From NCBI GenBank assembly GCA_965279515.1, contig CBDIID010000003.1, positions 1,120,001-1,184,000 of the forward strand: a stretch of DNA of 64,000 nucleotides, given 5' to 3'. Positions 1 to 64,000 of this stretch are shown piece after piece (within the stretch, counting starts at the first letter, position 1; each line of letters opens with the position of its first letter). Under the pieces are notes generated by a model that saw nothing but the letters and a program-made list of their open reading frames with translations, ran no database searches and was not told where the DNA came from. This DNA comes from Turneriella sp. (GTDB taxonomy: Bacteria; Spirochaetota; Leptospiria; Turneriellales; Turneriellaceae). A program made the translations under genes and the position numbers.

Positions 1-2
1 GC

Positions 3-377
3 CTTGTCACCTACCACGATTCTTGTTATCTCGGCCGCTATAACGACAATTACTCGGCGCCGCGCTCGATTCTCGAGAAAGCGACCGGCGGCCGCGTCGT
101 CGAAGCGATTGACAACAAGACGCGTGGCCTGTGCTGCGGTGCCGGCGGCGCGCAGATGTGGAAAGAAGAAGAGAAATCCACGGATGCAACGGGTGTAAAA
201 GCCGAACGCGTAAACATCAAGCGCACGAAACAGCTCGTGGATACGGAAGCTAAAACTGTAGCCAGCGCCTGCCCGTTCTGCATCACCATGGTTGCCGACG
301 GTGTCAAAGCGATGGAGAAAGAAGAATCGGTGAAGACGCTCGATATCGCGGAGATATTGGCTCAGACGGTAAAATAA
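3..377 (+). CDS. Fe-S oxidoreductase, CCG-domain (FadF/heterodisulfide-reductase-like), C-terminal part; truncated by the window edge
   Basis: Frame open from position 3: LVTYHDSCYLGRYN...GLCCGAGGAQMW...ASACPFCITM, typical CCG-domain cysteine motifs. Confidence 0.85.
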   Translation, partial: LVTYHDSCYLGRYNDNYSAPRSILEKATGGRVVEAIDNKTRGLCCGAGGAQMWKEEEKSTDATGVKAERVNIKRTKQLVDTEAKTVASACPFCITMVADGVKAMEKEESVKTLDIAEILAQTVK

Positions 378-393
378 GCGCCGTGGCATAGTT

Positions 394-425
394 AAACTTG
401 ACGGCAACGTCAAGTTTGCCTTTTT
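394..425 (+). terminator. Perfect 10-bp hairpin with GCAA tetraloop followed by a short T-run; probable intrinsic terminator (could alternatively be an operator)
   Basis: AAACTTGACG-GCAA-CGTCAAGTTT (394-417), then GCCTTTTT. Confidence 0.55.
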
Positions 426-431
426 GCCGGA

Positions 432-1247
432 ATGAAAGATCTCAAAAATAAAGTCGCCGTCGTCACCGGCGCGGGTTCAGGCATTGGCAAACAGCTCGCA
501 CACCAGCTTGCGCGCGCCGGGACAGAGCTTGTACTCGCCGATGTCGCGGAGAAAAAACTGCAGCAAACTGTCGGTGAACTCCATGGCCAGACGAAGATAA
601 CGTCGCATGTCGTCGACGTCGCGCGCAAGGACCAGGTCTATGCGATGGCCGACGCGGCGCTGAAGGCGCACGGACAGGTGGATATCGTCATCAACAATGC
701 CGGTGTCACGGCTCTGCAAGCCCTCGACGAAGTTTCGTATGAAGATTTCGAATGGGTGATGAATGTCAACTTTTGGGGTGTGGTCTATGGCACACTGGCG
801 TTCATGAAACACCTCAAGGACCGCCCCGAGGCCTCGGTCGTGAATATCTCGAGCGTCAATGGTTTTATCCCCTTCCCCAACAATGGTCCTTACAACTGCT
901 CAAAATATGCCGTGTATGGTTTCAACGAAACCCTGCACCAGGAACTCGCGGGCACCGGTGTTGTCGTCACGTCGGTGCATCCCGGCGGCATCAAAACTGA
1001 TATCATACGCAATGCGAAGGTGCTGGCGTCCCCTGGTGGCGGCGATAAGATGCAGATTACGGAGCGTTTTGACGGCATGGCCCGGACATCCGCCGAAGAT
1101 GCGGCAAAGGCAATCATCGGCGCGATAAAAGGTAAGAAGAAAAAGCTGCTGATCGGCATCGATGCCTATGCGATGGATTTGGCCAAGCGCCTCGTGCCCG
1201 AAGAATTCGTCGGTTTCGTCGGCATGATGACGAAACGGTTTGGCTAA
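432..1247 (+). CDS. Short-chain dehydrogenase/reductase (SDR)
   Basis: TGAGSGIG, NNAG and YNCSK (YxxxK) motifs. Confidence 0.93.
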   Translation: MKDLKNKVAVVTGAGSGIGKQLAHQLARAGTELVLADVAEKKLQQTVGELHGQTKITSHVVDVARKDQVYAMADAALKAHGQVDIVINNAGVTALQALDEVSYEDFEWVMNVNFWGVVYGTLAFMKHLKDRPEASVVNISSVNGFIPFPNNGPYNCSKYAVYGFNETLHQELAGTGVVVTSVHPGGIKTDIIRNAKVLASPGGGDKMQITERFDGMARTSAEDAAKAIIGAIKGKKKKLLIGIDAYAMDLAKRLVPEEFVGFVGMMTKRFG

Positions 1248-1304
1248 AAGTCCTGATTTTCAGAACTTACTTTACAGTCGGCGGGTCTCCCGTTTGGCTG
1301 CGGA

Positions 1305-2798
1305 ATGAACCGCCGCCTGCAACTCATTCTGTTAAGCCTCCTGGTCATCGCCGCAGCGCTGATGACCATCGGCGGTAAAAAACGTTCGGGCAAAAAACTT
1401 TCCCAAAAGGAAATCGCGCAGCCGATCACCTTCCCTAAAACCTTTCTCTGGGGCACAGCGACCGCCGCCGAACAGCTCGAGGCGACGCAGGTTAGCGATT
1501 GGGCGGAATTCATACGCAAGAACTATACGGGCGAAGGTAAACCGGTCGCCGGCGCAGGCATCAAGGACCTCCATCTCTGGAGTGAAAATATCATCCGCGA
1601 AAAAACGGCGCACAACAGCCGCTATAAAGAAGATATCCAGCTCATGAAAGACCTCGGCGCCAATGCCTACCGTTTTTCCATCGCCTGGGATCGCCTCTTT
1701 CCGCGCGAAAACACGACAACGCCAGACGCAAGCGCCGTGGCGTTTTATGATGCGCTGTTCGCCGAGCTTGCGCGCCAAAATATCGAACCGTCCGTTACAC
1801 TCTTTCACTTCAGCTCACCCGCATGGTTTTTCGGCGAAAAAAATGGCAAGCGCGGCTGGGAGCGCGACGATGCGCAGGAACATTTCGCCCGCTTCGTGAA
1901 TTTCGTCGTCGGCCGTTGGGGAAAAAATGTCACTGTCTGGTGCACGCTGAATGAGCCGATGGTCTATATCTACTCGGGCTATATGCAGGGAATTTTCCCG
2001 CCACTGGAAAAACGCGCCAATGAAACCGCCGTTGCACCTGTGATGGAGGCCCTGCTCAAAGCGCATGCAGCTGCGTATGCGACGATCAAAAAGGCAAACC
2101 CCAAGGCCCTCGTGGGCGTCACCCAGCACACGCGTGAATTTTCACCTTACCGTAACCATGCAATTCTCGACCGCATCATCGCGGGTAAGGTTGAGCAGGC
2201 CTTCATCTGGGATTTTACCGATGCGATCCGCAGCGGTGTGCTCAAAGTGACAAATACCGATATCGAAAAGGCTATCCCCGGCCTGGGCGGTACGCAGGAT
2301 TTCATCGGCGTGAACTATTATGGCCGCTTCTACATCAAATCGAATATCATGGCGCCGACAAAATTCGAAGTGAAAAACCATGACGAAACCGACACTTCGG
2401 AAATCAAAAACGAACTCGGCTGGTCCGATTTCCCCCTCGGCATGAAGAATATCCTCCTCTCGGCTAAGTCAAAATATAACCTGCCGATCTATATTATGGA
2501 ATCGGGCACGGCAGAAAAAGCGGCGGATGACGTTCTGCGCCAACGCCTCATCATTACGCACCTCGCTGAAACCGCGGCGGCGATGCGCGACGGCGCCGAT
2601 GTGCGCGGCTATTTCCACTGGTCGCTGATCGACAATTTTGAATGGGCAGAAGGTTTTGATGCGCGCTTTGGGCTCGTCGCCGTCGATTATAAGAATAATT
2701 TCGCCCGCAAAAAACGTAAGAGCTTTAATACGCTGAGCGAAATCATCGGCCGGGGCATTTCGCCGGCCAGCTACGCTGCGGCAGCCGCGGCTTATTAA
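1305..2798 (+). CDS. Glycoside hydrolase family 1 (beta-glucosidase-like) with N-terminal signal/anchor
   Basis: AYRFSIAW, TLNEP acid/base, YIMESG nucleophile region, WSLIDNFEWAEG. Confidence 0.92.
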   Translation: MNRRLQLILLSLLVIAAALMTIGGKKRSGKKLSQKEIAQPITFPKTFLWGTATAAEQLEATQVSDWAEFIRKNYTGEGKPVAGAGIKDLHLWSENIIREKTAHNSRYKEDIQLMKDLGANAYRFSIAWDRLFPRENTTTPDASAVAFYDALFAELARQNIEPSVTLFHFSSPAWFFGEKNGKRGWERDDAQEHFARFVNFVVGRWGKNVTVWCTLNEPMVYIYSGYMQGIFPPLEKRANETAVAPVMEALLKAHAAAYATIKKANPKALVGVTQHTREFSPYRNHAILDRIIAGKVEQAFIWDFTDAIRSGVLKVTNTDIEKAIPGLGGTQDFIGVNYYGRFYIKSNIMAPTKFEVKNHDETDTSEIKNELGWSDFPLGMKNILLSAKSKYNLPIYIMESGTAEKAADDVLRQRLIITHLAETAAAMRDGADVRGYFHWSLIDNFEWAEGFDARFGLVAVDYKNNFARKKRKSFNTLSEIIGRGISPASYAAAAAAY

Positions 2799-2810
2799 AA
2801 GGCCTTTCCC

Positions 2811-5800
2811 CTACGCCGACATCGCACCGGGGCCAAGCGTGGCCGCCCAGAACTTTCCGTTGGGCACGCGGCCGTCGGCGTCGCGCGAATATTCGGCTTT
2901 CAGGCCGATGACATAATACATGTCGACCTCGCCTTTATTCTTGGCGCTGATTTTACCGCGGTATTCGCAGCGAAAATATTCTTTAATGAGTTCATAGGTC
3001 AAACCACTGATGTTGATCTTGCCCGTTGTGCCGCTCGACTCCATACGGCTCGCGGTATTGACGGTGTCGCCCCAGACATCGTAGGCGAATTTACGCTCGC
3101 CGATCACACCCGCGATCAGGGGCCCCGAATGGATGCCGAGGCGCAGTTCCCAGTAGGGCTCGCCCAGAGATTTTTTGATATCGCGCATCTGCGCCATAAA
3201 ATCGCGAATCTCCATCGCGGCGAGCACGCAGTCGATCGCATGCGTCTCTGTTACCTTGGGGATTCCCCCCGCGCACATATAGCTGTCGCCGATCGTCTTG
3301 AGTTTTTCCAGGCGATGCCGTTCGGTAATTTTATCGAACTGGACAAAGCACGCATCGAGTTCTTTGATGAGCTCGTTCGGTGACATAAATTCGGCGATTT
3401 TGGTGAAACCCTGGAAATCGGTAAAGAGCACGCTGACCGCGTCGAATTGCACGGGTTCGGCAAAGCCTTTTTCCTTGAGTTCAATAGCTACATCTTTGGG
3501 CAGAATATTCAGCAGCAGCTTTTCGGATTTCTCGCGTTCTTCCTGCACCTGCCTGAAAAGCCGCGAACTATAGATAACTCCTGTGATCTGCTCGGCGAGA
3601 ATGGACAGGCGCGAGATGTCGTCACGCGAGAGCCCGATTTTACCCTTGCTTCCCGAAAAATCAAGGATACCGACCGGTTCGTTGTTCAGCACCAGCGGTA
3701 GCAGCAAAAAAGACTGGAGGTTATATTTTTGCATAATCTCGTATTCTTCGGGAGAGCTTGCATCGATGACGCGCTGCGCCCGGGTATTCGGCACAAAGAA
3801 AGCGCGTTTGTTCCGAATCACCTGCGCATGGGCGCCCCTGGCAGTGCCTATCGGGATCTCAATTTTTTCGACGGCCCGGCGTTCGGCCTCGGGTAAAGAA
3901 TCGTCACTGCATAATGAAAGCAACTGCAGCCGGCTTTTATCCTGCGACACGCCGTAGAGCGCGTGCCAGTCCATACCGAAAGACTCTGTAACATAGTCTT
4001 GAACCTTCTTCATGATTATTGTCAGATCGAATTCTTCGTTAAGGCTGCGGAGAAGGCGGTTCAGTTTCTCTGTTTCATCTTTCTGCCGTTCCGTTTCACG
4101 CTGCGAAACGAGCGCCTTGTCTTTTTCGGTTTGCAGATTGTGCAACGTCGTATCGATGCGCGTCGCAATCGGCCGAATCAGAACGAATGTGGCGAGAAAG
4201 GCGAAGAGCAGAAGCGGCGTGGCAACCAGGAAAATGTGGAGTAACCGCTGCGGCAACGGGATATCCCCCGCTAAGGTAGACCAGACGAAGGCGAGAAAAA
4301 ACACAACACACCCCACGGCAAAGGGAGACAGCAGTGCGCTGATGCGCAGCGACTCGGTTTTCAGCGTTTTGCCGCCATAGCGCATTACCGCAAAAGCCAA
4401 GATAACAGTCGGTATAATCGATAGGTTACCGATCGGGTAAAACTCTATACCCATCGTCGCCGGCAGATTACCAATGAGCAGCAACCCGCCGACGGCAAGA
4501 TAAAGTACGGAGATATCACCTAAACGATTCGGCCCCGCAGTACCGCGGTATCTCCACCAGTCGCGCAAGACAACCGCGATCGCGAGAAATCCGACCAGAC
4601 CATAAAGCTGAATGACAGGGCCTGCCTGTGAGATGCGCCCCCACGGGTATTCAAAATAACCGGTAAAAAGCCAAGGCGTCATGGCCATCACGCTCAGGCC
4701 CACCGACAAAACATCGAGCACGCGGCGAAAGCCGGGCGCCGGCCGGTCAAGGCTCAGATATGCAAAACGTATCTGAACTGCCGGGGCAAGACCAAAGACC
4801 ATGTAACACAACTGTTCGATGCGGTGCGCGATCACAGGTTCGATGCCTAAGGCGCCGACGATGACGGACAGGAGCAGGAAACCGTAGATGTAGAGCGAAA
4901 AAGCACCGTACTGGTTCACGGGTTTTGTTGGGTTCGTGCCGCCGATGAGAATACCCAGCGCGACTACAAAGAATACGGACCCTACCGGAATCAGCAGCCA
5001 CGGATACCAGTTCAGTTTCGCGTAGCCAGCGGGTGAAAAACGAAACAACACGGCGCAGGTCAGACCCAGCAGCACAACACCCGCAATCAGGTTCAGTATG
5101 TAGAAGAGCGCATTTTTTTCGAAGAAAAGGTCCCTGAGATTTTTGAAATCCGAATTAAAGACCGCGTAAGCCATGATGCACATCGGAATAAACGAAAACG
5201 TCGCGCCGGGAAACAGGGGATAGCCCGCAAAACTCGGCAAATTGGAAATCGTCAGAACCAACAGGAGCGAATGGCCGACGAAGAGCAGGTGCTTGCCTGC
5301 AAAACTGTAACGTTTCCAGTAGAGATAAAATACCGGAAACCCGATTGTTATGAAAGACAGAGTCGAACCTGCCCCCCAAAGCTTCAGCGGCAATGCGGCT
5401 ACCGGAAATTTACCAAAGCTGTAATAGAGAAATTCGCCTGTAAATGCGCGCCCCGAAACGACGCTGGCCAGCGCCACGAGGGTCACTATCCAGTTCACTG
5501 TCGTACCGACGGCGATCGCGCGCCGGAATTTTTTATCGAGTATATAATAGATCAAATGTGACGAAGCGGGCGATAGAAACAAAACCGCGCCGTAGAGATA
5601 CGTGTTCCAGCGCAACAGGACACCGGTGTCAGCTATCAACGCGCGCAGCGAAATCACGAGTCCCAGCGCCGCGAATGATATGCAGGTGACCCCGAAAGAG
5701 ATATAATAACCCACACGCTCGCGCCGCGTCGCACGGAGGAGACTGATGATGCCGAGCGTTAGACCGACGACACAAGTGACGAGCCCTGGCACCGCATACG

Positions 5801-5867
5801 GCAGCATGTCCCAAAAGTAGAGATCAGAAGTGATTGAAGACGGAAAGAACGGCAAGGCTTCGCGCAT
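2811..5867 (-). CDS. Membrane class III adenylate/guanylate cyclase: two multi-TM sensor modules + GAF + cyclase domain (start uncertain)
   Basis: LLLNILP, SVLFTDFQGFT, KLKTIGDSYM, YDVWGDTVNTASRMES; hydrophobic N-terminal ~580 aa. Confidence 0.9.
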   Translation of the reverse strand: MREALPFFPSSITSDLYFWDMLPYAVPGLVTCVVGLTLGIISLLRATRRERVGYYISFGVTCISFAALGLVISLRALIADTGVLLRWNTYLYGAVLFLSPASSHLIYYILDKKFRRAIAVGTTVNWIVTLVALASVVSGRAFTGEFLYYSFGKFPVAALPLKLWGAGSTLSFITIGFPVFYLYWKRYSFAGKHLLFVGHSLLLVLTISNLPSFAGYPLFPGATFSFIPMCIMAYAVFNSDFKNLRDLFFEKNALFYILNLIAGVVLLGLTCAVLFRFSPAGYAKLNWYPWLLIPVGSVFFVVALGILIGGTNPTKPVNQYGAFSLYIYGFLLLSVIVGALGIEPVIAHRIEQLCYMVFGLAPAVQIRFAYLSLDRPAPGFRRVLDVLSVGLSVMAMTPWLFTGYFEYPWGRISQAGPVIQLYGLVGFLAIAVVLRDWWRYRGTAGPNRLGDISVLYLAVGGLLLIGNLPATMGIEFYPIGNLSIIPTVILAFAVMRYGGKTLKTESLRISALLSPFAVGCVVFFLAFVWSTLAGDIPLPQRLLHIFLVATPLLLFAFLATFVLIRPIATRIDTTLHNLQTEKDKALVSQRETERQKDETEKLNRLLRSLNEEFDLTIIMKKVQDYVTESFGMDWHALYGVSQDKSRLQLLSLCSDDSLPEAERRAVEKIEIPIGTARGAHAQVIRNKRAFFVPNTRAQRVIDASSPEEYEIMQKYNLQSFLLLPLVLNNEPVGILDFSGSKGKIGLSRDDISRLSILAEQITGVIYSSRLFRQVQEEREKSEKLLLNILPKDVAIELKEKGFAEPVQFDAVSVLFTDFQGFTKIAEFMSPNELIKELDACFVQFDKITERHRLEKLKTIGDSYMCAGGIPKVTETHAIDCVLAAMEIRDFMAQMRDIKKSLGEPYWELRLGIHSGPLIAGVIGERKFAYDVWGDTVNTASRMESSGTTGKINISGLTYELIKEYFRCEYRGKISAKNKGEVDMYYVIGLKAEYSRDADGRVPNGKFWAATLGPGAMSA

Positions 5868-5936
5868 AGCGGACTTCCCCGGCGCGACACTTAGAATCAA
5901 TTTCTAATCGAACGCCACCACCCCCCGAACAGGGGG

Positions 5937-6875
5937 TTAAAATTCACCCACGAACACGACCTCGCGCTCGAGCCGGATACCCGTCGTTTCGAAAACTTTG
6001 GTTTCAATGAGCCGTGCCAGCGCCTGTACGTCGGCAGCCCTGGCGCCGCCGTTGTTCACAATAAAATTGCAATGCTCCGCGGAAATTTCCGCACCGCCCT
6101 CTTTTACGCCGCGCAGGCCCGCCTCGTCGATGAGCTGCCATGCCTTCTTTTCAGAAATATATTTCGCCGGGTTCTTGAAGATACTGCCGGCAGAGCGGCG
6201 GTTCTTCGGCTGCGAAGCGATTCGGCGGTTTTTATAATCGGCGATTCTGGCCTCGATGAGGTTGAGATCGCCTTTCGCGAGCTCCAGTGTCGCGCCCGTG
6301 ACCCAGATCGCCGGATCGCCCTTAAAAAGACTGTTGCGGTACGTGAACGCACAGTCGGCATTTTTCAGTGTCTCGACATTCCCCGAGCGCACGATCTCGA
6401 CTTGCACAACCGAGTCTTTGAGTTCATGGCCGTAACAGCCCGCATTCTGGATGATCGAACCGCCGAAATGCCCGGGTATCGTTGTCAGAAACTCAACGCC
6501 CTCAAAGCCCAGGGCAGATATTCTCTTGCCACTCAAAGGCGCCCGCGCGCTCGCAGGTACAAAGACCGCGAGGCGCTCTTGGGATTCACTGCGTATCTGA
6601 AGTTCTTCGCCGAGCTGCGGGTGAATCACCACACCGCGAAAACCGCCATCGGCAATCAAAAGATTTGAACCGCCGCCGAGAAGCAATACCGGCAAGCCGC
6701 GCTCGCGGATGAAACTTTGTAAACTTGCCATCTGCTCCGCGTGCGCCGGCGTAACAAAGATATCAGCGGGACCACCCAGGCGAAACGTTGTGTATTCATG
6801 CAGCGGGTAATCCGCATGGAAATCTATCTTTTGTGATATGAGAAAAGCCTTGAGCTCATCGTAGCCCATCGGCAT
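5937..6875 (-). CDS. murB: UDP-N-acetylenolpyruvoylglucosamine reductase
   Basis: TTFRLGGPA, LGGGSNLL, QNAGCYG, SAGSIFKNP, HCNFIVNNG; start overlaps glpD stop (TGATG). Confidence 0.95.
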   Translation of the reverse strand: MPMGYDELKAFLISQKIDFHADYPLHEYTTFRLGGPADIFVTPAHAEQMASLQSFIRERGLPVLLLGGGSNLLIADGGFRGVVIHPQLGEELQIRSESQERLAVFVPASARAPLSGKRISALGFEGVEFLTTIPGHFGGSIIQNAGCYGHELKDSVVQVEIVRSGNVETLKNADCAFTYRNSLFKGDPAIWVTGATLELAKGDLNLIEARIADYKNRRIASQPKNRRSAGSIFKNPAKYISEKKAWQLIDEAGLRGVKEGGAEISAEHCNFIVNNGGARAADVQALARLIETKVFETTGIRLEREVVFVGEF

Positions 6876-8524
6876 CAACCGATGATGGAGCGTGACTTCT
6901 TGAAAAGTAAAACTTCTTCTTTGCGCCGCGTAGTATCCCAGCGCAAAAGATCGCCCATCGCGCCCGCGACCGAGGTCAGCGCCGAATCAGAAATAAAGCC
7001 CATGTTGCCCAGGCCACAGCGGCGCTTCAGGAAATCCGTCAGCGTCAACGCCATCTCTTGCTCCACCGCATAATAGATTTCGGCATAGATGAACTGGTAT
7101 TCATTTTCGATCGGGCGCAACAGCGACTTGTCCTTGATGACATAGTCAAGCACGCGTTCATAGAGCGCGCCATAGATCTCAATCAGGTGATCGATCAGCT
7201 GCGGCGAATAGACATGATCCCAGCGCACGTGCGCGTCCGCGATGAAGGTCGCCAGGCGAGGGCCCACCGCACCGCCCACGACCGGTGTCTTATGCGACAC
7301 AGAACGGCGGCGCGGGAAACCGAATTTCTTTTCGATCAGGTCGACCGTTTCTTCGGCGAGCGCGCGCGATGTCGTCCACTTGCCGCCGAACACCGACACA
7401 AGACCGTCGATGTTCTCTTCTTTCGCATGGTAAATGATTTCGTGCTTGCGCGAGGCCTTATACGTGCTGGTCACCGAACTTTCTGCCACCAGCGGCCGCA
7501 GACCCGCATACGTGTTCACGACGTCGGCAAGCGTCTTCTTCTGGGGAAAATATTCGTTATAGACGTCGATAAATTTCTGCGCGTCATCCTGCGTGACCGT
7601 CAGATCGTCGGGGCTGCCCTTGAACTCGGTGTCGGTTGTGCCGAGCAGCGAATAGTTACGCCACGGAATCAGGAAGATATGCTCTTTGCTACGCGTCTCG
7701 ATGCCGATAGTCGTGTTCTTGTGGAAGCGCGGGAAAAGCAGGTGGATGCCCTTACTGCGCGTGAGCTTGCGGATGGGATTCTGGTGCAGCTTCGAGAGCA
7801 CAATATCGCCCCACGGCCCGGATGCATTGACCGTCACCTTCGCACGGATCGGAAAATCTTTGCCACCGATCATGTCATGCGCAATGACGCCGACCGCCCT
7901 TTTACCCGCAGAAGTCTCTTCGAGAATAAAATCGGAACACGCGACGTAGTTCGCCACGATTGCACCCCGCGAAGCCGCCGAAAGTATATACTCGAGGTTC
8001 GAGCGGTTCGGGTGCCGGTTGAGCGCGTCATAATAATGGTACGCACCCCTGAGGCCATTCGGGTTCAGACCCGGTTCGATCTGCAGCGCCTTCTCTTTCG
8101 TCAGCCAGCGTTTGCGGTCGAGGTGCTTATCAGGATCTTCGATGTAATTTCGGTCCCAGGCCAGCATGTCATAGACCGTCAACCCCATGCCGATCATCCA
8201 GCGCGGGGTCGGCGTATAATCATAGAACGGGATCATGAACGGCAGCGGAAAAACCTGGTGCGGCATGTTGATCTCGAGGTATCGCCGCTCGCGCAATGAC
8301 TCACGCACCACGGGGATATCCCCCTGGGCCAAATAGCGCAGGCCGCCGTGTATCAGCTTCGAGGTCGCGGCGCTTGTTGCGTGGCCAAAATCTTTGCGTT
8401 CGATGAGCGCGACCGACAGGCCACGCAAAACAGCATCCCATGCGATTGAGGCGCCTGAAACGCCTCCGCCGATCACCAGAAGATCAAAGATCTGGTTTTG
8501 AAATCTCTGTAAATCGCGTTTCAT
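6875..8524 (-). CDS. glpD: FAD-dependent glycerol-3-phosphate dehydrogenase/oxidase
   Basis: DLLVIGGGVSG, TSKLIHGGLRYL, GGKWTT; start set at MKRDLQ (8524). Confidence 0.9.
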   Translation of the reverse strand: MKRDLQRFQNQIFDLLVIGGGVSGASIAWDAVLRGLSVALIERKDFGHATSAATSKLIHGGLRYLAQGDIPVVRESLRERRYLEINMPHQVFPLPFMIPFYDYTPTPRWMIGMGLTVYDMLAWDRNYIEDPDKHLDRKRWLTKEKALQIEPGLNPNGLRGAYHYYDALNRHPNRSNLEYILSAASRGAIVANYVACSDFILEETSAGKRAVGVIAHDMIGGKDFPIRAKVTVNASGPWGDIVLSKLHQNPIRKLTRSKGIHLLFPRFHKNTTIGIETRSKEHIFLIPWRNYSLLGTTDTEFKGSPDDLTVTQDDAQKFIDVYNEYFPQKKTLADVVNTYAGLRPLVAESSVTSTYKASRKHEIIYHAKEENIDGLVSVFGGKWTTSRALAEETVDLIEKKFGFPRRRSVSHKTPVVGGAVGPRLATFIADAHVRWDHVYSPQLIDHLIEIYGALYERVLDYVIKDKSLLRPIENEYQFIYAEIYYAVEQEMALTLTDFLKRRCGLGNMGFISDSALTSVAGAMGDLLRWDTTRRKEEVLLFKKSRSIIG

Positions 8525-8536
8525 GCGTTTATTACT

Positions 8537-8637
8537 TGGTCGTCGAGTGACCCGGGTCTCGATACGTTGCCTGCGGCAACACACCGGCGACAGAGACTCG
8601 CTAAAGCCTCGTCGCGACCACCGGGCCGTATCTAGAC
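8537..8637. repeat. Nested REP-like palindromic element in the glpD/gltX divergent intergenic region
   Basis: TGGTCG..CGACCA, CCCGG..CCGGG, GTCTCGATACG..CGTATCTAGAC (1 mismatch), inner GTTGCC-TGC-GGCAAC hairpin. Confidence 0.55.
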
Positions 8638-8751
8638 GCAACCCCACAGAAAAAATGAACGAGACATGTCGTAAACTAATTGTGTTTTTCGTACATGCGT
8701 TGACCGGCTGTCTTCGAATACCGGATTTGACCGCTGCCAAACCGGCATACC

Positions 8752-10338
8752 ATGAAAGAAGTACGCACACGCTTTGCCCCATCCCCCACCGGGTATCTCC
8801 ACGTCGGCGGTGCGCGTACCGCACTGTTTAACTATCTTTATGCCCGTGCGCAGAAGGGCAAGTTCATTCTACGCATCGAAGACACCGACCAGGCGCGCTC
8901 GACCGAAGAAAGCTATAAACAGGTTCTGGATTCGCTGAAATGGCTCGGTTATGAGTGGGACGAAGGCCCTGAGGTCGGTGGCCCGCATGGTCCTTACAAA
9001 CAATCCGAACGGCTCGACACCTATAAAGAATACGGGCAAAAGCTGATCGCCGAAAAGAAGGCTTACCCCTGCTTCTGCACCGCGGATGAACTCGAGCGGA
9101 AAAAAAAGCAGCGCGAGGCGATGGGCCTCCCCTATGTCTATGACGGCAAATGCCGCAGCCTGACAGACGCCGAAGTGGCTGAAAAGAAGGCCGCGGGCCT
9201 GGGTTTCACAATGCGTTTTCGTACACCCGCCCGCGAGGTGGTTGTCGAAGATATGGTACAAGGAACCGTGCGTTTTGACACGGCGCTGATCGGCGATTTT
9301 ATCATCGTCAAATCCGATGGTTATGCGTCCTATAACTACGCCGTTGTCGTCGACGACCATATGATGGACATCACGCATGTCATCCGCGGCGTCGGCCACC
9401 TTTCGAATACGCCGCGCCAGATCATGATCTACCAGGCCTTCGGCTGGGAAGAGCCCAAGTGGGCGCATGTCAGTGAAATCGTCGGTTCTGACCATAAGAA
9501 ACTTTCGAAGCGCCATGGCGCGACGCCGATCACCGCATTCCGCGACCTGGGTTATACCGCGCGCGCTTTCAATAACTACATGGCCCTGCTGGGCTGGTCA
9601 TCTCCCGATGGCCGCGAATATATGCCCATCGAAGAACAAAAAACCCTCTTTGATGTGGCGCGTTGCTCAAAATCGCCGGCGATGTTCGACGTCTTTGATC
9701 TCGCCAAAGCCGCCGAGGTGGATTTAGCGCAGGCAACAATTTCAGAACTCGAAACATTTCTTTTTCCGAAATCGAAACTCAACTGGCTTTCGAACCAGCA
9801 TATCCGCGCCACGGGCGAAGATGAATTCATCCGCGAAATTCTGCCGTTTGTGCGCAGCGCAAAAGTAGTGCCCGATGCCGAGTGCAACGAAAAAAACGAA
9901 CGTTTGCGGGAAATCTTACTCTCGCTGCGCGTATACTTAGATACCTTGGGACAGATTAAGAACTACCTCGCTGACTTCTACCTGCCGTTTACCCCCAACC
10001 CTGCCGATTATGTCGCATCCGAATATTTTACCCCGGAAAATTTTTCGTCGCTGGCAGGGGGGTTCTTACGTCTAATAGAGCAGATGGACGGCGGTAACGG
10101 AGGCGACACATTAGTACCCGACAAAATCAAGGAAGCTATCAATCAGGTGGGCAAGGAAGCCGGCGTGAAAGGCAAGCCGCTATTTATGGGCTTGAGGCTG
10201 GCTTCGACAGGGCGACTCGAGGGTTTGGAATTACCGATTTATCTGGCATTATTGGGCAAGCGCCGCGTGACGGAAAGGCTTGCGAAAATGATTTCGCTGA
10301 AGGGCACGGTGGCAGGGATGGCGGGACGTCAACCGTGA
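8752..10338 (+). CDS. gltX: Glutamate--tRNA ligase
   Basis: RFAPSPTGYLHVGG, LRIEDTD, KLSKR. Confidence 0.97.
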   Translation: MKEVRTRFAPSPTGYLHVGGARTALFNYLYARAQKGKFILRIEDTDQARSTEESYKQVLDSLKWLGYEWDEGPEVGGPHGPYKQSERLDTYKEYGQKLIAEKKAYPCFCTADELERKKKQREAMGLPYVYDGKCRSLTDAEVAEKKAAGLGFTMRFRTPAREVVVEDMVQGTVRFDTALIGDFIIVKSDGYASYNYAVVVDDHMMDITHVIRGVGHLSNTPRQIMIYQAFGWEEPKWAHVSEIVGSDHKKLSKRHGATPITAFRDLGYTARAFNNYMALLGWSSPDGREYMPIEEQKTLFDVARCSKSPAMFDVFDLAKAAEVDLAQATISELETFLFPKSKLNWLSNQHIRATGEDEFIREILPFVRSAKVVPDAECNEKNERLREILLSLRVYLDTLGQIKNYLADFYLPFTPNPADYVASEYFTPENFSSLAGGFLRLIEQMDGGNGGDTLVPDKIKEAINQVGKEAGVKGKPLFMGLRLASTGRLEGLELPIYLALLGKRRVTERLAKMISLKGTVAGMAGRQP

Positions 10339-10961
10339 AGGTAAAAGTGACGCTTGCCCAGTTTGACACCAATTCTCCGGCGGGTAAGATGGAGATCCTG
10401 TTCTGCAACTGGCCGGGAAAACAACGCTTTGAAAAAGGTGTGTGCTTTATTCCTGCAGACCTCTCGGCAGTCGCGCATGTGCGCGGTTATATTGAATCGG
10501 TGGCGCACACATTTGGCCTCTCCGAGCAGAGCGTCTTCGAGCTGACACTGGTCGCCGACGAACTTGTGGCAAACGCAATTCTCGCGAGTTATGCGAAGAA
10601 CGGCGCTGAAAACATTGTACTCAAATGGACGATGCGCGATAATATCTTTACGCTGAGCGTACTCGATTATGGCGGCGGTTTCCGTATTTCCGAAGTTTTC
10701 GCGGAAATCCCCCGCGGTAATGATCTCGCGAGTTTCCTGCGAAGCCTCAAGGAATACCGCGAAGCGCGCAAAGCGGTCATTCCCTTAAACGGTGCGCTGA
10801 TCGAACACCTGCGTTTCGGCCGGGGACTCAGAATCATCTCTAACCTCGTGCGTAAACTCGATATCGAGTTCCACGACGCCGACGGCTCAACGATGACGGC
10901 TCCCAACGATACGACCGTGGGCTCGATTGTTACCGTCGAATACGTCGCCGAAGCCGCCTAA
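10335..10961 (+). CDS. RsbW-like anti-sigma factor / HATPase_c_2 kinase
   Basis: ELTLVADELVANAI (N box), DYGGGF (G1), GRGLRII (G2); GTGA overlap with gltX. Confidence 0.75.
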   Translation: MKVKVTLAQFDTNSPAGKMEILFCNWPGKQRFEKGVCFIPADLSAVAHVRGYIESVAHTFGLSEQSVFELTLVADELVANAILASYAKNGAENIVLKWTMRDNIFTLSVLDYGGGFRISEVFAEIPRGNDLASFLRSLKEYREARKAVIPLNGALIEHLRFGRGLRIISNLVRKLDIEFHDADGSTMTAPNDTTVGSIVTVEYVAEAA

Positions 10962-11020
10962 CCCAACGAATTCGGTTTCCGGGGCGTTTAACGAAACTGC
11001 CCTGACGGTGAATTATCCCC

Positions 11021-11683
11021 ATGGCGCTTCCCGATGCAGTTCAGACGAAGCTAAAGACTATCCTGGCTAAAAAATCGCAACGCGGGGGTGAATTCTGCCT
11101 GCCTTTCGATGCTGCCGCGCTCCCCTTCCGTATCCGCGAAACCTTTCCCGGCTATGAAAAATATGCCCTCGAGATCGGCTGCGGCTGGGGTGAGTTCACA
11201 CGCGCCTCGGCTGCGGCTGCACCCAAGACCCTGATTGTCGCTGTCGAAAAAAAACTCGCGCGGGTCCTGAGTTCCGGTAGAACGCAGAAGCGGGAAAATA
11301 TCCCCAACATCCGTTATGTGATTCTCGACGTTGCCTGGTTTTTCGACGGTGTTTTCGCGCCTGAAAGTTTCGACAGCATCACGATCAATTTTCCCGACCC
11401 GTGGCCCAAGGTGAGGCACCACAAGCACCGTTTTATTTCACCGGATTTTGCCGCAACGCTCTCTGCAATTGCACGGCGCGGTTGCCGGCTGATGTTTGCC
11501 ACTGATAATTATCTCTACACGCGGGAAGCCGCGGCAACTTTTGAGCAGAGCGCGGCGTGGATAAATACCGAGGGCGCATATCTCGCGCGCAGCTTTGTGG
11601 CAAACCGCCCCGTAAGTTTTTTTGAGGAGATTCACCGGCGCGAAGGTGCGCCTATTTATTTTCTCGAATACGCGAAGATGTAA
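11021..11683 (+). CDS. trmB: tRNA (guanine-N7)-methyltransferase
   Basis: LEIGCGWGEF, INFPDPWPKVRHHKHR, FATD. Confidence 0.9.
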   Translation: MALPDAVQTKLKTILAKKSQRGGEFCLPFDAAALPFRIRETFPGYEKYALEIGCGWGEFTRASAAAAPKTLIVAVEKKLARVLSSGRTQKRENIPNIRYVILDVAWFFDGVFAPESFDSITINFPDPWPKVRHHKHRFISPDFAATLSAIARRGCRLMFATDNYLYTREAAATFEQSAAWINTEGAYLARSFVANRPVSFFEEIHRREGAPIYFLEYAKM

Positions 11684-13337
11684 ATTTTTCCCAGGCATAG
11701 GGCCAGAGCGCCGCAAACATCAGCAGGTAGAAAACGACCATACCAAACCGGGAAAAAAGTGTCTTGCGTTTTGTGAGCGGTATTTCGGCGGCAAAGATCT
11801 CGGCCCGCTCCTGCCCCGTCGGTCGGCCGATGGCATCACCGCGGTAATCCACGGCATAACTCACGCCGCTCATCGCGCCGCGCAGCATCGGAATGCCGTT
11901 TTCGACAGCGCGCATGGCAGCCGCACCTGCATGCTGGTAACCTTCGACACCGTCGCCGAACCAGGCGTCGCTCGACAAATTCACAATGATATCGGCATCG
12001 CGCGTGCGTGCATCCGTGGGGAAAAGTGCTTCATAACATAAGAGGGGCTTGACCGTCAGAACACGGCTGCGCTCGGGCAGCGGGTAACGCCGCCGGATTT
12101 CTGCGGGGTCGGCGAGTATTGCAAGGTCGGCAGCCAGGCGCTCCCTCGCCGGCAGGCGTCCCGGCGCCTGGGCCAGACGGACAGTAAATTCGTTACCTTC
12201 AACGCCGGATGAAAACCTGCCCGCATCCGGAAAAATCTTCCGCAGCGCCGGAATAGCGGTTTCGAGCGGCAAATATTCACCCCAGGGCACAAGGCGCCGT
12301 TTCAAATACGGCGCTTCTGCCTGCGGCCTCACCGCCATCTCGGAATACAGTTTTCCATTCTGATAACGCATGCCCTGGAACAGCAATGCGGTACCAGTCG
12401 TACGCGACAGATATTCCAACACGCCGTCGAAACTGGCAGAATAAATCGGCGTGTTCGCCGCCGTTTTTTCAGCCGCATGAAAAGGCATCGAAGCTTCGGG
12501 CCAGAGAATAATTTCACTCTGCGGGTGCATGACCAAACCTTCGACGGATTGATTGAACAGGCGGTTGATGGCGTCGGTGGCAAAAGCCGCGTCGCTGCGC
12601 CTGGCTTCGGGCGCCGCGCCGATATTTGTTTGCACGACGAGCGCGTGCAGCCGCGCACCGCTATCCGCTACGGGCAAATAGCGCATCACAACGCCGGCAG
12701 AGAAAAGAATCAGCAGGATGGCCAGCTCCGGAAAAAGCTCTTTGGCACAGAGAGAGAATCGCTGCGCTTTCAGCAGAACCAGGCAACGAAACAGAATCCA
12801 TCCGCCGAAACAGGCGATGAAACTGATGCCGTAAACAGAACACAGCGCCGCCCATTGCCGCAGGTGGGGCTCGCCCGAGAGGGTATTTCCCCAGGCCCAG
12901 ACAAAGAGCTCCGGATTGAGCGCGTCGATGACTGCAAGCACGGCCGCGAGCGCCAGCCCTGCCCTGACGCCGCGCCATTCGCCGCGAAACATGACACGGC
13001 GCATGATAAAGAAAAACACCGGCTTGGTCTGAAAAAGCACGGCGTAAAAAAATGTCAGCAGTAATGTCAGGGCAATATTTTCGCCGGTGTAACGGTGGAT
13101 CGTGCCGATAATCCAGCCGAAAGTAATGGTTGCCAAAGCCAGGGCGAAGACGAGGCCCGAAAAAAGAATTTTCCGCAGAGGGACATCCGCCTGCTCATGC
13201 GCCGCCAGCAGGATAAAAAACACGCCGGCAAAGGCCAGCGGCCAGATGTCAAACGGCGACAGGCCCAGGAAAACGCTGAGCGCATGCAGTGCGGCGAATG
13301 CCGACTGCCGCACATAAAAATTGTGGATCAGCGCCAA
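11652..13337 (-). CDS. lnt: Apolipoprotein N-acyltransferase
   Basis: N-terminal TMs; nitrilase triad WPEAS / KRRLVPWGEYLP / LLCYE; RAVENG. Confidence 0.92.
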   Translation of the reverse strand: MALIHNFYVRQSAFAALHALSVFLGLSPFDIWPLAFAGVFFILLAAHEQADVPLRKILFSGLVFALALATITFGWIIGTIHRYTGENIALTLLLTFFYAVLFQTKPVFFFIMRRVMFRGEWRGVRAGLALAAVLAVIDALNPELFVWAWGNTLSGEPHLRQWAALCSVYGISFIACFGGWILFRCLVLLKAQRFSLCAKELFPELAILLILFSAGVVMRYLPVADSGARLHALVVQTNIGAAPEARRSDAAFATDAINRLFNQSVEGLVMHPQSEIILWPEASMPFHAAEKTAANTPIYSASFDGVLEYLSRTTGTALLFQGMRYQNGKLYSEMAVRPQAEAPYLKRRLVPWGEYLPLETAIPALRKIFPDAGRFSSGVEGNEFTVRLAQAPGRLPARERLAADLAILADPAEIRRRYPLPERSRVLTVKPLLCYEALFPTDARTRDADIIVNLSSDAWFGDGVEGYQHAGAAAMRAVENGIPMLRGAMSGVSYAVDYRGDAIGRPTGQERAEIFAAEIPLTKRKTLFSRFGMVVFYLLMFAALWPYAWEKFTSSRIRENK

Positions 13338-13343
13338 GCCGGT

Positions 13344-14366
13344 CTATTTGAGATGGTTCTGCCGCAGGTATTCTTCGTATTGCATGCGCCGTTCATAAGC
13401 CTCGGCCTCTTCTTTGCCGAGCATATTTACCCTCAGGTCCGCGAGTTTCTTTTTCTTGTCCGCTTCTGACAGCGAGGGATTTTCCGCAGCAAGCTTCTGC
13501 GCCGCGGTCTCGTAGCTGTCTACGCGGGCGCGCTCCTGCTGAATTTCCTTATCGACCTGGGCCATACGTTTCGCCGCTTCGGCGCCGAAAAATTTCTCGC
13601 GCATCGTCTGTGTCTCAACGGCGGCATTGCCTTTGCGGGCCATCTCGTCGCTGCGCAGCAAAACCTCGGTTTCATAGCGCGTATATGCGGGCTCCTGTTC
13701 GTTGAAGGCCGTATTATAGTCCCCTAAGGTTTTTTGGCGTATTTCATAATATTTCTTTACCCGCTCATCTGCCGGCAGCGCCGCCGAGGTTTTATAGAAT
13801 TCACTCAGCGCATCCTGCGATGCAGTACGCGCCTCTTCATAACCAAAGATGAGCTGCGCATCGGCGTCTGAGAAGAATTCACGGCGTTTTTTCTTCATGA
13901 ACTCAAGCCGTTCGGCCAGCGGCATCTTGTCAGAAACCTGCAGGCGGCGCATGGCATCTTCGTAGCGCATATAGTTGCGGAATAGCGCTATCATTTTCTC
14001 GTTATCAGGCTTGGGGTATTGCTCGCGGAGGAAATTCTCGATACGGATATTACATTCGTCAAAATTCATATTCTCTCCGCACCGCGTGCGCAGCTTCCAC
14101 AGCTCGGCGACGAGCGAAAGCCGGCCGGTACGCGCCATCTCCATGAGCTGGCTGAAAGAGTACATGCCCTCTTCAGTGAAGAGTTTCTTATTCTGGTCTA
14201 TGAACTCGCGGTATTCGCCCGATTGGGGGTTGGAAGCCTGCGCGGCGCGCTTCGCCTGATCCCTGAGTATTTTTGCTTTTTTGTCTTCTTCGCTGTCCGG
14301 CCAGAAGATCCAGAGCAAGACCAGTAACAGTACCGGGAGAATATATATAAGCTTGCGCTTGTCCAT
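13344..14366 (-). CDS. Lipase secretion chaperone (foldase, Lif-like) with N-terminal membrane anchor
   Basis: Single N-terminal TM, all-helical body, LFRNYMRYE, RREFFSDADAQLIFGYE, REKFFGAEAAKRM. Confidence 0.7.
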   Translation of the reverse strand: MDKRKLIYILPVLLLVLLWIFWPDSEEDKKAKILRDQAKRAAQASNPQSGEYREFIDQNKKLFTEEGMYSFSQLMEMARTGRLSLVAELWKLRTRCGENMNFDECNIRIENFLREQYPKPDNEKMIALFRNYMRYEDAMRRLQVSDKMPLAERLEFMKKKRREFFSDADAQLIFGYEEARTASQDALSEFYKTSAALPADERVKKYYEIRQKTLGDYNTAFNEQEPAYTRYETEVLLRSDEMARKGNAAVETQTMREKFFGAEAAKRMAQVDKEIQQERARVDSYETAAQKLAAENPSLSEADKKKKLADLRVNMLGKEEAEAYERRMQYEEYLRQNHLK

Positions 14367-14422
14367 GCGTGGAAGTGCGATTCCACACGGCCACGTCAAC
14401 CTATTAGGGTTCCCGTACGACG

Positions 14423-16354
14423 TCAGGAAGTCATCAAAGATTCGAGTTTTTTAACGGCGCGGTTATCCGGATCAAATGCCTGCGCCTTTTTGAGCAGCTC
14501 TTCGGCTTTTTCGCGCTTCTCGAGGCGACGGTAAATATCTGACAGATTGACAATGCCGTGGAAACTCATCGGCTCGCGCAGAATCAGCCGTTCGCCATAG
14601 TCTGCCGCACGCTTGAGCAGGCTCTTGTCCCCGCCGGCGCAGTATTTCAGCGCCCGCGATGTCAGGTAAATCATGCCGAGATCAGAAGGATCATAGATAC
14701 AATATTCTTCGCCGAGCGCCGCCGCACGGGCAAAATTCTTCAGCCGCGAATTGAGCAGCGCAAGCTCGTAGACTACCTTGGGGTCGTGCGGATCCTCTTC
14801 GTAGAGGCGGTCGAGCTCCTGGATTGCACCCTGGTAATCCTTATTCGCGGCATGTTTGCGGATAATCGAAAGGTCCGCGCGGCTGACGGGCTCATGCCCC
14901 GTGCCGTCGTACGAGATGCGCACGAGGGAAAGATCATCGGTGATGTCGCCCTTGAGCATCAGCTCTTCGCGGAAACGCTCCAGGTCACCCCCGACCTTTG
15001 CGATGATGCGCAGGAACATCGTCTCATCGCTGTTGATCATCGAATTGCCCATATCATCGCGACCCAGTGAAATATCGTCGCGACCGTCCGAACCCGCGAA
15101 GATCTGATCGCCCTTGAGCAGGCGGAACGTTTTGACGCGGAATAGTTCTTCGTTTTCAGGCATGCCCAGCTTGCGCAGCGTCAGTTCATCTTCGATGAAT
15201 GTGGCTTCGCCTTTACGCAGCAGCACAATCCACGGGTGCTCTGCGTTGATATAGTAGAGGTAACCGCTGTCTTCGTCGATCAGGCCGATGACGGCAGACA
15301 CCAGCATGCGCCCGTCGAACGAGGTCATGACGTGGTGGAGTTCGTCGTAACAGTCGCGTAGCCACTGCTCGGGAAACATAAAACGGCTCATCTCGTCGTT
15401 CTGCGTCCGGTGCAGGAATGACTTAAAGACTGTACCCAAAACCAGTGCGCCGCCGGCGCCCTGGATAGACTTACCCATCGCATCGCCGTTCATGAAGGCC
15501 ACATAGCGCTTGGTACGCAGTATGACTGTATTCGACGAGCTGATATCGCCGCCGATTTCAGATTGCCACTGCTTGAACTGGAACTTCTTTTTCTGTTCGG
15601 TCAGAAATTCGACGCGGATGCGCGACGGCTCGGCTTCGTTCATCGCCAGGGGATGCAAGAGCTGTGATGTCAGGAAATAATCCCCGTCCTGCTGGGTCTT
15701 GAGTTCGTTGATGCGTTTGATCTGCGCCTCGATCTCGATGTTCTTGAGTTCGATCTTTTTTGTTTTCATGAAAGAATCAAAACGCACACGATCGAGCATG
15801 AACGCAACAGCGATCGTAATAACATAAGATAAGAGCAGGTTATTCATCGAATACGCTGTTGCCGGTGTCGTCAGATTAGGTTTATAGACCAGGACTGCTG
15901 TCAGGAAAATCGCGGCAGAAATAATCTGCGCTCCAAGAAACTGGCGAAAAGCCAATGGCGCTGCAATCGGAAGCATGACCACGATCTGCAACCCCGAAAC
16001 GTAGTTCGGATCATCCGCGATGCGACCTGTAAACCAGGATGTGGCAAAGAGAACGTATCCGAGCTCGAGCTTGAGCGCAAACGCTCCCTGCCGGTACACG
16101 GCCGGAATAAACAACGCTAAAAATATTACCAGGGCAATGGCGCTTAGCCCGAGGCGAAAATACAAGAGTTCAGGAAATTCCGGATGCAGTTTTTTATCGG
16201 TATTGAATGCGAAATCCAGCCACGCGACGCCGCAAAGCACTGTCGCAATGCGCGTAAAACGCTGGAGTTGCCGGTCCATATCGGCGGTAAATTCCGCACG
16301 ATAGATCGCTCTGTCCGGATTCCTGCGAAAGAAATTCCGAAACCTATTCCACAT
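14423..16354 (-). CDS. Membrane SpoIIE/PP2C-family phosphatase with C-terminal TPRs
   Basis: QQDGDYFLTS, EIGGDI, NGDAMGKSIQGAGGA, INAEHP, GSDGRDD, DDLSL. Confidence 0.88.
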   Translation of the reverse strand: MWNRFRNFFRRNPDRAIYRAEFTADMDRQLQRFTRIATVLCGVAWLDFAFNTDKKLHPEFPELLYFRLGLSAIALVIFLALFIPAVYRQGAFALKLELGYVLFATSWFTGRIADDPNYVSGLQIVVMLPIAAPLAFRQFLGAQIISAAIFLTAVLVYKPNLTTPATAYSMNNLLLSYVITIAVAFMLDRVRFDSFMKTKKIELKNIEIEAQIKRINELKTQQDGDYFLTSQLLHPLAMNEAEPSRIRVEFLTEQKKKFQFKQWQSEIGGDISSSNTVILRTKRYVAFMNGDAMGKSIQGAGGALVLGTVFKSFLHRTQNDEMSRFMFPEQWLRDCYDELHHVMTSFDGRMLVSAVIGLIDEDSGYLYYINAEHPWIVLLRKGEATFIEDELTLRKLGMPENEELFRVKTFRLLKGDQIFAGSDGRDDISLGRDDMGNSMINSDETMFLRIIAKVGGDLERFREELMLKGDITDDLSLVRISYDGTGHEPVSRADLSIIRKHAANKDYQGAIQELDRLYEEDPHDPKVVYELALLNSRLKNFARAAALGEEYCIYDPSDLGMIYLTSRALKYCAGGDKSLLKRAADYGERLILREPMSFHGIVNLSDIYRRLEKREKAEELLKKAQAFDPDNRAVKKLESLMTS

Positions 16355-16416
16355 GGGGACTTATTACCTTTGCCTTTTGTTGAGTCAACGCTATCCCGAA
16401 AAAACTGACATCTTTG

Positions 16417-18591
16417 TCAGCGGGCAGACAGCGTCCCCTGCCCCGTACCGCCAATGATTTCGCGCGGCTTAGAGCCAATCTGCGGCCCGATCATTGCGCG
16501 CGCTTCAAAGGCCTCGATAAGGCGAGCCGCCTTGTTGTAGCCGATTCTGAGCCTGCGCTGCAGGTAGCTTGCCGACGCCTTCTGGCTTTCGACAATAATC
16601 TGCCACGCTTCATCAAAGAGCTCCTCGTCGCCGTCTTCGAGCTCACCCATTTTCCCTTTCGGGTCTTCGAGCGTGATATAGACCGGCTTCGCCAGCTTTT
16701 TTGCATAGGCGACGACATCTTCGACCTCATTGTCTTCGATGAGCGGCACCTGCGCGCGAATCAGCTGTCCTTTGGACGGATGGCGGAACAGCATGTCGCC
16801 CTGACCCAATAATTGTTCTGCGCCGTTACCGTCGAGAATCGTGCGCGAATCTGTTTTTTGCGCTACCTGTAAGGCAATCCGTGCCGGGCAGTTCGCCTTG
16901 ATGAGGGCGGTGATGACGTCGACCGATGGGCGCTGCGTTGCGAGAATCAGGTGAATACCGACCGCGCGGGCCTTTTGCGCGAGGCGAATAATCGACGATT
17001 CGACTTCTTTACCGGCGACCATCATCAGGTCACCGAGCTCGTCGATGAGAATCACAATGTAAGGCATCACAGGGTAGTCGGATGTCCCCTTTTGCGCCTT
17101 TACCTTTTCGTTGAACGAACGGATATCGCGTGCGCGCATATCGGCGAGATCTTCGTAGCGGCGCTCCATCTCTTCGACGGCCCAGTTGAGCGCGAGAATC
17201 GCCTTATTCGGCTCGGTGATCACGGGGTGCAGCAGGTGCGGAATATCGTTATACGCCGAGAGCTCCACCAGCTTCGGGTCGACGAGCAGAAAGCGCACCT
17301 CTTCGGGCGTCTTGTTCATGATGAGGCTAGAGATAAAGGAATTCACAGCGACCGATTTTCCCGAACCCGTCGCTCCCGCGATGAGCAGGTGCGGCATGCG
17401 TGTCAGATCTTCGATCAGCAGATTACCGGCAATGTCGCGGCCCAAAGGCAACGGCAGCTGGCCGCCGAACTCTTTATAACCGGCGTCGTTGAGTACGTCG
17501 CCCAGCAGAACCTTGATGCGCTGTTTATTCGGAATTTCAATTCCCACGGTCGAGCGGCCCGGTATCGGCGCCTCGATGCGCACACGCATCGCCTCGAGTG
17601 CCATCGCCAGCTCATCGGTGAGTGCGAGAATACGGTTCACCTTGATACCCGCAGCCATCTTGAGTTCGTAGCGCGTGATGATCGGCCCGCGCTGAATGCC
17701 TACCACGTGGCCTTCGATCGAAAACTGCTCGAGCGTCTCTTCGAGCTTTTCGATGACACTCTGTGCCTCGGCGGGATTCGTAAACTCAAGCGCGCGCTTC
17801 TGTGTCTTGAGTAACGGAAATAATAACTCGCGCTGCCTGTTGATCGTCAATACGGGCGTTACGGAAGCGCGGTCGCCGCCTGTTACCGCGGTGGCGTTTT
17901 CAGCGGGTTTTTCTGCAATTTTCTCTACGGTTTTCTTTGGAACAATTTGCGGCTGAGCTGCTTTAGCGGGCACAGGTTCTAATTCGATATCGTCGAAGGT
18001 ATCATTTGTTTCCACACGGGATACAAAATCCCCGGCTGTCCGGATATTTTCTTTTGCAAGCGCCTCAATCGTTTCTTCGGGCGCCGACCAGGCACCCGGT
18101 GCGGGGCGGCCATGATCGTCGAATAAATTGTCGATATCAAATTCATCGCCACCGCCGTAATCTGCCGTGGAATGGGTGAGTTCATAGAGCCCTGTCGCGG
18201 CCACGACGCGGGGGGCAGCCGGGGCAACATATTCCACCGGCGCAGGGGTAACTTCCTGTTCTGCCGGTATGTAAGCATTCTTTTCGACTCTCGGTCTTTC
18301 CGTCGCCATGCCGCGCGGCGCTGCAGGTGCTTCCATGTCGAGGGGGGTCAGCTGGAAGGCAAAATCGCTCTCTTCACTCTGGCCCGCGACATGTGTGGGG
18401 CGTATTTCAGCCTCGGCCTGGCGCAGCGTCCTGAGCTTTTCACCGAGGCGGCTCTGCCACGCATCGTCGCCATTGCCCGTAGTATTCACCGGCGGCATAT
18501 CGACACGGATCTTCTGTATCCACGGCGGACGCATTTTAGGCGCTTCGGCTGATGCGCCGCCCGCAGGAGATGACTTGAGCCATTTGAGCAT
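16417..18591 (-). CDS. ftsK: FtsK/SpoIIIE DNA translocase (alpha, motor and gamma domains; no N-terminal TM segments)
   Basis: PHLLIAGATGSGKS, ILIDELGDLMM, LATQRPSVDVIT, SASYLQRRLRIGYNKAARL. Confidence 0.92.
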   Translation of the reverse strand: MLKWLKSSPAGGASAEAPKMRPPWIQKIRVDMPPVNTTGNGDDAWQSRLGEKLRTLRQAEAEIRPTHVAGQSEESDFAFQLTPLDMEAPAAPRGMATERPRVEKNAYIPAEQEVTPAPVEYVAPAAPRVVAATGLYELTHSTADYGGGDEFDIDNLFDDHGRPAPGAWSAPEETIEALAKENIRTAGDFVSRVETNDTFDDIELEPVPAKAAQPQIVPKKTVEKIAEKPAENATAVTGGDRASVTPVLTINRQRELLFPLLKTQKRALEFTNPAEAQSVIEKLEETLEQFSIEGHVVGIQRGPIITRYELKMAAGIKVNRILALTDELAMALEAMRVRIEAPIPGRSTVGIEIPNKQRIKVLLGDVLNDAGYKEFGGQLPLPLGRDIAGNLLIEDLTRMPHLLIAGATGSGKSVAVNSFISSLIMNKTPEEVRFLLVDPKLVELSAYNDIPHLLHPVITEPNKAILALNWAVEEMERRYEDLADMRARDIRSFNEKVKAQKGTSDYPVMPYIVILIDELGDLMMVAGKEVESSIIRLAQKARAVGIHLILATQRPSVDVITALIKANCPARIALQVAQKTDSRTILDGNGAEQLLGQGDMLFRHPSKGQLIRAQVPLIEDNEVEDVVAYAKKLAKPVYITLEDPKGKMGELEDGDEELFDEAWQIIVESQKASASYLQRRLRIGYNKAARLIEAFEARAMIGPQIGSKPREIIGGTGQGTLSAR

Positions 18592-18721
18592 GTTTGGGCC
18601 GGGCCTGTATTGCTATTATCGACAACTGTGGAAATCTGCTAAACCGGTGTTTTTGGCCTAAATTCCGGTTTACGCGGCCGAAAGAAAACGGGATCTGAGG
18701 GTTCCGGGCATATTGTCTACG

Positions 18722-19504
18722 ATGTCTCACCCGATCAAAAAGAAGCCCCGATCTCTGTCGCTGGTCATACCCGTCTACAACGAAGAACGCCATTTATTGG
18801 AATTCCTGCGGGCCATAGATACGGTTAAATTCAAGGTCAGAAAAGAGCTGATTTTTATCAACGACGGCTCGAAAGACGCAACATCAGAGATTATACGCGC
18901 CCATAAGTTTAAATCCCCAACTCTGTTCATCGACGAAAAAGTTAATATGGGTAAGGGTGCGGCTATCCGTAAGGGTATAGCCGCGGCGAGCGGAGACATC
19001 ATCGGCATCCAGGACGCGGATTTCGAGTACCAGATCAGCGACATCCATAAAATTCTCGGCATGCTCGAGGACGGGCAATGCGATGTCGTCTATGGCTCGC
19101 GCTTCTCCAAACTCAATCCTCAGGTTCACCGTACCTTCCATTATCTGGTAAATCGCATTTTGACGATGGTTAGTAACATTTTTTCAGGTCTTTATGTGAG
19201 CGACATGGAAACATGCTACAAATTTTTTCGCCGCGAGATATTACAAAACATTCATCTGAAGTCGCGGCGTTTCGGCTTTGAACCTGAAATTACGGCGAAA
19301 ATCGCCCGCCTCAAAATACGCGTTAAAGAAACCCCCATATCCTATTTTCCCCGAAACTATATGGAGGGGAAAAAAATCACCTGGAAAGATGGAGTTGCCG
19401 CTCTCTGGCATCTGATCTATTTCAATTTTTTTGCCAGCAAAAGGAAGTTCTTCAAACCCGACATGCCATCCGCTTATTTAACGGAAAAAGCACAATGGCT
19501 TTAA
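18722..19504 (+). CDS. Glycosyltransferase family 2 (DPM1/GtrB-like polyprenol-P sugar synthase)
   Basis: LVIPVYNEE, INDGSKD, GKGAAIR, QDADFEY, DMETCYK. Confidence 0.9.
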   Translation: MSHPIKKKPRSLSLVIPVYNEERHLLEFLRAIDTVKFKVRKELIFINDGSKDATSEIIRAHKFKSPTLFIDEKVNMGKGAAIRKGIAAASGDIIGIQDADFEYQISDIHKILGMLEDGQCDVVYGSRFSKLNPQVHRTFHYLVNRILTMVSNIFSGLYVSDMETCYKFFRREILQNIHLKSRRFGFEPEITAKIARLKIRVKETPISYFPRNYMEGKKITWKDGVAALWHLIYFNFFASKRKFFKPDMPSAYLTEKAQWL

Positions 19505-19506
19505 AA

Positions 19507-20847
19507 TCAGCTGAATCGGAAATACCGGTAGAACATGAAAACTTCGCTGTAAACCAGCACGGCGATATGTAAGGCAAAAGCTGCGGCAAAATAAAACCGC
19601 CCCCGCCACAAGCCCGCAAGCGCTAGAACCACAAAACCCACCGCCGGAAACATGTAGCGGCCCTGCATGCCGGAAATGATCTCCGCCCCGACCGGATTCC
19701 AGGAAAGATACAGAAACAGGTGTACTGAAAGCATACACAGCAGGGCCGCTGCCAGATATAAAATCCGTGCACGAGAAGTCAGAATGTTGCGAACACCATC
19801 AGAAAGCGTGACGTAGAAAAAAACCGCCAGCGAAAGAAAGGCAATATACCAAGGTATAAAGACGTCGAGCCAACCCAGCTGCGTCGTCAAACCCACGGGA
19901 ATGAATGGAAACTTTACTATCGCCGATTTCAGCCAGATTAATAAAAACTTTCCGGGATGGTGTGTTATGAAGGACATTTGTGCGACGGGATCCACGAAAT
20001 CGAGCATCTTGAAGTAATTGCGCTGGGTGAACCAGAATGCAACCACTGTAGAGACGATAAAAAGCAATCCACCGATCCAGAATAATTTCCTGTTAGCGGT
20101 GCGCTTTTCACCTTTTCCCCACAACAACAACAAGGCCAGCATGAGCGGTGCATAGGCAGCTTTAAGGAAGCCCGCGCAGAATACCAGAGCAGCAATCCAG
20201 ATACGTTCACGACTGCCTGCAAGCGGGTCGAGCATGTTTTTGGTAAGCATGACCGCTAAGAGCAGATATACCAGGTTGAGAAAATAATCGGCTGAGAACG
20301 ATGCGTGAATGAAAAGCGACATCGGCAGAGTCAGAAAAATGAGGAAAGATTTTTTTGCGATCGGCAATTCCGCCAGACAGAAACAGCCGACCAGAATATA
20401 GAGCGCCAGCATTAAGAGCCGGACGAGATAGTATTGCACCAAAAAATTACCGGTCAAAAACGCGACAGCCTTATAGGCGATCACCTGCGGCAAGTATGCC
20501 ACGGGAATATGGATGGCAGTATTATTGAAATCCAGAAAAATTTTCTTTTCCGGAACTGTCTTTGCCCCCTGCGCATTCTTCAGATCATTCCAGATCACTC
20601 CGGGGGTAATAGTGTTTTCGGGCCGTTTGGGTAGCTGCTCATAATGGCGCATAATCTCCAGAACTTGACTGGAGACAAAACCACCGGCGGCGGAGGCCTG
20701 TTTGACAGGAAAAAATCCCCCGCCGGCAATCTGCATCACCCGGTGTACATGGTTAAATTCATCGGGCACCTGGAACGGAGGTGAAGCGATGATGTTGGCA
20801 AGGCCGAAAAAAATGGCGACAATCAAAAAGAGACGCTTTTCAGACAT
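19507..20847 (-). CDS. DUF2142-like polytopic membrane protein (predicted GT-C glycosyltransferase)
   Basis: PPFQVPDEFNHVHR, YLPQ, GMQGRYMFP; ~10 TM segments. Confidence 0.78.
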   Translation of the reverse strand: MSEKRLFLIVAIFFGLANIIASPPFQVPDEFNHVHRVMQIAGGGFFPVKQASAAGGFVSSQVLEIMRHYEQLPKRPENTITPGVIWNDLKNAQGAKTVPEKKIFLDFNNTAIHIPVAYLPQVIAYKAVAFLTGNFLVQYYLVRLLMLALYILVGCFCLAELPIAKKSFLIFLTLPMSLFIHASFSADYFLNLVYLLLAVMLTKNMLDPLAGSRERIWIAALVFCAGFLKAAYAPLMLALLLLWGKGEKRTANRKLFWIGGLLFIVSTVVAFWFTQRNYFKMLDFVDPVAQMSFITHHPGKFLLIWLKSAIVKFPFIPVGLTTQLGWLDVFIPWYIAFLSLAVFFYVTLSDGVRNILTSRARILYLAAALLCMLSVHLFLYLSWNPVGAEIISGMQGRYMFPAVGFVVLALAGLWRGRFYFAAAFALHIAVLVYSEVFMFYRYFRFS

Positions 20848-20864
20848 TGAGTTTTACGGACAAC

Positions 20865-20891
20865 GACTGCGGGATCGGAGATCCCGCAGTC
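20865..20891. repeat. Perfect 12-bp GC-rich hairpin between rlpA and the DUF2142 gene (REP-like/terminator-like)
   Basis: GACTGCGGGATC-GGA-GATCCCGCAGTC. Confidence 0.65.
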
Positions 20892-20901
20892 CGAAGCAAA
20901 T

Positions 20902-21771
20902 TTAGCTGACTTTACCGCGGTACATGACCTCGACGCCGTCTTCGTTGAGCTTTTTAAGGAAGTCTTTTGCCTGTTTTCTCGACTTGAAATCGCCGATGCA
21001 GACAAAATGCCATTTGCCATTCGTGGCGATAAAGCTCTTCTGTGGGTAAGCTTCGAGAATTTCGTCACGGTGGCGTTCTGCATTCACCTTTTTCTTAAAC
21101 GCGCCGACCTGAACCGTGAAGCCTTTGGGCTTTTTGCCGTCGAGGAACTCGAGTTTCTCTTTGGCAGACTTGATTTTAGGATCCTGGCCATCATCTTCAC
21201 CGGACGCGATGCTCTCGCCTTCTACCGGTTCAATGATTTCTTCTTCGCCTTTCCCTTTTTTCGCTGCCTTTTTCTTGCCTTTTACGGGCCCACCGGCTTT
21301 CGCGAGGAAGTTATCCTCACCCACCTGTACGAGTTCGAGCTGAACCTTTGTGGTTCCTTTCTCGGCAAAGCCGAGTTCGCGCGCCGCGGCATAACTCACG
21401 TCCATGATGCGGCCTTCGACATACGGCCCGCGGTCGTTGACCTTGACCATCGCCTTCTTGCCGTTATCGACGTTTTTGACGAGCACCAGCGAATTCATCG
21501 GGAAATCGCGGTGTGCCGCTGTCATCTTGTTCATATCGAACATTTCGCCCGAAGCCGTGGGGCGTCCCTGCAGCTCTTTGCCATACCACGACGCATAACC
21601 TTCGCTCATCACCGCCTGTGTACGCTCTTCGGCGGGCATGCCGTCCTGCAGCACGGGATCATCACCCGTGGCCTTAGCCTGTTGGGCCGGGTCGGCAGAA
21701 CTGGTTTTTGCCTGCGGTGCGCGGCAGGCAATCAATGCGAAAAATGCCAGGAACAAAATGGAGACTTTCAT
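20902..21771 (-). CDS. rlpA: Septal ring lytic transglycosylase RlpA lipoprotein with SPOR domain
   Basis: Lipobox LIAC; GYASWYG, TASGE, TAAHR, VNDRGPY, RIMDVS; SPOR VQVGAF. Confidence 0.92.
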   Translation of the reverse strand: MKVSILFLAFFALIACRAPQAKTSSADPAQQAKATGDDPVLQDGMPAEERTQAVMSEGYASWYGKELQGRPTASGEMFDMNKMTAAHRDFPMNSLVLVKNVDNGKKAMVKVNDRGPYVEGRIMDVSYAAARELGFAEKGTTKVQLELVQVGEDNFLAKAGGPVKGKKKAAKKGKGEEEIIEPVEGESIASGEDDGQDPKIKSAKEKLEFLDGKKPKGFTVQVGAFKKKVNAERHRDEILEAYPQKSFIATNGKWHFVCIGDFKSRKQAKDFLKKLNEDGVEVMYRGKVS

Positions 21772-21860
21772 ATTTCATTTTCGTATGTTTGAGGCGAAAC
21801 GCTTGAGTAATATTTTGTTTTCCGCGGGTGGCCCTGCCCTATGTTGCCGGCTCGGTAACG

Positions 21861-22589
21861 ATGAGGCGTTTCTTCTTTATAGTGGGATTTCTCCCTGCGG
21901 CAATCTATGGCAATGCCATGACAGACACGGAACATGTCGAGGCCAAGACGGCGCGCACCATGACCGCCCGCCTTGCGGCCGGCTACTCCTACTCTTATTT
22001 TGACGATACGGCGAGCCTCAGGCAAGATAATGCCCTGCTCTACAGCGACGGGGTCAATTCGGCGCGTGTCGGCAGCCAGATCGTCGGGGGCCTCGCCAAC
22101 ACCAAGGGCAAATTCAATGCTGTGCTCTCAGCGGGTTATGACCGTTACCTCTTGTCCTGGCTTGAGGCTTTCACGTTCACTACCTACGAATCCAATGTCA
22201 TCGCCTCTGTGCAGGGCAAGTTCATCACCGGTGCGGGGGCAAAAGTTGTGTTTGTGAAAACCCCGCAATTGTTGCTCGATTTCTCGCTGGCGCCGACCTA
22301 TGTGCAGACCGAATACACGAACCTGCCCCTACGTGAAGATTTCAGCCTCTCCGCGCGCGCGCGCATGCGCTGGCGTATTCTGGCTGGTCTCAATCTCGCA
22401 ATCCCCTACTTCATGGTCGTCGATGTGCGCGACACGCGCGACCAATGGCATTCGCTCGAGCCGGCACTCACCTATACTTTCGCCGAAAATGCCGATGTCA
22501 GCACAGGTTACCGCTACCGTTATAATGTGCTCAACCAGGCGTATGCGGGCACAATCTACCTGACGGTGGCCGCGCGGTTTAAGAATTAA
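21861..22589 (+). CDS. DUF481-like outer-membrane beta-barrel protein
   Basis: Signal peptide, amphipathic beta-strands, terminal YLTVAARF. Confidence 0.6.
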   Translation: MRRFFFIVGFLPAAIYGNAMTDTEHVEAKTARTMTARLAAGYSYSYFDDTASLRQDNALLYSDGVNSARVGSQIVGGLANTKGKFNAVLSAGYDRYLLSWLEAFTFTTYESNVIASVQGKFITGAGAKVVFVKTPQLLLDFSLAPTYVQTEYTNLPLREDFSLSARARMRWRILAGLNLAIPYFMVVDVRDTRDQWHSLEPALTYTFAENADVSTGYRYRYNVLNQAYAGTIYLTVAARFKN

Positions 22590-23721
22590 GTTTTTCGATA
22601 AGTATCTTGGCCGCTTGTTTTGCCGGCTCAAACGCGGTCAGGCGCGCGGCGATTTTTTTGAGTTCTGCCTTTTGAGCAGCGCGGTATGCCGGATCATTTA
22701 GAATTTTCCCGAGTTCCGTGGCAATATTCTTTGCCGTCAGTTGGTATTGTAAATATTCAGGCACGATGAATTTTCCCGCAAGAACATTGACCATGCCGAT
22801 GTAGGGAATCCGTATAATGCCCTTGAAGATTGCATAAGATAACCAAGACGAGCGGTAGAGAATCAGGTGGGGCACGCCAAAAAGCGCACACTCGAGGGTG
22901 ACCGTACCTGAGCAGGCAATCGCCGCGGTCGCCGCACTCAAAACATAACGCGCACTGAAATCGGTGAGATAGGTATCCGGCGGCAAATCATAAGCAGAGA
23001 GCAGTTTATGAATTCTCTCATTCGCCGCTGGCAGCACGAATGTGAATCCCGTATTCTGTTTTTGAAACTCGCGTACGCCATCGAGAATGCGCTGCGTGTG
23101 GTGCTGTATCTCCGCAGGCCGCGAGCCGGGCATGATGGCGATAACGGGTCGTTTGTTCTTAAAGACGTCTTTCAACGACGGGGATGTCTTTAAGGGATTC
23201 CCGCTCCGCGCGATTTTGGCTTTAAAATCGGCGGTTTCAGCCGTGAGCGGGTGGCCAATATAGTGTGCCTCAACGCCGATCTGGCGGTAGATCTCCGGCT
23301 CAAAATCATAGAGGCAGAGTACGCGCTCGAAACGGTCGCGGATCTTAAATACACGGTTATACTTCCACGCCCAGACTGTCGGCGACACAATCATCGTCGA
23401 ACGGATACCGCGTTCTTTTAGCTTCTTGGCGAGCAGTATGTTAAAACCCGGAAAATCGATGAGCCAGGCTTCTTTTGTGCCGCTTTCCACAGCCTTTTCG
23501 ACCAGTTGTTTGACAATTTTACTCAGACGACGGTAGTTCTTCGCGGCCTCCCAAAAGCCGATGGTCGCGAGTTTTTCCGCCGGATAAAAAATGTCCATCC
23601 CCGCATCGGCCATGCGCTTGCCGCCGCAGCCCCAGAGCATAAGTTTCTGTTTTTTGAGAACTTCGCGCACGATCGCGCCGCCGAGAATATCGCCCGACTC
23701 TTCGCCGGCGACGACAAGCAC
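22579..23721 (-). CDS. lpxB: Lipid-A-disaccharide synthase (start GTG 23721; ATG 23793 is an alternative)
   Basis: VAGEESGDILG, IDFPGFN, SPTVWAW, MPGSR, SGTVTLE. Confidence 0.93.
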   Translation of the reverse strand: MLVVAGEESGDILGGAIVREVLKKQKLMLWGCGGKRMADAGMDIFYPAEKLATIGFWEAAKNYRRLSKIVKQLVEKAVESGTKEAWLIDFPGFNILLAKKLKERGIRSTMIVSPTVWAWKYNRVFKIRDRFERVLCLYDFEPEIYRQIGVEAHYIGHPLTAETADFKAKIARSGNPLKTSPSLKDVFKNKRPVIAIMPGSRPAEIQHHTQRILDGVREFQKQNTGFTFVLPAANERIHKLLSAYDLPPDTYLTDFSARYVLSAATAAIACSGTVTLECALFGVPHLILYRSSWLSYAIFKGIIRIPYIGMVNVLAGKFIVPEYLQYQLTAKNIATELGKILNDPAYRAAQKAELKKIAARLTAFEPAKQAAKILIEKLNS

Positions 23722-23728
23722 GGGGGGG

Positions 23729-25216
23729 TTACGCGCTTTCTTCGATTTCGTATTCGCTGAAGAGGGTTTTTTGGTTCGAGTAGATCGCTTCATTTTCCTC
23801 GAGGCGTACAGGGTATTTGCCATCGAAACAGGCAGTACAGTACGAAGCTTTTGCGGCATCTCCGCCTTCACCCCCTCCGGGGGTCTCTGCGGCGCCGCGC
23901 TGCATGCCTTCCTGTGAGAGATAGGCCAGCGAATCGACGCGCAGGTATTTGATGATTTCTTCGAGTGTATGTGTCGCGGCGATGAGTTCTGAATGCTGCG
24001 GAATATCGATGCCGTAATAACAGGGGTGCCGGGTCGGTGCGCTGGCGATGCGGATATGGATTTCTTTGGCCCCCGCATTACGCAGCATCTTGACGATTTT
24101 ACGCGTCGTTGTGCCGCGCATGATGCTGTCGTCGATGACGATCACACGCTTATCTTTCACGACCGAGCTAATAGCGTTGTATTTGATTTTGGCACCGAAG
24201 TCGCGGATTTTCTGGTCGGGCTCGATGAATGTGCGCCCGACATAGTGTGAGCGGATGAGGCCCATATGGTAAGGAATTCCGCTTTTTCTGGAATAGCCCA
24301 GCGCCGCCACGGACGACGAATCGGGCACGGGCATCACGAGGTCGGCGACGGCGGGCGATTCTTCGGCAAGAATTTCACCCATGCGCATGCGCGTATTGTA
24401 GACCGATTTACCGAAAACAAACGAATCGGGGCGCGCAAAGTAGACATATTCAAAGATACAGAGATTCTGTGCAGATTTACCAAACGGAAAAAGCGATGTC
24501 ATACCGCGCTCGGTGGCGATGACAAGCTCGCCGGGCTCAACGTCGCGCACATACGTCGCGTCGATAATATCGAGCGCACAGGTTTCGGAAGCAAAGACGA
24601 CACCGCCGTCCTTTTCGCCCATGACGAGCGGGCGAAAACCATTCGGGTCGCGCAGGGCATAGAGTGTATTGCCGGTTAGTAATACAAGAGAGTATGCGCC
24701 GCGGATCTGCTTCACCGCCTCAATCAGGGCGTCGGTAAAATTGTCGGCGCGCGACCGTGCAATGAGATGGCTGATGACTTCGGTGTCGATGGTTGTCTGG
24801 AAGAGCGACCCCAGATCTTCAAGACCCTTGCGGATCGTGGCGGCGTTCGTCAAATTGCCGTTATGCGCGAGCGCCATTGTGCCGAGGCGCGACTCGAACC
24901 GAATCGGTTGCGCGTTGCGTAAAAAACTTGCGCCGGTCGTCGAATAGCGGTTGTGCGCAATGGCGTGCCGGCCCGTGAGCTGTTTGATTTTCTGCGGCGT
25001 GAAGACATCCGCGACCTTGCCCATGCCGGCATAGCGGTAGAGGCGCTCGCCGTCAGAGCTGACAATGCCCGCGCTTTCCTGGCCGCGGTGCTGCAAGGCA
25101 TAAGCGCCGAGGTAGGCGTGGTTTGCTGCTTCTTCGACGTTGTACACGCCGACGATGCCGCATTCTTCTTTGGGATAGTAGCGGGAATGAGGGGGGCTCG
25201 CCTTTTTGTTGCTCAC
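23729..25216 (-). CDS. purF: Amidophosphoribosyltransferase
   Basis: EECGIVG, LQHRGQESAG, HNRYST, VIDDSIMRGTT, CTACF. Confidence 0.97.
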   Translation of the reverse strand: MSNKKASPPHSRYYPKEECGIVGVYNVEEAANHAYLGAYALQHRGQESAGIVSSDGERLYRYAGMGKVADVFTPQKIKQLTGRHAIAHNRYSTTGASFLRNAQPIRFESRLGTMALAHNGNLTNAATIRKGLEDLGSLFQTTIDTEVISHLIARSRADNFTDALIEAVKQIRGAYSLVLLTGNTLYALRDPNGFRPLVMGEKDGGVVFASETCALDIIDATYVRDVEPGELVIATERGMTSLFPFGKSAQNLCIFEYVYFARPDSFVFGKSVYNTRMRMGEILAEESPAVADLVMPVPDSSSVAALGYSRKSGIPYHMGLIRSHYVGRTFIEPDQKIRDFGAKIKYNAISSVVKDKRVIVIDDSIMRGTTTRKIVKMLRNAGAKEIHIRIASAPTRHPCYYGIDIPQHSELIAATHTLEEIIKYLRVDSLAYLSQEGMQRGAAETPGGGEGGDAAKASYCTACFDGKYPVRLEENEAIYSNQKTLFSEYEIEESA

Positions 25217-25272
25217 CGTTGCTGGTAATATACCCGTTTTGACTCAGGTGGCAAAGAAAAATCGCAGTCCCG

Positions 25273-27093
25273 CTATTCGGCGTATGAAGCCGTGGCGCGG
25301 CCGACCTCGCTCATTTTCGCCTCTTTCTTAAGACGCGCCAGCAGCGCCGAAATATCTTCCGGTTTTTCGGGTTTCTCGCCCGGTTTCAGTTCGACAATCG
25401 CCGCACTGATCGACAGAATGGGGAACTTCTTCACGGTGTTCTCGCGGTCGGTGGATGTATAGTGTTTTTGCCGCCGCTCCTCGGGCGAGAAAAAAGGCTT
25501 CACCTCGTGATCGAAGGCACTTTGCAGTTCATCGACAAGTCGTAATACCTCATCGGCGGCCCTGACCGTTGATTCATAGCCGAGAAAAAAATCATCGCCG
25601 CCGATATGGCCTACAAGAAATTCCGGCGGTACAAGGCGCCGCAGAATTTCCACAAATAGCATAATCGCGCGGTCCCCCTGGCGAAAACCAAAGCGGTCGT
25701 TGAACGGCTTAAAGTGGTCGAAGTCAAAATAGACAAAATAACAGAATAAACCGTCACGCAGCAAAGTTTCACTGATAAAGTTGTGGATAACAGTGTTTCC
25801 CGGAAGCCGGGTCAGCGGGTTCATATCGCGGGCCAGTGCCAGGTTTTTCTCGTGGATGACATTTAGTAGGGATTTTGCATTCAAAAATCCGAAATATTCG
25901 GTATTCTGAACAATGATGACACCTTCAGATTCGGGATGCGCGAGAAAAATCTCGAGAATTTTGTCCTGCGGCGTGTGGATGTCGGTGGTGGGAGACGGCG
26001 TTATGAAGGCGCGGAGTCCTTTCGTTACAGATTTATTGGAAAGCAGTTCGCGGCCATAGGGCGAGTAGACATATTGTTTGATCGTCTTTTCGTGAACGAT
26101 ACCCAGCGGCACGCGGTTGGTATCGAGAACCGGAAAAAAATTATAAAATTGCTGGTCGTGGAATTTATCGAGCAGTACGCGCACATCGTCATCGATGCCG
26201 ATGGTTTCGATCGGCAGAATTTCACGCTGTATCAGCTCAACGTCATTAAGCCGACGCCGCTGGCCTGCGGCCGCAGTCTGGCGTATCGCCTCATAATTAA
26301 AAAGCAGTTCGGCCATATCGAGCGTGGGCTTCTGTACATAATACCCCTGTATGAGATCGAAGCCAATGTCCTTGACGACGCGGAACTCCGCCTCGGTCTC
26401 AATCCCCTCGGCGATGGTCGTGACACCCTGCATGCGGCAGAGCGCCACAAGATGGGCGCAGATATTTTTTTTGCGCGAGTCGGCCTCGATACGTGAAATA
26501 AGAAAACGGTCAAACTTCAGGAACCCCGGGTCGGCATGGTAGAACAGCTCCATGCCCGCGAAACCCGAACCGAAATCGTCGAGCGCGATCTTAATCCCCC
26601 GCTCTTTCATGTTGCGGGAGAAACCGCCGAGTATTTCATGCGAGTCGATCGGGTATTTCTCATTAATTTCAAAACAAATCTGCCCGGGGCGCAGGTCAAA
26701 ATTCATCATCAGGCTTTCGGTCACACCGGGCCGGTAATCGGGCATCTCAAGAATACGCGGATCATAATTGTAAAAGAGTATCAATTTGTCGTGCACGGCG
26801 ATGCGCTTGAATTTCGCGATCGCTTTTTCCCGAAGTTTAACATCCACAATGAAGAGCAGGTCTTCGGCGAATGCCGCATCAAAAAGCGCATGCGGCTTAT
26901 CATAGCCCAAATGTTCGTAGCCGCGCAGCAAGGCTTCGACCCCAAAACTGACCCCGGTCACGGGGTGCACAATAGGTTGAAAGGCAAAATCAATCTGGTC
27001 GAGCCGTTTCAGCCAATCAGCTACCGCATCGGCATGCAGCGAAACAGAGCCCCGGTAATTGTTTTCCTCAAGGCTTTGAGTCGCGCTGGCCAT
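25273..27093 (-). CDS. EAL-CBS-GGDEF c-di-GMP turnover protein
   Basis: FQPIV, EALLR, LDDFGSG, AEGIET, QGYY; CBS-like middle; NPLTRLPGN, DFDHFKPFND, GHIGGDDF. Confidence 0.9.
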   Translation of the reverse strand: MASATQSLEENNYRGSVSLHADAVADWLKRLDQIDFAFQPIVHPVTGVSFGVEALLRGYEHLGYDKPHALFDAAFAEDLLFIVDVKLREKAIAKFKRIAVHDKLILFYNYDPRILEMPDYRPGVTESLMMNFDLRPGQICFEINEKYPIDSHEILGGFSRNMKERGIKIALDDFGSGFAGMELFYHADPGFLKFDRFLISRIEADSRKKNICAHLVALCRMQGVTTIAEGIETEAEFRVVKDIGFDLIQGYYVQKPTLDMAELLFNYEAIRQTAAAGQRRRLNDVELIQREILPIETIGIDDDVRVLLDKFHDQQFYNFFPVLDTNRVPLGIVHEKTIKQYVYSPYGRELLSNKSVTKGLRAFITPSPTTDIHTPQDKILEIFLAHPESEGVIIVQNTEYFGFLNAKSLLNVIHEKNLALARDMNPLTRLPGNTVIHNFISETLLRDGLFCYFVYFDFDHFKPFNDRFGFRQGDRAIMLFVEILRRLVPPEFLVGHIGGDDFFLGYESTVRAADEVLRLVDELQSAFDHEVKPFFSPEERRQKHYTSTDRENTVKKFPILSISAAIVELKPGEKPEKPEDISALLARLKKEAKMSEVGRATASYAE

Positions 27094-27098
27094 GTTCA

Positions 27099-27704
27099 CT
27101 AATTTTCCAGCAATTGGCGCAGATTGTTTAAGGTCTGGTAAGGCAAGTGCCCCACCATACCGGATACCGCCCAACCCGGAAGACTACCACCTGGCTCGGA
27201 ATGCATGGAATAGGTGATTTCAACGGCACCCGGTGACAGTTCGGTGAATTTCCAGTACCCCTTTAACTGTGAAATGCGGACACGCCCCGGAGTCGGTGGT
27301 ATCGCATCGGGAACAGCTTCCATGGTGACCGAAATCAACGGAGGCGTGGCCGATTTGCGGAACATAAACCGCACTACCGCTTCACGCTCAGCGATCGGCC
27401 ATGGTGTCGCCTGCACCGAGAAAACAATGCCGCTCGTTGCCGAGAATTTTGCAATTTGTTTTGATTCCTTGCAGTCCTTCATCCAGGCGGTGTAGCCTGG
27501 AATATTCTGCATCACCGCCATCACCTTATCTAGCGTTGTTTTTGCTGTCATAACGGCCTTAAATTCTTTATATTCAGAGCCGGCCACAGGTCGTGTTTCA
27601 ATGGTGATGCCGTTCTTTTGGAACGCCCTTTTCCATGTGCCATCCCCGTACAGGAATGGCGTCAGGATAAAAACGGCTATACAGATTAGCTGTCGGGTCG
27701 GCAC
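27099..27704 (-). CDS. START-domain (lipid/ligand-binding) protein with signal peptide
   Basis: WKRAFQKNGI, YKEFKA, TPWPIAERE, HSEPGGSLPGW. Confidence 0.82.
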   Translation of the reverse strand: MPTRQLICIAVFILTPFLYGDGTWKRAFQKNGITIETRPVAGSEYKEFKAVMTAKTTLDKVMAVMQNIPGYTAWMKDCKESKQIAKFSATSGIVFSVQATPWPIAEREAVVRFMFRKSATPPLISVTMEAVPDAIPPTPGRVRISQLKGYWKFTELSPGAVEITYSMHSEPGGSLPGWAVSGMVGHLPYQTLNNLRQLLEN

Positions 27705-27723
27705 AGGTCTGTTTTGATTCTAT

Positions 27724-27743
27724 ATTTAGCCAATCAACTAATT
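27724..27743. promoter_or_regulatory. Palindromic operator, copy 1 (START / STAS divergent region)
   Basis: ATTTAGCCAATCAACTAATT. Confidence 0.7.
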
Positions 27744-27794
27744 ATTATGTCGCTCAATCCAGCTGCTGACCTTTGAGGCATAAAAGGAGGATAA

Positions 27795-28142
27795 ATGGAA
27801 TTTTCTAAGCGCGAATCCGGTTCGATTACAATTTTCGATATCAGTGGCGAAATCGACGTCTATAATGCGGGCTCGCTCAAAAACACCCTGCTACAGGAAA
27901 TCGAAGCTGGAAAAAACCGCATCGTTCTGAACATGAAGCGCGTCTCTTACATCGACTCAACGGGCATCGGTGTTCTGCTTTGGGCATTGCAGGCCGTGAA
28001 ACAAAAACAGGGCGGACTTAACCTGTTCTCCATCTCAGAAAGCATACGCAAGGTGTTTACACTGACAGGCCTTTTGAAGTTCCTTGAAATTTACGACGAT
28101 GAAGACACCGCCAAAGCGGCGCTCACGCCAGATTCGCCGTAA
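27795..28142 (+). CDS. STAS-domain anti-sigma factor antagonist
   Basis: ISGEIDVYNA, VSYIDSTGIG; RBS AGGAGG. Confidence 0.92.
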   Translation: MEFSKRESGSITIFDISGEIDVYNAGSLKNTLLQEIEAGKNRIVLNMKRVSYIDSTGIGVLLWALQAVKQKQGGLNLFSISESIRKVFTLTGLLKFLEIYDDEDTAKAALTPDSP

Positions 28143-28413
28143 GTTTATCAAGCTTATGCAGATGGTAGGCCATTTCATGGATGCGAATGCGCTTTTCTAT
28201 TTCTGGTAAACCTTCGAGAGCTTCGAGAAATACACGTTGCTCCTGTAAGGGCCAATGATCGAATAATCTGCAATGGACCGCCGCGAGGATGGTATCCTGA
28301 AACGAATCATCGAGCAATGATTCGCGGATTGTTTTAGCCCGCGTGACGGAAATTCCGGCCATAATTTTTATTTTTTCGCTGCAGCGCAGGTATTCAAGGT
28401 AATCCCGATTCAT
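28123..28413 (-). CDS. Hypothetical protein, last gene of the ParA operon
   Basis: GGAGGA RBS before ATG 28413; overlaps the parA-like stop. Confidence 0.6.
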   Translation of the reverse strand: MNRDYLEYLRCSEKIKIMAGISVTRAKTIRESLLDDSFQDTILAAVHCRLFDHWPLQEQRVFLEALEGLPEIEKRIRIHEMAYHLHKLDKLTANLA

Positions 28414-29182
28414 GTTGTTCCTCCGTTGTCTCAGGCGCAATGCCTGTTTTGGCGCAGATCTCGCGCCATAAGATCATATAGGCTTCCGCGGGCGCAGATA
28501 GTTTTGCACGGGCGTTCACGGGTTTACGCCGGATGCCCATTTTTTCGATCTCGCCGCTGAAAGGAATGTAGTTTCTGCAGATTTGCGGATTGGATGCCCA
28601 GAGAATTTCCATGCTTTCGTGGTGCAGCTTTTTACGCGCCTGAACCATAGAAAAGAACGGAATGATGGCGGCCTGATCGATTTCATTCTCAGCATAAAAT
28701 TGCCCGATCTGCTGCAGTGTTCTCAGCGACAGTGTCGTGGGAATTACAGGGACCAGTAAAAAGTCAGAGGCTTTGAAGATGTTCTCCGAAAGCAGCAAAA
28801 TACCGGGCGGGCTGTCCAGGAAAACAACGTCGAAATTTTCACGCAGCGGCTTCAGCGCCTCGCGTATACGGCGCCGCGATTTTTTCATGTCGTCGAGCGC
28901 GATGTCGATATTCCTGAATTCAAAATCAGCCGGTATGAGTGATAGGCGCGGGTATTCTGTTTGGCGGATGATTTCGGAAATGTCATCTTTGCCCTTCACG
29001 ACCCTTTTGACCGAGCTCGTTTCCGGTTCGACCGCCCTGAGATAATAACCGGCGGCGCCTTGCGGGTCAAGATCCCAAATCAGCGTTTTCAACCCCCCTT
29101 TGGAGGCGAGATAAGCCAGGTTGACCGCCGTTGCGGTTTTCCCGACTCCCCCTTTCAGGTTGTAGACGCCCAAAGTCAGCAT
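28394..29182 (-). CDS. Orphan ParA/MinD-family ATPase
   Basis: YNLKGGVGKT, WDLDPQG, LDSPP. Confidence 0.9.
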   Translation of the reverse strand: MLTLGVYNLKGGVGKTATAVNLAYLASKGGLKTLIWDLDPQGAAGYYLRAVEPETSSVKRVVKGKDDISEIIRQTEYPRLSLIPADFEFRNIDIALDDMKKSRRRIREALKPLRENFDVVFLDSPPGILLLSENIFKASDFLLVPVIPTTLSLRTLQQIGQFYAENEIDQAAIIPFFSMVQARKKLHHESMEILWASNPQICRNYIPFSGEIEKMGIRRKPVNARAKLSAPAEAYMILWREICAKTGIAPETTEEQHESGLP

Positions 29183-29502
29183 TATTTCTCTTTTTTCTTC
29201 GGTTTCTCTTTTTTCCGGGATTTTTGCGATTCTGCGTGCTTTTTAAGCTGCTTTTTTACATGCTTATGAAGATGGCGCAGTTCTTCTGCGGTTACCGCTT
29301 CGTTCGCCTTGGCGGCTTCAAACTGCTGCCGGGCACTATCCAGATGTGTTTTGGCCACCGAGTAGGCTTCGAGCGCCGTTTCCAGGTTCTTGCGGACTTC
29401 AAGGCTAACGGCGACATCAGAAACCCCTTCAGCCATGGTGCGCAAACGTTCTACTTTTTCCCTGGCCTTCTCTGCCAGGTCACTTTTTTCTTTTTCCTTC
29501 AT
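29182..29502 (-). CDS. Small coiled-coil protein with basic C-terminal tail
   Basis: 106-aa ORF, TAATG coupling to the ParA gene, Lys-rich end. Confidence 0.65.
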   Translation of the reverse strand: MKEKEKSDLAEKAREKVERLRTMAEGVSDVAVSLEVRKNLETALEAYSVAKTHLDSARQQFEAAKANEAVTAEELRHLHKHVKKQLKKHAESQKSRKKEKPKKKEK

Positions 29503-29565
29503 ATTCCCTCACTTAAACAACAAAAAAGCCCAATACCGGCCTATCTGTAAAGCTTTAAATATGTC

Positions 29566-29585
29566 ATTTCGGAAATTAACTAATT
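29566..29585. promoter_or_regulatory. Palindromic operator, copy 2
   Basis: ATTTCGGAAATTAACTAATT. Confidence 0.6.
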
Positions 29586-29610
29586 ATAAAGCGATGCATC
29601 AATCGCTCTT

Positions 29611-29630
29611 ATTTAGTTAATTAGCTAAAT
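29611..29630. promoter_or_regulatory. Palindromic operator, copy 3 (best palindrome)
   Basis: ATTTAGTTAATTAGCTAAAT, 18/20 identical to its reverse complement. Confidence 0.75.
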
Positions 29631-29693
29631 TTACAATTTACAAGATGACTACACTTCAGTTATGTCCCCCAAAATAACCCGAATGGAGAAACA

Positions 29694-30563
29694 ATGAAAA
29701 ACACCTCTGAAGCAACGAAATACTCTCTAAAAACCCTGCTTTTCATGGCACTCGTCGTTGGAGCGATCTTTACGACCACAACGATGGCCCAAACTGCCCC
29801 GGCAAAACCAGCCGTCGCCCCCGCTGCTGCGGCCCCTGCAGCCGCAACCCCAGGCGCGCCAGCCACCGGTGAAGCTGCCCCCCTGGGCAGCGAAGGCAAT
29901 AAAGAAGCTGCCTCATTCGCCGAAGCGGGTGATATCAACATCTTCCATAGCAAAGATCCTGCGCTGTGGATTCTCATCGCCCTGTTCTTTATCGCCCTCG
30001 CCATCGGCGCCGAGCGCCTTTGGGTGCTTCTGAACAGCAAATCGGCCAACGCTGACCTTGTGCGCCTCGTCACAGAGCGACTCAGCAAGAACCCCGGGAC
30101 CGGCGAAGACCTCGCGGCCGAAGTGGCGACCCCCAAATTCGGCGTCGAAGGCCGCATCGTGGCCGTGACACTGAAGGGCTGGCAGCACGACGAAGATACG
30201 ATTCAATCATATGCCAATGCAGCGATGGTCGCTGAACGCCGCTACCTCAGCTCACGCCTGCCGATTCTTTCGACCCTCGGTAACAACGCTCCGTTTATCG
30301 GCCTTTTGGGCACGGTTTTAGGTATCATGAAAGCCTTCCGCGATCTCGCCGGCGCAGCCGATGCAGGTCCGCAGGTCGTGATGAAAGGTATCTCTGAAGC
30401 GCTGGTCGCCACGGCGATGGGCCTCGGCGTCGCGATTCCCTGCGTGATGCTCTTCAACTACTTCTCTTCGGTCATCAAACGCAAAATGTCAAACGCCGAA
30501 GAAGTTACCAACATTATCGTGGCGCTGCGCCGGGCAACACGCTCGGGCAACAAGGTAGTCTAA
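29694..30563 (+). CDS. exbB: ExbB/TolQ/MotA proton channel
   Basis: TLGNNAPFIGLLGTVLGIM, GISEALVATAMGL. Confidence 0.92.
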   Translation: MKNTSEATKYSLKTLLFMALVVGAIFTTTTMAQTAPAKPAVAPAAAAPAAATPGAPATGEAAPLGSEGNKEAASFAEAGDINIFHSKDPALWILIALFFIALAIGAERLWVLLNSKSANADLVRLVTERLSKNPGTGEDLAAEVATPKFGVEGRIVAVTLKGWQHDEDTIQSYANAAMVAERRYLSSRLPILSTLGNNAPFIGLLGTVLGIMKAFRDLAGAADAGPQVVMKGISEALVATAMGLGVAIPCVMLFNYFSSVIKRKMSNAEEVTNIIVALRRATRSGNKVV

Positions 30564-30564
30564 A

Positions 30565-30993
30565 ATGGCCGCGAAAGTAGGCGATTCAGGCGGCGACGAG
30601 GTTATCGGCGACATCAATGTCGTACCCCTCGTCGACATCATGCTCGTGCTCGTGATCATTCTGATGGTCACAGCCGAGTTCACGAAATACCGCACGGTAC
30701 CCATCCAGCTGCCCAAAGTCAATGCAGTGGCGATGAAACGTGAACCGCATAAAGTGGCGATCACTATCAAGCCCGACGGGAAAGTTTTTCTCGGCGATAA
30801 GCCGATCAAGAATCTCGAAGAGCTGGGGCCTCGCCTCACCGCCGCCAAAAAAGCGCAACCCGATGTTGCGGTGATTCTGCGCATGGAAAAAGACACGAAA
30901 TACAGCGACATGCTGAAGGTTCTCGATGACGTAAAACTCTCGGGCATCAGCAAGGTCGGTCTCGCCGTCGACTCGGCAAAAAAAGGTAAGTAG
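30565..30993 (+). CDS. exbD: ExbD/TolR
   Basis: INVVPLVDIMLVLVIILMV. Confidence 0.92.
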   Translation: MAAKVGDSGGDEVIGDINVVPLVDIMLVLVIILMVTAEFTKYRTVPIQLPKVNAVAMKREPHKVAITIKPDGKVFLGDKPIKNLEELGPRLTAAKKAQPDVAVILRMEKDTKYSDMLKVLDDVKLSGISKVGLAVDSAKKGK

Positions 30994-30998
30994 GATTT

Positions 30999-31742
30999 AT
31001 GGCTGCGGATGTAATTAACCCCCCTCCCAGCCTCCCCCCTAATAGGGGGGAGGTGCCGAAGGCGGTGGGGGGTAAGCGCAGTTCGCGCCGCGGCGTCGTA
31101 ACCTTCGACGGCATTCGCCTCGGCAACGGCACGCTGCTCTACCCCGGCCTTTCGAACACATTTGAGAATTATGAGCTCATTCCCTGGATCAGCCGGCACA
31201 AAGCTGTCTGGCTCGGCGCTATCTTGCTCATACTGTCGTTAGGTTACACGTTCATCAATATCAACTGGGGCCCGTCAGACGACGAACTCGACAAGATCGC
31301 TGTCGGCGTCGACTTTGGCGACGTGGTACAGCCATTCAAAAAGAAACCGGCGAAACCGCGTGAAGAAGTCGACGAAGTTTTCGGCAATGAATTCATCAAA
31401 GACAAAAAGGTAGACCCCGACAAAGAAGATCCGCGTATCTCGACGGCCGCAAACTCTGCTGTTGCCGGTGGCAACGGTGGTGTCGATCTCTCACCCGAAA
31501 TCAGGCCTCCTTATACTGCTGAGGCCAGATCGTCTGGCATCGAAGGCACAGTGACGCTTGAAATCGTCATCGACGAAACCGGCAAAGTATTGCGCGCACG
31601 CGCCGTCGGTAAAAAGCTCGGCATGGGGCTCGATGAGGCGGCGATGAAGACCTACCGCCAGAAAAAATTCAGCCCTTACGTGGTTCAGGGTAAAGCCGTA
31701 CCGATCAAGAGTTATATCCGCGTAAAGTTCGCTCTGGAATGA
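30999..31742 (+). CDS. tonB: TonB energy transducer
   Basis: Single TM; C-terminal PPYTAEARSSGIEGTV...GLDEAA...FSP. Confidence 0.88.
   Translation: MAADVINPPPSLPPNRGEVPKAVGGKRSSRRGVVTFDGIRLGNGTLLYPGLSNTFENYELIPWISRHKAVWLGAILLILSLGYTFININWGPSDDELDKIAVGVDFGDVVQPFKKKPAKPREEVDEVFGNEFIKDKKVDPDKEDPRISTAANSAVAGGNGGVDLSPEIRPPYTAEARSSGIEGTVTLEIVIDETGKVLRARAVGKKLGMGLDEAAMKTYRQKKFSPYVVQGKAVPIKSYIRVKFALE
31017..31073 (+). repeat. GC-rich palindromic element in frame inside the tonB 5' end
   Basis: CCTCCCCCCT-AAT-AGGGGGGAGG stem within ACCCCCC...GGGGGGT; encodes PPPSLPPNRGEVPKAVGG. Confidence 0.7.
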
Positions 31743-31748
31743 CCTAGG

Positions 31749-31787
31749 ATGAGGATTACATGCGACATAAGCAGGGTTAATCCTCAT
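31749..31787 (+). terminator. Stem-loop after tonB (terminator or mRNA stabiliser)
   Basis: ATGAGGATTA...TAATCCTCAT perfect 10-bp arms, followed by TATTT. Confidence 0.5.
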
Positions 31788-31796
31788 TATTTCTAC

Positions 31797-31816
31797 ATTT
31801 AGCCAATTACCTAATT
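31797..31816. promoter_or_regulatory. Palindromic operator, copy 4 (upstream of the TBDR)
   Basis: ATTTAGCCAATTACCTAATT. Confidence 0.72.
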
Positions 31817-31859
31817 AATGATTTACAGTTTGAGTGCGTTGCAAAAAAGGAGAACAGAC

Positions 31860-34730
31860 ATGCTGCGAAACAGCCAAAAGTCAAATTTAAAGGGGTTAAC
31901 CGGGGCCATCGCGCTTGCGTTAGCTCTCTATTCCATTCAGGGCGACCTTTTCGCCGCCCCTAAAAAGGCAGCGCCAGCCGCCACAGCAGTCGCCGGCCCC
32001 GCGGGCACCATACGCGGCAAGGTTATCGACTCAGCCAACGGCGAGCCGATGATCGGCGTCACGGCGGTGGTCAAAGAGCTCAACCTCTTTGCAGTCACCG
32101 ACATCGACGGCAGTTATGTCATTACGAACGTACCCCCGGGTGCGCAGACGGTCACCTACCAGATTCAGGGCTACCAGACGGCAGCGACACAGGTCAATGT
32201 CGCGCCAGGCAAGGCGGCGCGCGCTAACGTGACGATGAATTACCAGGTCTCGAAAGAGGTCGTGGTGACGGCGAAGCGGATGGACAACACGGCAGCATCA
32301 CTTCTTTCGAAACAGAAGAAGGCCGCCGCTGCTCAAGATGCGATTTCCGCCGAACAGATCAATAAGAGCCCCGATAACGACGCGGCCGATGCCGCAAAGC
32401 GGGTAACTGGCCTTAGCATCGTCGGTGGGCAAAACGTTTTCATACGCGGGATGTCCGACAGATACTCCGTAGTCCTCGTAAACGGCGCCTTGGTGCCCTC
32501 ACCTATTCCCACGCGACGCGTAGTGCCTCTCGATATTTTCCCTGTGTCGTTGCTGGATAACATGACTGTCGTCAAAAGTTATTTGGCGAAATATCCAGGG
32601 GAATTCGGTGCCGGAGTCATCGACATCGAAACGCGGGATTATCCAGAGCAAAAAGAACTCAAACTAGGATTAAGTTTTGGGGCAAATACCCAAACGACCT
32701 TTAAAACATTCGGAACCTATTCAGGCGGTAAGCTTGATTTTCTCGGCTATGACGATGGTACGCGCTCCTTACCGAGCCAAATTTCAAGCTCTAAAGTGTC
32801 ACCGTACAGTTCCGTCACTGGAACAGGATATACAAATTCAGAACGCATTGCTATCGCGCAACAGTTTAACAATAGTTGGTCCAGAAAAGACTCTTCTGGC
32901 TTACCAGCAGGTCGAATCAGCGTTTCATTTGGCAATACATACGAGCTCGGTCAAAACCAAAAGCTAGGCGTACTGGCTTCAGGATTTTTTCAGGAAAGTT
33001 CACAGACCATCAAAGGCGTTTTCAAGCGCTACCTCGCTGATAAATCTCTGGCTGCCGATTATTCGTATGAAGATTTTAATTATTCCACAACGAAAACCGG
33101 GCAGCTTTCCCTTACCTATGCTTCGTCAAAGCGGAATAAGTTTAAGCTAAATACTTTTTACACACAAAAATCCAGTGATACAACACGACAAAATATCGGC
33201 CAATACGATTATTCAAGCAACGGAACAAAGACCATCCTTGCATTTTCTGAAGCATCACTGATATTTAATCAGCTCAAAGGTGAGCACAAGCTTGAGTTCT
33301 TAGATTCTGAAATAGATTGGTATCTAAACGCTTCCGTTGCGCTACGTAACCAGCCTGATACCCGCGCTACTCGTTATACAAAAGATGGCCTATTTGAACA
33401 ATCTCGCAACATGACGCGGTACTTTAACAACCACAATGAGAACCTGTTTCAGGGTGGGGCCGCGTTCCACACGCCTTTCCAGCAGTGGTCGGGCCTTAAG
33501 GCAAAATTCAGCGTTGGCGGTGATGCTTCTTACCGCTACCGAACCACAAAGAGCCGGCGCTTTACCCATGACTTGCAAAGCATACCGAACCTAGCGCTTT
33601 CTGCTGAAGACATCTTTCGTCAGGGGCAACCTATGACCTCAGAAGTCACCGGTACATCGATTGCCGAGGGGCTTGATGCCTATGACGCATCGTTGCAAAT
33701 CTTTGGCGGTTACACTCAGTTAGATATGCCGCTTATTCCGCGCCTGCGCTTTATTCCCGGCGTTCGGGTGGAAAACTGGAAACAAAAGGCGGATGCCTTT
33801 AACATTTTTGACAGCTCACTGAAAGATAAGTCACAATTAACAGCCACAAATGTTATGCCTACAGTGAATCTCGTCTACACACCTATTGACGACCTGAATA
33901 TCCGGTTGGGTGGCAGCCAGACTATCAATCGCCCCGATTTTATCGAGGCGGCCAATTTCAGGCTCTTTGACGATTTAGTCACAGGAGCTCTCATCAAAGG
34001 TAATCCCAATCTTCAAGCCGCGACCATTACCAGCGGCGACCTGCGTGTAGAATATTTCCCCGGTGTCGCCGAGGTAATTGCTGTCAGTGGTTTTTACAAA
34101 CAAATTGATAAACCCATCGAGGCAGCGGTCGGTGCCTTAGCAGATGACCTGCAATTCACATACATCAATCAAAACAAAGCAACTTTGCTCGGTGGTGAAA
34201 TTGAAATCCGTAAAAACCTGGGCTTCATTTCCGGTTTTCTAAAACCGTTTTCTGTTCTGTCGAACGCAACCATAGTTCAATCAGAAATTGAATTCAATCC
34301 TAGTGTAACAACGGTCGAGACCAACAAGCGCCGTCCATTGCAAGGACAATCTCCTTGGTTGCTTAATGCGGGACTTTATTACGATAACGAAAAATCCGGA
34401 ACCAGTATCGCCGGCCTCTATAATGTTTTCGGCCGCCGAATTGTTCAGGTCGGGGTGAACGGCCTACCCAACACCTATGAAGAATCGTACGGTACGCTTG
34501 ACCTGATTCTCAAGCAGAAATTCGGAAAATCCATCGATCTAAAGATCGCAGCAGCTAATTTATTAGATCCTGAAATCACTCAAAACCAGGGAACCGATGA
34601 CAAGTTGCTGGTAGAAAGATATCGCCGGGGCATTAATATCTCTGTCGGCGTAACCTATAGCCTCTGGGCGGCACAACAAGAAGAAAGTAATACTGAAATC
34701 GAAAAAGTATCAAAAGGAGAATCAAAATGA
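31860..34730 (+). CDS. TonB-dependent receptor with N-terminal carboxypeptidase-regulatory-like domain
   Basis: AAGGAG RBS; GTIRGKVID, plug IRGMSDRY / VPLDIFP, barrel RPLQGQSP, NLLD. Confidence 0.92.
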   Translation: MLRNSQKSNLKGLTGAIALALALYSIQGDLFAAPKKAAPAATAVAGPAGTIRGKVIDSANGEPMIGVTAVVKELNLFAVTDIDGSYVITNVPPGAQTVTYQIQGYQTAATQVNVAPGKAARANVTMNYQVSKEVVVTAKRMDNTAASLLSKQKKAAAAQDAISAEQINKSPDNDAADAAKRVTGLSIVGGQNVFIRGMSDRYSVVLVNGALVPSPIPTRRVVPLDIFPVSLLDNMTVVKSYLAKYPGEFGAGVIDIETRDYPEQKELKLGLSFGANTQTTFKTFGTYSGGKLDFLGYDDGTRSLPSQISSSKVSPYSSVTGTGYTNSERIAIAQQFNNSWSRKDSSGLPAGRISVSFGNTYELGQNQKLGVLASGFFQESSQTIKGVFKRYLADKSLAADYSYEDFNYSTTKTGQLSLTYASSKRNKFKLNTFYTQKSSDTTRQNIGQYDYSSNGTKTILAFSEASLIFNQLKGEHKLEFLDSEIDWYLNASVALRNQPDTRATRYTKDGLFEQSRNMTRYFNNHNENLFQGGAAFHTPFQQWSGLKAKFSVGGDASYRYRTTKSRRFTHDLQSIPNLALSAEDIFRQGQPMTSEVTGTSIAEGLDAYDASLQIFGGYTQLDMPLIPRLRFIPGVRVENWKQKADAFNIFDSSLKDKSQLTATNVMPTVNLVYTPIDDLNIRLGGSQTINRPDFIEAANFRLFDDLVTGALIKGNPNLQAATITSGDLRVEYFPGVAEVIAVSGFYKQIDKPIEAAVGALADDLQFTYINQNKATLLGGEIEIRKNLGFISGFLKPFSVLSNATIVQSEIEFNPSVTTVETNKRRPLQGQSPWLLNAGLYYDNEKSGTSIAGLYNVFGRRIVQVGVNGLPNTYEESYGTLDLILKQKFGKSIDLKIAAANLLDPEITQNQGTDDKLLVERYRRGINISVGVTYSLWAAQQEESNTEIEKVSKGESK

Positions 34731-36271
34731 AAAAAGCGAAGTTAATCGCAGTTTCACTAGTCGCCGCTGCGCTACTGGTATCGAACTGCTCTTCCAGTAG
34801 TGACAGTGCATCAACGGATGCGTGTGCGAAAGTAAACAGTGACGGCGGCATGTGCGGAGATATCACAAGCAGCAAAAGTTATGCTGCGAATTCGAATATC
34901 AGCATTCGTGGTGCGGTGAAGATAAAATCGGGTAATACGCTGACCATCGGTGCCGGCTCGACGATCAAGGCGGACACCTCAACCCTAACCTACCTGCTGA
35001 TTGAACGGGGTGCCACCATCAGCGCTGTCGGTACGGCGGCAAATCCCATTGTTTTCACCAGTGGGGGGACCACAGGAAGCCGAAACCCGTCAGATTGGGG
35101 TGGCATCGTCGTTCATGGTAAATCAGCGACTAATAATACCGCCAGCCTGAATTATGCGGCAGATTCTGAGATCTTTACCGGCCCGTATGGGTGCGGTGAA
35201 TCCGGAAACGCTTGTGATGGCTCATTAAACAACAGCGATAGCAGCGGTACGATTCAGTATGTTCGCATCGAATTTGCAGGCCGGGAGATTTCTGCCGGTA
35301 AAGAATTTAACGGACTTTTCCTGGCCGGGGTTGGTAAAGGTACAACGATTGATCACGTACAATTCCACAGAGGTTCTGACGACGGCATTGAAATATTCGG
35401 TGGCGCGGTTGATATTCGTTATGCCATGATTACCGATAACCAGGACGACGCCTTCGATGTAGATGAAGGTTGGAGAGGCACAGCGCAATTTGTCGTAGCT
35501 GCTGTCCCTAAAGATGGGGATCAAGGCATTGAGTACGATGGTATTGGCGCAGACGCAAGCCGTGCGACTAATGTACCTTTATCCAATTTTACCATTCTTG
35601 GGTCTATCAATAAAACCGTTCCCGGCGCAATTTCGGTTCGTGCCAGTGGCACAATGGGGTTATACAATTCGTACATTGCCCACTTCTCAGGCACGAATGG
35701 TGTAGTTGCTGTGGCTGACAATTCGGTTTGTTTAGCAAAGAACTCCGCCGCAACAGCAGGTAGCGCTCCAGTTACATGCAGTGGCTCGGCAGTTACACCC
35801 GATGCAAATTTCGTAGGCACATATCGCTTACGCTTCGAGAGTAACTTACTCGAGTGTATGTTCACGGAAACATCATTTACGACAGCAAAAGCAAGTCTGG
35901 ATTCTCTGTTTGCGCGGGGCAACCAACCCAATGGAGCCAGTGCGAGCAGCTTTAACGCGAACAGTGCCAGTGCTGCAGGAACAGACATGAGTACGGTAGG
36001 TAGATTTCCGACTTCCGCCGGTACTGGGAACAACGACAGTTCCGTCTTAAACTGCACAGCTCCGAAACTAGCACGGCCGGGCGACGGCGTGCTTTGGGGC
36101 GTGACCAGCGGAGTTTCTGAATTCAGACCTGCTGCCATTACAAGCTTGACAGAAACTGATCCACCTGCAGCTCCGAACGGAACGGATATAAGCCTGCCTG
36201 GTTATGTCGGTGCCTTCTCAGGCGTAGGCGATACCTGGGCTGATACCTGGACATCTTTTCCCGCAAACTAA
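34727..36271 (+). CDS. Secreted lipoprotein, predicted beta-helix-like, partner of the TBDR
   Basis: Lipobox LVSNC; PIVFTS..DWGGIV, SGTIQYVRIEFAG, GVGKGTTIDHVQ, DDGIEIFGG, DDAFDVDEGW; ATGA overlap with the TBDR. Confidence 0.8.
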   Translation: MKKAKLIAVSLVAAALLVSNCSSSSDSASTDACAKVNSDGGMCGDITSSKSYAANSNISIRGAVKIKSGNTLTIGAGSTIKADTSTLTYLLIERGATISAVGTAANPIVFTSGGTTGSRNPSDWGGIVVHGKSATNNTASLNYAADSEIFTGPYGCGESGNACDGSLNNSDSSGTIQYVRIEFAGREISAGKEFNGLFLAGVGKGTTIDHVQFHRGSDDGIEIFGGAVDIRYAMITDNQDDAFDVDEGWRGTAQFVVAAVPKDGDQGIEYDGIGADASRATNVPLSNFTILGSINKTVPGAISVRASGTMGLYNSYIAHFSGTNGVVAVADNSVCLAKNSAATAGSAPVTCSGSAVTPDANFVGTYRLRFESNLLECMFTETSFTTAKASLDSLFARGNQPNGASASSFNANSASAAGTDMSTVGRFPTSAGTGNNDSSVLNCTAPKLARPGDGVLWGVTSGVSEFRPAAITSLTETDPPAAPNGTDISLPGYVGAFSGVGDTWADTWTSFPAN

Positions 36272-36279
36272 AAACTTCG

Positions 36280-36302
36280 GCGGCCTCTTTGAGGCCGCTT
36301 TT
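36280..36302 (+). terminator. Intrinsic terminator
   Basis: GCGGCCTC-TTT-GAGGCCGC-TTTT. Confidence 0.7.
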
Positions 36303-36311
36303 CCACAAAAC

Positions 36312-36827
36312 ATGAAACACAGATTATCCATAATCCTGCTCATACTGGCCTTCGTGTCTTGCGGAAAGAAAGTACCTCCTCTCAACGACCCCTTCGAAAG
36401 CCTCAAGGCCCTGACAGAACATCATCTGCACTGCATCGAACTGAATCAGGTCGAATGCCTCTCCGGCAGGCTATTATCCTACAAAGAATTTACAGCAAGC
36501 ATATACGCTTCCCTACCTGAAGGCAAAGATCCCGTCGCCAACATTTCACCAGACGTTTATTGGGGCTGGATTCTACCCGACAGGAAAAGGGGGATCAAAA
36601 AGCTCATGGAACGCTTCGGCGGAATGAAGTTAGTCAATTATACACTCGGCGAACCCAAAAGAGTAATGAAACTCGATGGAATCAAACTCCATAGGGATAT
36701 CCCCTTGTTTGCCGAGTTTCTAGATGCTAAGGATAATAAAAAGCATCAGCTCAGTTCTTCAGAAATACTCAAGGCCGTCGTCGAAGTCGATGGCAGTTTT
36801 AAACTCTGGAATCTTACGTACGAGTAA
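36312..36827 (+). CDS. Hypothetical lipoprotein
   Basis: MKHRLSIILLILAFVSC lipobox. Confidence 0.75.
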   Translation: MKHRLSIILLILAFVSCGKKVPPLNDPFESLKALTEHHLHCIELNQVECLSGRLLSYKEFTASIYASLPEGKDPVANISPDVYWGWILPDRKRGIKKLMERFGGMKLVNYTLGEPKRVMKLDGIKLHRDIPLFAEFLDAKDNKKHQLSSSEILKAVVEVDGSFKLWNLTYE

Positions 36828-36849
36828 CTTTGTCCGCATGCAAAAAAAC

Positions 36850-36892
36850 TTGCCACCACTCTTTAATTCCATATTATGGCAAATAACTAAAT
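36850..36892 (+). promoter_or_regulatory. Putative sigma70 promoter (TTGCCA-N16-TATTAT) overlapped by operator copy 5 (36873-36892)
   Basis: ATTATGGCAAATAACTAAAT ends immediately before ATG 36893. Confidence 0.55.
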
Positions 36893-37837
36893 ATGAACCG
36901 TCTGCAAATTAAATACCTCCAACATAAAATCAGCCGTTTTTGCATGGCTTCGGCCATGATAGCTATGCTCGGCGCCTGCAAGGGGAAGCAAGAAGTTCTG
37001 ATCAGCGGCTCAGAAACCATGCGGGGAGTGATTGGCGTTCTGGCTGAATCTTTCAATGCCAGCCAAAACCGTTATCTGGTAAAAGTCGGCGGCGGCGGCT
37101 CCAAGGTCGGCATCGACGACCTGACACACAGCCGCGTCGACATGGCCATGACCTCAAACGACATCAGCGAAACTCACCTCGCCGCGCTGGCCGACATCAG
37201 CAAATTCGAGAAAGTAGAAATCGGTTACGACGGCATCGCCATCGTTGTGCATCCCTCAAACCCGGTTACGCGCATCGATCTTTTGCAATATTCACAAATT
37301 CTCGCCGGCAAAATCACCAATTGGAAGCAGCTGGGCGGCGCCGATATGGCTATCATTCCCGTCGTGCGGAATAAATTTTCAGGCACCGAAGGTTATGTGC
37401 GCGAGCATGTTCTGCGCCGCAAAGATCTGGGTGAGCCTGTCTATGAAGCGTATAAAGATATCGAGTATGGCCCCGGCGCCGTCGTGAAACGCGATAACCG
37501 CGAGATTTTTGATTTCATCGACACCAACCTCGGCGCGATTGCATACATGGGTGTCGGCGTCGTAAAATCCGAAGGCGGAAAAAAAATCAAGATTCTGGAT
37601 TATTCGCTGCTGAAAGACGGCCCTTTCCTGCAACCGACGGTTGAAAATATTCAGGGTGGCAAATACCGCCTGTCGCGCGCACTCTCGATGGTCTATGTTC
37701 CCGATAACAGCAAGAAAGATGCTTTCATCGCCTTTACGCTCAGCGAGCAGGGACAGAAAAAGGTGCGCGAATACGATTATATGCAGGCAGCACCCACGAC
37801 GGTGCTCGTCATAGAAAAAAGGACACAGCCAAAATAA
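36893..37837 (+). CDS. pstS: PstS-family phosphate-binding lipoprotein (orphan; start may be 36944)
   Basis: LGAC lipobox; SGSETM, GGGSKVGI, GYDGIAIVVHPSNPV, RNKFSGT, YRLSR. Confidence 0.82.
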   Translation: MNRLQIKYLQHKISRFCMASAMIAMLGACKGKQEVLISGSETMRGVIGVLAESFNASQNRYLVKVGGGGSKVGIDDLTHSRVDMAMTSNDISETHLAALADISKFEKVEIGYDGIAIVVHPSNPVTRIDLLQYSQILAGKITNWKQLGGADMAIIPVVRNKFSGTEGYVREHVLRRKDLGEPVYEAYKDIEYGPGAVVKRDNREIFDFIDTNLGAIAYMGVGVVKSEGGKKIKILDYSLLKDGPFLQPTVENIQGGKYRLSRALSMVYVPDNSKKDAFIAFTLSEQGQKKVREYDYMQAAPTTVLVIEKRTQPK

Positions 37838-37838
37838 T

Positions 37839-38303
37839 ATGCTGATGCCAGCGCACCCGCTCATGTCGCATTCGGATGCCCCCAGTGCGATTTTATTTAT
37901 CCGCAGCGGACGCATCGCCACGGCAATGCTGGAAGGCGAACTCTCAAAACTCGGACTTACCGTGCCCTATGCGAGTATTCTCACAGCCCTGCTCGAACAC
38001 GGCTCGAAATCAGCCACAGATCTCTGTATACTGACAATGCGCGAGCGCGCGAACATGAGCGTACTTTTAAGTAAGCTTAAGAAAATCGAATACGTTTCAG
38101 AAAAACCAAACCCACTCGATGCACGCAGCCAGGTCATCTCGCTCACCGGCGAAGGAAAAAAAATGGCCGGTAAATGCCGTGAGGTGACAGAAGAGGTTTC
38201 GGGTCTCATCGATAATTTCCTGAAAACCCATGAAGAGAGCCCGGAAAAATTCCGCACGCTCATGGCCGACTTTCTCGGCAAATTTCATTCATTGTACGTA
38301 TAG
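37839..38303 (+). CDS. MarR-family transcriptional regulator
   Basis: LSKLGLTVPYASIL, wHTH, PLDARSQVISLTGEG. Confidence 0.85.
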   Translation: MLMPAHPLMSHSDAPSAILFIRSGRIATAMLEGELSKLGLTVPYASILTALLEHGSKSATDLCILTMRERANMSVLLSKLKKIEYVSEKPNPLDARSQVISLTGEGKKMAGKCREVTEEVSGLIDNFLKTHEESPEKFRTLMADFLGKFHSLYV

Positions 38304-39148
38304 ACCAGAAGCGTTTTCCCCCGGGCGCGGCCGTTTTCCATATCGCGTTTGAGGGCCAGCACTGCCCTCACCATATAGACATCGTCAATGCGGATGCCCC
38401 ACGCGGAAGAGTATGCGGCGGCCACGTGAATCAACTCAGCGTTTTTTTTGCCGAAAGTTCCGGAAAAGTCCGTGATGAGTTCAAAACGATCGGCCGCCGC
38501 TGGTGCTAAACGGCGGATGGTGTCCTGAACCTGGGATTCGTTTCTGAGCACGGCGGCAGCGACGATACGCGTGGGTGATTTTGTCGCTGCAAGAAATCCG
38601 GCTGCAGTTGTTCCCGTCGCGCACGGCAGATAGATTGTTTCAAAACTCTCAGCCGCTGCTGCCCAGAGTTTAACCCCGCTCACACCTTCGGCGCCGAGGC
38701 CACCCTCGGGAATAAAAACCGCAGCCGCAAAATCGACTTCGGGAATCAGGCCCCGCCGCTGCCGGGGTTCGGCGTCACGCAGCTCCCTGTAAACAGAGCG
38801 TGATACAAAGAGGCAATGGACTCCCTGCGCTTCCGCAAAACGGATGGTATCCGACTTGCGCGCCGGGTCGGCGAGCTCGTCACCGCGGATCAGCGCCGTT
38901 GCCTGAAAACCTTCTGCTGCGGCGAATGCTGCGAATGCGCGTAGATGGTTCGAATGTGCCCCGGCCATGGTGATGAGGTGCGACAGGTTTTGTTCACGGG
39001 CACGGCCCACGTAGCCCTTAAGTTTGAAGAATTTATTACCACCGAGATGCGTTAATTTAACCGGGGACGATAAGAGGCTGAGGTCTAACCGCCAATCGTT
39101 GGAAAGCGGCCGAATGGTCCCATGCACGTGCGAAGGCGTGTTTTTCAC
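38285..39148 (-). CDS. PLP-dependent D-cysteine desulfhydrase / ACC deaminase family protein
   Basis: GGNKFFKL, GAHSNHL, IPEGG, CATGTTAAG. Confidence 0.85.
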   Translation of the reverse strand: MKNTPSHVHGTIRPLSNDWRLDLSLLSSPVKLTHLGGNKFFKLKGYVGRAREQNLSHLITMAGAHSNHLRAFAAFAAAEGFQATALIRGDELADPARKSDTIRFAEAQGVHCLFVSRSVYRELRDAEPRQRRGLIPEVDFAAAVFIPEGGLGAEGVSGVKLWAAAAESFETIYLPCATGTTAAGFLAATKSPTRIVAAAVLRNESQVQDTIRRLAPAAADRFELITDFSGTFGKKNAELIHVAAAYSSAWGIRIDDVYMVRAVLALKRDMENGRARGKTLLVYTYNE

Positions 39149-39207
39149 CTCCTTTATAAAGTCTTTTCTTACTTTTCGCCTTGTCTTGATGAGCGCTGCT
39201 GCCCGCC

Positions 39208-39978
39208 ATGCGCCCTACAACGCTTTTGGCAGCCCTGCTTTCAGCCGCCGGCCTTTTTGCCGCCGAAAGCACGGCGCAGTACCAAAAGGCCCTCGCCTAT
39301 TACGAGCAGAAGAATTTCGATGCCTGTATCACGGCGCTGAAACCCGCGATCAAAGAGGCGGGAGAAAATGCCGACCTGCGCATTCTCGCCGCGCACTGCC
39401 ACAGCGGTAAAAAGAATTATGCCGACGCCATCTATCACCTGAAGGCCGTTGCCTCAGAATCTCCCGAGCGCGCCTCGGTCCGTGCCGATATCGTGAACCT
39501 GCTCTTCCAGCAAGGCCGCTACCGTGAGGGGCGTAACTCGGGCTATAAATTCATCGAAGCGTTTAAAGATGAAGACAAACCCGTGCCTGCAGAACTCGCT
39601 CTGGCAACGGCGAAAGCCTGCCTTGCCTATGGCAAAGTCTCAGAAGCGCTGACGCTGGCACGCGACGCAAAGGCAAGCGCCGACAGCAATATTAAATATT
39701 CAGGCCTCATCACAGAAACACGCGCGCTGATCGCCACCGCCAACCTCACCGAGGCTGACATCTCGCTGAGTTACGCCGAATCGATGCGTGATTCAGAACT
39801 GCACACGCTGCTGCGCGCGAACATCGCCGAGCTTGCCTGGGCGCAGCAAAAATTCCCGGAAGACAAAAGAGCCGAGATTGTGGCGCTCTATGAAAAAGTC
39901 GCCCGCTCCGACAATGCTGAGATCCGCGCTGCGGCGCAGAAAAATCTCGAGCGCGTCAAGGCAGCCAAGGCTTCGTAA
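39208..39978 (+). CDS. Secreted TPR protein
   Basis: Signal peptide, TPR-like helical repeats. Confidence 0.72.
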   Translation: MRPTTLLAALLSAAGLFAAESTAQYQKALAYYEQKNFDACITALKPAIKEAGENADLRILAAHCHSGKKNYADAIYHLKAVASESPERASVRADIVNLLFQQGRYREGRNSGYKFIEAFKDEDKPVPAELALATAKACLAYGKVSEALTLARDAKASADSNIKYSGLITETRALIATANLTEADISLSYAESMRDSELHTLLRANIAELAWAQQKFPEDKRAEIVALYEKVARSDNAEIRAAAQKNLERVKAAKAS

Positions 39979-39989
39979 GCCGGAAGATT

Positions 39990-41312
39990 TTGCTCACCGA
40001 AACGAAACACACACCTACAACCGCGCTTCGCCCCCAGAGCGACATCGTGTCGCGTGCGAACGACGTCCAGCCACGGACTGCTCTCATTCACTTCGGCTGC
40101 CGGCTGAACCAATTTGAGAGCGACGGCATCAAAGCCAACCTCGCGGAAAACTCACATCGCATTATTCAAGACCAGCGCGAGGCCGATTTCATCGTCATCA
40201 ATACCTGCACCGTCACCAACAAGGCAGACTACAAAAACCGCGCGGCGATTCGGCGCGCACACCGCCTGAACCCCCAGGCAAAGATTGTCGTTACGGGTTG
40301 TTATGCAACGACGGACGCCGAAGAACTGCGTGCGCTACCCGGTGTTTACCGCATTATTTCCAACGACAAAAAGCATGACATTGCTAAAATTCTTGCGGGT
40401 GGAGACGACAGCGCCTTAAATGACCGCTTCTTTTTTTCGTCAAACCATGACTTTAAAAGCCGCGCGACGTTGAAAATCCAGGACGGCTGCAACAAGAGCT
40501 GTAGCTACTGCAAAATACCGCAGGCGCGCGGCCGCGGTGTATCCCGCGGCTTTGAGAACACAATTGCGTCGGCGCAAGAACTCATTGCCGCCGGTTTCGG
40601 CGAGCTCGTGCTCACGGGCGTCAACATCGGCTGGTACGAAGATCAGGGCCGCAGCTTTCATGCGCTGGTCGAACAGATTCTCGACCTGCCGGGTAATTTT
40701 CACTTGCGCATCAGCTCCATCGAACCCGGCGACGTCAATGACCGCTTTGCCGCATTTTATGGGCATGAGAAGATGGCAAAATTCCTCCACATTCCGCTGC
40801 AATCGGGCTCTAAATTCGTGTTGCGCACGATGCGGCGCGGTTATACTCCCGAAAATTTCATGAAACGCATCGATGCCGTGCGCAAGGTCAATGCCGACGT
40901 GCATATCGGCACTGATATTATAGTGGGATTTCCCTCGGAAGGCGAAGTCGAATTCCAGGAAACTATGGCGCTTAGCCGCGAGGCGGCCTTTGCCAATATT
41001 CACATTTTTCCGTTTTCGAAGCGGCGCAATACGCCGATCGTCGACTGGCTGGCCAAGCGCGAGAACTCAGCGCTGAAAAAAATCTACCGTGAGGTCAACG
41101 GCCAGATTATCCGTTCGCGCGCCGCTGAACTCGCAGCGCTGAAGGCCGAGCTGGCTGCTGCCTATGCCAAAAACGTCGCCGGCAAGGAATTCTGGGCGGT
41201 GGCTGAAAAAGCAACGAACGGTACGGTCAGTTATATTACGGAAAATTACCTGCGCGGTACTTTGGCGAATAGCCCGCTAAAGCGTGGCGAACGCTTCCGC
41301 ATCAAAGCTTAA
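39990..41312 (+). CDS. mtaB: tRNA t6A37 methylthiotransferase (radical SAM)
   Basis: FGCRLNQFES, INTCTVT, VVTGCYA, QDGCNKSCSYCKIP, DIIVGFP. Confidence 0.92.
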   Translation: MLTETKHTPTTALRPQSDIVSRANDVQPRTALIHFGCRLNQFESDGIKANLAENSHRIIQDQREADFIVINTCTVTNKADYKNRAAIRRAHRLNPQAKIVVTGCYATTDAEELRALPGVYRIISNDKKHDIAKILAGGDDSALNDRFFFSSNHDFKSRATLKIQDGCNKSCSYCKIPQARGRGVSRGFENTIASAQELIAAGFGELVLTGVNIGWYEDQGRSFHALVEQILDLPGNFHLRISSIEPGDVNDRFAAFYGHEKMAKFLHIPLQSGSKFVLRTMRRGYTPENFMKRIDAVRKVNADVHIGTDIIVGFPSEGEVEFQETMALSREAAFANIHIFPFSKRRNTPIVDWLAKRENSALKKIYREVNGQIIRSRAAELAALKAELAAAYAKNVAGKEFWAVAEKATNGTVSYITENYLRGTLANSPLKRGERFRIKA

Positions 41313-42328
41313 AACTTTTTCATCGCGGGTATTTCCGCGCTATGGTGGTTTCGGCTGGCCTTAATCTGTTTCACCCAATCATAATAACGCAGGTTGGGCG
41401 CCGCCCGGTGTACCGAATCGGCAAAGGTATAATTTTCAGATTTTTTAAGCAGCAGATGACCCAGTTCATGTAACCAGATCCACAAAATGGTCTCGATTTT
41501 CTGCTCGCGCGTCAGCGCGCCGCGCTGTTCGTTAAAGAATGCGGTATCGGCCAGCAGTGGATAAAGCCCTAGCACGCCCGCACCCTGTAACGGGCTATGC
41601 GCATTGTTTTCGACCAGCGCTGTCGTCACCCCACCCCGCGCGATAACGTAGAGAGGCATTCCTGTATCTGCTCCCAGGATGCCGGCATTGGTGAGGAAGA
41701 AATCGGTGTCTTTTTCTGCCTGTAGTAACGACGACCAGTGGCCATACGAATAGTATCTCTCATCGCTGGCATGCGAGCGGTCGAGAATTGCATTGCCGGC
41801 AAGATCTTTTTCCGCATAAATGCGATCGAGCTTTTGCAGAAAACTCCGTGTGCCTTCAGGCGCAGTTTTGATTTCACCCAGGTATTCCCGGATCTTTTCC
41901 TTGCTCTGGCTCTTCAGTGTAGCCTCGATCGCCGCCGTGATACGCGCATCACGGTCAGCCGAGAAATACGAAATCAAAAACCCCTGCGCGGGAAAAGCTA
42001 TGGGAAATTCACGGAAGCGCCTGTCGACCGACGCAAAAAAATCTGTAATCTTGGCGGGCCGGCCTTCGGTGACAGAGAGGGTATATCCGTAAATCTCGCG
42101 GACCTTTGCCTCAAGCTCGCGAAACAGTTTTGTGCGCTCCTCAAGGGTGAGCCCCGGCAGGTTTGTGGCTTCGACATAGCGCACCCTCAGGTTTATGGGC
42201 GCGGTTTTAGCAACCTCTTTCAGGTCCGGAAGAGCCGCGACATAAGCGTCGTAGCGATCGCTCTCTTTTTTCAGATCAACCGGTTTTGAACAAAACGACA
42301 GAATTAAGAGCGGAAGCAAGCGGCGCAT
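41309..42328 (-). CDS. Hypothetical lipoprotein with HExxH zinc-peptidase motif
   Basis: LILSFC lipobox; WLHELGHLL near the C-terminus. Confidence 0.6.
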   Translation of the reverse strand: MRRLLPLLILSFCSKPVDLKKESDRYDAYVAALPDLKEVAKTAPINLRVRYVEATNLPGLTLEERTKLFRELEAKVREIYGYTLSVTEGRPAKITDFFASVDRRFREFPIAFPAQGFLISYFSADRDARITAAIEATLKSQSKEKIREYLGEIKTAPEGTRSFLQKLDRIYAEKDLAGNAILDRSHASDERYYSYGHWSSLLQAEKDTDFFLTNAGILGADTGMPLYVIARGGVTTALVENNAHSPLQGAGVLGLYPLLADTAFFNEQRGALTREQKIETILWIWLHELGHLLLKKSENYTFADSVHRAAPNLRYYDWVKQIKASRNHHSAEIPAMKKF

Positions 42329-42339
42329 CGTGCGGCCTT

Positions 42340-44625
42340 TCAGGCAGCCCGTCGCGCTTCAAGCAGATTTTGCAAAAGCAGGCGAACGAGGCCCTTGAGG
42401 TTATCGGGCAAATCGGCATCGCCGTCTGTGCTGGCATCCCAAACCCCGACACACGACGGGCATCCCGTTTCGCACGAGCAACTTTCGACGGTGGTCAGCG
42501 CCAGAGTGAACAGCGCTTCATGGTTTGCCACGAGTTTATGCGAGAGGCCCACGCCTCCGGGATAATTGTCGTGGAAAATAATCGCATGGTTGCCGAATTT
42601 TTCGTCGCGGTAACCCGAGGCCACGGAAATATCGCGCCGGTCGCAGAGCGCGATGAGCGGTGAAAGCTGGCGGAGCAGATAGGCGAAACGTGTTAGCAAA
42701 GCGCTCATCTGCGATTCGGGAAGGGGCGGCAGGGCGCCGGCGGCGAGGTCAATCCACGCACCCTGTGTGTGCATTTCAATCTCAGGCGTATGGATCTGGC
42801 CCCAGCCCAGATTTTCCGAAGTTTCGATCTTGATCTTTTTGTAGAGGTACGCCTGGCGGCGCAGCGTCACTTCGCCCCAGTTGAGGCGACCCGCTTTTTC
42901 TTCACGGCTCTCTTCGAGATGCAGAATACTTTTGTGTACTTTTTCATGCGCATCGGTATAATAATCTGATTTGACTTCCTTGACTTCGGCGCGGCGTTCT
43001 TCCCAGATCAGTTTTTCGACATAAAAATGCCGGGCGCCGTGCATATAAATGGCTTCGTCATGGATAAAGAGCGGCGCAGAAAAATAATCGATTTCGCCGA
43101 TCACCTTCTCTGAACCCGTATGGGTTTTATCGACGATGACAAAATTATCGGTCGCAGCCGAACGTAAGGATACATTTGCCGCGGGATATGTATCGCTCAT
43201 CCAGAAATACTGGCCGCCCTTTTCGACGACGACGCGTTCTTCCTGCAGATGATCCATAAATGCATCGACGGCAAAGTTGCCAAATTTTTCGCCCTCCGCA
43301 AACCGGAGCTCATATGCGGCACACTTGAGCTGGTCCTGGTAGATTAACAGGTTATCGGGATTCACAATGGCCGCCTCGCCCTTGCTCTCGAAAAGATATT
43401 TGGGATTGTGCATCAGGTATTGGTCGAGCGCCGAAGGCGATGCCACCAGCACAGCCAGCGACGGCTCTTTTTTGCGCCCGGCGCGGCCAAACTGCTGGTA
43501 AAGCGAACTCATACGCCCCGGGTAACCGATCGAGATGACGGCGTTCAGCGAACCAATATCGATGCCGAGCTCCAGCGCGTTCGTCGAAACCACGCCGAGG
43601 GTGCCGCCGTCGCGCAGCGAACGTTCGACCTGCCGGCGCTCCAGGGGAAGAAATCCGCCGCGGTAGCCACGGACCTTTTCACCCAAACTTTCGGGCAGGC
43701 GTGAGCGCAGAAACTGCGTGAGTATTTCGACGCGGTTGCGGGAACGCGCAAAAAAGATCGTCGGCACAGCATTCTTGATCAGCCCCGCACCGATACGCGC
43801 CGCTGCTTTGTACGGCGATTCTGAAAGCTGGAGATTCTGGTAAAAAGGCGGATTATAAAAGAGGAAATATTTTTTGCCCTCAGGCGCCCCTGACTCAGTG
43901 ATCGCTTCAAAATCGCGGCCCGCGAGATTACCCGCGAGCTCCGCCGGATTAGCAATCGTCGCAGAGCAAAAGATGTAACGCGGTTTTGCACCGTAGTGGT
44001 CCATCAAACGATTCAGGCGGCGCAGCACATTCGCTACGTGTGAGCCAAACACACCGATATAGGTGTGCATCTCATCGATGACGATGGTTTCGAGATTTTC
44101 AAAGAAAGATTTCCAGATCGTGTGGTGCGGCATGATGCCCGAGTGCAGCATATCCGGGTTGGTAAGAATAAAATCGCCCGCCTTGCGCACGGCGCGCCGC
44201 TCTTCTTCTGGCGTATCACCGTCAAAGGTATTTACGTTCCAGGGTTTCTGCAAGAGCTCGGCATAACCACGGTACGCCGCAAGCTGGTCCTGTGCAAGCG
44301 CCTTCGTCGGAAACATAAAGAGGTGTTTGCCATTGGAGTTCTTCAGCTTCGCCTGCAGAATCGGTAAAAGGTAGCAGAGCGTTTTGCCCGATGCTGTCGG
44401 GGTCGTGACGACAAAATCTTTGCCCGCATCGTAGCGCTCAAAGGCCTCTTTCTGGTGCGAATACAGTTTGTCGATGCCGCGGTGTTTCAGTGCAGCTGCA
44501 AGCTCAGGCGCAAGCGCCGCCGGAAAAGACGCATACTGCGGCGCCTTCTCCGGAATTTCAATGAGCGCGCGGATGTTTTCGCCTTCAGTGCGCTTAAGCG
44601 ATTCGATGTATTGTTCTAAGTTCAT
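42340..44625 (-). CDS. SF2 DEAH helicase with DUF1998 (YprA/MrfA/Hrq family)
   Basis: PTASGKT, TNPDMLH, DEMH, SAT, TNALELGIDIG, QFGRAGR, C-terminal CSCETGCPSC. Confidence 0.92.
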   Translation of the reverse strand: MNLEQYIESLKRTEGENIRALIEIPEKAPQYASFPAALAPELAAALKHRGIDKLYSHQKEAFERYDAGKDFVVTTPTASGKTLCYLLPILQAKLKNSNGKHLFMFPTKALAQDQLAAYRGYAELLQKPWNVNTFDGDTPEEERRAVRKAGDFILTNPDMLHSGIMPHHTIWKSFFENLETIVIDEMHTYIGVFGSHVANVLRRLNRLMDHYGAKPRYIFCSATIANPAELAGNLAGRDFEAITESGAPEGKKYFLFYNPPFYQNLQLSESPYKAAARIGAGLIKNAVPTIFFARSRNRVEILTQFLRSRLPESLGEKVRGYRGGFLPLERRQVERSLRDGGTLGVVSTNALELGIDIGSLNAVISIGYPGRMSSLYQQFGRAGRKKEPSLAVLVASPSALDQYLMHNPKYLFESKGEAAIVNPDNLLIYQDQLKCAAYELRFAEGEKFGNFAVDAFMDHLQEERVVVEKGGQYFWMSDTYPAANVSLRSAATDNFVIVDKTHTGSEKVIGEIDYFSAPLFIHDEAIYMHGARHFYVEKLIWEERRAEVKEVKSDYYTDAHEKVHKSILHLEESREEKAGRLNWGEVTLRRQAYLYKKIKIETSENLGWGQIHTPEIEMHTQGAWIDLAAGALPPLPESQMSALLTRFAYLLRQLSPLIALCDRRDISVASGYRDEKFGNHAIIFHDNYPGGVGLSHKLVANHEALFTLALTTVESCSCETGCPSCVGVWDASTDGDADLPDNLKGLVRLLLQNLLEARRAA

Positions 44626-45608
44626 AATTGTTTAAAATCATACGCGATATGGAACAGCGCGCGCCCCGGCACCACCTGCGGATGCAGATGCATTCCCAGC
44701 ACAAAGCCGGTCTGCTCTGATAAAATTTCAGCGCGCTTATCGCCGAAAAGATCGGTGATAAACCCGAGCGCCTGCCCCGCGGCCACGTGGTCGCCCGGCG
44801 CCACCTGCGGCATAAAAAGTCCCGCATGCGTCGCACGCTGCCAAACAGCCTTACGGTAATAACCCGTCGGGTGATCGGCGAGGTTGGAGGTATTTTTTTC
44901 CGGCGGCATATTTTCGAGCACGACCTTCTCTACCGCCTCCAGCGAAACCAGGATTTTCAGCAACAGGAGTAATCCCATTTGCAGAATATTTTTTTCAAAA
45001 CGGCCCGTTTCACCGGCTTCGACGAGAAAGACGGGTTTACCGATCTTGCCGGCTTCTTTGCGCAGGCTGCCAGCGACGCCACTACTGGTCAGAATAATCT
45101 GCCGGTCGATATTGCGTGCCCAGGAACGCATCGTCTCGTCTTTCATATTGCCACGGATATGCGGAAAGTTCCAGCGGTTGTAGCTGCCCGAGTGCACATC
45201 GACGATGTAATCGGCCTGCGCGATAAAGTGCGTCCAGAGAAAGTTCGCAAGGCGCGCGCCCTCGCTGCCGTCCTTGAGCCCCGGGAACATGCGGTTGAGG
45301 TCGCGGCGGTCGGGCAGATAACGCGAATGGTTGGCATAACCCATGAGGTTGGCGACCGGCACGAGGCAAATGGAGCCCGATATTTCGGCGGCGATGCCCT
45401 CGAGGTGGGCGCAGAGTTCATGCAAGATACGCACGCCATTGAGTTCATCGCCATGGATTGCGGCAATAATGGTAATTTTAGGGCCGGGCTTCAGCCCGTG
45501 CACAAACAGGTAGGGCATCAGCCAGGAGCGCTGCGAGGCATCCTCTTCGAAGGGGACAAAGTGTTTTTGCCATTCACCCGGCGGGAAATTGTTCAAAAAT
45601 ACGCTCAT
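44622..45608 (-). CDS. Succinylglutamate desuccinylase/aspartoacylase (M14) family protein
   Basis: AIHGDELNG, RDLNRMFPG, DVHSG, VEAG. Confidence 0.88.
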   Translation of the reverse strand: MSVFLNNFPPGEWQKHFVPFEEDASQRSWLMPYLFVHGLKPGPKITIIAAIHGDELNGVRILHELCAHLEGIAAEISGSICLVPVANLMGYANHSRYLPDRRDLNRMFPGLKDGSEGARLANFLWTHFIAQADYIVDVHSGSYNRWNFPHIRGNMKDETMRSWARNIDRQIILTSSGVAGSLRKEAGKIGKPVFLVEAGETGRFEKNILQMGLLLLLKILVSLEAVEKVVLENMPPEKNTSNLADHPTGYYRKAVWQRATHAGLFMPQVAPGDHVAAGQALGFITDLFGDKRAEILSEQTGFVLGMHLHPQVVPGRALFHIAYDFKQL

Positions 45609-45730
45609 ATCGCCGCCGGATTATGTCTCTTGCCCGCCGGCGATGGGAGGACAAGCATAATTATGTTGACCGGCTTGGGCGAAAATATACGTCTATATCA
45701 ATAAATATGGGGCTAAGACCCCGGAGGAAT

Positions 45731-46300
45731 ATGAGAAAAATCAAGTTATTAGCTATCTTTACCCTGGCAACAGCGTTCACTGCGCCTGCGTTTTCAGTTG
45801 CACAGCTCGGTGTTCAGGGCAATTACCAGAATGTTACGTTTAAACCTAGTTCAGGGAGCCTCGGTTATTCCGGTTTCGGCTTTGGCGCCGTCGGCCGCTT
45901 CACAGCGGGTATCCCCCTTCTGATCACATTTGCCGCAGGCCCCTACATGGATTTTGCGACACTGACAACCAGCACTGCTGGTAACGGCGACATTTCGCAC
46001 CTGCGTGTCGGTGGTGAAATTGCAATTTACGCAGACGTGATCGGCAACGTCACGGGCGGCTTTACTCCTTATGCCCGCTTCGGCTATGGTTACGAAAATA
46101 ACAGCGTCAAGGGCACAACCACCACGACATCTTATTCTGGCAGCGGCGGGCATACAATCGTCGGTGTGAGCAAAAGCCTTGTTCCCCTGGTTCACGTCTT
46201 TGTTGAAGGTGGCGCACAGTGGAGCTCACTTTCCGCGTCCGGTACAGATTTAACCACCAGCGGCTATAGGCTGTCTCTCGGCGCGATGATCTGGCTCTGA
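45731..46300 (+). CDS. Small outer-membrane beta-barrel protein
   Basis: GGAGGA RBS, signal peptide, ~8 amphipathic strands (TPYARFGYGY, YRLSLGAMIWL). Confidence 0.7.
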   Translation: MRKIKLLAIFTLATAFTAPAFSVAQLGVQGNYQNVTFKPSSGSLGYSGFGFGAVGRFTAGIPLLITFAAGPYMDFATLTTSTAGNGDISHLRVGGEIAIYADVIGNVTGGFTPYARFGYGYENNSVKGTTTTTSYSGSGGHTIVGVSKSLVPLVHVFVEGGAQWSSLSASGTDLTTSGYRLSLGAMIWL

Positions 46301-46911
46301 GACTCTACCTTCACCCACAGAATCCCGAAGCGCGGCGAGTCAAAGAACTCGCTGCGCTGCTTAAAAACGGCGCCCTGCTCATTTTACCGACCGACACGGT
46401 CTATGCATTCGTCACCCTTGCGCAAAATAAAGACAGCGTCATTAAAATTCAGCGCATCAAGGATCTCCCCAAGAACAAAGCCCTGACACTCTATTGCCGT
46501 GATTTCTCGCAGATGAGCGGTTATGTGCGTTCGCAGGGAAACCAGCTCTTCCGTTTTCTCAAAGAAATTTTACCGGGCCCGTACACGTTAATCTTCGACG
46601 CGGCGAAGAATCTGCCGCATTACGCCGTGACAAAACAGAATACGGTGGGCATCCGCGTTGTCGAACATCCGCTCATTGCCGCACTATTAGCCGAGTTGGA
46701 TTTACCCCTCATCGGCAGCTCGCTCGATATTCCGCTCGCCGACATGCATGACTTCGAAGAGCTCGCCGATCTCTACGAAAACCGCGTCGACGCGGTCGTC
46801 AACTGCGGCGAGGTCAATGCCCAGTATTCGACGATTCTCGACGTACGCGACTGGCCGCCGCGGCTTATACGAGCAGGGGCCGGCGCCATACCTTCGGGAA
46901 TTCAGTCCTAA
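46297..46911 (+). CDS. Sua5/YciO/YrdC (TsaC-like) family protein; apparent CTG start
   Basis: In-frame upstream of ORF 46513: LRLYLHPQNPEARR...LILPTDTVYAF; LPGPYT, VGIRV, STILD. Confidence 0.85.
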   Translation: MRLYLHPQNPEARRVKELAALLKNGALLILPTDTVYAFVTLAQNKDSVIKIQRIKDLPKNKALTLYCRDFSQMSGYVRSQGNQLFRFLKEILPGPYTLIFDAAKNLPHYAVTKQNTVGIRVVEHPLIAALLAELDLPLIGSSLDIPLADMHDFEELADLYENRVDAVVNCGEVNAQYSTILDVRDWPPRLIRAGAGAIPSGIQS

Positions 46912-47044
46912 ATCCCTCGCTATAGCCGCCCGCGCAAACAGCGTGCCATTTTTGCACGTTCCGAAAATGCCGAAAACTATGCGTAGATTTACGAATTGAT
47001 TAACAATAGAATTCACGTTAAGAGTCGTACCTCAGACTACCGCA

Positions 47045-48157
47045 ATGGAAGATACACCGAACAAACCGGCAAACGAAGTCAGAAAGATCATTGATCATGT
47101 TCAATTGCATCAGATCACGGAGAGACTTTTCTGCCGCCTGCCGATCCATCTCATCCATAATAACCAGCGGCATACCGTGCAGGCGGTACACTACCAGCAC
47201 CCGCAATTTGAAGTTGTGCATAACGCGCCGCGCGCCGACGACCGCACGCTGTTACTCGAAAAAGACGATCATTCGATGATGCTCGAGTGCAGCGTCGTCG
47301 GCCGTACGGAAAAAGGCAGCGAGATTCTAAAACCGCTACGGCTCTATCTCACGAAACGCGGTGTGCGCCATGAAAACAGGATGTCTCTTGGAGACGCCGG
47401 CTCGTTCGCAGGAGTCGTCATCCACTGCCTGCCGCACGGGGAGTTTTATAAAACGAATGCGGCGAGCAACGCGGCGCGCGATCAGGTGATACAACAATAC
47501 ATAACGGCGCTCAAGGGCCTGATACCAGACGCGAAAATAAAGATAGAATTGCAGCGCCACAGCCGCCTCAGCGTACGCGTCAAAAAAATGCAGGATTTCA
47601 ACCTACCCGTCTTTGCACCCATGATGGAAAGGGAACGGCAGGGCGATGACCTGAATCTCAGGGCGATACCATACTCTGAATATACCCAGATTATGCGCGC
47701 CGACGCGCTGCCGGGCGACTACATCGGCGAGATCTGCGAACCGATCAAATACCGTGACGCTCTGATGATCGGCTATGTGCAGGTGCTGACACTCAGCCCC
47801 ACGAACCTCAGCCAATACCATTCTGTGCGGCAGCTGACCCGGCGGCTCGAAGCCGACCTCGAAGCGCGTGGGGCTTTTCCCAAGAACCCGATTACGGGAA
47901 AGATCGTCGACCTCAGCTTCGGCGGTATCGGCTTCAATTACACGACGCAGCGCAACGTCATGTCGGGGGTAACTTCGGGCGATAAGATCGTCTTTGACGC
48001 CCGCTTTAATCCTGAAAATTTCGCAACCCTAAGCGGCAAGATCATGAACGTGAGTGCCCAGGAAAATGCCATGCGCTTCGGTGTGGAAATCGAGAACGTG
48101 TCGGAAAAGGCCCGCACCGCCATCGACAATATGCTGAACAATGAAGCGCAACAGTAA
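47045..48157 (+). CDS. PilZ-domain protein (DUF1577-like)
   Basis: RHENR, PIKYRDALMIGYVQV, IVDLSFGGIGF. Confidence 0.72.
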   Translation: MEDTPNKPANEVRKIIDHVQLHQITERLFCRLPIHLIHNNQRHTVQAVHYQHPQFEVVHNAPRADDRTLLLEKDDHSMMLECSVVGRTEKGSEILKPLRLYLTKRGVRHENRMSLGDAGSFAGVVIHCLPHGEFYKTNAASNAARDQVIQQYITALKGLIPDAKIKIELQRHSRLSVRVKKMQDFNLPVFAPMMERERQGDDLNLRAIPYSEYTQIMRADALPGDYIGEICEPIKYRDALMIGYVQVLTLSPTNLSQYHSVRQLTRRLEADLEARGAFPKNPITGKIVDLSFGGIGFNYTTQRNVMSGVTSGDKIVFDARFNPENFATLSGKIMNVSAQENAMRFGVEIENVSEKARTAIDNMLNNEAQQ

Positions 48158-48182
48158 GCTGCTTCAGCACGTCCCCACAACG

Positions 48183-48207
48183 GAGACCCGGCTTTACGCC
48201 GGGTCTC
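48183..48207. repeat. Perfect 10-bp hairpin upstream of leuS
   Basis: GAGACCCGGC-TTTAC-GCCGGGTCTC. Confidence 0.55.
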
Positions 48208-48225
48208 AAAACAGAAATCTGCTGC

Positions 48226-50739
48226 ATGTCGTATCCGTTCGCAGAGATCGAAAAAAAGTGGCAGGCGTTCTGGGAAAAGAACCAGACCTTTAAGACGGAA
48301 GATGATTTCTCGAAGCCCAAATACTTTGTTCTCGATATGTTTCCCTACCCCTCGGGTGCAGGTCTCCATGTCGGCCACCCTGAAGGTTATACCGCTACAG
48401 ATATTATCGCACGCAAAAAGCGCATGCAGGGGTTTAATGTCCTGCATCCCATGGGCTGGGATGCATTCGGCCTGCCGGCGGAGCGTTATGCGATGCAGAC
48501 GGGCATCCATCCTTCGATCACGACAAAGCAGAATATCGATAACTTCCGCCGCCAGCTGAAATCGCTGGGTTTTTCGTATGACTGGTCGCGCGAAGTCGAT
48601 ACGACCGATCCCGGTTATTATAAATTCACGCAGTGGATCTTCCTCAAATTTTTCAACTCGTGGTACGACAGCGATGCGCAAAAGGCGCGCCCCATTGCCG
48701 AGCTCAAGATACCCGCAGAGCTGAAGGGCAAAGAACGCGAAACGTTCATAGCCAACCACCGCCTGGCATACATTGCGAATATGCCCGTCAACTGGTGCGA
48801 AGAACTCGGCACCGTACTCGCCAACGAAGAAGTCGACGAATGGGTTGAGAAGGGTTACAAAGTCGAGCGCCGGCCGATGCGCCAATGGATGCTCCGCATC
48901 ACCGCCTATGCCGGGCGGTTGCTCGATGATCTCGCCGGGCTCGAATGGCCGCAGGGCACAATTGAGCTGCAGAAAAACTGGATCGGGCGATCGACCGGTG
49001 CCTTGGTCGATTTCGGCGTTGAAGGTTCCGCGGAAAAACTGCAGGTCTTCACGACGCGGCCCGACACGCTCTACGGTGTGACATTCATGGTGATCGCACC
49101 GGAGCACCCGCTGATCGACAAGATTGTTCCCGCTGCTCAAAAACAAGCGGTCGAGGAATACCGTAAGGCGACGGCGCTGAAGACCGATCTCGACCGCCAG
49201 ATGGATGCGGCGAAAAAAGAAAAGACGGGAATCCCCTTAGGCATAAACGCAATCCATCCGCTCACAAAAGAGAAAATTCCACTCTATACCGCTGATTATG
49301 TACTCATGGGTTATGGCACCGGTGCGATCATGGCCGTGCCGGCGCACGACGAACGCGATTTTGCCTTCGCCGAACAGCACAAGATCGCAATTAAACAAGT
49401 CGTATCAACAGGGCAGGAAACCGAGCTGCCATTTTCAGACGACGGTGTCGCTGTGAATTCACCGATTTTCGACGGCCTGAAAACCCCGGAGGCCAAAGAA
49501 AAAATTATCGCCCACCTCGAAAAAGGAAATCTCGGTCAACGCCGCATCCAGTACAAGCTGCGCGACTGGTTGTTTTCGCGCCAGCGCTACTGGGGCGAGC
49601 CGGTACCAGTGAGTTTCGACGCGGACGGCAATATGATCGGCGAAGAAGACGGCGAACTGCCGCTCGCCTTACCCGAAAGCCAGAACTTCCAGCCCGCAGG
49701 TACGGGTGAGTCGCCGCTGGCGCTGGTTACCGAATGGGTCAACACCACCAAAAACGGCAAGCCGGTGAAGCGCGAAACCAACACTATGCCGCAATGGGCG
49801 GGCAGCTCGTGGTATTACCTGCGCTTCGCCGACCCGCATAATAAGGATGTTTTCGTCTCAGCCGAAAAAGAAAAATACTGGCTGAAAGGCGGCGTCGATC
49901 TCTATGTCGGCGGCGGCGAACATGCGGTGCTGCACCTGCTCTATGCGCGTTTCTGGCATAAGCTGCTCTACGACCTGGGTTACGTAAGTTCGCTCGAACC
50001 CTTCAAAAAGCTCGTGCACCAGGGCATCATTCTGGGCGAAGATGGCTCTAAAATGTCAAAGTCACGCGGCAATGTCATCAACCCCGACTCGGTCGTGGCC
50101 GAACACGGCGCAGATACATTTCGCCTGTACGAAATGTTCATGGGTCCGCTCGAGCAGATGAAGCCATGGTCGTCCAAGAGCATCGAAGGCATCTACCGCT
50201 TTCTCGCGCGTGTCTACCGGCTCTATCTGAATGAAGGTAAACTCAGCGAAAAACTGCTGGCAAAACCATCGGACGAAAAACCCGTTCTCAAAGTTTTGCA
50301 CCAAACCATCAAAAAGGTGAGCGAAGACATCGAAACGCTCTCACTCAACACCGCCATCTCGCAGATGATGATCTTTATCAACGAAGCCTACCGCATCGAA
50401 TCGATCGGCCGCGACGCCGCTGAAAGTTTCATTAAACTTTTGCATCCGTTCGCGCCCCACCTCACCGAAGAGATCTGGCAGGCGCTCGGCAATAATGAAA
50501 GCATCTGTAAGGCCGCCTGGCCGAAACACGATCCTGCACACCTCGTCGAAAGTGAGTTTGAGGCCGTGATGCAGATTAACGGCAAGATCCGCGCGCGGAT
50601 GAACCTCGCGATGAACATCGCCGACGCCGATTTTGAAAAAGCGGCGCGTGAGGTTGACGCCGTAAAAGCCGGGCTCGACGGCAAAACAGTGCGTAAGGTG
50701 ATTGTCGTGAAGAATAAGATGATTAACTTTGTCGTTTAA
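48226..50739 (+). CDS. leuS: Leucine--tRNA ligase
   Basis: MFPYPSGAGLHVGH, editing FTTRPDTL / GTGAIMAVPAHD, KMSKS. Confidence 0.98.
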   Translation: MSYPFAEIEKKWQAFWEKNQTFKTEDDFSKPKYFVLDMFPYPSGAGLHVGHPEGYTATDIIARKKRMQGFNVLHPMGWDAFGLPAERYAMQTGIHPSITTKQNIDNFRRQLKSLGFSYDWSREVDTTDPGYYKFTQWIFLKFFNSWYDSDAQKARPIAELKIPAELKGKERETFIANHRLAYIANMPVNWCEELGTVLANEEVDEWVEKGYKVERRPMRQWMLRITAYAGRLLDDLAGLEWPQGTIELQKNWIGRSTGALVDFGVEGSAEKLQVFTTRPDTLYGVTFMVIAPEHPLIDKIVPAAQKQAVEEYRKATALKTDLDRQMDAAKKEKTGIPLGINAIHPLTKEKIPLYTADYVLMGYGTGAIMAVPAHDERDFAFAEQHKIAIKQVVSTGQETELPFSDDGVAVNSPIFDGLKTPEAKEKIIAHLEKGNLGQRRIQYKLRDWLFSRQRYWGEPVPVSFDADGNMIGEEDGELPLALPESQNFQPAGTGESPLALVTEWVNTTKNGKPVKRETNTMPQWAGSSWYYLRFADPHNKDVFVSAEKEKYWLKGGVDLYVGGGEHAVLHLLYARFWHKLLYDLGYVSSLEPFKKLVHQGIILGEDGSKMSKSRGNVINPDSVVAEHGADTFRLYEMFMGPLEQMKPWSSKSIEGIYRFLARVYRLYLNEGKLSEKLLAKPSDEKPVLKVLHQTIKKVSEDIETLSLNTAISQMMIFINEAYRIESIGRDAAESFIKLLHPFAPHLTEEIWQALGNNESICKAAWPKHDPAHLVESEFEAVMQINGKIRARMNLAMNIADADFEKAAREVDAVKAGLDGKTVRKVIVVKNKMINFVV

Positions 50740-50741
50740 GG

Positions 50742-51266
50742 ATGCTGAACAACGAGAAATCGATACTGCGGGCTGAATTTAAGGAATACGCAGAAGATTT
50801 CTTCGCGGCGAAGAGTGCTGCCGAACTCGAAAAAATACATGCAGCGATTTCGGCAAAACTCAGCGAATATTGCCGAAAGATTTTTAAGCCGGGGGCAATC
50901 CCACCGCAGCGCATCGCCATTTACGAACCCATGAAATACGAACTGCCCGTGCGCGGCATTGTTGAAGCGACCGACTTTCTGAAAGGTGCAGATTTTCTCT
51001 ACCCCGAATACAATGCCGCCGACATGTGGTTTGTGGATGCAAAGACGCGCGAAAAAGCCCAGCCGGATTTTATCATTATTCCCGGCCTCTTCGTTGATAA
51101 AGAGGGCCATCGCCTGGGCCGCGGCAGGGGCTATTACGACCGTTATCTCAAAGAATCGCCGCTCCCGAAGGAGCGGCGGGTTTTTCTCGGCTACCCGTTC
51201 CAGTTTCTGGAATTTGTACCGACCAACGCACAAGACACGAGCGTTGAGCTCATACACATTGTTTAG
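50742..51266 (+). CDS. 5-formyltetrahydrofolate cyclo-ligase
   Basis: KSILR, IIPGL, RLGRGRGYYDRYL. Confidence 0.85.
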   Translation: MLNNEKSILRAEFKEYAEDFFAAKSAAELEKIHAAISAKLSEYCRKIFKPGAIPPQRIAIYEPMKYELPVRGIVEATDFLKGADFLYPEYNAADMWFVDAKTREKAQPDFIIIPGLFVDKEGHRLGRGRGYYDRYLKESPLPKERRVFLGYPFQFLEFVPTNAQDTSVELIHIV

Positions 51267-51667
51267 TTGGGGCGAAACGTCTGGTCGCTGATCGCCAGCG
51301 CCTGCGCCGAAATGAGAAATTTCTGCGCGCGTTTGCCGTCTTTGGCCAGCCAACGCTGCTGGAACAATTCACCGGTGACGATGATTTCAATGCCTTTTTT
51401 CAGCATCGGCTGAAACAGATCGCCCATCTTGCCCCAGACTTCGACGTCGATGAAGTTGATGTGCGAACCTTCTTTGTCGGTCTTGCGGCGCGTTTCAAAC
51501 ATCAGCGTGAACTGAATCACCGTCTGATCTTTCACCGACTTCTTTTCGACCTCTGAGGCGATGCGGCCCGAAGCCTGCACCCAGTTCCACTGCGTCTTTT
51601 GCGGCTTTTTTTCCGTTTCCGGCTCAAACGCAACCTCTTCCTGTAACTCTTCTTCCATTGTGTTCAT
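51263..51667 (-). CDS. ssb: Single-stranded DNA-binding protein paralogue (OB fold only)
   Basis: NWVQASGRI, NFIDVEVWGK, LKKG..IIVTGEL.QQRW..KDG. Confidence 0.78.
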   Translation of the reverse strand: MNTMEEELQEEVAFEPETEKKPQKTQWNWVQASGRIASEVEKKSVKDQTVIQFTLMFETRRKTDKEGSHINFIDVEVWGKMGDLFQPMLKKGIEIIVTGELFQQRWLAKDGKRAQKFLISAQALAISDQTFRPN

Positions 51668-51798
51668 GTTATTTTCCTTTATAGTTAAATCGAGTGGGAT
51701 CTCCCCCTCTATGTTTTAAATACCCGAAAACGCCGGTTTTTTCTCACACTTTGGAGAAAAATTCTTTACGCTTGGGGTTATCGGGATATGCCACCGCC

Positions 51799-53493
51799 AT
51801 GGCTATCCGTAAGAAAATTAAAACAGCTTCGAAACAAACCATCGTCATCATCGGCGCCGCACTCGCGGGCCCCACCGCCGCGGCGCGCGCGAGGGAAATC
51901 AATGAAAACGCCGAGATTATCCTGCTCGAACGCAATACGCGCGTCAGTTATGCCATGTCGGGGCTCGCTCTGCATCTCTCGGGCGAGGTGTCCTCGCTCG
52001 ATGACCTCAACACTGAACGTGAAGACTTTTTTCAGAAGGTGTATAACATCGACGTGCGCACCGAGACCGAAGTGGAAGAAATCGATGCTAAGAAAAAATG
52101 CGTCCATATGAAAAAGCACGGCAAAACCGCCGTCATTAACTACGACAAACTGATCTTCGCCGCAGGCGCCGCCTCGCTGCAGCCGGTTGGCGCAAAAGAG
52201 GCCGAAAATTTCCGCTTTTTCCGTACCCTCGACGATCTCGCCGCGATCAAGGCATCGCTCGCAGCCGCGCCCGCCCCAGCGGGCGCTGAGCAACGTCCTG
52301 GTGCATCAGCAAAAAAACGTTTCGTGGTCCTGGGCGGCGGCTCGATGGGCGCCGAAGCCCTCGACGGCCTTGTGCGCGGCGGTGCCGAAGTGACCCTGAT
52401 CGAGAAAAAATTCCAGTTTCTGCCAGACTATTCGCCTGAAATCGCCGCCATCGCCGCAGCTGAAACAGGTAAAAAGGCCAAAATCATTGCCGGCGTAAAA
52501 CAGTTGGATTTCCCCATGCAGGGCAAGTTGATCACCGCGGTCATCGCCGACGGCAAACGTATCGAAACAGATTTCGTGGTGTCGGCGATTGGCGTGCGTC
52601 CGCGCACCGAACTTCTCAAAAAAGCGGGAGTTAAGCTGAAGGCCGACGGCTCTATTCTGATTGATAGGGAATGCCGTACCAATGTAAAAGATATCTTTGC
52701 CTGCAGTATCTGTGTGAGCATACCCGACGGTAAGGATTCGTACTGGATTCCGCAGGCCGCGGTGTCGGACAAAACGGCGCAGGTCGCCGGTGAAAACGCC
52801 GCCGGGGGCAAGGCCCGACTCGAATTCACAACGGCCTCGCAGCTGATCCGGCTGCCGGGTACCGAGATCGGCCGCACGGGCCTCACCTGGGAGCAGGCAA
52901 TACGCAAATACGGGAAGGCTAAAATCGACCGCGTCTTCATCCACGCGCGTGACAAAGAACCCTATATGCCCGATTCTGCGCCCCTGGCCTTGCAGGTTAT
53001 CTATCTAAAGAAGAAACAGCAGCTCATCGCCCTTGAGGCAGTGGGGCAAAACATCAAGTCGCGTCTCGATGCCTTCAGCGCGGCGCTGGCGGGCTCGCTC
53101 ACACTCAAAGACCTGGCGATGCTCGACTTTGCTTACACCCCGGCATTCGGCACGGCCCGCGATGGCCTCAATGCCGTGGCGACGGTCGCCCTGCAAAAAG
53201 AATCGGGGATAACCAACATCGTCACCTATGCCGAGATCAAAGCGCAGCGGAAAAAATTCTTCGTGCTCGATGTTTCTGCAAAGCCGACGCACGCAGGTTT
53301 TCACGATCTGCACATCGCACTCGAAAACCTGCGCGCAAACCTGGACAACCTCGGAAGCAAGTTAAAGGCCGCGAAAGCCAAGCAGATTGCCTGCCTCAGC
53401 GAAACCGGGCGGCGTGGCCATCTGGCGCTGCGCATCCTGAAAAACGCAGGCTTTAAGGCCGTAAATATTTCCGGTGGTAAAAAGCAGGCATAG
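51799..53493 (+). CDS. CoA-disulfide reductase/NADH oxidase-like flavoprotein with C-terminal rhodanese; catalytic Cys residues replaced
   Basis: IIGAALAGPTAAARAR, YDKLIFAAGA, LGGGSMG, IGVRP, LDFAYTPAF, NISGG. Confidence 0.85.
   Translation: MAIRKKIKTASKQTIVIIGAALAGPTAAARAREINENAEIILLERNTRVSYAMSGLALHLSGEVSSLDDLNTEREDFFQKVYNIDVRTETEVEEIDAKKKCVHMKKHGKTAVINYDKLIFAAGAASLQPVGAKEAENFRFFRTLDDLAAIKASLAAAPAPAGAEQRPGASAKKRFVVLGGGSMGAEALDGLVRGGAEVTLIEKKFQFLPDYSPEIAAIAAAETGKKAKIIAGVKQLDFPMQGKLITAVIADGKRIETDFVVSAIGVRPRTELLKKAGVKLKADGSILIDRECRTNVKDIFACSICVSIPDGKDSYWIPQAAVSDKTAQVAGENAAGGKARLEFTTASQLIRLPGTEIGRTGLTWEQAIRKYGKAKIDRVFIHARDKEPYMPDSAPLALQVIYLKKKQQLIALEAVGQNIKSRLDAFSAALAGSLTLKDLAMLDFAYTPAFGTARDGLNAVATVALQKESGITNIVTYAEIKAQRKKFFVLDVSAKPTHAGFHDLHIALENLRANLDNLGSKLKAAKAKQIACLSETGRRGHLALRILKNAGFKAVNISGGKKQA
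52267..52310 (+). repeat. In-frame double-hairpin insertion in the flavoprotein gene
   Basis: GCGCCCGC-CCCA-GCGGGCGC plus GCTGA..TCAGC; encodes APAPAGAEQRPGASA. Confidence 0.55.
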
Positions 53494-54998
53494 TGATGCT
53501 CCTCGGCATCGACAAATGCGCTCCGCCGGTTGAGGCAGACCGCGCACGTTTTTCCCCTGCCGCAGTCTTCGCCGCGGGTGAGCGGAATCACCACATCTCG
53601 AATACCGCCTACCCGATCGCCCACCGTGAGACCTTCTGGCCCTACCGCATAGCACGCGGTCAGCACGAAGAAACCGTGCTTTCGGCATTTCAGGGGCTCG
53701 ATGAAATCTGCCTCTATTCACATATCCCGTTCTGTGAAACCCGCTGCTACTTCTGCGAATATACCGTTGTCGGCAAAAAAGAACTCGATCAGACGCAGGC
53801 CTACATGGCCGCTTTAAACAGTGAATTGGGCATGTATGCCGAAAGGTTGGGTCCGCGCACGCTGACAGGTTTTGACATCGGTGGTGGAACTCCCTCATTT
53901 GTCGATGCCGCGCTCATCGCAGAGCATATCGCAGCCGTGAAGAAAAATTTCCGCATTGCGGAAGATTTCGCCATCAGCATAGAGACCACGCCGCGCATCG
54001 CCGCGCTCGAAGCTGATAAAATCGCCGCATACAAGGCCGCGGGCATTGACCGCATCAGCATGGGTGTGCAGGTGACACAGCCCGATCTGCTCAAACTGCT
54101 CGGCCGCGAAACAAACGGCATGGAGCACCATTTCCGGGCGGCCGAACATATCCGCGCGGCGGGATTTCAAAAGTTCAACCTCGATCTCATGTACGGCTTC
54201 GCCGACCAGTCGACAGCATCGTGGCAGCATACATTAAAGCATGCAATCCAACTGAACCCGGAGTACATCACGCTTTACCGCATGCGTTATAAGCTGACAC
54301 GCATTTCGCACCAGGCCGACCGTGTGCATATGGACCAGGTGCGCGAGCAGGCCCGCCTCGCCAAAGAGATGCTCGCCGACGCGGGCTATAAAGCCAACCC
54401 CGGCAAGAACACCTACAGCCGCGTCGCCGGCGATACCGGAACCAGCGGCTACCTGACACGCCGCGTCATCGAAGGCACTCCCTATCTGGGCCTAGGCCTC
54501 GGCGCACAGACCTTTACGCACTCGACGATCAGTTATAACAGCGGCGCGGTGGGTAAAAATCTCTCGCCCTACCTGCGCGATGTTGAAAAAGGCAAATTGC
54601 CATTGCAAGACCTCTACCACCTGCCCGCCGAACAGATGATGGCAAAGATGATCGCGGTCAGTTTTTATTTCGGCGAAATCAATCTCGCCGCATTCGAAAA
54701 GAAATTCGGCGTCGCGCTCGAAGCGGCATATCCTGAAACCACCGATTTTGTCCTGCGCGAAGGTCTGATGGAGTACCGCGAATCTGAAAATGGCCAGGAA
54801 CTGACAGGGCTCGACCGCCGTTCGCTTTCTTTAACGCCCGAAGGCGCGAAACATTTCAACGGCACGATCGCGCTGTTCTTCGCGCCGTCGGTGCAAAAAT
54901 ATCTGATCGGCCGCGATCCTTCGACTGCAGACGATATGCACGAGAACCGCGAAGCCGCACTGCGCGTTGCGCTTGCTGACGTGGAGAGGAGGTTGTGA
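53493..54998 (+). CDS. HemN/coproporphyrinogen III oxidase-like radical SAM protein
   Basis: LYSHIPFCETRCYFCEY, GGGTPS, RISMGVQ, NLDLMYG, YLGLGLGA. Confidence 0.88.
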   Translation: MMLLGIDKCAPPVEADRARFSPAAVFAAGERNHHISNTAYPIAHRETFWPYRIARGQHEETVLSAFQGLDEICLYSHIPFCETRCYFCEYTVVGKKELDQTQAYMAALNSELGMYAERLGPRTLTGFDIGGGTPSFVDAALIAEHIAAVKKNFRIAEDFAISIETTPRIAALEADKIAAYKAAGIDRISMGVQVTQPDLLKLLGRETNGMEHHFRAAEHIRAAGFQKFNLDLMYGFADQSTASWQHTLKHAIQLNPEYITLYRMRYKLTRISHQADRVHMDQVREQARLAKEMLADAGYKANPGKNTYSRVAGDTGTSGYLTRRVIEGTPYLGLGLGAQTFTHSTISYNSGAVGKNLSPYLRDVEKGKLPLQDLYHLPAEQMMAKMIAVSFYFGEINLAAFEKKFGVALEAAYPETTDFVLREGLMEYRESENGQELTGLDRRSLSLTPEGAKHFNGTIALFFAPSVQKYLIGRDPSTADDMHENREAALRVALADVERRL

Positions 54999-55789
54999 AG
55001 GCTTCTTTCTCCCCCCTCTCCATGTTAATGGGGAGGGGGTCAGGGGGTGGGGTTGATTTTGCGAATATTTTGTTTGCGGGGCCATGCAACCGGTTTTGCC
55101 CATTCTGCATCGGCAACGCATTACCCGAACAGGTAAATGGGAATAACCTGAATGTTTTTCCACCGGTAAACTGGGCCGGCTTCGTCGACGAGGTTCTCCG
55201 CATGGGCATCCATGAGATTGTTTTTACCGGCACCACGACAGATCCGCATCTTTACCGATACGAAGCCGAACTGATCGCACGCGCCCGTGACGACATTCCC
55301 GGGGCGCGGCTTTCGATCCATACCAACGGCGCCTTGTCGCTGAAGAAAATGCGAACCTTCAATCTCTACGACCGCGCCTGCATCTCGTTCCCTTCTTTTA
55401 TTTCCTCAACCTACGCGCAGATGATGGGCAGCCCCCATGTGCCCGACCTGAAAATGATTTTGGCCGAAGCTGAGATCCCCGTGAAAATCAGCTGCGTCGT
55501 GAATGAGCATAATGCAGCAGAGGTGGATGGCTTTCTGGAGAGGCTCGCCGAACTCGGTGTGAAACGCGCGGTCTTGCGCCGTCTGTTCGGCGACGGCCGC
55601 GTGTGGAATATTCTGCCTGGCCGCGAAGTCGTGCGGCATTACCGGGAAAATCCAGTATTCGACGTGAACGGTATGGAGGTGACGTGGTGGAATTTTGACA
55701 CCACAACCAGCCGCAGCATCAATCTCTTTGCGGACGGGACGATTGGTTCCAGCTACCTTTTAACCGAAACCCGCGGGTTAAGAGCATAG
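54995..55789 (+). CDS. Small radical SAM protein of unknown function
   Basis: GPCNRFCPFC, IVFTG, IHTNG; GTGA overlap with the upstream gene. Confidence 0.82.
   Translation: MKASFSPLSMLMGRGSGGGVDFANILFAGPCNRFCPFCIGNALPEQVNGNNLNVFPPVNWAGFVDEVLRMGIHEIVFTGTTTDPHLYRYEAELIARARDDIPGARLSIHTNGALSLKKMRTFNLYDRACISFPSFISSTYAQMMGSPHVPDLKMILAEAEIPVKISCVVNEHNAAEVDGFLERLAELGVKRAVLRRLFGDGRVWNILPGREVVRHYRENPVFDVNGMEVTWWNFDTTTSRSINLFADGTIGSSYLLTETRGLRA
55008..55054 (+). repeat. GC-rich palindromic element in frame at the radical SAM 5' end
   Basis: CCCCCTCTCCAT-GTTA-ATGGGGAGGGGG-TCAGGGGGTGGGG; encodes SPLSMLMGRGSGGG. Confidence 0.7.
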
Positions 55790-55933
55790 GCAAATACTCC
55801 TATTCGCAGATTGTCCGTCGCGCCATCGATTTCACTTTTTTTTCCCTGAATTTGTCGACAATCTGGCCTTCGTGCGTCTAATGGTTGGTTGGGTCCATGG
55901 ACAGATTTTCCTGAACCTGCGCCGGCTTACAAT

Positions 55934-58771
55934 ATGGCAAAAAATAAGTACCTGTTGCTGATTCTGGCCTTTTATTCGGTATTTTTATGTTCTTGCCGGG
56001 CCTTTGGAAATTTTTGGGAAAATAACAAAGAGCAAAAGACCACCTATGTCGATTCATCCGATGCGGTACCGCCCACGGTCCCAGGTACTCCTGCGGCCGT
56101 CAATGGTGGCTCCACACAAATTGACCTGACATGGACACCCGCATCCGACAACTTAAATCAGCCCGGCGCACTCATCTATGAAATTTGCCAGAGTCTGGGG
56201 GTGGGCGGCTGCAATACATTCACCGTCTCTTTCGTAACCGCTGCCGGCGCTACATCGTTTAATGCAACCGGTCTGAATCCTTCGACGACATATTACTACC
56301 GCGTGCGCGCGCGCGATACGGCGGGAAATCCCGGCGTAGAAACAGCAGAATTTTCGGCTGCAACTTCAGCACCGGGCACGGTCAATACCCCAACCTACAG
56401 CCCCGTAGCAGGCACCTTCGCCAGCGCACAGCTTGTCAGCATCAGTACGAGCACTCCGGGCTCTATCCTCTGTTATACTACCGATGGCGTCACAACACCT
56501 ACCTGCGACGCGATCCCGACTTGTACCGTAGGCACGACCTATGCCGCAGCACTGAATATCGCCACTACCACCACAATCAAGTCCATAGGCTGTAAAAACG
56601 GCAGCAGCGCTTCCGCCGTAGCGAACGGTGTCTTTACCATCGATACGACACCACCCACAGTGAGCGGTGTTTCATCATCGACCTCCAACGGCACACTCGG
56701 TGCAGGGCAAACGATCAGCATCCAGGTCACCTTCAACGAACTTGTCAACGTCACAGGCACGCCACAACTCACCTTGGCCACGGGATCACCGGCTACGACG
56801 ACGATCAATTATGTGTCAGGGACAGGAACTACCGTTCTGAATTTTGACTACCTAACCGCTTCCGGAAATTTCTCCCCCGATCTCGACTATGCGAATACCA
56901 CGGCGTTGAGCCTGAACGGTGGCAGTATTCAAGACGCCGCAGGCAATGCTGCCGTTCTGACGCTGGCGGCGCCCGCCGCATCGGGATCACTGGGTTTCGC
57001 TAAGAATCTCATCATCGACGGTGTCGGACCAACGGTGACGGGTGTCACGGCGAGCAACGGTAACGGTACATTTACGGTCGCTGGTGTCATCAATATCCAG
57101 GTGAACTTCAACGAAAATGTCACAGTCACCGGCACACCGCAGCTCACCTTAGCCACCGGGGCTCCCGCAACGACCGCCGTCAACTATGTGTCCGGGTCCG
57201 GAACCAGCACGCTGCTCTTTAACTACACTGTAGCTGCGGGTAATTTTTCCGCAGATCTCGACTATGCGAACGCGGCCGCGCTGGCGCTAAACGGCGGGAC
57301 AATCAACGACTCGTCAGGCAATGCCGCCGCATTAACCCTGGTGACACCTGGATTGGCCGGCTCGCTGGGCAATAGCAAGAATTTTGTAATCGATACAGGC
57401 GGGCTTACGCCCGGCGCGGCAATATCGTTCAGCGCCATTGGCGCCACAGGCCTGACCGTAAACTGGGGTGCTGCGACAGACGATATTACACCGCAGGTAG
57501 GTCTTCAATACAAGGTTGTTAAGGACAATACGGCGCTGGCCAACATTGACACGGTTGTTGAAGTCAATACCAAGACGGCTCCTGATCTTTTACAGGATTG
57601 GGCAGCGAGTATAACCAACTTTCCGGTTACGGGACTTACGGCCGCGACAACCTATCACTTCGCAGTTTTGGTACGCGACGGCGCGGGCAACATGGCGCTC
57701 TATACGCCGGCAACGCAGGCGACGGGCGGGGGCGGATTACCGAAAAGATTTCTTGTTACGGGAAACACGACAACAGCGACAACGATCTATGATTCAGGTT
57801 CTCATGGATTCGTAGCCGGACCGACGATGAGCGTAGGAGCAGCAGGTGCCGGCGGGCATTCTTTTCTCCTCACTTCAGGCGCGAACAGTGGAAAAATATT
57901 TATTATCCATGGGAATGCGGGTATGCTAACTTCTATCTATGACCAAGTAGGAAATAGCTTTATTGCCGGAGCATCTTTGCTAACAAATTCTGGCGCTGGT
58001 AGTAATTCTTTTCCAATCAGCTCGGGTCTTCATGCAGGCCAAACCTTTTTTGTCCGCGGGCAAGCAGGTGTTTATCATACTTATTTATACGACCACAGCG
58101 CAAATACCTTTACACAGTATTCGAGCGTCACCAGCTATGCTTCCGTTGCTGGGTCCCATAACTTCCTGACGCCTTCGGGCAAAACCGTAATAATTCATGG
58201 AGGTAGCCGATATTCTGGGTTATATACACCTCATGTCACGACGCCAACCTACACTGCCGGCACCGACATGCATGCATCCCTAACCGTTGCTGCTGGAGGC
58301 CATACTTTTGCTGTTACGTCCGGAACCTATAATGGTCAATTTATTGTAGTTCGCGGTGGAAGTACTAACGCCACATTTCTATACGATCCGGTCGCAAATT
58401 TATTTGCAACTGGGCCTACCCTCTCAGCCAATGTCGGCGACGGGGCACATGCGATCGATATTACCGCCGGGCCTAACGCAGGGAGAACCCTTATCATCCA
58501 TGGTAGCGCGGTGAACACAACTTCGCTCTATGATCCGGGACCGGGAACCTTCAGCGCCGGCCCCACATTGTCAGCGAATGCGGGTGCTTGTGCACATGCG
58601 TTTCAGATCAATGGGGGCGGAAATGCGGGTAAAATGCTAGTCGTCCATGGAAACAGCAGCACGACAACTTCCATGCTGGAGCCAGGTCCCGCCCCGTCAT
58701 TTGGTTTTGTTCCGGGCCCGACTCTGTCAGCGAATGCGGGCGCTGGTTGCCATTCGTTTGCGATTCCATAA
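55934..58771 (+). CDS. Large surface lipoprotein: FN3, Fn3-associated/chitobiase-like, two Ig-like repeats, FN3, 7-blade kelch-like propeller
   Basis: Lipobox FLCSC; TGLNPSTTYYYRVRARD; 125-aa tandem repeat; ~48-aa C-terminal repeats. Confidence 0.82.
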   Translation: MAKNKYLLLILAFYSVFLCSCRAFGNFWENNKEQKTTYVDSSDAVPPTVPGTPAAVNGGSTQIDLTWTPASDNLNQPGALIYEICQSLGVGGCNTFTVSFVTAAGATSFNATGLNPSTTYYYRVRARDTAGNPGVETAEFSAATSAPGTVNTPTYSPVAGTFASAQLVSISTSTPGSILCYTTDGVTTPTCDAIPTCTVGTTYAAALNIATTTTIKSIGCKNGSSASAVANGVFTIDTTPPTVSGVSSSTSNGTLGAGQTISIQVTFNELVNVTGTPQLTLATGSPATTTINYVSGTGTTVLNFDYLTASGNFSPDLDYANTTALSLNGGSIQDAAGNAAVLTLAAPAASGSLGFAKNLIIDGVGPTVTGVTASNGNGTFTVAGVINIQVNFNENVTVTGTPQLTLATGAPATTAVNYVSGSGTSTLLFNYTVAAGNFSADLDYANAAALALNGGTINDSSGNAAALTLVTPGLAGSLGNSKNFVIDTGGLTPGAAISFSAIGATGLTVNWGAATDDITPQVGLQYKVVKDNTALANIDTVVEVNTKTAPDLLQDWAASITNFPVTGLTAATTYHFAVLVRDGAGNMALYTPATQATGGGGLPKRFLVTGNTTTATTIYDSGSHGFVAGPTMSVGAAGAGGHSFLLTSGANSGKIFIIHGNAGMLTSIYDQVGNSFIAGASLLTNSGAGSNSFPISSGLHAGQTFFVRGQAGVYHTYLYDHSANTFTQYSSVTSYASVAGSHNFLTPSGKTVIIHGGSRYSGLYTPHVTTPTYTAGTDMHASLTVAAGGHTFAVTSGTYNGQFIVVRGGSTNATFLYDPVANLFATGPTLSANVGDGAHAIDITAGPNAGRTLIIHGSAVNTTSLYDPGPGTFSAGPTLSANAGACAHAFQINGGGNAGKMLVVHGNSSTTTSMLEPGPAPSFGFVPGPTLSANAGAGCHSFAIP
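56639..57388 (+). repeat. Intragenic tandem duplication, 2 x 375 bp (Ig-like domain)
   Basis: IDTTPPTV...TGTPQLTLATG..DLDYAN..GSLG repeated with exact 375-bp period (56639, 57014, 57389). Confidence 0.85.
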
Positions 58772-58800
58772 ACCGCCTCAACCGTATTTTGGAGAATTTG

Positions 58801-58831
58801 GAAGCGTAGCGTATGCCGCGCTTCTTTTTTT
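58801..58831 (+). terminator. Probable intrinsic terminator
   Basis: GAAGCG..CGCTTC stem followed by a T-run. Confidence 0.55.
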
Positions 58832-58837
58832 GCTTGC

Positions 58838-59075
58838 CTAATTTATTTTCCGAATTTTATTGTTTCCATAATCCGCAATAAAAAGGATCACGCTGTCCGT
58901 CGCGATACCATTTTGAGTATTGAATCTGGCAGCATTCCCACTTGCGGCAACATCAACAGAAATGGAACTTCCCAGAGCTGGACCGGCAATAGTTGTGAAT
59001 ACCCCGGTCGAAATCACCATCTTGCGAATCTTATGGTTATTTGCGGCGGGAGCACCAATGGCAACGCCATTGCCA
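58838..59075 (-). pseudogene. Remnant 3' end of an NHL-repeat protein gene
   Basis: NNHKIRKMVISTGVFTTIAG...AARFNTQNGIATDSVILFIADYGNNKIRKIN; upstream part degenerate, no full gene. Confidence 0.7.
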
Positions 59076-59218
59076 AGCCGTCGATTGTCGTAGAATAACC
59101 CTCAAAAAGGGCATGACCGCCGGCGTTCAGCAAAACTTAACGCAGGGCCTGCGGCCATAAAAGCCCTGTTGCGGCAACGCTGTGGTTTACGCCGTAAACC
59201 ACTCATCATCCGTGAACC

Positions 59219-60055
59219 ATGGCTAAAATCCATCCCAGCGCAATCGTCGAAAACCCCGCCAACCTCGCAGACGATGTTGTTGTTCACCCCTTCGCCTACA
59301 TCGGCCCCGATGTCAAAATTGGCCCGGGTACCGAAGTGGGTATCCGCGCCACAATAAAGAACAAAGTTACCATCGGTGCAAACAACAAAATCTTTACCGG
59401 CGCCACGATCGGCGAAAACGCGCAGGATATCCACTTTAATAATCCCCAGGCCGAGGTCATCATCGGTGACAACAACGTATTCCGCGAAACGATCACAGTA
59501 CACCAGCCGACCAAGGCCGAGACACCGACGCGCATTGGCAATGGCTGCTTCTTTATGGCCGATGCGCACGTGGCGCACGACTGCCAGTTCGGCAATAATA
59601 TCATTATGGTCAATAAGAGCGGCTGCGCCGGCCACGTGCAGGTCGGCGACGGCGCGCTGATTTCGGGCCTCGTCATGGTGCACCAGAATGTGCGCATCGG
59701 CGCCTATGCTGTTATCGGCGGTGTATCGAAGGCCACGCGCGATGTGTTGCCCTATACCATGAACAATGGTAATCCTGCTCTCGCCTTCGGCCTCAACATC
59801 GTCGGTCTCAAACGCTCAGGCATGTCGCCGGCCGAACGTTCGGCGATCAAGCAGGCATTCCAGATCTTCTACCTGAAAGATCTCGCGACCACGAAGGCGA
59901 TCGAGGCGATACAGCAAGAGCTGGTACCCTCGCTGCCCGAAGGTTCTGCCGAGCGTAAGCGCATCGAATACCTCGCCGAATGGCTCAAATCATCGAAGCG
60001 CGGTTTTACTTTTCACTCCTCTAAGAAAGGGGAAGTCGAAGAAGAAATCGAATGA
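59219..60055 (+). CDS. lpxA: Acyl-ACP--UDP-N-acetylglucosamine O-acyltransferase
   Basis: IHPSAIV, hexapeptide repeats, [32 protein letters not shown]. Confidence 0.92.
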
Positions 60056-61443
60056 ATAAATACGACGTCGTCGTCATCGGTTCAGGCCCCGCGGGCGAAG
60101 GCGCGGCCATGCAGAGCGCCAAGGACGGCAAACGCGTCGCCGTCATCGAACTCAATCCCGCACTCGGCGGGGAGTGCCTGCACCGGGGAACAATCCCATC
60201 GAAGGCGCTCAGGCATTCGATTCAGCGCTATATCGAATCGCTGTCGAACCCGCTGGTCAAGGCGCACACACGACTGGGGGGCACCGAGCTAGACTACCCG
60301 TCGCTGTTGGCAGCCGCGCGCGGCATCAGCCAGCGCGAAGCGCATATCAACCAGCGCAACTACGAACGCAACCGGATAGATATTTTTACCGGCCGCGCAC
60401 GGCTCGTTTCGCCAAATGATATTGAGATAAACCTGGGCCACGCGGGCGTGGAGAAAATCAGCGCCGATCATATCATTGTTGCGACGGGCTCGCGGCCATA
60501 CCGCCCGCCCGAGGTAAAATTCGACGAGCGCATTCTCGACAGCGATACGGTATTGGATCTGGCATTTACTCCGCAGTCGCTCACCATCTACGGTGCGGGC
60601 GTCATCGGCTGTGAATACGCTTCGATCTTCAAAGGCCTTGGCATCAAGGTCACGCTCATCAACCACCGCGCAAAACTCCTCGAATTTCTCGACGACGAAA
60701 TTATCGACGCTTTGAGCTATCACCTGCGTGAACAGGGCGTCGTCATCAAGCATGGCGAAGAGTTCGATAAAATAGAGCGTGTGGGTGACGACGTGCTGCT
60801 GCACCTCAAGTCGGGCAAGATCGTCAAGTCGGATGCACTGCTCTGGGCGAACGGCCGCAGCGGAAACACCAAGGATCTTATCGCCTTTGATAGCCCGATA
60901 AAAATCGACCACCGCGGTCAGATTGAAAAGAACGAAAATTTTCAAACCGCCCTGCCCCACATCTATGCCGTGGGCGATGTCGGCGGCCCACCCGCGCTTG
61001 CCAGTGCAGCATTCAACCAGGGCCGTTTCGCGGCATTGCAGATCTCAAAAAAAGCCTCGCATGAAAATCTGATCAAAGGCACACCGACGGGGATCTACAC
61101 CAACCCGGAAATCAGCTCGATAGGCAAGACCGAGCGCGAACTCACCCAAGGCAAAATTCCCTATGAAGTGGGCCAGGCCCACTTCCGCAATATCGCGCGC
61201 GCGCAGATCACAGGGCAGACCGCGGGCCTGCTGAAAATTCTATTTCACCGCGAGACGCTCGAAATTCTCGGCATCCACTGTTTTGGCGATCAGGCATCAG
61301 AGATTATCCATATTGGCCAGGCGATCATGTCGCAGCCGGCGCCGAATAACCGCGTCGTATGGTTTGTCGAAACAACGTTTAATTACCCGACAATGGCTGA
61401 GGCCTACCGCGTCGCGGCGCTCAACGGCCTCAACCGTCTCTAA
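60052..61443 (+). CDS. sthA: Soluble pyridine nucleotide transhydrogenase
   Basis: [23 protein letters not shown] (CxxxGT), [21 protein letters not shown]. Confidence 0.93.
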
Positions 61444-62066
61444 ATACTCTTCAGGTATTTGCGGATAATTTCGCGGCAGGCAGGCGAATCTACGCCACCC
61501 CCGCCCGTCACCCAGGCGAACGGCAAAATAAAATCACCCCTCGGCCTTTCGGCTTTTTCGCGCGCGGTGAGAAAACCGGAAGTCAGATCATAGGCCTCAT
61601 AAACTTCGCCTTCACCGGGATCACCGGCGAGCCCCAGGAAACCGAGAAAATTCCAGTAATAAGAATCCAGATGCCTGTCTAAACCTGCGGGGGTCGTGGG
61701 CATTTGCATCAGCGCCGATGCAATGAGGGAAAAAAGTTCGCCAGTGTCCGGGGAAGATTTTACAAATTCGGCGATCTGCACAATTTCTGCGACGGCCGCC
61801 AGGGTCTTGTAATCCTGGGTTTCTTTAAAGGGAGAGAAAACCAGTTCGCTGCTCTTGGGTATGATTCTCTGCGCCGAACCCGGTTGGAAGATGATGTCGT
61901 AGATGCCCCCTGGCGCATAATGAAAAGAAGAGCGCTTTGCGGACTTCATGATGCCCGGAATACGGAACGCGCCAAATTCGCCGTTTTCGAGCAGCGTATC
62001 GAGGTAGAGGGATTCATCCCCCGCGGGTTTTCGCCGGAGAATGATTGCTTTCAGCCGCAAGCTCAC
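61440..62066 (-). CDS. recO: DNA repair protein RecO-like (short)
   Basis: [29 protein letters not shown]-terminal pattern; downstream of ybeY/corC. Confidence 0.6.
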
Positions 62067-62074
62067 CGATCGCC

Positions 62075-62899
62075 TTATGCGGCGTTGCGGCCCGAAAGGT
62101 CAATGACGACGCTCTTCACCTGGCGGTGTTTAAATTTCAACAAGGTGAATTTTGCATTGCCGTAGATAAAAGAGGCCTTCTCTTTCAGCTCACCCGCCAG
62201 CGAGTGCAGCACAAAACCCGCAACCGAATGGAATTTCTCTTCGGGCAGGTTGAGCGTCAGTTCATCGTTGAGATCAGAGAGCGACATGCGGGCATCGACG
62301 CGGTAAACCTTGGGTTCGAGCTGCATGACCTGGTTCGAATCGCTGTCGTACTCGTCCTGGATCTCGCCGACGATCTCTTCAAGAATATCTTCGAGCGTGA
62401 TCATGCCGGTGACGTCGCCGTGCTCGTTGACAGTGAGCGCGAGGTGGTGGCGGTTCAGGCGCATCTCGCGCAGCAGCGACAGAATACTCTGCGATTCGGG
62501 CACCACCAGCGGTTTCCTGAGGTGTGAGGCGAGACTGAAATTCTTGCGCTGCGCCGGCTTGATGCTGACGAGGTCTTTGACGAACAGCATGCCGAGGTAG
62601 TGCCTGAGGCCGTCTTTGTCTTCATAGACCGGCAGGCGGGAATGGCCGGTTTTTTTGAAAACCCCCTCGATGTCTTTCAGCGAAGCTGTCACGGGAATAC
62701 TGGTGAGATTCACCTCGGCGGTCTTGATGTCGGCTGCGCGCTTCTCGTGCAGTTCGAGAATTTCGAGGACCATCTGCATCTGCTCGTTGCGCGCCGCAAT
62801 TTTGTTCTTTTTAAAGAACTGTATCAGTTTTTCGCGCAGCGATTTCTTTTTGCCGAAAACGCGCCGTATCGTATTGGTAATTTTTCGCCGCTTTGCCAT
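62075..62899 (-). CDS. CBS + CorC_HlyC domain protein (CorC/hemolysin family)
   Basis: GHSRLPVY, GMITLEDILEEIVGEIQDEYD, SVAGFV. Confidence 0.9.
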   Translation of the reverse strand: MAKRRKITNTIRRVFGKKKSLREKLIQFFKKNKIAARNEQMQMVLEILELHEKRAADIKTAEVNLTSIPVTASLKDIEGVFKKTGHSRLPVYEDKDGLRHYLGMLFVKDLVSIKPAQRKNFSLASHLRKPLVVPESQSILSLLREMRLNRHHLALTVNEHGDVTGMITLEDILEEIVGEIQDEYDSDSNQVMQLEPKVYRVDARMSLSDLNDELTLNLPEEKFHSVAGFVLHSLAGELKEKASFIYGNAKFTLLKFKHRQVKSVVIDLSGRNAA

Positions 62900-63408
62900 T
62901 ATCTTTCGATGAGCCCCACACCCTGCAGACCCGCCTTCTCCAGGATCAGTTTCTCGGTACCCTGCATCTTTTTCATCTCGGTGACGGATATTTCGTGGTC
63001 ATACCCCATCACGTGCAGGGCGCCATGAATGGTTAAGACAGAGAGCTCTTCGGGCAGCGTGGTTTTCCAGGCCTTGGCCTGGCGGGCGGCGGTATCGAGC
63101 GAAATGTAGATCTCACCACCAGGTTCATGGGGGAACAGCGGCGCTTTGCCTTCGACATACGAGAAAGACAGCACGTCTGTGGATTTCGGTTTATGCCGGT
63201 ATTCGGTATTGAGCCGCTTCATGACGGTATCGGAAATGAGATGCACGAGGATTTCCCGGTTTTTGCGCCGCGAGGCATCCCCCTTTGGTTTTCGCCATGG
63301 TATGGCCGAAAATGCTTTGGTGATACGCGGTAGGTACTGTTCATAGGTTTTTAGATACTGCATGTATTTGCGCGGCACCTTGGCCGGCGCGAGCGACAGG
63401 CGGATCAA
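62899..63408 (-). CDS. ybeY: Endoribonuclease YbeY
   Basis: LNTEYR..TDVLSF, GEIYIS, HGALHVMGYDH. Confidence 0.92.
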   Translation of the reverse strand: MIRLSLAPAKVPRKYMQYLKTYEQYLPRITKAFSAIPWRKPKGDASRRKNREILVHLISDTVMKRLNTEYRHKPKSTDVLSFSYVEGKAPLFPHEPGGEIYISLDTAARQAKAWKTTLPEELSVLTIHGALHVMGYDHEISVTEMKKMQGTEKLILEKAGLQGVGLIER

Positions 63409-63791
63409 TTCCGGAATTTTTCCCGCGCGTCGTCGAGCGAACCCGCGATGGCGAAGCGTCCCGAAAGGTCGGTCATGTCGAAGAGCTCCTGTACAAATTG
63501 GGTCGGTTTAGTCAGCAGCATTTTGCCGCGGTTTTGCTCCACGGTGCGTGCAATGGTGAGCAGCAGGGCGATACCCGTGCTGTTGATATAATCGAGTTCT
63601 GAGATATCGAGAATGCAATCATAGACGCCATTCTCAAAAATCGCCTTCACCTTGCTGTTGAGATCAAAAATGTTGTCAGAGGTGATCTTGCCGCTGAAAG
63701 TCAGAAAATTCACCGGGCGCCCCGCGACTTTTTCAGTCTCGGTGCGCAACTGCAACAGATTTTTGAGACTCACTGTCTTATTTTGGCCCAT
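63405..63791 (-). CDS. STAS-domain anti-sigma factor antagonist
   Basis: LDISELDYINSTGIALL. Confidence 0.85.
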   Translation of the reverse strand: MGQNKTVSLKNLLQLRTETEKVAGRPVNFLTFSGKITSDNIFDLNSKVKAIFENGVYDCILDISELDYINSTGIALLLTIARTVEQNRGKMLLTKPTQFVQELFDMTDLSGRFAIAGSLDDAREKFRN

Positions 63792-63947
63792 GGCTCAAGG
63801 AATCAAGCTTTTTGTGCGCTGGCGGCCTGCGGATGCCCCGCGTCTGAAAAAACGGCGTTTGTTTAAACTTATACATACTGTTCACTCATGAAAAAACCGT
63901 GCCAAATAAAAAAGTTGACCCTTGCCATGAGCTTAGCATGTCAACCA

Positions 63948-64000
63948 ATGGCTTACGATGTAAAACAAACCTTTCCTGAAGTTAAGAACTATATTGGCGG
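63948..64000 (+). CDS. 5' fragment of a gene, possibly aldehyde dehydrogenase family; truncated by the window edge
   Basis: MAYDVKQTFPEVKNYIG, resembling the N-terminal NYIGG of aldehyde dehydrogenases. Confidence 0.4.
   Translation, partial: MAYDVKQTFPEVKNYIG

Follow-up and report, generated by a model that had tools for sequence, protein, structure and literature searches.

A genome-wide 20-bp palindrome in Turneriella sp. marks a predicted phosphate-starvation regulon that is likely read by an ArsR/SmtB-type repressor

The Pho regulons controlled by PhoB/PhoR in proteobacteria and PhoP/PhoR in Bacillus resemble the set of Turneriella genes analyzed here in containing pstSCAB-phoU, an extra PstS and a phosphate-selective porin, as well as genes for making phosphorus-free lipids and for a nuclease and phosphoesterases. 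The Pho box consists of direct repeats and is recognized, near the -35 element, by a response regulator that activates transcription. In contrast, the promoters considered here carry a 20-bp palindrome over -10-like boxes, an arrangement that implies repressor logic. No protein exceeded the NCBIfam cut-offs for the PhoB and PhoR equivalogs, but just 2 and 1 of the 14 control genomes reach these cut-offs, and PhoB/PhoR may nevertheless be present. Our favored reading, to which we assign a probability of roughly 55%, is that five such palindromes are operators within a regulon that comprises some 14 promoters across the genome, predicted to constitute a phosphate-starvation response and likely read by a cysteine-free ArsR/SmtB repressor encoded divergently from pstS, with pstS2-marR as one of its targets.

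The window, the whole stretch of 64,000 nucleotides that was analyzed, contains five 20-mers without assigned strand, and sequence reading and ORF positions bore out the first-pass annotation in their coordinates, their letters and their location between ORFs. A scan with ATTTAGNNAATTNNCTAAAT at up to three mismatches recovered these five and no others, in agreement with the annotator having noticed no further copy in the window. With 0.18 matches expected (mean of 100 dinucleotide shuffles; maximum 1), the sites are far commoner than chance.

Each site lies in front of genes. Site 1 (ATTTAGCCAATCAACTAATT, 27724..27743, PWM score 34.0) lies between a START/polyketide-cyclase-like gene (27099..27704, minus strand) and a STAS-domain gene of the anti-sigma-factor antagonist type (27795..28142, plus strand), both identified by Pfam, and its left edge overlaps the -10-like box (TATATT) of a promoter predicted at 27698-27726. 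Equivalents of this site were present between STAS and START in G002 and G011. The EAL-CBS-GGDEF gene (25273..27174, minus strand; Pfam) is probably co-transcribed with START, and its orthologues possess a site of their own in G002, G011 and G003. Site 2 (ATTTCGGAAATTAACTAATT, 29566..29585, PWM 28.5) is located 64 bp upstream of a minus-strand operon (28123..29502; ORFs and domain search) encoding a 106-aa protein, a ParA-like ATPase (28394-29182) and a 105-aa protein; a site scoring 19.7 precedes the homologue of the 106-aa gene in G003, while the ParA-like gene does not adjoin exbB in G011, G002, G005, G007 or G003. Site 3 (ATTTAGTTAATTAGCTAAAT, 29611..29630, PWM 35.3), a perfect match to the pattern, precedes exbB, exbD and tonB (29694..31742, plus strand; Pfam), and a site was found before exbB in all six related loci that include this region.

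Site 4 (ATTTAGCCAATTACCTAATT, 31797..31816, PWM 32.7) is positioned upstream of a plus-strand operon (31818..36827) encoding a TonB-dependent receptor (970-aa ORF), a 514-aa beta-helix lipoprotein and a 171-aa lipoprotein. This trio is conserved in G011, G002, G005, G018, G003, G016 and G023, while the G007 contig breaks off within the 514-aa gene; the receptor was preceded by a site in 9/9 related loci, some of them from four other genera and one other family. Site 5 (ATTATGGCAAATAACTAAAT, 36873..36892, PWM 28.3) covers the -10 box of the predicted sigma-70-type pstS2-marR promoter (TTGCCA-16-TATTAT, 36850..36877, plus strand, 10/12 matches), as the first-pass annotation had proposed. The downstream plus-strand genes encode PstS2 (36893..37837; PBP_like_2), a divergent PstS-family binding lipoprotein scoring 143 bits against TIGR02136 (cut-off 206.6), and a MarR-family winged-helix (wHTH) regulator (37839..38303) that starts 1 nt after the pstS2 stop. 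Site 5 was retained in 11/11 orthologous pstS2-marR loci, the outcome of a suggested conservation check, and the alignment of these loci also preserves the CTTGCC block and TATTAT, while the flanks are otherwise diverged and unalignable.

Across the 4.9-Mb genome, 16 matches were obtained at up to three mismatches, 11 of them outside the 11-kb block, so the motif is not that of a private 11-kb MarR regulon as had initially been suggested. A PWM built from the five window sites only, a check that the first-pass annotation had called for, yielded 10 genome matches of at least 20 bits, five of them new, and none in the reversed control; at 18 bits the numbers were 13 and 0. With an extended PWM based on eight sites, 14 sites scored 20 bits or more, and the next match scored 15.1. 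All 14 are situated in front of genes in a genome of which crude ORFs cover about 94%. The consensus of the motif is ATTTMGYYAATTRRCKAAAT. The outer arms of the sites coincide with the -10-like hexamers TATATT, TATTAT and TATACT, and this overlap suggests repression.

Outside the block, the targets comprise pstS and pstC of the pst locus (pstSCAB-phoU), a PP2C phosphatase gene with a metallophosphoesterase gene, a GT4 glycosyltransferase, the phosphate-selective porin Porin_O_P, the ornithine-lipid synthase OlsF (575 bits to the OlsF equivalog), a secreted nuclease (Endonuclease_NS) with an OlsE-like hydroxylase, and an Orn/Lys/Arg decarboxylase. Judged by these predicted functions, the content resembles a phosphate-starvation regulon. 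For OlsF of Vibrio cholerae, induction of ornithine lipid at low phosphate has been reported (PMC12186959; review PMC12971839). The decarboxylase, an M14 peptidase, START and the ParA-like operon are targets that do not belong to the classical Pho genes. The coupling that had been envisaged within the block is supported to the extent that the ExbBD-TonB, receptor operon, STAS, START/EAL-GGDEF and pstS2-marR units are joined by the motif, but the regulon is genome-wide and the genes in it suggest phosphate as the theme. Conservation of the sites and of their target genes extends over six genera and a sister family, with a site upstream of pstS in 13/13 loci; the pstS/pstC intergenic region of G023 contains no site of at least 6 bits.

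Under the favored reading, a repressor dimer on the site would occlude the promoter when phosphate is sufficient and would leave it during starvation. Derepression would then permit high-affinity phosphate uptake (pstSCAB-phoU, PstS2 and the OprP-like porin), TonB-dependent uptake via the receptor and the beta-helix lipoprotein, synthesis of phosphorus-free lipids (OlsF, the OlsE-like hydroxylase and the GT4 glycosyltransferase) and scavenging of nucleic acids, and would engage signalling modules comprising STAS, PP2C phosphatases and EAL-GGDEF.

Based on comparative sequence analysis, the motif is likely read by an ArsR/SmtB-type repressor encoded beside the phosphate transporter rather than by MarR. 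The candidate (G000:C3:899583-899939) has a site at its own start, next to the regulated pst operon. In 11 of the 14 genomes of the genus, arsR adjoins pstS with sites between the two genes, which are divergent and within about 320 bp of each other in ten genomes and 1.8 kb apart in G010, while in G023, from the sister family, arsR is the last gene of pstC-pstA-pstB-phoU-arsR. The linkage of arsR to phoU suggests, as a speculation, that sensing may be coupled to Pst/PhoU. Orthologues were detected in 18 of 40 relatives, all in motif-carrying families, and their HTH and recognition helix are invariant down to 55% overall identity. Sister families without this ArsR exhibited no motif at pstS; two of them carry TTAACA-like direct repeats with 11-bp spacing and gave a better match to the PhoB model (251-255 bits versus 171-200). 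The assignment draws on gene linkage and co-occurrence in related genomes, mostly MAGs, which are not independent of each other.

It is also possible, although we consider it rather unlikely, that the motif is read by a different regulator, whose gene is remote from all sites, and that arsR is just a neighbor of pst, in which case the regulon and its phosphate theme would be unchanged. Such a regulator would account for the motif in G017 (83% complete), where no ArsR orthologue was found, as was also the case in G001 (84% complete), and for genera g3, g4 and g6, in which the ArsR orthologue resides beside a PP2C-HAMP gene and not pst. PWM sites scoring 12 or higher were absent within 7 kb of the orthologue in G016, where a contig end cuts off the relevant upstream region. 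On the other hand, no other regulator gene recurred beside sites in the loci examined (G000, G002, G011, G016, G017 and G018), linkage of arsR to pst takes a different form in each of two families, and the operator geometry fits an ArsR/SmtB dimer.

That the MarR encoded at 37839 is an autoregulated repressor of the block, the original proposal, is unlikely based on the distribution of its gene. Its winged-helix fold behind a palindrome-bearing promoter is reminiscent of the autoregulators MarR, OhrR and AdcR, marR is translationally coupled to pstS2 under the conserved site 5, and within the genus MarR-bearing genomes carry more motif copies than the MarR-less G010 and G013. However, the receptor and OlsF genes are likewise missing from G013 and G010, which confounds this correlation. 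Unlike these autoregulators, the window MarR does not co-occur with the motif across genomes: only part of one genus has the gene, orthologs of which were found in 11 of the 13 other genomes of that genus but in none of the 27 from other genera. Both G013 (99% complete) and G010 lack it, yet there the motif precedes pstS and the porin gene, and in the MarR-less G016, G017, G018, G019 and G023, representing five other genera or families, it precedes the receptor or its operon, exbB, OlsF and PHO4 transporter genes. In addition, pstS2-marR and the receptor block are on separate contigs in G005, G007 and G004. Since motif and targets persist without MarR, it is best read as a target, and another factor is implicated, as the first-pass annotation itself had foreseen for such an outcome; its notion that one repressor controls the block is supported insofar as the sites resemble a shared set of operators. 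AdcR-like zinc control was dropped on gene content.

A division of labor within the genus, with ArsR on TTCG-type pst sites and MarR now the reader of TTAG-type sites at the block, OlsF and the porin, appears very improbable. The G000 block, OlsF, porin and pstS2 sites are indeed mostly TTAG...CTAA with an AATT center and those of the pst locus mostly TTCG...CGAA with a WWWW center, but the OlsF site is TTAG-type in G000 and TTCG-type in the MarR-bearing G002 and G011, it is common for a site to be mixed (site 2, 904526, 3252779), the MarR-less G013, G016, G019 and G023 also have TTAG-type sites, and position 5 of the 28 half-sites is A in 14, C in 12 and T in 2. Least probable of all is a metal (iron or zinc) or arsenate signal, which ExbBD-TonB with a TonB-dependent receptor, typical of metal regulons, an M14 zinc peptidase adjoining a site, the metalloregulator family of the candidate and the competition of arsenate with phosphate might suggest, but pstSCAB-phoU, PstS2, Porin_O_P, OlsF, the PHO4 transporters, the nuclease and the metallophosphoesterases all belong to the phosphate economy, siderophore, znu and ars genes were not observed beside any site, and a protein without cysteine cannot sense As(III), Cd or Zn through thiolates at alpha3 sites.

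The favored ArsR-like protein belongs to the ArsR/SmtB fold (phmmer; top Foldseek matches SqrR, CzrA, HlyU and SmtB) and has the winged helix in common with CadC, CzrA, SmtB, SqrR and HlyU. The co-crystallised CadC box, ATTCAA-N8-TTGAAT (10.64898/2026.09.30.755606), has the same 6-8-6, 20-bp inverted-repeat geometry as the operator described here. In contrast to these proteins, the ArsR-like candidate contains no cysteine at all and no obvious metal site, possesses an extra C-terminal helix and forms a very narrow subfamily (four clusters at E <= 1e-30 among 1.84 billion representatives), and its predicted regulon serves phosphate scavenging rather than metal or sulfide detoxification. One-component control of phosphate-acquisition genes, beside or instead of PhoB, has reportedly been found for PhnF (GntR family) in Mycobacterium smegmatis and PtrA (CRP family) in marine cyanobacteria, which represent other protein families with other operators, and to our knowledge neither is the sole master of a Pho-type regulon. 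If our reading is correct, the ArsR-like repressor would control a bacterial phosphate-starvation response in a manner not described before.

Reading of the sequence confirmed the five 20-mers that the first-pass annotation had quoted at 27724, 29566, 29611, 31797 and 36873 (sites 1 to 5), each exactly as quoted, and a search with ATTTAGNNAATTNNCTAAAT allowing up to three mismatches matched those five sites alone, in line with its remark that the window held no further copies. Dinucleotide shuffles of the window yielded a mean of 0.18 such matches and a maximum of 1, versus the 5 observed. The annotated gene map also agreed with the ORF and Pfam calls. The proposed restriction of the regulon to a block of 11 kb was abandoned, as PWM sites were found outside the block too, throughout the 4.9-Mb host genome (G000; 53% G+C), of which the window covers C3:1120001-1184000. 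With a matrix from the five sites only, the genome scan that the annotation had suggested as a check returned 10 matches of at least 20 bits versus 0 in a control genome that was reversed, not complemented; the corresponding numbers were 13 versus 0 at 18 bits and 23 versus 3 at 16 bits. A 26-bp matrix combining the five window sites with three of the newly found ones separated 14 sites of at least 20.5 bits from the next match at 15.1. All 14 were located in front of genes despite crude ORFs covering about 94% of the genome, and the single site flagged as inside an ORF was positioned 8 bp upstream of the most plausible OlsF start ATG. Among the weak matches, G000:C3:3755017 and G000:C3:125978 (11.5 each) were identical 26-mers located far apart, and therefore represent some repeated element in the host genome, while a run of the form AATTCGGTGATTG... 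at G000:C3:3380464-3383208, located inside coding sequence and spread over less than 3 kb, probably reflects sequence repeats within a gene and not a set of operators.

The genes associated with the sites in the window, as called from ORFs and Pfam, encode an EAL-CBS-GGDEF and a START protein (both minus strand), the STAS protein that comes next after START in the gene map, ExbB-ExbD-TonB, a TonB-dependent receptor of 970 aa followed by a 514-aa and a 171-aa protein, neither with a Pfam family (31818-36827), and the PstS-family binding protein PstS2, whose stop codon is followed one base later by the start of marR (37839-38303, plus strand). Site 2 would control an operon for a 106-aa protein, a ParA-like ATPase and a 105-aa protein (28123-29502, minus strand), the two small proteins having no Pfam family. 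Outside the window, sites were found in front of pstS and again in front of pstC of the pstS-pstC-pstA-pstB-phoU operon, a PP2C (SpoIIE) phosphatase and metallophosphoesterase directly behind phoU, a GT4 glycosyltransferase, OlsF (E 1.5e-172; 575 bits to the OlsF equivalog, cut-off 620), a second PP2C-TPR phosphatase and an M14 peptidase, a Porin_O_P porin, an Orn/Lys/Arg decarboxylase and a 102-aa protein without an assigned family, as well as in a divergent region with an Endonuclease_NS operon that also encodes an OlsE-like fatty-acid hydroxylase on one side and a TIG-lactonase beta-propeller protein on the other. Pho-type content was thus represented by pstSCAB-phoU, PstS2, Porin_O_P, OlsF, Endonuclease_NS and the metallophosphoesterase, and in relatives PHO4 transporters were also located behind the motif. 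From this gene content we infer a phosphate response, the targets, PstS2 and the TonB system included, being those of a putative phosphate-starvation regulon with predicted functions in high-affinity uptake, phosphorus-free lipids and nucleic-acid scavenging. The first-pass view of a block-wide operator stood insofar as the sites tie TonB-dependent uptake to STAS, START/EAL-GGDEF and pstS2-marR, while it was wrong about how far the regulon reaches and, in all likelihood, about its regulator.

Closer examination of the receptor revealed an N-terminal carboxypeptidase-regulatory domain, and a lipoprotein of about 500 aa followed by one of about 171 aa was always found behind it, the former with a predicted pectate-lyase-like beta-helix (Beta_helix_4 by Atlas). 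This trio was kept across families (window 31818-36827; L082, G023:C27, 6321-11169; L067, G016:C9, 2508-7456) and adjoined pst genes in G023, a member of the sister family. At locus L074 of another genus (G017:C101, 1037-6698), the OlsF site also faced an ankyrin-repeat gene with a PAS-GGDEF-EAL gene behind it, and a c-di-GMP enzyme is therefore found under the motif in that genus too. The related genomes G002 and G011 carried a site flanked by a carotenoid-oxygenase-like (RPE65) gene on one side and an Oxidored_FMN/pyridine-nucleotide-disulfide oxidoreductase gene on the other (position 2515 of L110, G002:C1:1428700-1433700; position 2510 of L117, G011:C1:3389300-3394300), and no high-scoring site of this type was seen in G000.

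The 28 half-sites of the 14 sites followed the pattern A(27) T(19) T(28) T(27) M(A14/C12/T2) G(28) Y Y A(25) A(22), gave ATTTMGYYAATTRRCKAAAT as consensus and were arranged as inverted, not direct, repeats. Hexamers resembling -10 boxes coincided with the outer arms. TATATT overlapped the left arm of site 1, the arm of the pstS site was TATACT, and a TTGACC box abutted the OlsF site. The earlier placement of site 5 over the -10 box of the pstS2-marR unit was supported by a predicted TTGCCA-16-TATTAT promoter ending within the left arm, which explains why this arm deviates to ATTATG in all 11 genomes. Judged by its sequence, the symmetric TATATTTMG...CKAAATATA could offer a -10 box in both directions, which would suit divergent regions, and given the overlap of arms and -10 boxes a bound dimer would occlude RNA polymerase and thereby act as a repressor.

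The genomes compared at orthologous loci, mostly MAGs, are relatives, and the following counts are for that reason not independent. The site upstream of pstS scored at least 19 bits in all 13 loci from two genera, and the receptor was preceded by a site in 9 of 9 loci (the host's genus, genera g3, g4 and g6, and sister family f5), exbB in all six loci that include its region and pstS2-marR in 11 of 11 orthologous loci. In the latter, the flanks could not be aligned, and a CTTGCC -35 box, TATTAT and the palindrome were nearly invariant. The palindrome was likewise the main conserved block of the arsR-pstS intergenic alignment, in which only palindromes and promoter-like boxes were strongly conserved. 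In G002 and G011 the site between STAS and START was kept though both genes are far from exbB, and the EAL-CBS-GGDEF gene had a site of its own in these two genomes and in G003. The ParA-like gene adjoined exbB only in G000 when six related genomes were compared, and G003 was the only one of the six with homologues of both small genes in the vicinity of exbB, but had no ParA-like gene there. A small regulated operon thus seems to have gained the ATPase recently by insertion.

The best candidate for the reader of the motif is a 118-aa ArsR/SmtB-family protein encoded at G000:C3:899583-899939, divergently from pstS; the site before pstS is strong, and a weaker one directly adjoins the arsR start codon. 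The two genes adjoined each other in 11 of 14 genomes of the genus (G000 counted), in ten of them as divergent neighbors within about 320 bp and in G010 1.8 kb apart, and in G013 the order was porin <- site <- arsR, sites, -> pstSCAB-phoU. G023 of the sister family encoded an orthologue with 55% identity as the last gene of pstC-pstA-pstB-phoU-arsR, an operon adjoining pstS as well as a block arranged as in the window, exbB-exbD-tonB / site / receptor-500aa-171aa. Orthologues were present in 18 of 40 relatives, all from the host's family f1 or from f5, the families with the motif. The protein matched HTH_5 and NF033788 (79 bits, cut-off 55), and its model showed the ArsR/SmtB fold with an extra C-terminal helix (pLDDT 88.5), the nearest solved folds in Foldseek being SqrR, CzrA, HlyU and SmtB. 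Helix-turn-helix and wing (PLVVNDIK...LSMxTxSQHLxILR...KQGRWV) did not vary among orthologues whose overall identity ranged between 94% and 55%, which would fit an unchanged operator. The subfamily was very narrow, with 4 clusters at E <= 1e-30 among 1.84 billion representatives, and a related-loci search with the protein returned the same lineage only (15 loci). The 118-aa protein contains no cysteine, so the usual thiolate sensing through alpha3 or alpha3N cysteines is excluded; the G013 orthologue L097 has a single one.

A regulator unlinked to these genes is a real rival as reader of the motif. No ArsR orthologue was found, profile search included, in G017, which has the motif (83% complete), or in G001 (84% complete), and in g3, g4 and g6 the orthologue was located beside a PP2C-HAMP gene and not beside pst. 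The site precedes this PP2C-HAMP/arsR operon in g3 and g6, while in g4 the upstream region is cut off. The pstS/pstC intergenic region of G023 had no PWM match of at least 6 bits, and inspection by eye revealed a 23-bp palindrome with longer arms there. We give a chance of roughly one in three to the reading in which the ArsR-like protein is a repressor that binds the 6-8-6 palindrome, doubling as the -10 box of its targets, and takes its signal from the Pst/PhoU complex of the operon it is wired into; its link to Pst/PhoU is speculation from gene order.

The first-pass annotation had named MarR as repressor of the block via the five operator copies, an assignment that was most likely wrong. 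The protein has a winged-helix domain just above threshold (MarR_2, 27.5 bits, cut-off 27) and weak PDB matches to Rv2887 and OhrR, site 5 is located in its own promoter, where it overlaps the pstS2-marR -10 box, and 11 of the 13 other genomes in the genus encode orthologues with 56-92% identity. None was found in 27 genomes of other genera or, within the genus, in G013 and G010, which are 99% and 82% complete, respectively. The motif nevertheless preceded orthologous targets in seven genomes without MarR, namely pstS and the porin in G013, pstS in G010, the receptor-502aa-184aa operon, exbB and a PHO4 transporter in G016 (g4), a PHO4 transporter, exbB-exbD and OlsF in G017 (g5), the PP2C-HAMP phosphatase and, weakly, the receptor in G018 (g6), and the receptor in both G019 (g3) and G023 (f5), so that regulator and motif did not co-occur across genomes. 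A division of labor with MarR reading TTAG-type and another factor TTCG-type sites was rejected, as orthologous OlsF sites switch type (TTAG in G000, TTCG in G002 and G011, which both have MarR) and genomes without MarR also carry TTAG-type sites. A regulon of MarR alone over 11 kb fails on the genome-wide occurrence of the motif and on a MarR distribution that does not track it. Downstream, a PALP-domain (pyridoxal-phosphate enzyme) ORF (38285-39148, minus strand) converges with marR and shares its final 19 bases, and the order marR/PALP/TPR was kept in G011, G002 and G003.

Promoters for an alternative sigma factor were rejected as a reading of the sites, since conservation is symmetric over both arms and divergent regions contain sites in either orientation. 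Zinc (AdcR or Zur), iron (Fur or DtxR) and arsenic readings were dropped on gene content and the lack of cysteine in the ArsR-like protein. One paper (PMC7965956) reportedly treats an ArsR "arsenic stimulon", and no paper listed by full-text literature searches was seen to describe an ArsR-type Pho regulator or such a system.

The best match to the PhoB model TIGR02154 scored 199.6 bits (cut-off 296.2, a threshold passed by only 2 of 14 control genomes) and the best match to TIGR02966 (PhoR) 207 bits (cut-off 334.2, passed by only 1 of 14). Response regulators matching the PhoB model reached 251-255 bits in family f6 (G028, G024) versus 171-200 bits in f1 and f5. We searched for pstS in five genomes of families f2, f3, f6 and f7, all without this ArsR, and found it in four, G021 (f3) having no match. 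The four pstS loci of f2, f6 and f7 contained no PWM match above 12 bits and none upstream of pstS. Instead, TTAACA-like words at 11-bp intervals were present before pstS in both f6 genomes, about 60-150 bp upstream of the gene (L127, G028:C100; L128, G024:C30). These repeats, which we take to resemble PhoB/PhoP-type boxes, are probably a conventional Pho box; an OmpR-family regulator gene adjoins pstS in G028. The findings suggest that a one-component repressor may have replaced PhoB/PhoR in the f1 and f5 lineage.

Bacterial control of phosphate starvation is all but equated with PhoR/PhoB and the direct-repeat Pho box. The predicted Pho-type regulon described here, conserved in six or more genera and in a sister family, relies on another cis-element and would work by repression. 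Its reader is probably a one-component regulator whose family senses metals but which itself no longer has the thiolate ligands. If confirmed, this would clearly exemplify how a core nutrient regulator can be replaced by a non-orthologous one. The analysis also corrects a plausible regulator assignment by adjacency and provides a testable list of predicted phosphate-responsive genes for free-living Leptospirales, including the receptor and the beta-helix lipoprotein. Unlike the Pho regulon of PhoB/PhoR, the operator is an inverted repeat without a direct-repeat Pho box, and unlike thiolate-sensing ArsR/SmtB proteins, the ArsR-like protein lacks the alpha3/alpha3N cysteines. In a CadC-DNA co-crystal, the protein was bound to a 20-bp duplex, ATTCAA-N8-TTGAAT, with critical spacing (10.64898/2026.09.30.755606), and the motif here, ATTTMG-N8-CKAAAT, has the geometry of that box, both being 20 bp long.
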